NCBI GenBank assembly: GCA_937870775.1 | Contig: CALMZU010000306.1 | Location: forward strand, 1-41,538 | Length of the DNA: 41,538 bases | Origin: an uncultured Elusimicrobia bacterium | GTDB taxonomy: Bacteria; Elusimicrobiota; Elusimicrobia; Elusimicrobiales; UBA9959 | Reading direction: 5' to 3' | Shown here: one piece after another, positions 1 to 41,538 of the stretch | How positions within the stretch are numbered: the first letter of the stretch is position 1 | How the letters are laid out: every line of letters begins with the position of its first letter | Notes under the pieces: model-generated | Database searches by the model: none | Seen by the model: the letters and a program-made list of their open reading frames with translations, nothing else | What the model was told of the DNA's origin: nothing | Position numbers and translations under genes: made by a program

Positions 1-11
1 TGATAATCATC

Positions 12-22
12 TAGAGGTCCCC
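12..22 (+). repeat. Left sub-terminal inverted repeat of the IS
   Basis: TAGAGGTCCCC is the exact reverse complement of 1513-1523. Confidence 0.85.
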
Positions 23-87
23 TCCTGCAGGTTGTGTAAAATTGCTTTGTCGAGGAGCAAAGTTACAAACCTGAGGAGGAGACACTT

Positions 88-1107
88 ATGAGATTATACG
101 CCGCAATCGACCTGCATTCCAACAACAGCGTACTGGTAATCCTGAACCAGAGCGATAAAGTCGTCTATGAGAAACGCCACCCGAACGACCTGCCGACGAT
201 CCTGGCGCAGTTGAAACCGCACAAAAAAAGCATCCAGGCAATAGCGGTTGAATCTACGTACAACTGGTACTGGCTGGTCGACGGTCTTCTGGAGGCCGGT
301 TACGAAGTGAAACTTGTAAACACGGTAGCAGTGAAGACATACGACGGGCTGAAGTACACCTCCGACGAGCACGACGCACGGCACCTGGCGCACCTGCTGA
401 GGTTGGGAATACTGCCGACGGCCTACATCTACCCGAAAGAAGAGCGCGCCGTGCGCGACCTGCTGCGCAAAAGGGCACAGTTAGTGCGGGACCGCGTCAC
501 GCATATCCTGAGCATCCAGAATCTGGTCACCCGCAACAGCGGCAAGCAGATAACGCAGGCCGGCATACGCAGGTTGGATGAAAATACGCTGGGGCTGTTC
601 TGCGGCGGAAACGCCTTCCGCGTAATGGCGATAAAAAGCAGTTTGGAGATTCTGCGCTGCCTCGACGGACAGATAGCGGTGCTTGAACGGAAAGCACTGG
701 AGCAGGCCAAGGTGAAGCCGGAGTTCAAGCAGGTGACGACAATCGACGGAATCGGGGAGATCCTCGGCATGACCATTATGTATGAAGCCGGGGACATGGA
801 GCGTTTTGAAGAAGTGGGGCAGTTCGCTTCGTACGCGCGGTGCGTGGGGAGTTCCCGCTGGAGCAACGGCAAGAAGAAGGGCGAGAACAACCGGAAAAAT
901 GGGAACAAGTACCTGGCCTGGGCGTTTGTGGAAGCGGCGCACCATGCCGTGCAGTATAACGAACGTGTCAAGAAGTTCTACCAGCGCAAGAAGGCACGCA
1001 CCAACAGCGTAGTAGCCTGGAAGGCGGTGGCGCACAAACTGGCGCGTGCCTGCTATCACGTGGTAAAGGATAGAATCGCTTTCGACGAGGCGCGGGCTTT
1101 CGCGTGA
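88..1107 (+). CDS. IS110 family transposase (RuvC-like DEDD recombinase)
   Basis: N-terminal AIDLH, AVEST, KYTSDEHDA (DEDD residues); C-terminal TIDGIG, FASYA, SxGK and AVAHKLAR motifs; AGGAGG RBS at 74-79. Confidence 0.95.
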   Translation: MRLYAAIDLHSNNSVLVILNQSDKVVYEKRHPNDLPTILAQLKPHKKSIQAIAVESTYNWYWLVDGLLEAGYEVKLVNTVAVKTYDGLKYTSDEHDARHLAHLLRLGILPTAYIYPKEERAVRDLLRKRAQLVRDRVTHILSIQNLVTRNSGKQITQAGIRRLDENTLGLFCGGNAFRVMAIKSSLEILRCLDGQIAVLERKALEQAKVKPEFKQVTTIDGIGEILGMTIMYEAGDMERFEEVGQFASYARCVGSSRWSNGKKKGENNRKNGNKYLAWAFVEAAHHAVQYNERVKKFYQRKKARTNSVVAWKAVAHKLARACYHVVKDRIAFDEARAFA

Positions 1108-1109
1108 AG

Positions 1110-1505
1110 ATTTGGTGCGGCAGGCGAGCTCGTGGGTTCGCTGGCAGAACCAGTAGCCTTGATTAGACGCCTGCCGCACCCGCTGTTTTAGGCGGAGACG
1201 CCCTGGTCGTGAGCCAATGAAGCGCTGGCGCGGCGCAAGCCGCAAGCCATAAACTTGTGGGCGGACATTTTGTTCGCCGTTAAATGGACACGACTGGGAA
1301 CCAACGGTTTTCTGGGCCCCGGTTACACGGGGCAGGGGCTTCGGCGGTAGTATTGCCGCGGCCTTGATCCTGATGGGTGCGTGGTGCGGCTTCGTCCGAC
1401 GCCACTTAAAGAGAACCAGGGAGCGGCTAAGCCTTGAGCAGCATGACAGAACGGATTTCTATGAGCGGAGAAACCACAAACCTGTGGTCGGAGAGGCTTT
1501 GCCTC
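1110..1505 (+). ncRNA. Putative bridge/seek RNA in the IS right non-coding end (boundaries uncertain)
   Basis: Perfect 13-bp stem 1114-1126/1168-1180 enclosing an internal loop and a CTGG/CCAG hairpin; loop segment 1132-1141 is the reverse complement of 1530-1539 (last core base plus flank); 1373-1381 is identical to 1524-1532; further hairpins to ~1505. Confidence 0.7.
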
Positions 1506-1512
1506 TTGACTC

Positions 1513-1523
1513 GGGGACCTCTA
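1513..1523 (+). repeat. Right sub-terminal inverted repeat of the IS
   Basis: GGGGACCTCTA is the exact reverse complement of 12-22; TTGACT (-35-like) lies just inside at 1506-1511. Confidence 0.85.
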
Positions 1524-1717
1524 ATGGGTGCGAACCCACTTCTCGCGGCAAGGAGCAGTGCGGGGCCGCGCTGCGTGGCCACGCCTGCGACGACATCTCG
1601 CGGATAAGCTTCCCCGTACCGCTGATCTAAAGACAGAAAGCAGCGTTTATATTGGGTTATCGGGGTTTTCGGCAAAGAAAAGTCGAACTTTAGTGCGAAG
1701 ACTCCGCCAGATTTCCC

Positions 1718-1755
1718 TAAACGAAGAACCCCGCCCATGCGGGGTTCTTCGTTTA
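1718..1755. terminator. Intrinsic terminator-like hairpin, possibly bidirectional
   Basis: Perfect 17-bp stem TAAACGAAGAACCCCGC / GCGGGGTTCTTCGTTTA with a 4-nt loop, 24 nt after the stop of 1780..2367 (-). Confidence 0.7.
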
Positions 1756-1779
1756 TGTAAGGGTACGCCTTTGGGCGTC

Positions 1780-2367
1780 TCACCGGCACAGGGCCTGGTT
1801 GCAGGTGTAGCCCTCGTTGTAGGAACATCCTCGCTGGACGGGCCCCCCATCCTCCTCCGCGGCGGCCTCGCAGCTGGCGTTGCGCAACAGCGCCGGGCCG
1901 GAACGGGCCAAGGGCATGACAACTTTCAGTATCTCGCCGTACTTCGACGGGGGCACTGACCGCTCAAGGAGCGCCGTCCTCGCCGAGACGAAACCGCCGT
2001 CAAGCAACGTAAGGCTGTCCAGGAAATCCGCGGCGGCCGCCGGAGGAACGCCGCGCATGACCTCCCGCATATCCGACAGCGTTTTTCCGCCGGCCGGCAC
2101 AAAAGATTCGGCGTCGGCGGCGGAAGACTCGAAGGCCTTAAGAATGGAATCGGTCTTGGCTCCGGAGAAGCCGCGCTTCTTCAGCGTGGCATAGTTCATA
2201 GAGGCCACGCGCCCGTTTATCAGGCGCATGCCGGACATGAACTCGGTCCTGTCTTTTTGCGGCAGACCGCCGAGTATGTCTTTCACGGTCATGAGCCTGC
2301 CCCGGTACTGGCCTTCAGCCGCGGCGGCCGCGGCAAGGCATAGGCACAAGACCGCGGCCTTCTTCAT
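1780..2367 (-). CDS. Secreted hypothetical protein with internal tandem repeat and C-terminal Cys4 tail (paralog of 3313..4035)
   Basis: Signal peptide MKKAAVLCLCLAAAAAA; ATGA overlap with the upstream gene; aligns by eye with 3313..4035. Confidence 0.8.
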   Translation of the reverse strand: MKKAAVLCLCLAAAAAAEGQYRGRLMTVKDILGGLPQKDRTEFMSGMRLINGRVASMNYATLKKRGFSGAKTDSILKAFESSAADAESFVPAGGKTLSDMREVMRGVPPAAAADFLDSLTLLDGGFVSARTALLERSVPPSKYGEILKVVMPLARSGPALLRNASCEAAAEEDGGPVQRGCSYNEGYTCNQALCR

Positions 2368-3266
2368 GCCGGGTCCTTCCCGCCCAGCCCTATCAGCTTC
2401 AGGCCTTTGCGTATCTTTCCCAGGGAAACCTCGCCGTTGTCGTCGCTCCAGCCTTTAAAATCATACAGCACCTTCCCGTCCAGCAGGAAGTAGAAACGCG
2501 GGGAGAAGGTCAGGTCGAAACCGGGGAAGTCCCCCGACTTCCGGGCCACGTAGACCGGAATCGGGGCGAAGAGGGCTTTATCCGCTCTGACGGCGGCCGG
2601 GTCGAAAGACCGGGTTATGACCACCGTGTTGGCGCGCAGCGTCTCGGCCAGCCCTGGGCTGCGTTTTACGCCGGCTATGGCCGACACTACGGACCCGCAG
2701 CCGGGCAGTACCACTATTACAACCTTCGGCCCGGTGCCCAGCGGCAGGGTAAGCGCATCTGCCCGCCCGCCGTCGGCCGAAATATCGAAGACCTGCCACT
2801 GCCCCGCCGTTTTCCCTGCGCCGATCACGGCGGGGATATCCACGGCCTCCGCATCCGGGAAACGTCCCTTCAGCGAGGAGGCCTCGCTAAAAAGCCGAGC
2901 AGCCACCAGGCCTGAAATGGTCTTAGCCGCGTCTTCCGGGCCGGCCCGGCCGCGCCGCGCCTTCTCCTCGAAAACCGTCCTCACCTTAAGGGCCAGGCTT
3001 TCATCGTCGGGCGAATAGAACGACGCGGAACGCAGAAGCCGGAAGAGGGAATCTACGGCGCCGTCAGGATAACCTCGCAGGCTCTCCGCGGAGAGGTCCG
3101 CGCCACGAAGGCCGCCGGCGCAGGCGCTTATCGCGGGATTGTCCCGTCTCTGTTTTGCGTCGTCCACGCAGGCGGCGGCACGCGTTATACGCCGCTGCCC
3201 GCCGGCACAGCCGGCGGCTAGCAGCGCGCACAGTACCGGACAAAGAATGCCTCCGTGTCTATTCAT
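2364..3266 (-). CDS. Putative lipoprotein with C-terminal thioredoxin-like fold
   Basis: Likely start MNRHGG (3266); lipobox LAAGC; KVVIVVLPGCG strand-turn and SPRFYFLLDGK...FKGW cis-Pro-like motif. Confidence 0.6.
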   Translation of the reverse strand: MNRHGGILCPVLCALLAAGCAGGQRRITRAAACVDDAKQRRDNPAISACAGGLRGADLSAESLRGYPDGAVDSLFRLLRSASFYSPDDESLALKVRTVFEEKARRGRAGPEDAAKTISGLVAARLFSEASSLKGRFPDAEAVDIPAVIGAGKTAGQWQVFDISADGGRADALTLPLGTGPKVVIVVLPGCGSVVSAIAGVKRSPGLAETLRANTVVITRSFDPAAVRADKALFAPIPVYVARKSGDFPGFDLTFSPRFYFLLDGKVLYDFKGWSDDNGEVSLGKIRKGLKLIGLGGKDPA

Positions 3267-3312
3267 AAACTGCGCCCCTGAGCTAATGACTACGCGCACA
3301 CCACTTCCGTAC

Positions 3313-4035
3313 TTATTTGCAAACACTAGAATCGCAAGTCGAGTCCTCCGTGGAGGAACAGCCGTACTCGATCGTCCTGTCGTTAAATATCCAGGCCTCG
3401 CACGTAGCGTTCTTTACAACACTCCTGACGGCAGCACCATTAACGACCGACGGCAACACCGACTGAATTATCTGCTCCGCCCTTTCAGCGGGAACGGTCG
3501 CCCCCAACTGGCCGGTCTTTACCGACGCCACCTTGCCGTCGAGAACGCGCATGCTTTCAATGAACTCTAGCCGGGCTTCTTCCGGAAGGTCCTTCAGCAG
3601 CGCTCCAAGTTCTATACCGCCATTGCTGTCCGTCATGCCCTCGGTCCTGGCCGCTGAAGCGATGAACGGCTTCAGAACAGCGTCCACGCGCGAAGCGGGG
3701 AGACCTTTATCGATAAGAGCGGCCCTGTCCGCCGGGAAAATATTGCCGTCCGCTATGCGCATCCCGGACATCAGTTCGACGCGTTCCCCGGCCGAAAGCC
3801 CGGAAAGAAGGTTCTTAACCAGCACCAGCCGCCCCCTGTAGGGAGCCGCTGGCGCGGCATTAATTGCCGGCTCGCCGGCTTTCGGGCCGGCCTTCTCCTG
3901 ATCCGCCCGCTCCTGCAGGTAGGTGTTAACGCTTGTGCCGCTGGGGCCGTCGAACAGTACTTTAACGTCCGAAGCGTTAGCCGCGCCAGCCGCGAAGAAC
4001 GCAAAACCCGCCATCGCTATTATATGTCTTTTCAT
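3313..4035 (-). CDS. Secreted hypothetical protein with internal tandem repeat and C-terminal Cys4 tail (paralog of 1780..2367)
   Basis: Start MKRHIIAMAG with GGAGG RBS 5 nt upstream; signal peptide ending ANA; shares the YRGRL..VK..L.GL...R.E.MSGMR motif. Confidence 0.8.
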   Translation of the reverse strand: MKRHIIAMAGFAFFAAGAANASDVKVLFDGPSGTSVNTYLQERADQEKAGPKAGEPAINAAPAAPYRGRLVLVKNLLSGLSAGERVELMSGMRIADGNIFPADRAALIDKGLPASRVDAVLKPFIASAARTEGMTDSNGGIELGALLKDLPEEARLEFIESMRVLDGKVASVKTGQLGATVPAERAEQIIQSVLPSVVNGAAVRSVVKNATCEAWIFNDRTIEYGCSSTEDSTCDSSVCK

Positions 4036-4144
4036 TACCGCCTCCATAAAATTCCCGTCTATGCCGGTGACGGGGCATTTTTTATGCCAAGCGGCCATGA
4101 AAGGCTAAGAACTAGCGGAGCTTATTCCGGATTTAGGGGGATTT

Positions 4145-4207
4145 AGGGGACGCTTTTTACTAATTGATTATTTATCCACAATAGTCAAATTGTAAAAAGC
4201 GTCCCCT
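4145..4207. repeat. Long AT-rich palindrome (REP-like) with TTATCCACA in the loop
   Basis: 16-bp perfect arms AGGGGACGCTTTTTAC (4145-4160) / GTAAAAAGCGTCCCCT (4192-4207); inner arms TTGATTAT/ATAGTCAA; loop 4172-4180. Confidence 0.75.
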
Positions 4208-4228
4208 TCTTTTTTATAGAATCAGAAG

Positions 4229-5773
4229 GTGAGCTACAAAGCCAATATACTTGTGGTGGACGACGAAGAGGCGCTGCAGGAACTGATAACCGCGGCGCTG
4301 ACGCGGCTGGGTTACCGCGTTACCTGCGCCTCCGACGGCGCCGCCGGCGTGGAGAAGGTGCGGGCCGAAAGGTTCGACCTGGCCATCATGGACATCATGA
4401 TGCCCGGCATGGACGGCATCACGGCGCTGGGCGAGATAAAGAAGCTCGACCCCGAGCTGGAGGTCATCATGGCCACCGGCCACGGCACCATGGGCACCGC
4501 CGTGCAGAGCCTCAGGAAAGGCGCCTTCGACTACCTGCACAAGCCCTTCCAGGTGTCGCAGCTGGCGGCGGTGGTGGAACGGGCTCTCGAGAAGCGCAAA
4601 TTCAACGACATAGCCCGCGCCATCTTCTCTACGATAAAACCCGACGAACTGCCGCGCATAATAATAGATTCCGCCATGCGCATACTGAAGGCCGACGAGG
4701 CCTTCCTCGCGGTGGCCGGGCGCGACGGGCGGCTGGCCATGGACCTGGCCGAGGGCCTGGACTCGCCGGAGATGGCGGCCGCGCGGCTGGAGCTGTGCCG
4801 CCGGGCCGGGCCCCGGCTGGCGGCCGGCGGCGCAGTGACGCTGATAGAGAACCCCGCCGAGGACAAGGTCTTCGCCGGCATACCCGGCACGGAGGGCATA
4901 AAGGCCTCGCTGCTGCTGCCCCTCCGGGACGGCGATACGCTCGCCGGCCTGATAGGCATAAACCGCCGCCAGTCCGGCGAGTACTACGGCGAGAACGACC
5001 TGCAGCAGGCGCGGCTCTTCGGCTCGCTGGTGAACCTCTCTTTCAGGAACGCCAAGCTCTACCGCCAGCTGCAGGAGACGCAGGGGCAGCTGGTGCAGGC
5101 GGAGAAGATGTCGGCGCTGGGCCAGTTGGCCGGCGGCCTGGCGCACGAGATCAATAACCCGCTCTCCGGCATACTGGGCCTCACCCAGCTGGTCCTAGAG
5201 AACACGGAGAAGGACAGCCAGAACTACAAGGACCTCAAGGACATAGAGAGCTCGGTGTTCCGCTGCAAGAAGATCATCACCTCGCTGCTTTCGTTCGCGC
5301 GCCAGGAAAAGACCCGCCTGGAGCCCGTCAGCGTGAACGAGGTGCTGGAGGAGACGCTGACGCTTTGCGCGCGGCAGATGGAGCTGAAGCACATAAAGAT
5401 AGAGCGGGCCTTCGGCGAGGCGCTGCCGATGGTGAACGCCGATTTCCAGCAGCTGATGCAGGTGTTCCTCAACATCCTGACCAACGCCCGCGACGCCATG
5501 CCCGACGGCGGGGTGATAACCATAACCACCTCGCTCGCGCGCGACGCGGCCGGCCGCGAGACCGTAAGCGCCTCGGTGGCCGACACCGGCCCCGGCATAC
5601 CGCAGGAACTGCTGGGCCGCGTCTTCGACCCTTTCTTCACCACCAAGCCGGTGGGCAAGGGCACCGGCCTGGGGCTCTCCGTCTGCGCCGGCATAGTGCA
5701 GCGCCACAACGGCGCGATAAGGGCCGAAAGCGGCCCGCGCGGCTCGGTGTTCACGGTGACCCTGCCCGTATGA
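4229..5773 (+). CDS. Hybrid sensor histidine kinase (REC-GAF-HisKA-HATPase_c, NtrB-like)
   Basis: ILVVDDE...DIMMPGMDG...KP receiver; GAF-like middle; LAHEINNPL H-box, NILTNARDA, DTGPGI, FDPFFTTK, GTGLGL. Confidence 0.93.
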   Translation: MSYKANILVVDDEEALQELITAALTRLGYRVTCASDGAAGVEKVRAERFDLAIMDIMMPGMDGITALGEIKKLDPELEVIMATGHGTMGTAVQSLRKGAFDYLHKPFQVSQLAAVVERALEKRKFNDIARAIFSTIKPDELPRIIIDSAMRILKADEAFLAVAGRDGRLAMDLAEGLDSPEMAAARLELCRRAGPRLAAGGAVTLIENPAEDKVFAGIPGTEGIKASLLLPLRDGDTLAGLIGINRRQSGEYYGENDLQQARLFGSLVNLSFRNAKLYRQLQETQGQLVQAEKMSALGQLAGGLAHEINNPLSGILGLTQLVLENTEKDSQNYKDLKDIESSVFRCKKIITSLLSFARQEKTRLEPVSVNEVLEETLTLCARQMELKHIKIERAFGEALPMVNADFQQLMQVFLNILTNARDAMPDGGVITITTSLARDAAGRETVSASVADTGPGIPQELLGRVFDPFFTTKPVGKGTGLGLSVCAGIVQRHNGAIRAESGPRGSVFTVTLPV

Positions 5774-6129
5774 AAAAGATACTGATAGTGGACGACGAGG
5801 CCGTGGTGAGGAACTACGTACGCCGCGCCCTCGCGAGCCGGGGCTTCGATGTGGAAGAAGCCGCCGGCGGCGGCGAGGCCCTGGCGAAGCTCGCGGCCGG
5901 CGCTTACGACGCCCTGATCTGCGACCTGAAGATGCCGGACATGCGCGGCGAGGAAGTAATAAAAAAAGCCGCGGCGCTGCGCCCCGGCATGAAGCTTATA
6001 GTTATAACCGGCTCGGTCTCCGACGTCCCCGACCCGGTGGCCCCCGGCGTGAAAGCCGACGGCTGCCTGATAAAGCCCTTCGGCATCGGCGAGATACGCG
6101 ACCTGGTGGCCAGCCTGCTGCCGGCCTAG
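5770..6129 (+). CDS. Single-domain response regulator (CheY-like)
   Basis: MKKILIVDDE...CDLKMPDMRG...ITG...IKPF; ATGA overlap with the kinase stop. The true start is 5770, not 5365. Confidence 0.9.
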   Translation: MKKILIVDDEAVVRNYVRRALASRGFDVEEAAGGGEALAKLAAGAYDALICDLKMPDMRGEEVIKKAAALRPGMKLIVITGSVSDVPDPVAPGVKADGCLIKPFGIGEIRDLVASLLPA

Positions 6130-7037
6130 TGCAGGCCGCAGTCGTCCGAGATAGCTTCCTCCTCCTTCATCAGCGCGAACACCGAGTCCATCTCGGCGGC
6201 GCTCAGCCGCGGCGCTTCCGCCGCCCGGTAATAGACGTTCACCAGCCTGTAAAAAGCCCGGCGGTCGGCCGGGTCCTGCAGTTCTCCGCCGGGGTTGCGC
6301 CGCAGCCGCGCCTTGTCGAAGCCCGGGTCGCGCATCTGCATGGCCCAGTAGCGGGCCTTGGCGTCCAGCGCGGCTATCTCGCGCGCGGCCAGCCTGGCCT
6401 TGCGGGCGTTGCAGTTCTCGGTGCTGAGGCTCGCCGGAGCGTCCCTGAAATCCACGAAGGCCGGCTTGAACTCCTGCTCGCCGAACATCGCGGCTATGGC
6501 CTCGAGGTCGGGCACCTCGAACTCGAACTCGGGACGCTCCGGCAGTATCTCCCACTGCCTCTCGGTCTGCGCTTCCACGGTATGCAGCACCGCCCCCGTC
6601 AGCGGGTCTATCATCTTGGCTATGATCTTCAGGTGATCGCGGGTGCCGAATATGGTGCCCACTATGATGGCGTCGGTGGGGTCTATCTTGGACCGGGTCC
6701 CCTCGGGCGCTTCCTCCGCGACGCCGGAGGCCGCCAGGCGCCGCTCCTCCAGCACCTTGTCCAGCTGCGAGCGCTCCAGCAGGTTCACCTTGCCCGACTC
6801 CACCAGGCAGGAAAGCAGTTTCTCGGAGATATACTCGCTCTCCTCGCGCGAGGTGCGGGCCTTACGCGCGAAGCCGAGCACGGCGAGGTTCTTGACCTTC
6901 TTATCGGCGGAATAGCTGGCGAAGTCGTCGGCCATCTTGGTGTACACGTCGGCGGGCCGCACCAGCGGGGGAGTAATGACGGTGAGCAGCAGCACCGAGC
7001 CTATTATCACCCACAAAGCGGTTTTGGCGGCCAGCAT
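6126..7037 (-). CDS. CsgG/HfaB/FlgO-like envelope protein with C-terminal extension
   Basis: N-terminal hydrophobic segment; LAVLGF...ISEKL...NLLERSQLDKVLEE...DAIIVGTI...AKMIDPLTGAVL pattern; GGAGG RBS. Confidence 0.7.
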   Translation of the reverse strand: MLAAKTALWVIIGSVLLLTVITPPLVRPADVYTKMADDFASYSADKKVKNLAVLGFARKARTSREESEYISEKLLSCLVESGKVNLLERSQLDKVLEERRLAASGVAEEAPEGTRSKIDPTDAIIVGTIFGTRDHLKIIAKMIDPLTGAVLHTVEAQTERQWEILPERPEFEFEVPDLEAIAAMFGEQEFKPAFVDFRDAPASLSTENCNARKARLAAREIAALDAKARYWAMQMRDPGFDKARLRRNPGGELQDPADRRAFYRLVNVYYRAAEAPRLSAAEMDSVFALMKEEEAISDDCGLH

Positions 7038-7124
7038 AACCCCTCCTTTCGCACTGATACTATACCAGCGCGCGGGAAAGCCGCCGACAAAAAAACGTCA
7101 AATTTCGGTCAAATCGGGGATCGC

Positions 7125-7814
7125 CTATTCGAGCTTGTAGCCGTGGCCGGTGACGCTGGTGATGCGGTCGCCGACGAAGGGGCCGAGCTTCTTGCGGAGG
7201 GAGGAGACGTGCACGCCGACGGTGTGCGGATCGTTGTAGCTGGCCGGGTCGTAGCCCCAGACGGTCTCCAGCAGGTAGGGCACGGAAAGCAGCCTGCCCT
7301 CCTCGGTGATCAGGGCCATCAGCAGGTCGAATTCCTTGCGGGTCAGGTCCACCACCTGCCCCTTCACGGTCACGGTGCGCCCGGCGGGGTCTATCACCAT
7401 GCCCAGTTTCTTTATCTTCTCGCCCTTTTCAACCGTCCCCTCGTAGCGGCGCAGCACCGCCTTTATCTTGGCCAGCAGCACCGGGAAAGAGAAAGGCTTT
7501 ATGATATAGTCGTCCGCGCCCTTGTTGTAGCCGGACAGTATGTCCTCGTCGGAGACCTTGCGGCCCGAGACTATGATCACCGGTATGTCGGAGAAACCCT
7601 TGGTCTCCTTTATGGCGCGGCACAGCGCGAAGCCGTCGAGGCCCTTCATCTCGGCGTCGGTTATTATCAGGTCCGGCCTGGACTCGCGGGCCAGTTCTAT
7701 GGCCTCGGAACCTCCGGAGGCGGCCGCCACCTTGAAACCCTGCCCCTCCAGGTAACGGCGGGCGGAGTTGAGCACAAGGGCGTCGTCGTCGACGAGCAGG
7801 ATCTTTTTGAACAT
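7125..7814 (-). CDS. OmpR/PhoB family response regulator
   Basis: Receiver plus winged-helix: GADDYIIKPF, LTRKEFDLL, TVGVHVSSLRKKL, VTGHGYK. Confidence 0.93.
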   Translation of the reverse strand: MFKKILLVDDDALVLNSARRYLEGQGFKVAAASGGSEAIELARESRPDLIITDAEMKGLDGFALCRAIKETKGFSDIPVIIVSGRKVSDEDILSGYNKGADDYIIKPFSFPVLLAKIKAVLRRYEGTVEKGEKIKKLGMVIDPAGRTVTVKGQVVDLTRKEFDLLMALITEEGRLLSVPYLLETVWGYDPASYNDPHTVGVHVSSLRKKLGPFVGDRITSVTGHGYKLE

Positions 7815-8293
7815 TATTTCGCTATCCCCAGGGTGGCCAGCCGGGCCGAGAATTTTTCCTTATGAACGCGTGAATCGGCCGTCAGCCCGCCGGCCAGGGC
7901 CTTGTAGGCCGGGTCGGCGCAGGCCAGCAGCTGGTCGTAGCGGCTCTCTATTATGGACTGCTCGAGATCTCGCGACACGGCCATGGCGTTGGTCTTGTTG
8001 TAAACCATCCCGCGCACCTTGGCGGCGTTGGCCTTAACGCCCTCGATAAAAAGCCTTACCGGCGTCGGGCTGAGAGGCTTGAGCACCGCGAAAGAATCAG
8101 GGGACTTCGCCACCAGTTCCAGCATCTTGCGCACGGCCCCCGCGTGCACCGCCTCCTCGGCGGCTATCTTCGGCCACAGTTCCTCGTCGGGCCAGTACTC
8201 GTGGCATAGGGCGTAGAATTCCCCCACCGCCGCCTCGGCCTCCGCTACCGCGGAAAAATACTCGCGCACCTTGTTAAGTTCGATGTTGTCCAT
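7814..8293 (-). CDS. Ferritin-like/rubrerythrin-like hypothetical protein
   Basis: Helical; E...Y, WPKIAAEEAVH (ExxH) and DSRVH motifs. Confidence 0.55.
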   Translation of the reverse strand: MDNIELNKVREYFSAVAEAEAAVGEFYALCHEYWPDEELWPKIAAEEAVHAGAVRKMLELVAKSPDSFAVLKPLSPTPVRLFIEGVKANAAKVRGMVYNKTNAMAVSRDLEQSIIESRYDQLLACADPAYKALAGGLTADSRVHKEKFSARLATLGIAK

Positions 8294-8294
8294 A

Positions 8295-9038
8295 TTAAAG
8301 GTATCTCGCTGCCAGCGGGACGTCGTCGGTCCAGACGGCGCGCGCGCCCAGCTCGGCCAGGCGCCGCATGTCGCGCGGGTGGTTGGCTATGCCGGCGGAG
8401 ACCTCTATGCCGGCCAGCGCGGCCGCGCCGCACTGTTCGCGGAACTTGAAGGCCGCGGCGCCGGCGTAGAAGACCTGTTTAGCGAAGGGCCAGTCCAGCC
8501 AGCCGCAGCAGACGCGCGAGGCGCCCGCCGACCAGGCCGAGTTCAGCAGGTCGGACGGGAAGAAAGGCATTATGGCCAGGCCTATGTCCGGCGCGGCGGC
8601 GCGCGCGGCCGCCAGGAAGCGGCGGCGGTGCTGGAACTCCAGCAGGAAAGCGCGGTCCTGCACGCCGGCCCGGCGTATCTGCAGCGCGAGGTCGGCGGCG
8701 TCGGACTCCCGGGCCAGCGCCAGGTGGAAATAGAAATCCTTCCCGGGACGGAGTATCATCAGGTTAAGTATGTCGTCCAGGTGGGCTATGGGCTCGCGGC
8801 CGGTCACGCGCAGGCTCTTGAGGTGCGGCCAGGTGGTGGAGGAGATCTTCCAGTCGCGCACGCAGCTGCCGCCGGTGCGCGCGTCGTGGAAGGCCACGAA
8901 CTGGCCGTCGGCGGTGCGGCGGATGTCGCATTCCACGCCGGAGGCGCCGGCGGAGAAGGCGGCCTTGAAGGCCGCCACGGTGTTCTCCGGCTCGCCGGTC
9001 ATGCCGCCGCGGTGGGCGTATATCTTTATTCCCGCCAT
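8295..9038 (-). CDS. Glycerophosphodiester phosphodiesterase family protein
   Basis: AHRGG, PENT, GVECDIRRTADG, FHD and C-terminal WTDD motifs. Confidence 0.9.
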   Translation of the reverse strand: MAGIKIYAHRGGMTGEPENTVAAFKAAFSAGASGVECDIRRTADGQFVAFHDARTGGSCVRDWKISSTTWPHLKSLRVTGREPIAHLDDILNLMILRPGKDFYFHLALARESDAADLALQIRRAGVQDRAFLLEFQHRRRFLAAARAAAPDIGLAIMPFFPSDLLNSAWSAGASRVCCGWLDWPFAKQVFYAGAAAFKFREQCGAAALAGIEVSAGIANHPRDMRRLAELGARAVWTDDVPLAARYL

Positions 9039-9110
9039 GAGATGATTTTAGTAAATATAAAGCGGAAAGAGCGGCCGCCGGGGCCGCTCTCATCGTAGAG
9101 GCGGATGACG

Positions 9111-10214
9111 TTATTCGCCGCGGTAGGCCTCGGCCAGGCGCTCGGGCGAGACCACTTTGTAGCCGTTCTCGGCCAGCCAGGCGGCCAGGCGCTTGGCGGC
9201 GGTGCGGCTCTGCGGGTGTATGTCGTGCATCAGTATGATGCCCTTGCCGCGCTGCTTTATCATCGATACGGTCTTCTCGAAGAGCGCCTCGGGGTCCTTG
9301 GTGGACCAGTCGAGGGTGTCTATGGTCCAGCCCACGGGCACCAGGCCGAGGTCGGAGGACAGGGCCTTCAGAGCGTCGGGGGTGATGATGCCGTAGGGCG
9401 GCCTGAAGAAGACGGGCTTGGCGCCGGTGGCGGACTTTATGGAATCGCTGACGCCGCCGAGCTGATCGAGTATTTTGGCGGTGGAATAGGCGGTGAGGGG
9501 CTTGCCGTTCTCGGTGGCGTGCCAGTAGCCGTGTACGCCGGGGAAGTTGCCGTCGGCGGCCTCGGCTTTAACGCGGGCCTTGCCGGCGGCGTTCAGCTTG
9601 GAGCCGAGCACGAAGAACACGGAAGGGGCGTTGTTGGCCTTCATCGCGGCCGAGACCTCCTCGGTCAGCGGGCCGGGGCCGTCGTCGAAGGTGATGATGA
9701 CCTCGCCCTTCTTCAGGAAGCGGTCGGACTGCACCAGGAAGGGCACGCCTTCCTTGACGAAATTGATGCGGCAGTAGCCGGCGCGTATCTCCACGCCGGG
9801 CGCGGCCGAGCGGCCGGCGGGGCCGCCGAAACCGAACACGTCGTTGAGCTCGCTTGAAACCCTCCACGAGAAGGAAGCGCCGCGGGTGGCGGGCACGGAG
9901 GGGACGGAACCGCCGAGGGCCTTTATGCGGGCGCCCAGTTCTTCCACGCGGCCGCGCAGGTACTGGCCGGCGGCCGAGGCCTGCATGGCCTCGGGGCTGC
10001 CCTGCGGCGCCATGAAGGCGGTGTTGGAATAGGAGTTCAGCGCGGAGAAAAATTCGGCGTACTCGGCGGACAGCGAGGACAGGTCCGGCGCGGCCGGCGA
10101 GACTTCGGGCACCTCCACCGTGGAGAGGGGCCGCTCCAGGCCGAAATTCTGGGCCTTCACCGGCATGGAAAATATCGAGACCGCCGCCGCCAGGACAAGG
10201 GTACGCTTTATCAT
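9111..10214 (-). CDS. Secreted polysaccharide deacetylase (CE4/NodB)
   Basis: Signal peptide; TFDDGP, HGYWH, FRPPYG, DTLDW and LMHD motifs. Confidence 0.92.
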   Translation of the reverse strand: MIKRTLVLAAAVSIFSMPVKAQNFGLERPLSTVEVPEVSPAAPDLSSLSAEYAEFFSALNSYSNTAFMAPQGSPEAMQASAAGQYLRGRVEELGARIKALGGSVPSVPATRGASFSWRVSSELNDVFGFGGPAGRSAAPGVEIRAGYCRINFVKEGVPFLVQSDRFLKKGEVIITFDDGPGPLTEEVSAAMKANNAPSVFFVLGSKLNAAGKARVKAEAADGNFPGVHGYWHATENGKPLTAYSTAKILDQLGGVSDSIKSATGAKPVFFRPPYGIITPDALKALSSDLGLVPVGWTIDTLDWSTKDPEALFEKTVSMIKQRGKGIILMHDIHPQSRTAAKRLAAWLAENGYKVVSPERLAEAYRGE

Positions 10215-10309
10215 ACCTATATTATGGCCCGCGGGCGGCCGCGGCGGGAGCGTCCAAAGGGCAATAGAGAGGATTATTTAGGCCCAGTCAATTTAGGCCT
10301 TAAGGGCAA

Positions 10310-10408
10310 TCAGGCGCCGGCGGTGATGAAGTACCAGATCAGCAGGGCTATGACCAGCGACAGTATCTTTATCTGCCAGTTGCGGAGGAAAAGGTCCGGT
10401 ATGTTCAT
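10310..10408 (-). CDS. 32-aa membrane peptide resembling the N-terminal TM helix of CdaR/YbbR
   Basis: MNIPDLFLRNWQIKILSLVIALLIWYFITAGA; ATG 1 nt after the cdaA stop; GC-rich third codon positions; absent from the ORF track because of its size. Confidence 0.75.
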   Translation of the reverse strand: MNIPDLFLRNWQIKILSLVIALLIWYFITAGA

Positions 10409-10409
10409 A

Positions 10410-11228
10410 TTAGGCCTGCGGGGGCTGCTGGGCCGGCGGCGGCGCCGGGGGCTCCTGGCGGGCGGAGCGCCTGAGCAGCGTGCGCTCGGCCTTGGAGCGG
10501 TACAGCTGGTACAGCATCGCTTCGAGGTCCTTCGGGTCCACGGCCTGCTGCAGCTTGCCGTTGCGGGCCACGGACAGCGTGCCGGTCTCCTCGGAGACTA
10601 TCACTATTATGGCGTCCGCCACCTCGCTCAGGCCGAGGGCCGCGCGGTGGCGCATGCCGAAGATCTTGGAAAGTTCCTGCTGCTCGGTGAGCGGCAGTAT
10701 GCAGCCGGCCGCCACCAGGCGGTTGTTGGCTATCACGGAGGCGCCGTCGTGCAGCAGCGTGTTCTCGTGGAACACCGTGAGCAGCAGCTCCTTCGACACC
10801 TCGCCGTTCACGCGCACGCCGGTCTCGACGATGTCGCGCAGCGCCATGTCCTGCTCCAGCACTATCAGCATGCCGGTCTTCTCGGCCATCGCGGCGCGCA
10901 CGGCCTCCATCATCTCGCCGATGAAGCGGTACTCCTGCGAGACCATGATGCGGCCGAGCGGGTTCGATCCTATGTTAGCGAGGGCGAAGCGTATCTCGGG
11001 CTGGAAAACTACGATCAGCAGGAAGATTCCGGCGAGCCAGAACTGCTGCATCAGCCAGACGGTGGCGCCGAGGTCCAGGAACTTGGCCACGGCGGTCACC
11101 ACGGCGAGTATGAACACGCCCCAGATGACCTGCATCGCCCGCGTGCCTTTCAGCAGCAGTATCAGGCGGTAGACTATGTAGTATACCGCCAGTATGTCCG
11201 CGAGCGTTTTAACGTAGTGCAGGTACAA
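10410..11228 (-). CDS. cdaA: Diadenylate cyclase CdaA (membrane-bound DAC)
   Basis: Three N-terminal TM helices; FQPEIR, LHDGA, GMRHRAALG and VSEETG motifs. Confidence 0.93.
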   Translation of the reverse strand: MYLHYVKTLADILAVYYIVYRLILLLKGTRAMQVIWGVFILAVVTAVAKFLDLGATVWLMQQFWLAGIFLLIVVFQPEIRFALANIGSNPLGRIMVSQEYRFIGEMMEAVRAAMAEKTGMLIVLEQDMALRDIVETGVRVNGEVSKELLLTVFHENTLLHDGASVIANNRLVAAGCILPLTEQQELSKIFGMRHRAALGLSEVADAIIVIVSEETGTLSVARNGKLQQAVDPKDLEAMLYQLYRSKAERTLLRRSARQEPPAPPPAQQPPQA

Positions 11229-11244
11229 TATTCCCCCCGTCGGC

Positions 11245-13058
<1,814 letters not shown>

Positions 13059-13068
<10 letters not shown>

Positions 13069-13610
13069 GATTTATTTCCTTCGATGACTTCCTGCTTGAG
13101 GACCCCGATGTAGGGCAGGTTGCGGTACAGGCCGTTGAAGTCCAGGCCGTAGCCCACCACGAACTTGTCGGGGATCGAGAATCCGGAATATTTTATCGCC
13201 ACCTGGGAGCGGCGGCGGCTCGGCTTGTCGAGCAGCGTGCACACCTCGAGCGAGCGAGGCCGGCGCGTCTTCAGGTTCTGCAGCAGGTACTCCATCGTCA
13301 GTCCCGAGTCCACTATGTCCTCGACGATGATGACGTCGGAGCCCTCTATGCTCTCCTTGAGGTCCAGCAGCATCCTGACGACGCCGGTGGAACGCTCCCC
13401 CGAGTAGGAGGAGACCATCGTGAAATCCATGCGGACGTCGGTCTTTATCTCCCTGGCCAGGTCGGTCAGGAAGAACACGCTGCCCTTCAGCACGCCTACC
13501 AGCGTGATGCAGCGGCCGGCGTAGTCGGCGGAGATCCTTTCCCCCAGCCGCCTCACCCCGTCGCGCAGTTCAGCCTCGGAGAGCAATATCTCCCGCAGGT
13601 CGTTATGCAT
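13059..13610 (-). CDS. hpt: Hypoxanthine phosphoribosyltransferase
   Basis: VLKGS, IIVEDIVDSGLT, FVVGYGLD, YRNLPYIG; conserved hpt-ftsH synteny. Confidence 0.97.
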
Positions 13611-13646
13611 ATATATATTTTAGATATTTTAGGGCGGATTAGCCAT

Positions 13647-13680
13647 AAAAAAGCCGGGGCCCTCGCGGGTCCCGGCTTTT
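13647..13680 (-). terminator. Intrinsic terminator after the PLD gene
   Basis: AAAAGCCGGG-G-CCC TCGC GGG-T-CCCGGCTTTT hairpin with A/T tracts on both sides. Confidence 0.8.
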
Positions 13681-13694
13681 CGGGTCGGTCCGGC

Positions 13695-15377
13695 TCAGTT
13701 GCCGGAGGCCAGGCCGGCGGCGCCGGGGACCTCTGCGCCGAGGTGGGCGTAGAACCAGCTGGACATGATCTGCGAGACCAGGCCGGGCTTGGCCTGCAGG
13801 TCCTGCACCGAGGCGGGCCTGGCGGCGGCTATGTCGCGGGAGAAGGCGGCGTCCAGTTCGGCCACGGTGTCGCGGCCCATCAGGTTGACGTTCATCTCGC
13901 TGTCGGAGCGCTCGCCGCGGGGGTGCAGGTTGTAGGAACCGAGGCTGGCGAACTCGCCGTCGACGGTCATGAACTTGGAGTGCAGCGTCTGCTCCGCGCC
14001 CTGCTTGAGGTATATCCTGGCGCCGGACTGCACCAGCGGGATCAGGCACTTGTTCATCGCGTCCACTATCGGCTTGCCCTCGGCGTCTATGCTCTCCTTG
14101 GAATTGGTCAGTATGGTCACCTCGACGCCGCGGGCGCGGGCGTCCAGCACGGCCTGGGTGACCACCGGTATCGCCACGAAGTAGGCGTTCTCTATGTTGA
14201 TGTTCCTGGTCGCGCCGTACATGGCCTTCACGATGCTTATGAGTATCGGGGAATCTACCGGGGGGTTCTCGAGGACGACGGCCACGCGGGCGGCGCCGGA
14301 CTCGTACTCGCCGCGGGAGCCGGTGTCGACCAGGCCGAAGCCGAGGCCCTTGGCCTTCACCTGGGCGTTCCACTCGGCGCCGAGCAGGGCCTTGGTGGCC
14401 GCCACGGCGGGGCCGGAGTACAGCACGTCGGTGTCGCGCCACTTTATGCTGCCGTTGCCCTTATGCGAGTAGACGTCGCCGAAATTCATGCCGCCGGTGA
14501 TCGCGTACTGGTCGTCGATGACCATGCTCTTCACGTGCCAGATGTCGGAGTACCTGTCGGCGTCGGTGTGCATCACGATCTCGATGCCGGCCTTCTTCAT
14601 CATCTTCACGACCTTTATGCCGTGGCTGTTGGAGACCATGCTGTCTATCATCACCTTCACGTCGAGGCCCTGCTGCTTCTTGGCTATCAGCATCTGCGCG
14701 GCCTCGTAGCCGGTGGTGTCGTCGTAGAAGGCCCAGCTGGAGACGAATATGCTCTTCTTCGCGTTCTTTATCAGCGAGTCCTTGGCGGCGAAGGAGTTCT
14801 CGCCGTCTATCAGGAAATGGGCGTAGTTGCCTTCGGAGAAGCGGGCGCCGGTGGCGCGCTCGAACTCGGAAACGAAGCCGGGGTCGGTGAACAGAGAGGG
14901 CTGGCCGGCCTGGCGGGCGGGATAAGCGCGGGAGACCGAGGCGTTCCTGACGCGGTCGGAGATCTCCTCGAAAGAGGGGGCGCCGGAGCCGGGGATCAGG
15001 TCGCCGACCTGCTGCGCCACGGCGTGCCAGATGGTGACCGCGGTGCCGGTATAGGAGGTGGACTCGCCGGCGGCGAAGTTCTGCGGGACATCGGCCTTGG
15101 GCTCGCTCAGCGCGGGCACCTGGTAGCGGGCCGCGGCGCGGGCGGGAGCGGAAACGGCGGGGACGGCGGAATTGGAAGCGGAGGCGGAGCCGCCGGCCTG
15201 TACGGGGTAGTCCTCGTACACGCTGACGCCCAGGGCCTCGGCGGTCCTGGCGATCTTGGCGTTGAATTTCTCGATCTTTGCGTCCGAGGTGTTGCCGTAC
15301 ACCGCCTGTGCGGCGGCGAAACCAGGGAGCATGACGCAGGAAACAAGCAGCGAGAGCGCGAGTTTTTTGTTGGTCAT
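13695..15377 (-). CDS. Secreted phospholipase D / cardiolipin synthase-like protein
   Basis: Signal peptide; two HKD motifs (HVKSMVID, HSKFMTVD) with GGMN / GSYN; WRDTD. Confidence 0.9.
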   Translation of the reverse strand: MTNKKLALSLLVSCVMLPGFAAAQAVYGNTSDAKIEKFNAKIARTAEALGVSVYEDYPVQAGGSASASNSAVPAVSAPARAAARYQVPALSEPKADVPQNFAAGESTSYTGTAVTIWHAVAQQVGDLIPGSGAPSFEEISDRVRNASVSRAYPARQAGQPSLFTDPGFVSEFERATGARFSEGNYAHFLIDGENSFAAKDSLIKNAKKSIFVSSWAFYDDTTGYEAAQMLIAKKQQGLDVKVMIDSMVSNSHGIKVVKMMKKAGIEIVMHTDADRYSDIWHVKSMVIDDQYAITGGMNFGDVYSHKGNGSIKWRDTDVLYSGPAVAATKALLGAEWNAQVKAKGLGFGLVDTGSRGEYESGAARVAVVLENPPVDSPILISIVKAMYGATRNINIENAYFVAIPVVTQAVLDARARGVEVTILTNSKESIDAEGKPIVDAMNKCLIPLVQSGARIYLKQGAEQTLHSKFMTVDGEFASLGSYNLHPRGERSDSEMNVNLMGRDTVAELDAAFSRDIAAARPASVQDLQAKPGLVSQIMSSWFYAHLGAEVPGAAGLASGN

Positions 15378-15492
15378 GCCAATAGTATAGCCGCCGCCCG
15401 TTTCTTTTCAAAGGGCCGTAGAGGCCTAAAAAACCGAAAAAAGGACCCACCCCCATCTGGGCCCTCCGGCCCCGAACGCGCGCGCGTTAAAG

Positions 15493-15551
15493 GGGACGCT
15501 GCACGATAACTCGATTATTTATCAGGGACGTTGCGCAATAACTCAATAATT
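15493..15551. repeat. Imperfect 27-bp direct repeat, 2 copies, 32-bp period
   Basis: GGGACGCTGCACGATAACTCGATTATT vs GGGACGTTGCGCAATAACTCAATAATT (22/27 identical). Confidence 0.65.
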
Positions 15552-15571
15552 CGCAAAAAACGATGGGGTTT

Positions 15572-15601
15572 AAATAAAAAAGGCCGCGCAAAGGCGGCCT
15601 T
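15572..15601 (-). terminator. Intrinsic terminator at the end of the long minus-strand gene run
   Basis: AAGGCCGC/GCGGCCTT stem followed on the minus strand by a T-rich tract. Confidence 0.75.
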
Positions 15602-15624
15602 ATCTATATTTATAAGTATACGAG

Positions 15625-15930
15625 TTAATCCAAGTCCAGCGGATTTATAGGCTTGGAGGTGTCGCCGGAGTCTTCTATGCGCTTCTTCTCCTCGGCGAAC
15701 TTGCGCTCCAGCTCCTTCTTCTTCTCCTCCATGGACTTGCCGGCATTGTTGAAATAATCGTCGAGGCGGCTCTTGTCGGCCTGCATCTTCTTCATGGCCT
15801 CCGCCATGAGGTCCCCCCCTTCCTTGACCTTGGGTTTCTCCCAGTGCTTTATCACCTTGCCGGTCTTGGCGTCCACCTCTATCCTCGCCTTGCAGCAAGG
15901 GCAGTCTATCAGAAAAGTCCCTTCGGCCAT
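15625..15930 (-). CDS. Small conserved-type protein with N-terminal CPCC and coiled coil
   Basis: MAEGTFLIDCPCCKARIEVD...KPINPLDLD, 101 aa; GGAGG upstream. It is the 3' part of the 15625..16761 ORF. Confidence 0.75.
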   Translation of the reverse strand: MAEGTFLIDCPCCKARIEVDAKTGKVIKHWEKPKVKEGGDLMAEAMKKMQADKSRLDDYFNNAGKSMEEKKKELERKFAEEKKRIEDSGDTSKPINPLDLD

Positions 15931-15947
15931 AACCCCTACCTCCGTTT

Positions 15948-16646
15948 TTATTTCACGCCCCAGATGGGATGCTGCTGGGGCAGCACCTTCACGTGGGGCA
16001 GCAGCGCGGCAGCCAGACAGCTGGCCTCGGCCACGAAAGAGGCCGACGGCGGGCGCACGCCGCGCCGGGCGGTGGCCGGCTGTATGAAGAACGGCACGCC
16101 GTCCCAGACCGAGGCCGCCAGCCTTACGGCCCTGGCGAACTCGGGCAGCCCGGTCCTGTTGGTAACCACCGTCTTGATGAAAGTCTTTTCCGGAACCACC
16201 GAGAAAAAACGCTTGTGGTCCGCCCAGCGCGCGCGCTGGCCGGTGGCGGACGGCAATTTTATGTCCATGGCCACCACGTCCACCAGCGGCGCCACGGCCT
16301 TGAGTTCGCGATGCAGCACGCCGTTGGTCTCCAGGTGCAGGCGCAGGCCGGCTTTTTTCAGCAGCGGGGCCAGCGCCTTGATGAAGCGGTGGCGCAGCAG
16401 CGGCTCGCCTCCGGTCAGCGACACGTCGGACGCTTTCTTCGACCGGGCCAGCTTCACGACGGCGGCCGCGGCCTCCTGCGGTGTCATAGCGCGGGCGGCG
16501 GCGTCGTCGAGCGAGGCCGGCTCGTCGCAGTAGCCGCAGCGCAGGTTGCAGCCGGCGAAGCGCAGGAACACCTGACGCTGGCCCATGTAAAGTCCCTCGC
16601 CCTGCAGCGAGCAGAATATTTCGGCGACGGGAGCGGAGATCTTCAT
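15948..16646 (-). CDS. queE: 7-carboxy-7-deazaguanine synthase (radical SAM)
   Basis: EIFCSLQGEG, RFAGCNLRCGYCD, LTGGEP, ETNG, PQQH; ATGA overlap with queC. Confidence 0.93.
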   Translation of the reverse strand: MKISAPVAEIFCSLQGEGLYMGQRQVFLRFAGCNLRCGYCDEPASLDDAAARAMTPQEAAAAVVKLARSKKASDVSLTGGEPLLRHRFIKALAPLLKKAGLRLHLETNGVLHRELKAVAPLVDVVAMDIKLPSATGQRARWADHKRFFSVVPEKTFIKTVVTNRTGLPEFARAVRLAASVWDGVPFFIQPATARRGVRPPSASFVAEASCLAAALLPHVKVLPQQHPIWGVK

Positions 16647-17320
16647 TTGAGCGCGGGGTCCGCGAAGCCGGCCTCGGCGAAGCCCTTCGCACGCAGCTTG
16701 CAGGAATCGCAATGACCGCAGGGCCTCTTGCCGCCGAGATAGCAGCTCCAGGTAAGTTCAAGCGGGGCCTTCAGCTTCCTGCCGAGCTTCGCTATGCCGG
16801 CCTTGCTCAGCCTTATCAGCGGGGTCAGTATCTTTATCGGGCGGCCGTTGGCGCCGCGGCGGGTGCCGTAGGCCGCGGCCTTGCCCAGCGCGCGGTAGAA
16901 CTCCGGGCGGCAGTCCGGGTAGCCGGAATAGTCCACCACGTTGGGGCCCAGCACTATGGCGTCGGCGCCTATCGCGTCCGCCAGCGAGAAACCCACCGAG
17001 GCGAACACCAGGTTGCGGCCGGGCACGTAGGTGGAAGGGATGTCCCCCTTACGGCCTATCTTAGCCAGTTTCACGTCGGGCAGCTTCAGCTTCTTGTTCA
17101 CCAGCGAGCAGGTGTCGAACCACGGGAAATCCAGTTTTATCTCGTGCAGTTTCACGCCGAGCCTGCGGGCTATCGCGCGCGCGCTCCTGTTCTCCCGGTC
17201 ATGCCGCTGCCCGTAGTCGAAGGAGACCGCGACGCAGTCGTAGCCTCTAGACAGCGCCCAGCTCAGCGCCGTGGTCGAATCCAGCCCGCCCGAAAAAAGT
17301 ACTACCGCTTTCTTCTTCAT
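16643..17320 (-). CDS. queC: 7-cyano-7-deazaguanine synthase
   Basis: SGGLDS, YGQRH, YVPGRN, YPDCR and SCY..CGHCDSC motifs. Confidence 0.97.
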   Translation of the reverse strand: MKKKAVVLFSGGLDSTTALSWALSRGYDCVAVSFDYGQRHDRENRSARAIARRLGVKLHEIKLDFPWFDTCSLVNKKLKLPDVKLAKIGRKGDIPSTYVPGRNLVFASVGFSLADAIGADAIVLGPNVVDYSGYPDCRPEFYRALGKAAAYGTRRGANGRPIKILTPLIRLSKAGIAKLGRKLKAPLELTWSCYLGGKRPCGHCDSCKLRAKGFAEAGFADPALK

Positions 17321-18021
17321 ACCGCGTTCTCCACGTGGCCCACCCCCGCCTTGAACTTCACGCGGGGCACGGCCTTCATCCAGCCTTTCTTAAGCACCAG
17401 CTCCATGTCGCGCTTGCCGGTCTCCGGCCTGAAGGCCATGAAGTCCAGCACGCGGCCGCTATGGTGTATCTCCTCGAGCGCCGCGGGGAAGGAATCCTTC
17501 CCGTCCAGCTCGTCGACGAGGGCGCGCGCGCAGATCATATCCTCGACGTGCGCGGCGTTGTAGAAAAGGCAGGCCGGCACTATCAGCGTCGGCATCGGGT
17601 TGGCGCGGCAGTAGGCCGCCACCGCCGGGAAATTGGCGAAGCAGGCTATAAGCACTTCCTTCGCGAGCAGCAGCGAGGAGGCGGCCGGCGAGCCGGAGTT
17701 GGTGACCGACAGCGCGGTCTTCGCCGGGTCTGAGCCGTAAAGGGCCGTGTAAGGGGAATTGTCGTACTGCGGCACGCCAAGGTCTATCTCGGAGAAGAGG
17801 TCGGCGTCCTTCTCCAGGCGGCGCGCCGAAAGCGCGCGGTCCGGCGTGGGGAAAAGGCGTATGTCCTTACGGCCGCTCTCGACGAGGGCGCATACGGTGT
17901 TGGAGAACCGGAACAGGTCTATCACTATGCCGCGGCCGCGCCAGGTGTTGGACTCGGCGCGGTCCAGCGCAATGCGGACCTCAGTCCCGGACGATATCGG
18001 CTGTTGAGACGTTGACGACAT
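17317..18021 (-). CDS. 2-phosphosulfolactate phosphatase (ComB)-like protein; start uncertain
   Basis: IVIDLFRFSNT, DNSP, TNSG and EDMICA resemble the ComB motifs VIDVLRAT, GNSP, TTNG and ED..CA. Confidence 0.7.
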   Translation of the reverse strand: MSSTSQQPISSGTEVRIALDRAESNTWRGRGIVIDLFRFSNTVCALVESGRKDIRLFPTPDRALSARRLEKDADLFSEIDLGVPQYDNSPYTALYGSDPAKTALSVTNSGSPAASSLLLAKEVLIACFANFPAVAAYCRANPMPTLIVPACLFYNAAHVEDMICARALVDELDGKDSFPAALEEIHHSGRVLDFMAFRPETGKRDMELVLKKGWMKAVPRVKFKAGVGHVENAV

Positions 18022-18379
18022 ATTTTATGGCCAGCGCGCTCAGGTACATCTCGGGCTCCGTGTACTGCCCCATCGCCGGGCCGGAGTCGGCCTGGTCCAC
18101 GGATATGATCACGGCGTCGGCGCCCATCGCGGCGGCCTGCCGGCGGGCCTGCGCCTTCATCCGCTCCATCTCGCGCTGGCCGCTTGCGGAGCTGACGCGC
18201 GGGCCGTGTATGATGCCTATGCCGCCCCAGGGCTTGCGGGTCTCCTCGCGGGACGTGAAGACCTCGACCTCGCGCCAGTCGCGCGGGCTGAACCAGGGGC
18301 CCACCTGTATCTCGTCCAGTTTGGCCGTCGCGCAGGCGCAAAGCGCGGCGAGCGCGGCCGGCAGCAGGAGTTTCCTCAA
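17981..18379 (-). CDS. Hypothetical lipoprotein
   Basis: TTG start overlapping the hicA stop; lipobox LCAC; AAAMGADAVII motif. Confidence 0.7.
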   Translation of the reverse strand: MRKLLLPAALAALCACATAKLDEIQVGPWFSPRDWREVEVFTSREETRKPWGGIGIIHGPRVSSASGQREMERMKAQARRQAAAMGADAVIISVDQADSGPAMGQYTEPEMYLSALAIKYVVNVSTADIVRD

Positions 18380-18561
18380 GGCTGGTCTACTCCGAGGTCG
18401 CGGCAGATCTTGCGGACGGTGAAGTCGGCTATCTCGTTATGCCTGGTGACCGGGACTTCCTTGTTGGAAGCGGGGTTCAGGAAGACCGAGTACTTGCCGC
18501 CCTCGCGGGAAAGCACGCAGCCTTTGTCTATCAGGTGTCTAACCAGGTCCTTGCGTTTCAT
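18376..18561 (-). CDS. hicA: HicA-family toxin-like protein (catalytic His apparently replaced by Tyr)
   Basis: MKRKDLVRHL...REGGKYSVF.NP...VPVTRHNEI...RKICRDLG pattern; GAGG RBS. Confidence 0.8.
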   Translation of the reverse strand: MKRKDLVRHLIDKGCVLSREGGKYSVFLNPASNKEVPVTRHNEIADFTVRKICRDLGVDQP

Positions 18562-18569
18562 ATCAACCT

Positions 18570-18601
18570 CTTACGGGCCGTGAACTGCTGCGGCCCGTAA
18601 G
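18570..18601. promoter_or_regulatory. Inverted repeat immediately upstream of hicA (terminator/attenuator or operator)
   Basis: 11-bp stem CTTACGGGCCG / CGGCCCGTAAG adjoining the hicA RBS. Confidence 0.5.
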
Positions 18602-18622
18602 TATATTTTAGCAATTCCTGGG

Positions 18623-19132
18623 CTAGTCGGCGCTGCGGGGAATGCGGTCCAGCAGTTTCCAGGAGGCGCCCGCGCGGCCCAGCGTCAGCTGCACCAGCGA
18701 GATGGCCCCGTCGTCCGCGCTCTCGAACACGAGGACGGTGCGGCCGCCCTCGGTGACGACGCCCTTGCACTGGCCGTAGGAGGAAGGCAGGCCGCCAGGC
18801 ACCGCGGCGCGCTCCTCGGTCTCGCCCTCGGAGGCCGTATAGCGGTTCTCGTCTATCTCGGCCTTGTTGTCGATCATCACCATGGACTCCTCGTCCTGGT
18901 CGCCGGCCTTCGCGGCCTGCTTTGCCGGGGCGGCCTGCGCCGCCTGGGCCGGCTGTGCCGCCGGCTGGGCGGCCGGGGTCTTGGCGGCGGCCTTCGCTGC
19001 CGCTTTAGTGGCCGTCTTGGCCGCCGTCTTCGCCGCGGCGGCGTCGGAAGCCGTACCGGCCGCGCCGGCGGTCTGAGCGCACAACGGCGCGGCGCAGAAC
19101 AGCGCTATAACCACGATGATCAGTTTTTGCAT
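18623..19132 (-). CDS. Secreted hypothetical protein with Ala/Lys/Pro-rich linker
   Basis: Signal peptide MQKLIIVVIALFCAAPLCA; GAGGAGG RBS. Confidence 0.75.
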   Translation of the reverse strand: MQKLIIVVIALFCAAPLCAQTAGAAGTASDAAAAKTAAKTATKAAAKAAAKTPAAQPAAQPAQAAQAAPAKQAAKAGDQDEESMVMIDNKAEIDENRYTASEGETEERAAVPGGLPSSYGQCKGVVTEGGRTVLVFESADDGAISLVQLTLGRAGASWKLLDRIPRSAD

Positions 19133-19142
19133 ACCCACCTCC

Positions 19143-19946
19143 TCAAAATCTTTTCACGGCGACGCGGCCGGTCCTTATGCCCAGCAGCCTGCCCGCGAGG
19201 TCGGAGAAGCGCTCGGGGGCGTCGCTGACGACGAACTCGCTGGCGCCGCGGCGGCCGCGGTTCAGCAGCCCGCGCGACTCCAGTTCGGCGCGGGCGGCCA
19301 GCGCGGCGGCCCGGGCGGAGTCCACTATCTTCACCTTCGGCCCCATCACGCGGGCTATCACGCGCTTCAGCATCGGGTAATGGGTGCAGCCCAGTATCAG
19401 GGCGTCTATCTTCCTGCGGCGGAAGGGGGCCAGGTATTCGCGGGCCACCAGGGCGGCCACCGGCTTGGAGCACCAGCCTTCCTCCACTATCGGCACGAAA
19501 AGCGGGCAGGCCTTCTCGGTCACGTCGAGCGCCGGGGCGGCGGCGGCCAGCGCGCGGCTGTAGGCGCGGCTGTTGACGGTGGCCGTGGTGCCGGTCACCA
19601 GCACCCTGCCGCCGTGCGGCAGCGCGGCGGCCGCGGCGTCCACGCCCGGCTTTATCACGCCCATCACCGGCACCGGCGAGATCTTCCTGATCTCGTCGAG
19701 CGCCAGCGAGGAGGCGGTATTGCAGGCCACGATCAGGAGTTTTATGCGCCGCTCCAGCAGGAAGCGCGTTATCTCCGACGAGAACGAGATCACCGCCTGC
19801 GCGGACTTGGTGCCGTAGGGCACGCGCGCGGTGTCGCCGAAGTAGATCAGGTTCTCGCCGGGCAGCAGGTCCCGGAGGGCCTTGAACACGGTCAGGCCGC
19901 CCAGTCCGGAATCGAAGATCCCTACGGGTCTGTCGCTGTCCTTCAT
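19143..19946 (-). CDS. murI: Glutamate racemase
   Basis: FDSGLGG, PYG, ACNTAS and LGCTHYP motifs. Confidence 0.97.
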   Translation of the reverse strand: MKDSDRPVGIFDSGLGGLTVFKALRDLLPGENLIYFGDTARVPYGTKSAQAVISFSSEITRFLLERRIKLLIVACNTASSLALDEIRKISPVPVMGVIKPGVDAAAAALPHGGRVLVTGTTATVNSRAYSRALAAAAPALDVTEKACPLFVPIVEEGWCSKPVAALVAREYLAPFRRRKIDALILGCTHYPMLKRVIARVMGPKVKIVDSARAAALAARAELESRGLLNRGRRGASEFVVSDAPERFSDLAGRLLGIRTGRVAVKRF

Positions 19947-19947
19947 C

Positions 19948-21492
19948 CTATTGCCACTTCTTCATGTCCGCGTACTTCATCACCGCGCGGTAGATGGCGT
20001 TGGCTATCTTGGCGCGCACCTTCTTGTCGTTCATGTTCTTCTGGTCGTGCGAATTGGTCATGAAGCCCATTTCCACCAGTATGCCCGGCGCGTAGGTGCC
20101 GCGCAGCACGTAGAAGGCCGCCTGCTTCACGCCGCGGTTGGCGAAAGGGGTGCGCTTCTCCATCTCGCCGGCCACCAGGCCGGCCAGCTGGCTGCCCTCG
20201 TTGAGGTATTCGTTCCTGGCCATCGAGTGCAGCAGCATGGCCGCCGCGTCGCCCTGGCCGTTGTCCTCGAGACCGACGACGGAGTTCTCGTAGTCGGCGA
20301 CCGCGGCCGCGCCCGGGTCGGAGGCCTTCTCCGACATGAAGAAGACCTCGAAGCCCTTCTCGCGGCGGTCGCGGGTGGCATTGGCGTGTATCGAGATGAA
20401 GATGTCCGCCTTGTAATCGTTGGCGATCTTGGAGCGGTCGGCGAGCGGGATGAACTCGTCGGTGTAGCGGGTCATGATCACGTCGAACATGTCCTCCGCC
20501 TTCAGCAGGTCGTAAAGTTCCTTGGCCGCCAGCAGGTTAAGTTCCTTCTCCTTGTAGCCGAAGAGCTTCTTGCCGCCGGGGTCCTTGCCGCCGTGGCCGG
20601 CGTCTATCACGATCTTCTTGCGCCCGGTACCCCCCACCTCGAGCTTGTCGGGGATGTTGGGGGCGCCGGCCGGCACGGCCGCGGCCTGCGCAGGCTCGGA
20701 CGGGGCTATCACCCTGGCCTCGGACTCCTGCCCGACGCCCTGCGGCACCGCCATCTCCAGGCGGGACACGTCGGCCACGATGCGGTCGGGATCGGCCAGT
20801 TTGAACACGTTGACCTTCCCGAAGTTCTCGTCGGGGCTTATCACGACGCGCGCCATCTTGTTCTCCTGCTTCAGGTCCACGCCGCGCACCACGCCGTCGC
20901 CGATGATGAGGTTCTCCTCCTTCGACAGCACGCCTTCCATCACGCCGATCTTGAACAGGTTGTTCTCCTTCTGCGTGACCTGGTACTCCAGCGGCTCGTC
21001 GAGGTAGAGCACTATGCGGGTCTTGTCCGGATAGGTGTAGTAGTTCACCGCGGTGATGTTCACCTCGCGCTGCGCCGACAGCGAGTTGGAGGCCTTGTCG
21101 TAGGCCAGGCTGAAACCGAACGCGTCGGAGAAATGGCGGGACACGAAGAAGTCCAGCGACAGGAAGGCCTTGCCGCCGCGCACTATCATCGGGTTCGGGA
21201 ACTCCTCCTTCGCCTCGTTGACCGTGACCGAGTCGGACTTCAGGAAGAAGACCACCTTGCCGCCCTTTATCTGCAGCAGCAGCTTGCCGGACACGGGGTA
21301 CCAGTAGATCTTGCCGCCCATCAGTTTGGCGGCCTGCGAGGAGTCCAGATACGTCACGCCGTTGAGCGAGTACGTGCCGATCTTCCCCGAATACACGCCG
21401 TTCCGGGCGTACTTCACCTCGTCCACCCGCGCCTGCGCGGGCGCGCAGAACGCGGAGAACAGCAGCAGCGACACCGATAACCATTTCAGCAT
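19948..21492 (-). CDS. N-acetylmuramoyl-L-alanine amidase (Amidase_3 with AMIN-like domain)
   Basis: Signal peptide; PDRIVADV; IDAGHGGKDPG, EK, SIHAN and LVEMGFMTN motifs. Confidence 0.95.
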   Translation of the reverse strand: MLKWLSVSLLLFSAFCAPAQARVDEVKYARNGVYSGKIGTYSLNGVTYLDSSQAAKLMGGKIYWYPVSGKLLLQIKGGKVVFFLKSDSVTVNEAKEEFPNPMIVRGGKAFLSLDFFVSRHFSDAFGFSLAYDKASNSLSAQREVNITAVNYYTYPDKTRIVLYLDEPLEYQVTQKENNLFKIGVMEGVLSKEENLIIGDGVVRGVDLKQENKMARVVISPDENFGKVNVFKLADPDRIVADVSRLEMAVPQGVGQESEARVIAPSEPAQAAAVPAGAPNIPDKLEVGGTGRKKIVIDAGHGGKDPGGKKLFGYKEKELNLLAAKELYDLLKAEDMFDVIMTRYTDEFIPLADRSKIANDYKADIFISIHANATRDRREKGFEVFFMSEKASDPGAAAVADYENSVVGLEDNGQGDAAAMLLHSMARNEYLNEGSQLAGLVAGEMEKRTPFANRGVKQAAFYVLRGTYAPGILVEMGFMTNSHDQKNMNDKKVRAKIANAIYRAVMKYADMKKWQ

Positions 21493-21532
21493 ATGACTTT
21501 CTCCGGCTTGATGTAGGGCGGCCAGGCCGCGG

Positions 21533-22978
21533 TCACTCCAGTATTATCCTGTAGTCCTCCCAGGTCAGCTGCGGGTCGGAGGTTATCTTCACCGCGCGGT
21601 GCACGTTCTTCTCTATCATCGAGGCCTTCTTCTTGAGCACCTCGCAGAGCATCGGGTGCGCGACGACGCGCAGGTTGCCGCCGGGGCGGCCCATCGTGAT
21701 GTTGTGGATCTCGCGCTGTATCTTTATGCGTATGCTCTCGCTGGAGAGCACGCGGCCCGAGCCGTGGCACTCCGGGCACTCCTCGGTCAGCAGGCTGACG
21801 GTGCTCTCGCGCTTGCGCTCGCGGGTCATCTCGACGAGGCCGAGGCGCGTGATGGGCAGTATGCGGATCTTCGCGCGGTCGTGCGCGACGGCGGTCTCGA
21901 GGGCCTGCACCACCTTGTGGCGGTTGGAGGCCTTCTTCATGTCTATGAAGTCGATGACGATGATGCCGCCTATGTTCCTGAGGCGCAGCTGGCGGGCGAC
22001 CTCGCCCGCGGCCTCTATGTTGGTCGCGGTGACGGTCTCCTCCTGCGATTTATTGCCGGTGAAGCGGCCGGTGTTCACGTCGATGGCGCACAGCGACTCG
22101 GCCTCCTGGATGATGATCGAGCCGCCGTTCGGCAGCGGCACCTTCACGCGGCGCAGCTCGTCTATCTCGCGCTCGATGTTGAACGCCTTGAAGACCGGCG
22201 TCTTGCTGTCGTAGAACTTCACGCGGTCCTTCAGTTCCGGCGAGATCTTGGACGCCAGCTCGACGACGTTGTGGTAGTCGTCCTTGTTGTCGAGCATGTA
22301 GATCGTGGTCTCCTCGGAGAGGATGTCGCGGGCCACCTGCATCGTCATGTCCATGTCCTTGTGCAGCAGCGCCGGCGGGCGGGAGGTGTCGAAGCGGCTC
22401 TGCACGGTTTCCCACATCCGGAGCAGGTACTTCACCTCGCGGTCCAGTTCCTCCTCGGTGGCGCCCTCGGCCTCGGTGCGCACTATGCAGCCCTTCGTGC
22501 CGAGCATCTTGGAGTCGGAGATCTTGCGCATGATCTCGGAGAGGCGCTTGCGCTCCTCGGGGTTCTCTATGTTCTTCGAGACGCCGACGAAATCCTGGAA
22601 CGGCGTCAGCACCAGGTAGCGGCCGGGCAGCGAGACGTCCATCGTCACCTTCATGCCCTTGGTGCCTATCGCGTCCTTCGTGACCTGCACCATGACCTCC
22701 TGGTCCTTCTTGAGCAGCTTGTCGATGCCGTCCTTCTGGTTGCCGAGCACGTCGGAGATGTAGATGTAGGCGTTCTTGTCGAGGCCTATGTCCATGAACG
22801 CGCTCGAGATGCCGGGCAGCACGTTCTCGACGCGGGCCTTGTAGATGTTGCCGACGATGTTGCCCGAGCTCCGGCGCTCCCAGAACAGCTCGCTGAGCTT
22901 GCCGTCCTCGAGTATCGCTATGCGGGTCTCCTCGAACGAGGTGTTCGCGAAAATCTCTTTCTTAACCTTGTTAGCCAT
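21533..22978 (-). CDS. rng: Ribonuclease E/G family (RNase G-sized)
   Basis: VGNIYKARV S1 domain; IDVNTG; LRLRNIGGIIVIDFIDM; CPECHG. Confidence 0.93.
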   Translation of the reverse strand: MANKVKKEIFANTSFEETRIAILEDGKLSELFWERRSSGNIVGNIYKARVENVLPGISSAFMDIGLDKNAYIYISDVLGNQKDGIDKLLKKDQEVMVQVTKDAIGTKGMKVTMDVSLPGRYLVLTPFQDFVGVSKNIENPEERKRLSEIMRKISDSKMLGTKGCIVRTEAEGATEEELDREVKYLLRMWETVQSRFDTSRPPALLHKDMDMTMQVARDILSEETTIYMLDNKDDYHNVVELASKISPELKDRVKFYDSKTPVFKAFNIEREIDELRRVKVPLPNGGSIIIQEAESLCAIDVNTGRFTGNKSQEETVTATNIEAAGEVARQLRLRNIGGIIVIDFIDMKKASNRHKVVQALETAVAHDRAKIRILPITRLGLVEMTRERKRESTVSLLTEECPECHGSGRVLSSESIRIKIQREIHNITMGRPGGNLRVVAHPMLCEVLKKKASMIEKNVHRAVKITSDPQLTWEDYRIILE

Positions 22979-23022
22979 ATTGTCTCCTTGAAACCTTAAC
23001 CCTTTAAAGTTAAACCTTGAAC

Positions 23023-23706
23023 CTAGAAAACCTCGAGCTTGCCGCCCGAGTCCAACCAGTAAAGTTCCTTGCGTACTATGCGCCTGAAGACCGGCGCGCC
23101 TCCGGACATCAGTTCGGCGACGGTCTCCGGCTTCACGTTCTTTCCCGGCTCCTGCTTCAGCGTAAGCCTGAGCAGGGACGAAGACTGATCATACGATGCG
23201 TGCAGCACGGGGGTCCTCGCGTCGAGCGTCCTGCGCTCCCCGGAAGGCTTCACCTTCTCGTAGGGCAGGCTCTTCTTCGCCATGAAGGCGTCCACCGCGG
23301 CCTGCGAGAAGCCGGCGGGGAACTCCCCCTCCATGAAGAACTCCGCGGCGTTCACCGCGGCCTCTATCGACGGGAAGAAAACGGGTATGCGCTCGGCCGA
23401 CAGGACGCGGAACATCCCGTCGTCGAGCGCGCGGAAGCTCTCCAGCGCGCGGGCGCCGGGCACGAATTCGTCCAGGTACAGGTCGGCGTACTCGCAGAGG
23501 CTCTCGTGCCCGACGGAGACCGCCGGGCCGAAGGCCATGCGGGGCGCCTGCGCGCCGCCGGCCTTCGCCGGGCTGAAGCGCAGGCCGGTCGCGGCAGCGC
23601 GGGCGCGCAGCAGCTTCAGCTGCTCGAGATGGCTCAGGTCCTTCGCGGGGGCGAGCCTCGCGAACTTGAGCCTTATGCGCGACCTTGGGCCTTCGTTCAT
23701 CATCAT
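23023..23706 (-). CDS. TIGR03936/DUF2344 radical SAM-linked protein
   Basis: RIRLKFAR...LSHLE...PRMAFGPAVSVGHESLCEYADL; located between rodA and rng. Confidence 0.8.
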   Translation of the reverse strand: MMMNEGPRSRIRLKFARLAPAKDLSHLEQLKLLRARAAATGLRFSPAKAGGAQAPRMAFGPAVSVGHESLCEYADLYLDEFVPGARALESFRALDDGMFRVLSAERIPVFFPSIEAAVNAAEFFMEGEFPAGFSQAAVDAFMAKKSLPYEKVKPSGERRTLDARTPVLHASYDQSSSLLRLTLKQEPGKNVKPETVAELMSGGAPVFRRIVRKELYWLDSGGKLEVF

Positions 23707-25043
23707 GTGAGCGCGTAGCGCCGGGCGTACACCGACTGCGCTATCCCTATGGCGGCCAGCGTGGCCACCAGGTTCGAGCCGCCGTACGACAGCAGCGGCA
23801 GCGGCACGCCCGCCACCGGCGTCAGGCCGAGCAGCATGCCGAAGTTCATTCCGAAATAGACGAGGAACATCCCGAAGATCCCGCAGTTCACGAGGTAGCC
23901 GAACCTGTCGCGCGCCAGCCGCGCGCCCTGCATGATGCGGCCTATCAGCAGCACGTACAGGCCGTTCACCAGCATCATGCCCCAGAAGCCCAGCTCCTCG
24001 CCGACCACGGCGAGTATGAAATCCGTATGCCGCTCCGGCACGAAGCCGAGGCGCGACTGCGTGCCCGAGAACACGCCGCGCCCCAGTATGCCTCCGGAGC
24101 CTATCGCTATGCGGGCCTGCAGCAGGTTGTAGCCCGCGCCGCGCGGGTCGGCCTCCGGGGACAGGAAGACCTCGAGGCGCTTCTGCTGGTACTCCTTCAT
24201 CTGGTTCTTCACCATCACGCCGGAGAAGAAGCCGAGCATCAGCACCACCGCCGCGCCTACGAAATAGATGCCGGTGACGTTGGCGTAGAACTTCACCGAC
24301 ACTCGCCACATGCCCCAGGCGGCGGCGCCCACGGCCAGCACGAAGAGGCCGGCGCTCAGCCACGAATCGGACAGGTGGAAGAAATAACTTATCAGCGCGC
24401 TGTCGAGCAGTTCCGGGTTCAGCGTGATGATGGTCCAGAGTATCGGGAACAGCGCCGAGATGAACGCGTAGCCCACGATGATGCCGAGGTGGAAGACGCT
24501 CGCCCCGGCGGCGAACAGCATGATCAGCACCACGGGGAAGGTGAGCAGTATCGCCGAGAAGTCCGGCTGTTTTATCAGCAGCAGGAAAACCGGCAGGCAC
24601 AGCGCGAAGGCGCCGAGCACGGTCTGGAGCTCGCGTATCTTGCCTATGCGCTTGTCCAGGAAATTGGCCAGCACCAGTATCAGGCCGATGCGCGCGAACT
24701 CCGAGGGCTGCACCGAGAAGAAAGGCAGGCGGAACCAGGACCGCGCGCCCTTGTCGACCACGCCGAACATCAGCACCGCGACGAGGGACAGCAGTATCAC
24801 GCCGTAGACGTATTTCCACTGGTCCTGGTAGATCTGGTAGTTGAGGCTCCACGCGATAAGGAAGGCCGTGAGGCCGAACGGGATGGCTATCAGCTGGGTG
24901 CGTATGATGCGGGCCTGCTGCGGCAGCACGGCCACCGAGGAGAAGACCGCTATGGTGCCTATGGTTATCAGTACCAGCACGGCGAGGAGCAGCGCCCAGT
25001 CCATGCGGTTCTTCTTGAGGCCGGATTGGGAAGCCTGTATCAC
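23703..25043 (-). CDS. rodA: Rod shape-determining protein RodA (SEDS)
   Basis: GARSW, QPSEF, QPDF, AIGSGG, PERHTDF and PLLSYGGS motifs; GTG start overlaps the mrdA stop. Confidence 0.95.
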   Translation of the reverse strand: MIQASQSGLKKNRMDWALLLAVLVLITIGTIAVFSSVAVLPQQARIIRTQLIAIPFGLTAFLIAWSLNYQIYQDQWKYVYGVILLSLVAVLMFGVVDKGARSWFRLPFFSVQPSEFARIGLILVLANFLDKRIGKIRELQTVLGAFALCLPVFLLLIKQPDFSAILLTFPVVLIMLFAAGASVFHLGIIVGYAFISALFPILWTIITLNPELLDSALISYFFHLSDSWLSAGLFVLAVGAAAWGMWRVSVKFYANVTGIYFVGAAVVLMLGFFSGVMVKNQMKEYQQKRLEVFLSPEADPRGAGYNLLQARIAIGSGGILGRGVFSGTQSRLGFVPERHTDFILAVVGEELGFWGMMLVNGLYVLLIGRIMQGARLARDRFGYLVNCGIFGMFLVYFGMNFGMLLGLTPVAGVPLPLLSYGGSNLVATLAAIGIAQSVYARRYALT

Positions 25044-26923
25044 AGGGCCTCCTTCACGGCCGGCATGGCCGGCAGGCGCGGGCCGGCGGGCGCGGCGGGG
25101 ACGGGCGACACGACCGCGGCGGTGGACTTCTGCGCGGCGGCCGCGGCCTTGGCGGCGTCCAGCTCGGGCCTCAGGATGGCCTCTATGACGGCCCTGGCTA
25201 TGGGCACGGCGGCGGAGGCGCCGTGCTCGCCGTGCTCGACGAGCACCGCGACGGCGACCTTGGAAGGTTCGTTGTTGACGGTGGCGTAGGACACGAACCA
25301 GGCGTGGTCCTTGCCCTGCGGGTTCTGCGCGGTGCCGGTCTTGCCGAACATCTCCACGCCCTGTATCTTGGCGGCCTGGCCGGTACCCTCGGACACGACG
25401 CTGCGCAGGCCGTCCCTTATCAGCGTCCAAGTGGTGTCCTTGAGCTCCACCCTGCTGAGCGTCTCGGACTTGCCCTTGTAGAAAAGCTGTCCGTCGCTCT
25501 TCACGATGCGGTCGACGTAATACGGGCGGTAGAAGACCCCGCCGTTGGCGACCGCGGTTATCATCATGGCGGCCTGCATCGGCGTCATCAGCGTCTCGCC
25601 CTGTCCTATGGCGAGGTTCAGGGTGTCGCCTATGAACCAGTAGCTCTTCTTCGCGGCGCGCGGGCCGGGGCCGAAGACGTTGCCGGATTTCTCGTCGGGC
25701 AGGGCTATGCCGGAGGTCTTGCCGAGGCGGAACGCGCGCGCGTACTTCTCTATCGTCAGCGCGCCGGCCCTCTGGCCGGTCACGTAGAAGTAGACGTCGC
25801 AGGACTTGGCGAGGCCGTTTATGAAATCCACCGGGCCGTGGCCCTTCTTGTCCCAGCACTTGAAGATGCGGCTGCCGGCGTCGTAATAGCCGGGGCAGCG
25901 CACGGTGTCCTGAGGCGGCACGCGGCCGGACTCCAGCAGCGCGGCCGCGGTGATGATCTTGAAGATGGAGCCGGGCGGGTAGCTGCCCTGCAGCGCCACG
26001 TTGAACTCGGGCAGCGTCTTGCCGGCGGGCAGGCCCTCCTTCTCCGAGCCGGACAGCACGAACATGTTGGGGTCGTAGTCCGGCATCGAGACGAAGGCCA
26101 GCACCTTGCCGTCGCGCGGGTCCAGCGCCACGACGGCGCCCTTGCCGCTTATGGATTTCTCCAGGCCTTCCTCGGCGGCGGCCTGCGCCTTGGAGTTGAT
26201 GGTCAGGAAGATGTCGGCGCCGGGGGTCCACTTGCGGCTCTCCAGCACGCGGTTAAGCTTGCCGCGCGAGTCCACCTCGAGGTAGATGCCGCCGTCCTTG
26301 CCCTTGAGCTCGCGCTCGTACATCTTCTCCAGGCCGGCCTTGCCCAGCCTCGAGTCCATCGAATAGTCCTTATCCTTGGAACGGGACGCCCAGTCCCGGG
26401 CGTCCATCTTGCCGATGTAGCCTATCAGGTGGCTCAGGTACGCGCCGAACGGGTAGTAGCGCCGCGCCTCGACGATGATGTCGATGCCGGGGTACACCGC
26501 CTTCAGCTCGGACAGCGAGAGCATGATATTGGAAGGCAGGTTCTCGGCGAGGCGCACCGGCTTCTCGCGGCTGGTGGACTTGTATATCGCCTTGCGCAGG
26601 TCCTCGTAGTCGGCGCCGAGCGGGCGCGCTATGGCGCGGGCCATGCGGTCGATCTCGGGGCCGGTGCGCTCCTGGCTGGGGAAATAGATGAGGCTGAAAG
26701 AGGGCTTGCTGGTGGCCAGCGCCACCTCGTCGGAGGAGAAGATGCGGCCGCGCGGCGCGGCCTGCGCTATGACCTGCGTGCGGTTCTTCTCGGCTATCTC
26801 GCGGTAATGCGAGGCGTTGAGCACCTGCAGGTTCACCAGCCGCAGCGTGAAGACCAGGGCGGCGCCGTAGGCGAGCACCCACAGCAGCTCCAGCCTCTCC
26901 TGCGGTATCTGGCGGTCGATCAT
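25040..26923 (-). CDS. mrdA: Penicillin-binding protein 2
   Basis: PRGRI, RYYP, PGSIFK (SxxK), SCD (SxD) and KTGTAQ motifs. Confidence 0.96.
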   Translation of the reverse strand: MIDRQIPQERLELLWVLAYGAALVFTLRLVNLQVLNASHYREIAEKNRTQVIAQAAPRGRIFSSDEVALATSKPSFSLIYFPSQERTGPEIDRMARAIARPLGADYEDLRKAIYKSTSREKPVRLAENLPSNIMLSLSELKAVYPGIDIIVEARRYYPFGAYLSHLIGYIGKMDARDWASRSKDKDYSMDSRLGKAGLEKMYERELKGKDGGIYLEVDSRGKLNRVLESRKWTPGADIFLTINSKAQAAAEEGLEKSISGKGAVVALDPRDGKVLAFVSMPDYDPNMFVLSGSEKEGLPAGKTLPEFNVALQGSYPPGSIFKIITAAALLESGRVPPQDTVRCPGYYDAGSRIFKCWDKKGHGPVDFINGLAKSCDVYFYVTGQRAGALTIEKYARAFRLGKTSGIALPDEKSGNVFGPGPRAAKKSYWFIGDTLNLAIGQGETLMTPMQAAMMITAVANGGVFYRPYYVDRIVKSDGQLFYKGKSETLSRVELKDTTWTLIRDGLRSVVSEGTGQAAKIQGVEMFGKTGTAQNPQGKDHAWFVSYATVNNEPSKVAVAVLVEHGEHGASAAVPIARAVIEAILRPELDAAKAAAAAQKSTAAVVSPVPAAPAGPRLPAMPAVKEAL

Positions 26924-27399
26924 AGTATGCCGGTCCGCCGTTTGAGCCCGTAGAAGACCTGGAAGATGACCGGCACCGCGATAGCGTTGAGGAAGGGCCC
27001 GGCGAGGAAGATCTTAAGGCCGAGCGGGTTGATCCTGGAGAACACCAGGCTCAGCCCCTGGTAGAAGAGCATGCACACCCACGACAGCGCGAGCGCGGCC
27101 ACGACCTGCGAGAACGGGCTGTCCATGTCGAAATGGTGCTTCATCACGTAGACGCCGTAGGCCATCAGGGAATAGGTCAGCGCGTAGCCGCCGAACATGT
27201 TGGCGCCGAGCATGTCGGCGTAGAGGCCGAGCGCGAAGCCCCAGGTTATGGCGCGCACGGGGCCGGCCAGTATCGCCACGGCGAGGGCCGCCGAGAAGAT
27301 CAGGTCGGGCGCCAGCCCGAAGAAGGCCAGGTTCTGCGTCCACCACCAGTAGAACACGCCCGTGGCGATGTAAAGTATGATCTCCAGTATCAGGCTCAT
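26920..27399 (-). CDS. mreD: Rod shape-determining protein MreD
   Basis: Multi-TM protein with PDL and GLYADM motifs, between mreC and mrdA. Confidence 0.88.
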   Translation of the reverse strand: MSLILEIILYIATGVFYWWWTQNLAFFGLAPDLIFSAALAVAILAGPVRAITWGFALGLYADMLGANMFGGYALTYSLMAYGVYVMKHHFDMDSPFSQVVAALALSWVCMLFYQGLSLVFSRINPLGLKIFLAGPFLNAIAVPVIFQVFYGLKRRTGIL

Positions 27400-28259
27400 T
27401 TCTTCTCCGCCATGACCGCGGCGGCCGCCGGCTCGGGCTGCAGGCCGCGCCTGATCACGAAAACTTCCTTGAGGGTGTTGACGTTGACGGCCGGAGCGAC
27501 GTCGGCCGTGACGAAGTTCATGAACGACTCGCGCGGATAGACCTTGGTCACCTTGCCCACCGGCACGCCCGACGGGAACAGCAGGCCGCCCGCGGCCGTG
27601 GTCAGCTCGGCGCCGGCGGCGAGCGAGCTCTCCTCGGGCACGTAGTTCACCTTCAGCAGCCAGGTGCCCTTGCCCTCGACGAGCGCCTCCATCCCGGACG
27701 GCGCGATGGAGCAGACCGCCGAGGCGGCGGCGTTCGTCAGCAGCAGCACCTTGGAAAATCTGGGGTACACCTCGAACACGCGGCCGGCGAGGCCGGCCCT
27801 GTCGTCCTGCATGCCGAGCACGGTGTCGTTGACGGCTATGCCGTCGTCGGAGCCCTTGTCGATGTAGAAGGAGCCGTACCAGTCGGAAGGGGTCTTGCCG
27901 ACGACGCGCGCCCAGGAACCGGACCACGGCATGGAACGCGACAGCTTCAGCTCGCGGGTCAGCCTGTCGTTCTCGGCGGTCAGCGCCGAGGCGTTCTGCA
28001 GGTTCACCTCGAGGTTGCGGAGCTTCTCCTTGAGCGCGCGGTTCTCCTGGTCGGTCTTAAGGATGCCTATGAAATTGGAGGGGACATTGCGGACGAAATG
28101 GCCGTACTTCGCGCCGTAATGCATCGACGGGTAGAAGCTGTAGCTCACCGCGACGCGCGCGGTGTGGGCCATCTTCGAAGCGGGGAACAACAGGATAAGT
28201 ACCGACAGGACGGCAAAAAATACTATCGCGTAGTTGGCTGCGTCTTTCTCTCTGCTCAT
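27396..28259 (-). CDS. mreC: Rod shape-determining protein MreC
   Basis: TM plus coiled coil (ENDRL); IDKGSDDGI; FPSGVPVG. Confidence 0.93.
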   Translation of the reverse strand: MSREKDAANYAIVFFAVLSVLILLFPASKMAHTARVAVSYSFYPSMHYGAKYGHFVRNVPSNFIGILKTDQENRALKEKLRNLEVNLQNASALTAENDRLTRELKLSRSMPWSGSWARVVGKTPSDWYGSFYIDKGSDDGIAVNDTVLGMQDDRAGLAGRVFEVYPRFSKVLLLTNAAASAVCSIAPSGMEALVEGKGTWLLKVNYVPEESSLAAGAELTTAAGGLLFPSGVPVGKVTKVYPRESFMNFVTADVAPAVNVNTLKEVFVIRRGLQPEPAAAAVMAEKK

Positions 28260-28310
28260 CGCAAGTCCCTGAAGGGACCCGCTTGAAAGACTACCCCCCC
28301 TTGCGGGGGG

Positions 28311-29351
28311 TTAGTTGCGGTAAGACTTGAGGAATTCGGGCCTCTGCTGGATCTTGTCCAGCTCTTCGAGATACTTGCCGCAGCCCAGCGCGACGCAGCT
28401 CAGGGGATCGGCGGCCCGGTGAACGGGCAGCTCGGTCTCCTGCCGGATGAGCTCGGGGAAGCCGCGGAGCAGCGACCCGCCGCCCGCCAGCACCATGCCG
28501 CGGTCCACGAGGTCCGACGACAGTTCCGGGGGCGTCTCTTCCAGCACCTGCTTTATGATGTCAACGATGAGCTGCACAGGCTCCATCAGGGCCTGCCTGA
28601 TCTCTTCCGAGGTCACTAGAATCGTCTTGGGCAGACCCTTGGCCTGGTCACGGCCCTTAACCTCAATAGTCTTCTCTTCTTTCAGCGGGAAAACCGAACC
28701 TATCTGTATCTTGACTTCCTCGGCGGTGGTCTCGCCCACGACGAGGTTGTGCTTGCGCCGGAAATACTGCACTATGCAGTCGTCCATCTCGTCGCCGGCA
28801 ACGTCGAGGGACTTGGCAACCACCATGCCGCCGAGGGATATAACGGCCACCTCGGTGGTACCGCCGCCTATGTCGCATATCATGCTGGCGTGAGGCTCCG
28901 AGACCGGCAGGTCGGAACCTATGGCGGCGGCCATCGGCTCCTCTATCAGCGCGACCTCGCGGGCGCCGGCCTGTTCGGCCGACTCCTGCACGGCGCGCTT
29001 CTCCACCTCGGTGATGCCGGAGGGAATGCCTATCACGATCCTCGGGTGCAGGAGGCTCCTCCTGTTGTGCACCTTGCGGATGAAATACTTTATCATCTCC
29101 TGGGTAACTTCGAAGTCGGCTATCACGCCGTTGCGCATCGGGCGCACGGCCGAGATGCTGGAAGGGGTGCGGCCGAGCATCAGCTTGGCCTCGGACCCGA
29201 CCGCCAGCACTTTCCGCCTGTTCTTGTCTATGGCGACGACCGACGGCTCGCGCAGCACGATACCCTTGCCCTTAACGTAGACAAGGGTGTTCGCGGTGCC
29301 GAGGTCTATGCCGATGTCGTTGGAGAACAGGCTGAAAAAGTAGTCGAACAT
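28311..29351 (-). CDS. mreB: Actin-like cell shape protein MreB
   Basis: [22 protein letters not shown] and GGGSLL motifs. Confidence 0.98.
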
Positions 29352-29376
29352 TTTTCGTTCACCAGGCTCGCGTTCG

Positions 29377-29718
29377 TCAGACCAGTTTAACCAGGGCCAC
29401 CTCGGTGGCGTCGCCGCGGCGGGCGCCCAGCTTCAGTATGCGGGTGAAGCCGCCGTCGCGTTCCTTGTAGCGGGGGGCTATCACTTCGAACACCTTCTGG
29501 TACACGGCCTTGTCCTTTATGACGCGGCGGACCTCGACGCGGCGCTCGTTCTTGGCGTCGGCGATAACGCGCTCGACGACCTTGCGCAGCTCCTTGGCCT
29601 TCGGCAGCGTGGTCTCCACCTTCTCGTGGAGCAGCAGGCTGGAGGCCATGTTGGAGAACATCGCGCGGCGGTGAGAGCCGGTCCTGGAGAGTTTCCTTGC
29701 GCCTAAGTTTCTTGTCAT
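29377..29718 (-). CDS. rplQ: 50S ribosomal protein L17
   Basis: [28 protein letters not shown]. Confidence 0.97.
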
Positions 29719-29744
29719 AGCGGTTCCTTAAATGCTTCCTGTTG

Positions 29745-30719
29745 TCAGTCGATCTTCATCCCGAGGTCGAGGCCCATTTCCTTGAGCTTTTCCTTTATCT
29801 CGTCCAGGGATTTCTGACCGAAATTCTTCACGGCCAGCAGGTCGTCCTCGGACTTGCGGACCAGTTCGCCTATCGTGCGGATGCCGGCGACCTTCAGGCA
29901 GTTGGAGGCGCGCGACGAGAGCTCTATCATCTCGACGCCCTGCTCCAGCTTGGAGGCCAGTTCGCCGGCGGGCTCGGCCTTCGCGGCCTCGGCCTTCGCC
30001 GGTTCCTTGGCGGCCTCTTCGGCCGGCAGGAACGGCATGATCGAGCGGCGCAGCAGCGCGGCGGTGTTCTTCACGGCCTCGTCGGGGCTCATCGTCCCGT
30101 CGGTCCAGACCTCGAGCACGAGCTTGTCGTAGTCGGTGCGCTGGCCCACGCGGGCGTTCTCGACGTTGTAGTGCACCTTCTGGATCGGCGAGAATATCGC
30201 GTCCATCGGGATGAACTCCATCGGCAGGTTCATGCGGCTGCGGATCTCCTCGGAGGTCAGGTAGCCGGAACCCTTCGCTATCTCGAGCTCGGCCTCGAAC
30301 TCGGCGCCGCTCTCGACGTGGGCGATCACGAGGTCCTTGTTGATGATCTCGACGTTGGAATTCTCGCGGATGTCGGCGGCGGTCACCGTCTTCTTGCCCT
30401 TCACGCTGATCAGCACGGTCTCGGGGCCGTCGCTGTTCAGGCGCACGCGGAGCTTCTTCAGGTTCAGCACGACGTTGACCACGTCCTCCTGAACGCCGTT
30501 GACGGCGGCGTACTCGTGCTTGGCGCCCTTGATGCGCACGGCCACCACGGCCGCGCCCTCGAGGGAGGAGAGCAGGATGCGCCTGAGCGAGTTGCCTATC
30601 GTGTGGCCGTAGCCCTTCTCATAAGGCTCGGCCGTGAACTTCGCGTAATTGTCCGTTTTCGACTTTTCGTCGATGTTGAGAGCTTCGGGAATTACGAGCT
30701 GTTTAGTGAAAGTGGACAT
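29745..30719 (-). CDS. rpoA: RNA polymerase alpha subunit
   Basis: EPYEKGYGHTIGNSLRRILLSS; alpha-CTD RASNCLK...NFGQKS. Confidence 0.98.
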   Translation of the reverse strand: MSTFTKQLVIPEALNIDEKSKTDNYAKFTAEPYEKGYGHTIGNSLRRILLSSLEGAAVVAVRIKGAKHEYAAVNGVQEDVVNVVLNLKKLRVRLNSDGPETVLISVKGKKTVTAADIRENSNVEIINKDLVIAHVESGAEFEAELEIAKGSGYLTSEEIRSRMNLPMEFIPMDAIFSPIQKVHYNVENARVGQRTDYDKLVLEVWTDGTMSPDEAVKNTAALLRRSIMPFLPAEEAAKEPAKAEAAKAEPAGELASKLEQGVEMIELSSRASNCLKVAGIRTIGELVRKSEDDLLAVKNFGQKSLDEIKEKLKEMGLDLGMKID

Positions 30720-30730
30720 TTAAACCTCGC

Positions 30731-31366
30731 TTACTTGGAATAGAACTCGACGATCAGCTGCTCGTCCACGGAGATGCTGGACTCTGCGCGGTCGGGCCAG
30801 CGCACGAGCTTGCCGGTCTTGGAGCCCGCGTCCCACGACAGGAAGCTGGGGCGCTGGGTCGTCTTCTCGGCGTGCTCGAGGCCCTGCTTCACCAGCGCGG
30901 TCTCGGAGGACTTCTGGTCGAGGGTCACCTCGTCGCCGGGCTTCAGCATGGCGGAAGGGATCGACAGGATGCGGCCGTTGACCTTCACGTGGCCGTGGTT
31001 CACGATCTGGCGGGCCGCTTTCAGCGACACCGCGAAACCGAGGCGGCGCACGACGTTGTCGAGGCGGACCTCAAGGAAGCGCAGCAGCGCGGCGCCGGTC
31101 TGGCCCTTGTCCTTCGAGGCGAGGGAGAAGAAGCGCTTGAACTGCGCCTCGCTCACCTGGGCGGACAGGCGGGCTATCTGCTTCTCGCGCAGGTGCTTGC
31201 CGTAGTCCGACATCTTGTTCTGCGGGCCGGAGGAGAAACGCTTCTCCTTGGCGGCCTTCGCGGCGCGGTCCACGAGGCAGTTCGTGTGGCACTTGGTGCC
31301 CTTCAGGAACAGCTTCTGGTTGATCTTCCTGCACTTCTTGCAGCTGGGTCCGGTATATCTCGACAT
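30731..31366 (-). CDS. rpsD: 30S ribosomal protein S4 (Cys-containing form)
   Basis: MSRYTGP, LEVRLDNVV, IVEFYSK. Confidence 0.98.
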   Translation of the reverse strand: MSRYTGPSCKKCRKINQKLFLKGTKCHTNCLVDRAAKAAKEKRFSSGPQNKMSDYGKHLREKQIARLSAQVSEAQFKRFFSLASKDKGQTGAALLRFLEVRLDNVVRRLGFAVSLKAARQIVNHGHVKVNGRILSIPSAMLKPGDEVTLDQKSSETALVKQGLEHAEKTTQRPSFLSWDAGSKTGKLVRWPDRAESSISVDEQLIVEFYSK

Positions 31367-31395
31367 GTAAAAGTCTCCTTACGTTATCCTGTTGC

Positions 31396-31827
31396 TTACA
31401 CGCGGCGGGCTTTCGGGGGCCTGCAGCCGTTGTGCGGTATCGGGGTGACGTCCTTTATGGACACCACGTGTATGCCGCTCTGCGCGACGGCGCGGATGGC
31501 GGTCTCGCGGCCGGGGCCGGGGCCGCTGACGAAGACCATCGCCTGGCGCACGCCGTAGTCGGCGGCCTTGGCGGCGGCCTTCGAGGCGGTGATCTGCGCG
31601 GCGAAGGGGGTGCCCTTCTTGGTGCCGCGGAAACCGTTGCCGCCCGAGGTGGACCACGCTATCACGCCGCCCTTCTCGTCGGTGAAGGTGATGATGGTGT
31701 TGTTGAACGAGCAGTTCACGTACACGCGGGCGAAAGCCACGGTGCGCACGCGGCGGCGGGGGGCCGCCTTCTGCTCGGGTTTCTTAGCCCCTTCCTGGGG
31801 CTGCTGGTTCTTGTTCTCTTCTGCCAT
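31396..31827 (-). CDS. rpsK: 30S ribosomal protein S11
   Basis: [27 protein letters not shown]. Confidence 0.98.
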
Positions 31828-31880
31828 GTTAGATCTTCCTCCGTGTTATTTCCCCCCCGCCTGCGCGGGGGGGCTGGGCC

Positions 31881-32279
31881 TTAGGCCTTAGCCGGCGCGG
31901 CCGCGGCCTTGGCGGCCGAACCCACAGTGCGGCGGCGGCCGCGGCGGGTGCGCCCGTTGGTGCGGGTGCGCTGCCCGCGGACGGGCAGGTTGCGGCGATG
32001 CCTGTAGCCGCGGTAGCTGTTGATCTCAACGTACCGCTTCAGGTTAGCGGTGATCTCGCGGCGAAGTTCGCCCTCGACCTTGTACTCCTTGGAAATCACG
32101 TTGTTCAGAAGACCAACCTGGTCCTCGGTCAGGTCCTTGACCCGCATCTCGGGGTCGATCTGGGCGGAAAGGCCGGCCAGTATCTTCTTGGCCATCGGGC
32201 GGCCGATGCCGTACACATAGGCCAAAGCTATGCCTATCTTCTTGTCCCTCGGTAAGTCCACACCTGCTATACGTGCCAT
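31881..32279 (-). CDS. rpsM: 30S ribosomal protein S13
   Basis: [26 protein letters not shown]. Confidence 0.98.
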
Positions 32280-32345
32280 ACGTTCTCCTTAAGAACACTC
32301 AATCGGTGACAGCGACCGGTTAAAGCCAACAGTCACTGCTCGCTA

Positions 32346-32459
32346 TTAACCCTGGCGCTGCTTGTGGCGCGGGTCGTCGCATATCACGCGCACCACGCCC
32401 TTGCGCTTTACTATCTTGCACTTCACGCAAATCTTCTTGACGCTAGCTCTTACTTTCAT
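32346..32459 (-). CDS. rpmJ: 50S ribosomal protein L36
   Basis: Translated by hand (not in the ORF track): [37 protein letters not shown]. Confidence 0.97.
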
Positions 32460-32470
32460 TGAAGCACCTC

Positions 32471-32692
32471 TTATTTTTCCCTGTAAACGATGCGGCCCTT
32501 GCTCAGGTCGTACGGCGACAGTTCCAGTTTCACCTTATCGCCGGGAAGGATCTTGATATGGTGTATGCGCATCTTGCCCGATATGATGCCCAGTATCACC
32601 TTGCCGGGAGCGATCTCCACCTTGAAGGTGGCGTTAGGCATGGACTCTTTGACTATGCCCTCAATTTCGATCTTTTCGCTGTTTTCCGCCAT
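32471..32692 (-). CDS. infA: Translation initiation factor IF-1
   Basis: [30 protein letters not shown]. Confidence 0.97.
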
Positions 32693-32731
32693 ATCTTGAG
32701 TATTATACTAAATATCGCCTCCGGAGCGAAA

Positions 32732-33481
32732 TCACGCCCTGCTGAGCACCTCGCAGCCGTCTTCCGTGACGGCCACGGTATGCTCGTAATGGGCGGCCAG
32801 GCTGCCGTCCGCGGAGACCGCGGTCCAGCCGTCATCCTTCACTATCACGCCGGCGTCGCCGAGGCAGAGCATCGGCTCTATCGCCAGCGTCATCCCCGCT
32901 TTCAGCAGCGGGCCCGAGCCCGGCCTGCCGTAATTCGGTATCGAGGGGTCCTCGTGCATGTGACGGCCTATGCCGTGGCCGGTGAACTCCTTCACCACGC
33001 CCATGCCCCGCCCCTCCGCGTACTGCTGCACCGCCCAGGAAACGTCGCCGAGCCTCGCGCCCGCCTTCACGACGGAGATGGCCCTCTCCAGCGACTCGCG
33101 CGTGACGTCCATCAGGCGCCTCGCGTCGGCGGAGACCTTGCCTATCGCGACGGTTATCGCGGCGTCCCCGTAAAATCCTTCCACCACCGCGCCGAGGTCC
33201 AGGCTGACGATGTCGCCTTCCTTTATCAGGCGCTTCGGGCTGGGGATGCCGTGCACGATCTCCTCGTTGATGGACACGCAGACCGTGGCCGGGTAGCCGC
33301 GGTAGCCGAGGAAGGCGGGCTTCGCGCCGCGGGCCCTGATCTGGGCCTCGGCGAACTTGTCCACGTCGGCCGTGGTCATTCCCGCTTTCACGTACGATTC
33401 GAGCTTTAAAAGAACCTGGGCCACCACGCGCGACGCCTTGCGCATGCTCTCGAGTTCGGACGGCGTCTTTATCTCTATCAC
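32732..33481 (-). CDS. map: Methionine aminopeptidase type I
   Basis: CVSINEEIVHGIP, GHGIG, HEDP, AIEPM, HYEHT; GTG start inferred. Confidence 0.96.
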   Translation of the reverse strand: MIEIKTPSELESMRKASRVVAQVLLKLESYVKAGMTTADVDKFAEAQIRARGAKPAFLGYRGYPATVCVSINEEIVHGIPSPKRLIKEGDIVSLDLGAVVEGFYGDAAITVAIGKVSADARRLMDVTRESLERAISVVKAGARLGDVSWAVQQYAEGRGMGVVKEFTGHGIGRHMHEDPSIPNYGRPGSGPLLKAGMTLAIEPMLCLGDAGVIVKDDGWTAVSADGSLAAHYEHTVAVTEDGCEVLSRA

Positions 33482-33483
33482 GA

Positions 33484-34128
33484 TCAGGCCCTGGACTTGA
33501 GGAGGGCCAGCACCTTCTCTTCCACCGCTTCGGGGGACTGCGCGCCGTCGGCCTCGAGGAAAACGCCCGACGAGCGGTAATAGGCCAGGAGCGGCTCCGT
33601 CTGGTCCTTGTAGACCTGCAGGCGGCGCGCTATGACCTCGGCCTTGTCGTCCTCGCGCGTGAACAGCGGTTTGCCGCACGCGTCGCAGACGCCTTCCTTG
33701 GCCGGGGGGTTGCTGATGACGTTGTAGATCTTCTTGCAGCCGCTGCACGTGCGGCGGGAGCCGAGGCGCTTCGCCACGACGTCGTCGGCGACGTTCAGGA
33801 ACACGACCGCGTCGATGTTCTGGCCGCGCGAGGTGAACCACGCGTCGAGCCCTTCGGCCTGCTCCACGGTGCGCGGGAAGCCGTCGAACATCAGGCCGCG
33901 CGTCTCGGCGGCGAGCCTGTTCTTGAGGACCTCGAGCACCAGCTTGTCGGGGACCAGGCGGCCCGACGACATGTAGGAGGCGACTTCCTGCCCGAGCGGG
34001 CTCTTCTTCGCGAGCTCCTCGCGGAAGATGTCGCCGGTGGAGACGTGGAACAGCGCGAGCTTGGTGACCAGGCCCTTCGCGAGCGTTCCTTTGCCGGAGC
34101 CGGGGGCTCCCAGGAGTATTATGTTCAT
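33484..34128 (-). CDS. adk: Adenylate kinase (Zn-binding LID)
   Basis: GAPGSGKGT, STGDIFR, FDGFPRT; CxxC...CxxC in the LID. Confidence 0.97.
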   Translation of the reverse strand: MNIILLGAPGSGKGTLAKGLVTKLALFHVSTGDIFREELAKKSPLGQEVASYMSSGRLVPDKLVLEVLKNRLAAETRGLMFDGFPRTVEQAEGLDAWFTSRGQNIDAVVFLNVADDVVAKRLGSRRTCSGCKKIYNVISNPPAKEGVCDACGKPLFTREDDKAEVIARRLQVYKDQTEPLLAYYRSSGVFLEADGAQSPEAVEEKVLALLKSRA

Positions 34129-34136
34129 GTCAGTCC

Positions 34137-35465
34137 TCAGCTTCCGACGTTGAACCAGCGGCCCTTTATCCTGGAGTTCTTGTAGAACCCCTCGTAGTTG
34201 CGCATCACAAGATGGGCCTCGGTCTGCGCTATAGTGTCGAGGGCCACGCCCACGACGATCAGGAGCGAGGTGCCGCCGAAGTAGAACGGCACGTTGAACT
34301 TGGCGCGCAGGTAGTCGGGCAGCACCGCTATCGCGGAGACGAACAGCGCGCCGCCGAGCGTGATGCGGTTGAGCACCCACTCGATGTGCTGCGCGGTCGG
34401 CTCGCCGGGGCGTATGCCCGGGATGAAGCCGCCCCACTTCTTCATGTTCTCGGCCAGGTCCTTCGGGTTGATGCTGACGGAGTTGTAGAAGTAGCAGAAG
34501 AAGACGATCAGGGCCACGTAGGCCAGCTGGTACAGCAGGCTGGCGTGGTTCATGAAGGCCATCATCTTCTGCGCCCACGGGGCGTTCGGGTTGAAGGAAC
34601 CGATGGTGTAAGGCACGCTCAGGAGCGACACCGCGAAGATGACCGCGATGACGCCGCTCTGGTCCACCTTCAGCGGCAGGAACGTCGAGGCGCCGCCCAT
34701 CATCTTGCGGCCGACCATGCGCTGCGCGTACTGCACGGGGATCTTGCGCTGCGCGGTCTCCACCCAGATCACGAAGCCGATGATCAGGAGCACCATCGCC
34801 AGGATCAGGATGCCGGAGATCAGGCTTATTTCCTCTATCTGTATCAGTTTCACCATGCCCATCACGGCGGCGGGCAGGCGGTCCACGATGCCGGCGAAGA
34901 TGATCAGCGAGATGCCGTTGCCGATGCCGCGCTCGGTCACCTGCTCGCCAAGCCACATCACGAACACGGTGCCGGTCACGAGGGTCAGCACGGTGACGAA
35001 GTAGAAGCCGAACGTCGGGTTGGAGACGATCGCGGGGCCGCCGCCGGCGTTCATGCGGGTGAGCGCCAGCGTGAGGCCCAGGGACTGGAACGCCGCCAGG
35101 AACAGCGTGAACAGCCGGGTGTACTGCGTTATCCTCTTGCGGCCGCTTTCCCCCTCTTTAGCGAGGCGGTCGAGCACCGGGAAGATATGCGCGCCCTGCA
35201 CGAGGCTCATGATGATGGACGCGTTGATGTAGGGCATCACGCCCATCGAGAAGATCGAGAACCTTCCGAGGGCGCCGCCCGAGAAGATATCCAGGAAGCC
35301 GAGCAGCGAGCCCTTCTGAGATTCGAAAAGGGCCTGCAGCGCGGAGGTGTTGATCCCGGGTATCGGTATCGAGGCGCCGAGCCGGTACACGGCCAGCGCC
35401 CCGAGCACGAAGAATATCCGTTTCTTAAGATCCTGGATCTTGAAGATATCGGTTATCTGTTGCAT
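34137..35465 (-). CDS. secY: Preprotein translocase subunit SecY
   Basis: PYINASII, GIGNGISL, IPGIRPG, GGTSLLI. Confidence 0.98.
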   Translation of the reverse strand: MQQITDIFKIQDLKKRIFFVLGALAVYRLGASIPIPGINTSALQALFESQKGSLLGFLDIFSGGALGRFSIFSMGVMPYINASIIMSLVQGAHIFPVLDRLAKEGESGRKRITQYTRLFTLFLAAFQSLGLTLALTRMNAGGGPAIVSNPTFGFYFVTVLTLVTGTVFVMWLGEQVTERGIGNGISLIIFAGIVDRLPAAVMGMVKLIQIEEISLISGILILAMVLLIIGFVIWVETAQRKIPVQYAQRMVGRKMMGGASTFLPLKVDQSGVIAVIFAVSLLSVPYTIGSFNPNAPWAQKMMAFMNHASLLYQLAYVALIVFFCYFYNSVSINPKDLAENMKKWGGFIPGIRPGEPTAQHIEWVLNRITLGGALFVSAIAVLPDYLRAKFNVPFYFGGTSLLIVVGVALDTIAQTEAHLVMRNYEGFYKNSRIKGRWFNVGS

Positions 35466-35467
35466 TC

Positions 35468-36001
35468 TTATTTGTCCGTCTTGGGCTTCTTAGCCTTCGC
35501 CTTCGCGGGAGCCTTGGCCGGTTCGGCCTTGGGGGCCGGGGCGGCGGCTTCCTTGGAGAGCAGGTCGGCCTTGCCGCCGGCCTTCTCTATCTTCTCCTTC
35601 GCGGACGCGGAGAAAGCGTGGGCCTTCACGTTCAGGGCCTTCTTCAGCTCGCCGTCGCCGAGTATCTTCACCAGGTCGGTGTGCTTCACCAGGCGGGCTT
35701 TCACCATCGCCTCGGGGGTCACTTCCTCGCCGGACTTGAAGCACTTCTCGAGGGAGCTGATGTTCACCCACTCGTAGCGGGTCTGGAACTTAACGTTGCT
35801 GAAGCCGCTCTTGGGGATGCGCCTGAGCAGCGGCATCTGGCCGCCCTCGAAACCCACCGGCTTGGTGCCGCCGGAGGTCGCGCCCTGGCCCTTCTGGCCG
35901 CGGGTAGAGGTCTGACCGTGACCCGAGCCCTGGCCGGTGCCGAGGCGCTTCTTCTTGTGCACGGAACCGTACTTGGGTTTAAGATTGTTCATTCCGACCA
36001 T
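35468..36001 (-). CDS. rplO: 50S ribosomal protein L15 (Ala/Lys/Pro C-terminal tail)
   Basis: GQGSGHG, GFEGGQMPL, VKILG. Confidence 0.97.
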   Translation of the reverse strand: MVGMNNLKPKYGSVHKKKRLGTGQGSGHGQTSTRGQKGQGATSGGTKPVGFEGGQMPLLRRIPKSGFSNVKFQTRYEWVNISSLEKCFKSGEEVTPEAMVKARLVKHTDLVKILGDGELKKALNVKAHAFSASAKEKIEKAGGKADLLSKEAAAPAPKAEPAKAPAKAKAKKPKTDK

Positions 36002-36040
36002 AGTATTCTCCTGTTATGAATCGTCTGGCAGCGGGACCGC

Positions 36041-36601
36041 TTATTCGGCGCGGCCGCGGATCTTCATTATCTCTTCCTTGCTCTTGAGCCTCTTCAGCGC
36101 GTCGAGCGTCGCGTAGACGGTGTTGAACGCGTTGCGGGTGCCCAGGTTCTTGGTCAGGATGTTCTTGACGCCGCCGGCCTCGAGGACCGCGCGCACGCCG
36201 CCGCCGGCTATAAGGCCGGTGCCGCCCACGGCGGGTTTCATCCACACCTTGCCGGCGCCGAACTTGCCCTCGACCTCGTGCGGTATCGTCGAGTCGAGCA
36301 GCGGGAACTGGAACATCTCTTTGCGGGCCGCCGCGGTGCCCTTCTGGATCGCGCCCTGGACCTCGTTGGACTTGCCGAGGCCCACGCCGACCTTGCCGTT
36401 GTTGTCGCCGACGACGACGAGGGCGTTGAACGAGAAGCGCTTGCCGCCCTTGACCACCTTGGTCACGCGGTTGATCACCACGGTCACGACCTTCTCTTCT
36501 TTCGCGTTGGTGAGGTCGAGCTCCAGGGTCTCGGGGCCCTTGGGGCCGCCGGCCGCGTTGAGTTCCTTGCTGGTCTTGAGCTGTTTCTGGTTTCTGAGCA
36601 T
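36041..36601 (-). CDS. rpsE: 30S ribosomal protein S5
   Basis: [20 protein letters not shown]. Confidence 0.97.
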
Positions 36602-36614
36602 GTTCGCGTCTCCC

Positions 36615-36977
36615 TTAGAATTTGAGTCCCGCTTCGCGGGCGGCGTCGGCCAGGGCCTTTATGCGGCCGTGGTATATCCTGCCGCCGCGGTCGAAGCAGA
36701 CCTCCGACACGCCGCCGGCGATCGCGCGCTTCGCGAGAAGGGCGCCCACCTGCTTGGCGGTGTCGATGCTCTTGCCCGACTTCGCCTTGGCCTTCAGTTC
36801 CTTCTCCAGGCTGGAGGCGGAGGCTACGGTGGTGCCCTTCGCGTCGTCTATGACCTGGGCGTAGATGTACTTGGTGCCGCGGTACACGCTGAGGCGCGGG
36901 CGGACGATGCCGTTAGCCAGCAGCTTGCTCCTGGAACGGGCCTTGCGGAATTCGTAACGTTCTTGTTTGCTTATCAT
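36615..36977 (-). CDS. rplR: 50S ribosomal protein L18
   Basis: [31 protein letters not shown]. Confidence 0.97.
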
Positions 36978-36992
36978 ATTCGTTCTCCCGGG

Positions 36993-37562
36993 TTATTTCT
37001 TCGCGGCAGCGCCGGCGCCGGCGCCCGCGGCCGTCTTGCCGGCCTTGCGGATGATATGCTCGCCCTGGTACTTTATGCCGGTGCCCTTGTAGGGCTCGGG
37101 GCGCTTTATCCTCTTGATCTGCGCGGCCAGGTTGCCGACGGCCTCGCGGTCGATGCCCTTTATCGTCAGCACGGTCTGCTTCGGGTCGAAGGACATCTTT
37201 ATGCCGGCCGGTATGTCGACGAGCACCGGGTGGGAGAAGCCGAGCGTCAGCGACACGCGGTTACCCTCGACGGAGCCCTTGAAACCCACGCCGCTGATCT
37301 CCAGGACCTTCTCAAATTCCTTGGTCACGCCGGCGACCATGTTGTTGACGCGGGCGCGGGCGGTGCCGAACAGCGCGGACTTGTCAGCCGCGCCCTGGGC
37401 CACGCTTATGTTGATGACGTTGCCGGCCACGGCGGCGTTGATGCCGTCGGGCAGCGAGTAGCTCAGCTTGCCGAGCGGGCCCTCTACGAGGACCTTGCCG
37501 TTCTCCACCTTCGCCTTGACCTTCTCCGGCAGGTTGACCGGTTTCTTTCCGATTCTGCTCAT
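36993..37562 (-). CDS. rplF: 50S ribosomal protein L6
   Basis: [23 protein letters not shown]. Confidence 0.98.
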
Positions 37563-37610
37563 GTTTTTACCTCTTAAACTCTGGATTATAGTCTCGCGGA
37601 CGGTCCGCGG

Positions 37611-38018
37611 TTACCACACCTGGCAGAGAACTTCGCCGCCGAGCTTCTGCTTCTTGGCCTCGGCGTCGGTCAGAAGACCTTTCGAGGTCGAAACTATCGT
37701 CACGCCGAAAGCGGCGCGCACATGCGGCATCTCGTCGTGGCCGCGGTACACGCGCAGGCCCGGCTTGGACACGCGGCGCAGGCCGTTGATCACGGGCTGC
37801 TTGTCGGCGGTGTACTTCAGCGTGATGCGGATCACGCCGCGCCTGTCTATGGTCTTGTCCAGCTTGGGGTCGAGCACCTTGAAATTGGACACGAAGCCCT
37901 CGTCCTTGAGGACCTTCACGAGGCCGGCCTTTATTCCGGAGAACGGCACGTCCACGCGCTCTTTCTTCTTCGCGGTGGCGTTCTTTATCGCCGCCAGCAT
38001 GTTAGATATGGGATCCAT
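37611..38018 (-). CDS. rpsH: 30S ribosomal protein S8
   Basis: DPISNML, RVSKPGLRVY, STSKG, GGEVLC. Confidence 0.97.
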   Translation of the reverse strand: MDPISNMLAAIKNATAKKKERVDVPFSGIKAGLVKVLKDEGFVSNFKVLDPKLDKTIDRRGVIRITLKYTADKQPVINGLRRVSKPGLRVYRGHDEMPHVRAAFGVTIVSTSKGLLTDAEAKKQKLGGEVLCQVW

Positions 38019-38093
38019 CGTTTCTCTCCTTGCAACCGTTAATCTTTTTCCCGGCGCCCGCGGTCGGAATACCGCCGCGGCCGCCGCACGTCC

Positions 38094-38279
38094 TTACCAG
38101 CTGGACTTCTTCAGGCCGGGGATCAGGCCGTCGTGCGCCATCTTGCGCAGGCAGATCCTGCAGAGACCGAAGTCGCGGTAGTAGCCGCGCGGCCTGCCGC
38201 AGATCTGGCAGCGGTTGCGGAAGCGCGTCGAGAACTTCATCGGTTTGCGCATCTTCGCCATCCAAGCGTATGTAGCCAT
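38094..38279 (-). CDS. rpsN: 30S ribosomal protein S14, type Z
   Basis: [23 protein letters not shown]. Confidence 0.97.
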
Positions 38280-38306
38280 TTCTTTCTCCTGTTCCCTTTT
38301 GGAATC

Positions 38307-38984
38307 TTATTTCTTGACTTCGGGCTTCTTGAAAGGCATGCCCATGTACTCGAGCAGGGCCTTGCCCTTCTTGTCGTCGCCGGCGGTGGTCACGAACGTG
38401 ATGTTCATGCCGCGCGCCTTCGGGGATTTTTCCATGTTGATCTCGGGGAATATGTGGTGTTCCTTGAGACCGATGTTCATGTTGCCGCGGCCGTCGAAGA
38501 CCCTCGGGTCGAAGCCCTGGAAGTCGCGCATGCGCGGGACGCTCAGGGAGACGAAGCGGTCCAGGAACTCGTACATGCGGGCGCCGCGCAGCGTCACGCG
38601 GACGCCTATCGGCATGCCTTCGCGCAGTTTGAAGTTCGAGATCGACTTCTTGGCCTTGCGGACCTGCGGGGCCTGGCCGGATATGGCGGTCAGGTCCTCT
38701 TTCGCCAGGTCGAGCGCCTGGATGTTCTCGCGGGCCTCGCTGACGCCGATGTTGATGACGATCTTGGTCATCTTCGGGCAGGCCATCGGGGACTTCAGGC
38801 TGAAATCCTTCATCAGGGCCGGCTGCACCTTGGTCTTGTACAGCTCGCTCATGCGCACCTTGTAGCCCTTCGGCATCGGGGCGACCGCGCCCTTGGGGGC
38901 CTCGGTCACCTGCACCTTCTGGTGCTGTTCCTTCTTGTGAGCCTTCTGCTCTTTGCTGCCTTTTTCAGGGGTTTCCTTCGCCAT
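38307..38984 (-). CDS. rplE: 50S ribosomal protein L5 with N-terminal extension
   Basis: KIVINIG, FKLREG, PRMRDFQG, IFPEI. Confidence 0.97.
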   Translation of the reverse strand: MAKETPEKGSKEQKAHKKEQHQKVQVTEAPKGAVAPMPKGYKVRMSELYKTKVQPALMKDFSLKSPMACPKMTKIVINIGVSEARENIQALDLAKEDLTAISGQAPQVRKAKKSISNFKLREGMPIGVRVTLRGARMYEFLDRFVSLSVPRMRDFQGFDPRVFDGRGNMNIGLKEHHIFPEINMEKSPKARGMNITFVTTAGDDKKGKALLEYMGMPFKKPEVKK

Positions 38985-38997
38985 TGTAAATTACCTC

Positions 38998-39306
38998 TTA
39001 AACTATAGCCTCGCCGCACTTCTTGCAGGAGCGCAGCTTCTCGCCGCCCTGCATGGTGACCTTCACGCGGGCCGGCTTGCCGCACTTGGGGCAGACCAGC
39101 TGCACGTTGGAAATGTCCATCGGAGCCTCCACCTTGTGGATGCCGCCGGGCTTTTCCTTGGTGGTCTTCTTGTGCTTCGAGACGATATTGACGCCCATCA
39201 CGACGACCTTGCGGTCGGCGGGCATGACTTCTTTTATCTCGCCTTTCTTGCCTTTATCCTTGCCGGCGAGCACTATGACAGTGTCCTTCTTCTTGAGTTT
39301 CAGCAT
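38998..39306 (-). CDS. rplX: 50S ribosomal protein L24
   Basis: VLAGKDKGKKG, EAPMDISNV. Confidence 0.96.
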   Translation of the reverse strand: MLKLKKKDTVIVLAGKDKGKKGEIKEVMPADRKVVVMGVNIVSKHKKTTKEKPGGIHKVEAPMDISNVQLVCPKCGKPARVKVTMQGGEKLRSCKKCGEAIV

Positions 39307-39321
39307 ATTGTTTTTCCGCCT

Positions 39322-39690
39322 TTAAATAACTTCGGGAGCGAGCGAGACTATCTTGAGGAAGTTCTTCGCGCGCAGCTCGCGGGCCACGGGGCCGAACACG
39401 CGCGTGCCCTTGGGCTCGCCGTTGTCGTCTATCACGCAGACGGCGTTGTCGTCGAAGCGGATATAGGAACCGTCGGGGCGGCGGGTTTCCTTGGTGACGC
39501 GCACGACGACCGCCTTCACGACGTCGCCCTTCTTTATGGCGGCGTGCGGGATAGCGTCCTTCACGGCGCAGACGATGGTGTCGCCGAGGAAGGCGTACTT
39601 GCGGTAGCTGCCGCCGTTGATGTGGAAGCACATCAGCTTGCGGGCGCCGGAGTTATCGGCGACGTTGAGCATGGTCCTTAACTGTATCAT
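39322..39690 (-). CDS. rplN: 50S ribosomal protein L14
   Basis: [24 protein letters not shown]. Confidence 0.98.
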
Positions 39691-39714
39691 GTTATATCTC
39701 CGTTAGGCCCGGCC

Positions 39715-39987
39715 TTACTTCGAGGCCTTCTCGACTATGCGGCTCACGCGCCAGCGCTTCAGCGCCGACAGGGGCCTGATGCTGACGATCTCGACCAGGT
39801 CGCCCATCTTCGACTCGTTGGCCTCGTCGTGGGCGTAGAATTTGTGGTGGCGGCGCAGCGTCTTGGAGTACACGTTGTGGCTGATAACGTGGTCCACGCT
39901 GATCACGCGGGTCTTGGCCATCTTGTCGGAGACGACCACGCCGCGCAGGACTTTCCTCTGGTTCCTATTCTCGGTATTCTCGGTCAT
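39715..39987 (-). CDS. rpsQ: 30S ribosomal protein S17
   Basis: GVVVSDKM, AHDE, RPLSALKRW. Confidence 0.97.
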   Translation of the reverse strand: MTENTENRNQRKVLRGVVVSDKMAKTRVISVDHVISHNVYSKTLRRHHKFYAHDEANESKMGDLVEIVSIRPLSALKRWRVSRIVEKASK

Positions 39988-40208
39988 TTCTTCACCTCGG
40001 CCTTGGATTTAGCGAGCTCGCGCTGCCTGAGCCAGGTGTTGATCCGGGCTATCTTGCGGCGGGCGTTGCGAAGCTGCAGCGGGTTCTCGGTGGGAGAAGT
40101 GCTGCGCTTGAACTTTATCTGGAAGATCTGCTTCTTCAGGTCGGCGGCCTGCGCCTTCAGCTCGGCGTCGCCCATGTTCTTCAGGGACTCTTTCTCTTTT
40201 CTTTTCAT
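39984..40208 (-). CDS. rpmC: 50S ribosomal protein L29
   Basis: ENPLQLRNARRKIARINT; between rplP and rpsQ. Confidence 0.93.
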   Translation of the reverse strand: MKRKEKESLKNMGDAELKAQAADLKKQIFQIKFKRSTSPTENPLQLRNARRKIARINTWLRQRELAKSKAEVKK

Positions 40209-40227
40209 AATTTCAGGCGGCTCCTTC

Positions 40228-40644
40228 TTAGTTCTGCTCGCGGCTCACGAAGCGGGTCAGTATCGGCAGCTTGTGGCCGGCGCGGGTGAAAGCTTCCTTC
40301 GCGGTGGCCAGGTCCAGGCCCTCCACCTCGAACAGCATGCGGCCCGGCTTCACGACGGCGACCCAGTACTCGGGGGCGCCCTTACCCTTACCCATGCGGG
40401 TCTCGGCGGGGTGCTTGGTTATGGCCTTGTCGGGGAATATGCGGACCCAGATCTTGCCCTTCTTGCGGAGGTAGCGCACGATGCACACGCGGCACGCCTC
40501 TATCTGGCGGGCGGTGATCCAGCGGGGCTCGAGGGCCTTCAGGCCGTACTCGCCGAAAGCGAGCGTCGTGCCGCGCTTCGCGCTGCCCTTTATGCGGGGC
40601 GCGGAGTGCATCTTGCGGTATTTTACTCTCTTAGGCATCAACAT
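40228..40644 (-). CDS. rplP: 50S ribosomal protein L16
   Basis: [20 protein letters not shown]. Confidence 0.98.
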
Positions 40645-40671
40645 AGTTATGCTCCTTGGTCAAAACTGCGT

Positions 40672-41406
40672 TCAGGCGGCCGGCTGTTCCTTGGCGGCGG
40701 CGGCCTCGTCCATCACCGGTATCTCGGTGGGGTTCTCGGCCTGCATCTTCTGCAGCTGCTCGCGCAGCTCGCGGGGGGTCTTCGCGAAGAACAGCTTCTT
40801 GAAGATCCACACCTTTATGCCGATCTTGCCCATCGAGGTGTGCGCCTCGGTGAGACCGTAATCGATGTCGGCGGAGATGGTCTGCAGCGGCACGCGGCCC
40901 TTGCGGTACCACTCGCGGCGGGCGATCTCGGCGCCGCCGAGGCGGCCGGAGGCCATGATCTTTATGCCGAGGGCGCCGGAGCCCATCGTGCGCTCCATCG
41001 CGCGCTTGATCGCGCGCTTGAAGGAGATGCGCTTCTCGAGCTGCTGCGCGACGTTCTGACCGACGAGGCGCGGGTCGAGCTCGGGGATCTTTATCTCGGA
41101 AACGTTGACGAAAACCTTGCGCTTGGTCAGCTTCTCGACGTCCTTCTTGAGGTTCTCGATGTCCGCGCCCTTGCGGCCGATCACCACGCCCGGGCGGGCG
41201 GTGTGGATCGTGACCTTCAGGTAGGCGCCGGCGCGCTCGATGTCGACCCAGCTGACGCTAGCCAGGTGGAAGCGCTCGGTCACCATCTGCCTGATCTCGA
41301 AATCCTCGCGGATCAGCTCGGGCATCTTCTTGGGGGAGAACCAGCGGGACTGCCAGTCCTGGATGTAGCCGAGGCGTAAGCCCTTAGGATGTATTTTCTG
41401 ACCCAT
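40672..41406 (-). CDS. rpsC: 30S ribosomal protein S3
   Basis: MGQKIHP, RPGVVIG, GRLGGAEIAR, GIKVWI. Confidence 0.98.
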   Translation of the reverse strand: MGQKIHPKGLRLGYIQDWQSRWFSPKKMPELIREDFEIRQMVTERFHLASVSWVDIERAGAYLKVTIHTARPGVVIGRKGADIENLKKDVEKLTKRKVFVNVSEIKIPELDPRLVGQNVAQQLEKRISFKRAIKRAMERTMGSGALGIKIMASGRLGGAEIARREWYRKGRVPLQTISADIDYGLTEAHTSMGKIGIKVWIFKKLFFAKTPRELREQLQKMQAENPTEIPVMDEAAAAKEQPAA

Positions 41407-41407
41407 A

Positions 41408-41538
41408 TTATTTGCTCCCCTTGGTGTCGGACACGGCCACGTGGATGTGGCACATCTTGCGCTTGAACGGCATCGCGCGGCCCTGCGGGCCGGGCTGCAG
41501 GCGGCGCAGGAACTTCATCGGGCCCTGGTCGGCGAAGC
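41408..41538 (-). CDS. rplV: 50S ribosomal protein L22, C-terminal part (truncated by window edge)
   Basis: Translated by hand: ...[42 protein letters not shown]; directly upstream of rpsC. Confidence 0.92.

Follow-up and report, generated by a model that had tools for sequence, protein, structure and literature searches.

A putative guide RNA encoded downstream of an IS110-family transposase gene in an uncultured Elusimicrobia bacterium appears to spell the DNA on both sides of the insertion site

Does the non-coding DNA behind a transposase gene name the site at which its insertion sequence now sits? The question arises at one end of a 41,538-nt stretch of DNA from an uncultured Elusimicrobia bacterium (GTDB UBA9959; contig CALMZU010000306.1, assembly GCA_937870775.1), referred to here as the window. 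An initial annotation had proposed that a stem-loop just past a transposase stop codon carries the guides of an IS110/IS1111 bridge recombinase. In the assembly, which has 361 contigs, the window is contig C306; its first base falls exactly on the TG of the element. We put at about 0.88 the probability that the 3' non-coding region encodes a guide RNA (seekRNA or bridge RNA) that spells the DNA on either side of the insertion site. The stem-loop system is then a further example of the mechanism described in 2024 (PMC11187229, PMC11208160), and not a new mechanism.

Judged by layout and protein matches, positions 1 to 1530 hold a single copy of an insertion sequence of the IS110 family, IS1111-type in its arrangement, of 1,528 bp plus the duplicated TG core (Table 1). 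The right flank begins at 1531, since the second core copy occupies 1529-1530. As laid out in PMC11187229 and PMC11208160, the IS1111-type organisation comprises subterminal repeats, a short left end, and a long non-coding right end. Here, 87 nt lie 5' of the start codon versus 423 nt (about 420) 3' of the stop, and the subterminal repeats are perfect, standing 10 nt and 7 nt from the ends with the core included. Their 11 bp fit the 7 to 17 bp given for the IS1111 group (PMC11187229). An inverted-repeat search of positions 1 to 1600 returned three pairs, namely 12-22/1513-1523, 1114-1126/1168-1180, and 1132-1141/1530-1539. Upstream of the transposase gene, most relatives keep the core followed by A(T/A)AATCAT(C/A)TAG. 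Because a single full copy of the element was assembled in this genome, the genome offers no independent insertions of the exact element; the element is also present in DNA runs of several wastewater studies.

Table 1. Features of the element and of its right flank, in window coordinates
Feature	Position	Strand	Remarks
TG core, left copy	1..2	+	Repeated at 1529-1530; last 55 nt of contig C299 equal window 1-55
Left-end spacer ATAATCAT (left donor half), from core to subterminal repeat	3..10	+	
Left subterminal inverted repeat TAGAGGTCCCC	12..22	+	11 nt, 100% complementary to 1513-1523
Transposase gene, 339 aa	88..1107	+	DEDD/RuvC-like N-domain and Transposase_20 C-domain (Pfam)
Putative target-binding stem-loop	1114..1180	+	13-bp stem 1114-1126/1168-1180; internal loop with small hairpin UGG 1142-1144...CCA 1150-1152
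Putative right-target guide	1132..1141	+	Exact 10-nt complement; would pair with top strand of core G and the 9 flank bases 1531-1539
Putative left-target guide TAGCCT, core UG (1160-1161), AU (1162-1163)	1154..1163	+	1155-1159 match left flank
Conserved multi-branched structured domain of the non-coding region	1182..1442 (ends approximate)	+	Predicted fold
Putative donor-side guide: CTGATGGG (right-end tail copy), TG (core), CG (right-flank bases 1-2)	1370..1381	+	
-35-like TTGACT in right end	1506..1511	+	With GATAAT (1530 + 3-7), a candidate promoter only on the end-joined circle
Right subterminal inverted repeat GGGGACCTCTA	1513..1523	+	Inverted-repeat search
Right-end tail ATGGG and right TG core copy	1524..1530	+	Same layout in relatives
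Right half of host repeat (target)	1531..1634	+	1531-1539 is the putatively guided right flank

The IS110/IS1111 identity given in the initial annotation is borne out by the subterminal repeats and by three profile matches of the transposase: PF01548 (E 3.7e-15, 56.5 bits) and PF02371 (E 3.7e-18, 66.1 bits), both over their cut-offs, and NF033542, "IS110 family RNA-guided transposase" (193.4 bits versus a cut-off of 140). Similarity to the solved structures of IS621 (8wt6, E 1.3e-10) and ISCro4 is distant, with E about 1e-10. The acidic residues D8, E55, D93, and D96 are present; the last three align with acidic residues of IS621, and D8 falls outside that pairwise alignment. A conserved serine, S259, lies within WSNG (258-261), and the pairwise alignment sets N260, off by one, opposite the serine of the IS621 ESG motif, which we take to be the catalytic serine. 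The C-terminal motif of the clade is RCVxSxxxSNG. Its SNG pattern occurs in 62 of 80 relatives, and the unmatched rows that were inspected show SNG or SNS. The consensus given for IS1111 transposases in PMC11187229 is GL-P----S(t)G, which as written is absent from the window's transposase. We therefore file the element as IS110 family with IS1111-type organisation, a placement made by layout.

Two features previously reported just past the stop codon, a perfect 13-bp stem and a loop 10-mer that recurs as its reverse complement at the right end, proved exact to the base. The stem arms are 13 nt long, 100% complementary, and 41 nt apart, and among six close relatives 5 of the 13 first pairs of the closing stem are preserved through two-sided changes. 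The 10-mer, GTGGGTTCGC (1132-1141), is the exact reverse complement of 1530-1539. It forms a unique pair, occurring in just these two places in the 41.5-kb window, where 0.12 occurrences are expected, and at least two matches arose in 0 of 100 shuffles. Beyond the small hairpin, TAGCCTTG sits at 1154-1161. The two segments are opposite in strand sense, 1132-1141 being complementary to the top strand and 1155-1161 reading in top-strand sense, such that the 3' segment would pair with the bottom strand of the target. The AU at 1162-1163 equals the first two bases of the left end. An E-value scan of window positions 1 to 2000 against Rfam found no family covering the putative guide RNA.

The loop also predicts DNA that lies outside the window. 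From it the initial annotation had read a left flank TAGCCT-TG. The final 55 nt of contig C299 are identical to window 1-55, and the bases before them read ...GTGCCGAGCCT, giving a flank of GAGCCT-TG. Five of the six predicted flank bases and both core bases are thus as foretold, and position -6 is not; that position is also the usual mismatch in relatives. Since a 55-nt overlap is all that links C299 to C306, the left flank might, should the genome carry a second copy of the element, come from that copy, inserted at an equivalent site. Paralogous sites without an insertion read ...GAGCC-TG-CGAACCC on contig C45 and ...GGCCT-TG-CGAACCC on contig C124. The octamer GCCTTGAT (1361-1368) was also considered as a guide for the left junction, which it matches, yet it is kept in relatives with other flanks, and for that reason we regard the match as coincidence.

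The DNA that received the element is itself a structured, multicopy, intergenic repeat of about 235 nt, running from GTACGG to TACCGC, with the target at position 134. C299:6562-6695 corresponds to repeat positions 1-134 and window 1529-1623 to positions 134-226; because the two halves meet at position 134, the element splits one repeat unit at TG. The repeat was found in 17 of 18 other same-genus genomes searched, with up to 13 matches each, and none turned up in 12 genomes from other genera in the order. Its fold is conserved, with compensatory changes at 8 of 64 pairs, and the insertion point is the 3' foot of a predicted hairpin within it. No Rfam family matches the repeat, and it may be MITE-like or encode a small RNA.

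If the loop names the target, then loops and flanks should change together across relatives, a test that the initial annotation had proposed. Scanning one genome per species gave 562 relatives; the best 80 (52 to 83% protein identity) were examined, together with three drawn from same-genus genomes. Nearly all share a common plan 3' of the stop: a stem, GAGC, about 10 variable bases, a UGG...CCA hairpin, 5 to 7 variable bases, a core of UG or CG, AUU or AAU, and the second stem arm. On the left side, a parsed loop together with at least six flank bases was available for 52 of 81 elements; the other 29 had no recognisable left end, were cut by a contig end, or did not fit the pattern. In these 52, the left guide matched its own flank at a mean of 3.87 of 6 positions versus 2.24 for the flanks of other elements, and permitting U for C and G for A raised the own mean to 4.52. 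On the right side, where the better of two registers was scored for 52 non-identical rows, at least 7 of 9 positions matched in 30 of 52, and the summed score was 344 versus a permutation mean of 239 and maximum of 270. Both sides gave a strongly positive result, 0 of 10,000 permutations attaining the observed sum on the left and 0 of 10,000 attaining 344 on the right, counts that overstate significance because the relatives are phylogenetically non-independent.

The core behaves in the same way. TG, the core originally proposed, is present at the element's two ends, and the guide core equals the element's core in all 52 elements of the left-side set. It likewise equals the left-end core in 46 of 46 relatives for which both cores and the guide core were parsed, 7 of these being CG. 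The two bases that follow the core in this first loop equal left-end bases 1-2 in 60 of 62 relatives. The clearest cases come from close relatives. The right flanks of L011, L012, and L013 all differ, and the loop matches each at 9 of 9 positions, with a CG core in guide and ends; the window itself matches its right flank at 9 of 9 with a TG core. The transposases of these four elements are 73 to 76% identical and their right flanks are unrelated. They show clean natural retargeting, which is independent of the caveat of shared ancestry.

The details of the guides vary. The left guide is short (5 bases plus the core) and often imperfect among relatives. In the window's register of the right guide, the core G pairs with C1141, which immediately precedes UGG; over the 52 rows this register scored better in 18, a guide ending directly at UGG scored better in 28, and 6 were ties. 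DNA run X1 contains a minor variant contig with three changes, at 1133, 1154, and 1159, each of them within the guides. The changes give CGAACCCGC and AGCCC-TG, both of which are found in repeat copies of other genomes.

Some elements depart from the simple layout. The closest relative, L010 (83% protein identity), and likewise L107, carries 7 extra bases, CAGGCCT, between the guide-predicted flank and the left core, and its right-end tail is without 4 bases (L010:2180-2200, 3710-3722). CAGGCCT is the left half of a window-type target, and the structure may reflect a rearrangement between two elements in the same repeat. L010/L107 failed the parsers and, treated as a decayed or rearranged copy, were left out of the flank statistics. 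Unequal end cores (CG left with TG right, or the reverse) were seen in L110 (G002:C193) and in 3 of 46 rows of the core table, as expected if donor and target cores differed at insertion.

The remainder of the non-coding region also shows signs of an RNA structure. The minimum free energy z-score for 1105-1530 is -4.46, and a consensus fold of six relatives has 96 pairs, 21 of them with compensatory changes. Within this region the initial annotation had pointed to an identity between 1373-1381 and 1524-1532. The identity is exact, and ATGGGTGCG occurs at these two places only within the window; as a bare 9-mer, however, it is not significant, with 0.40 occurrences expected and at least two matches in 4 of 100 shuffles. 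Its meaning rests instead on conservation in the family. Most relatives carry, about 250 to 300 nt 3' of the stop, the motif GCCTTGA(T/A)C-CTGATG(G/A)GTG plus two bases, which copies the right-end tail and core in sense orientation. It is as a family-wide copy of right-end tail and core that we read ATGGGTG (1373-1379) as a putative donor-side guide. Whether the copy reads ATGGG or ATGAG, the same variant stands in that element's right-end tail (52 of 52). Most relatives then have AC, the dinucleotide with which most right flanks begin; this dinucleotide is identical to the start of the same element's right flank in 43 of 52, and in 8 of the 9 elements with bases other than AC, among them the window (CG). 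Among the 17 elements whose flanks do not start with AC, the rule fails in 9 (AC kept, or mismatch). In the consensus fold the motif at 1370-1381 is unpaired between two hairpins inside the large multi-branched domain, a predicted position in keeping with PMC11208160, which remarks that many IS1111 elements have their donor-binding bases in a multi-loop.

For the left donor half, the initial annotation had found no convincing guide, and we likewise found none beyond the two bases after the core (1162-1163). A search of the non-coding regions for complement of, or identity to, the circle junction gave scattered 6- to 7-mers only, none conserved in place. UGAUUA (1160-1165), complementary to the left-end TAATCA, was dropped as a candidate, the AAUGGG subfamily being without it.

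Some of these patterns have rival explanations. The stem-loop 1114-1180 and the following CGCUGUUUU could be a mere terminator of the transposase gene, and the flank match might have arisen through the insertion itself, for instance as captured target. The long stem, G+C-rich and directly 3' of the stop codon, would suit a terminator, as would the short U-run at 1186-1189, 5 nt past the stem and invariant in six relatives. However, a terminator scan did not call the stem-loop, and a terminator does not predict a 41-nt interior of conserved anchors and two variable blocks that track each element's own flanks. The U-run could instead mark the 3' end of a short seekRNA form, and the two readings of it are compatible. 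That the stem-loop does nothing but terminate transcription is, in our estimation, highly improbable. We consider it very unlikely, too, that the protein chooses the target by reading folded repeat DNA and that loop and flank match through shared ancestry in similar repeats. Many relatives do have similar targets (...AAGACC-TG-ACCCC...) and guides, so that part of the covariation signal is phylogenetic, and the target belongs to a structured repeat, in which it marks the foot of a predicted hairpin. Protein reading is nevertheless hard to reconcile with L011, L012, L013, and the window, in which transposases 73 to 76% identical meet unrelated right flanks and the loop follows at 9 of 9, or with cores that change together with guide cores in 46 of 46. 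The reprogramming described for ISEc11 (PMC11187229) and IS621 (PMC11208160) shows that in those elements the RNA decides.

A further alternative concerns the donor side only. The motif at 1359-1381 resembles the right end minus its subterminal repeat, with CTTGA(T/C) and then CT(G/A)ATGGGTG, and it might be a degenerate internal copy of that end which acts, or once acted, at the DNA level, with no RNA guide involved. The insignificance of the bare 9-mer would suit such a copy. The motif is nevertheless nearly invariant down to 52% protein identity and lies unpaired between conserved hairpins. The agreement of its tail variant with the true end in every case, the agreement of the next two bases with the flank in 8 of 9 non-consensus cases, and the multi-loop donor-binding bases reported for many IS1111 elements (PMC11208160) also count against it. 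We regard a role at the DNA level as unlikely.

Taking the non-coding region to encode a guide RNA, both sense-strand guides can be seen to spell product junctions, because the bases past the core match the other partner (AU of the left end, CG of the right flank). The junctions spelled are left flank-core-left end and right end-core-right flank. Two published ideas would suit this. One is handshake pairing after strand exchange, as described for the IS621 handshake guides (PMC11208158); the other is recognition of integrated junctions at excision, for which the flanks at the donor must be correct (PMC11187229). A more detailed reading is tentative, and we think it possible but rather doubtful as a whole. 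The guide RNA of this clade may be long (about 280 nt or more) and built unlike that of IS621, with the target loop directly after the gene, then a conserved insert of about 190 nt, and then a multi-loop donor site. The right end alone would be read by base pairing and the left end by the protein via the long subterminal repeat, and both sense-strand guides would extend two bases over the core to spell the two product junctions. If true, this would be a three-guide variant in which one RNA reads junctions for excision and insertion.

Expression may depend on a circular form. When the two ends were joined in silico, TTGACT, an 18-nt spacer, and GATAAT gave a candidate promoter with 10 of 12 consensus matches, and TTGAC is present in 5 of 6 close relatives. 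For the integrated form, no plus-strand promoter-like site was called in positions 1 to 1800, and the left junction reaches at most 8 of 12. The candidate at the circle junction agrees with the junction promoter described in the literature. In three RNA libraries, contigs lie over parts of the transposase gene and over 1122-1401 (X14 covers 1122-1294 and X16 covers 1182-1401, at depth 2.5 to 2.6); such contigs are not proof of transcription and their uncovered parts are uninformative, and we take them as a weak hint of transcription. By analogy with the published mechanism (PMC11187229, PMC11208160, PMC11208158), the element would excise as a circle whose joined ends form a promoter, its -35 element lying at 1506-1511 and its -10 element spanning the joint, to drive transcription of both the transposase gene and the guide RNA. 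The guide RNA would bind the transposase and align the circle junction with the target GAGCC(T/C)-TG-CGAACCC, and strand exchange at the TG core would leave the element inserted.

The nearest described systems are the seekRNAs of the IS1111-family elements ISEc11, ISPa11, ISKpn4, and ISPst6 (Siddiquee et al. 2024, PMC11187229). Like ISEc11, whose TnpEc11 has the same length, the element encodes a 339-aa DEDD transposase. It shares with the IS1111-family seekRNA elements the subterminal inverted repeats, the long non-coding region downstream of the gene, natural retargeting among relatives, and a stem-loop soon past the stop in which the top-strand match lies 5' of the bottom-strand match. Its repeated, foldable target recalls the REP of ISPa11 and the attC of ISKpn4. 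It differs in its C-terminal motif, as given above, and in the extent of its non-coding region, 420 nt with structure to about 1442, whereas the long forms of published seekRNAs are 145 to 170 nt. Its guide RNA, moreover, is a prediction from sequence.

With the bridge RNA of IS621 (Durrant et al. 2024, PMC11208160; Hiraizumi et al. 2024, PMC11208158), as those papers describe it, the element has in common target and donor recognition sites on one RNA (here predicted), a 2-nt core common to guide, donor, and target, core-adjacent bases that match the other partner as in handshake guides, and a promoter, here a candidate, formed at the circle junction. In contrast to IS621, the RNA would lie at the 3' end instead of the 5' end, its top- and bottom-strand guides come in the opposite order, and the element has long subterminal repeats, with distant protein similarity (E 1.3e-10). 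The IS621 donor loop has left and right donor guides, whereas the putative donor site here sits in a multi-loop with the right-donor guide alone recognisable. The REP-targeting elements ISPpu9 (PMC12288879) and ISPpu10 (bioRxiv 10.64898/2026.03.19.712850) of Pseudomonas putida also use one position of a multicopy intergenic repeat. The host phylum here is another, as is the repeat (about 235 nt, genus-specific), the comparison being one of descriptions.

The element leaves the picture of the mechanism unchanged. What it offers is an IS1111-type guide programme that is readable from raw sequence, well enough to predict an unseen flank, and a well-resolved clade with many natural retargeting events, 562 relatives having been recovered and 80 examined. 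The relatives could be compared to address the rules of guide length, those of guide register, and the junction-spanning (handshake) bases of IS1111-type systems, a group that has received less study than IS621.

Other mobile sequences lie in or beside copies of the repeat. One sibling element, seen on contig C100 and in L126 and L010/L107, is inserted in opposite orientation at CTTCTCGCGG-CA, about 20 nt from the window's target. L010's loop reads this sibling site (GGTCTCGCGG versus CCGCGAGA). The end of C100 holds the 207-nt start of a related element, 87% identical, with its guide region unassembled, which is all that a look for further copies in this genome gave; the loop of the C100 sibling is expected to spell CCGCGAGAAG for the right side and ...GCTCCT-TG for the left. 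Contigs C315 and C145 were considered as extra flanks and set aside: they stop a few bases before the target site, carry no element sequence, and represent assembly breaks in the repeat. Copies of the repeat were seen on C45, C124, C100, C315, and C145, and in relatives the copies are at times clustered or partly tandem (G015:C95 45210-45610). On C45, the 3' end of a group II intron (domains V-VI; L004:1297-1367; Rfam RF00029, 56.5 bits, gathering 40) directly abuts the first base of an intact repeat copy, and the repeat may also be a homing site for the intron. On C124, a DUF3800-IX RNA (RF02968, 57 bits, gathering 36.8; L003:1363-1428) lies about 70 nt upstream of a partial repeat copy. Pfam searches of the genes beside two other repeat copies found no shared neighbour.

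To the right of the repeat in the window, positions 1723-1750 form a perfect G+C-rich hairpin, GAAGAACCCCGC...GCGGGGTTCTTC, which scores as a terminator on both strands and is the sole Rfam hit of window positions 1 to 2000 (a terminator-like partial RsmY). It sits between the repeat and a convergent gene at 1780-2367. That gene and the adjacent genes at 2364-3326 and 3313-4098 are all on the minus strand and are without Pfam matches. The first and third (1780-2367 and 3313-4098) are paralogous (34% identity, E 1e-34), and these paralogues have an internal duplicated module and a Cys-rich C-terminus, C..GCS....C....C.
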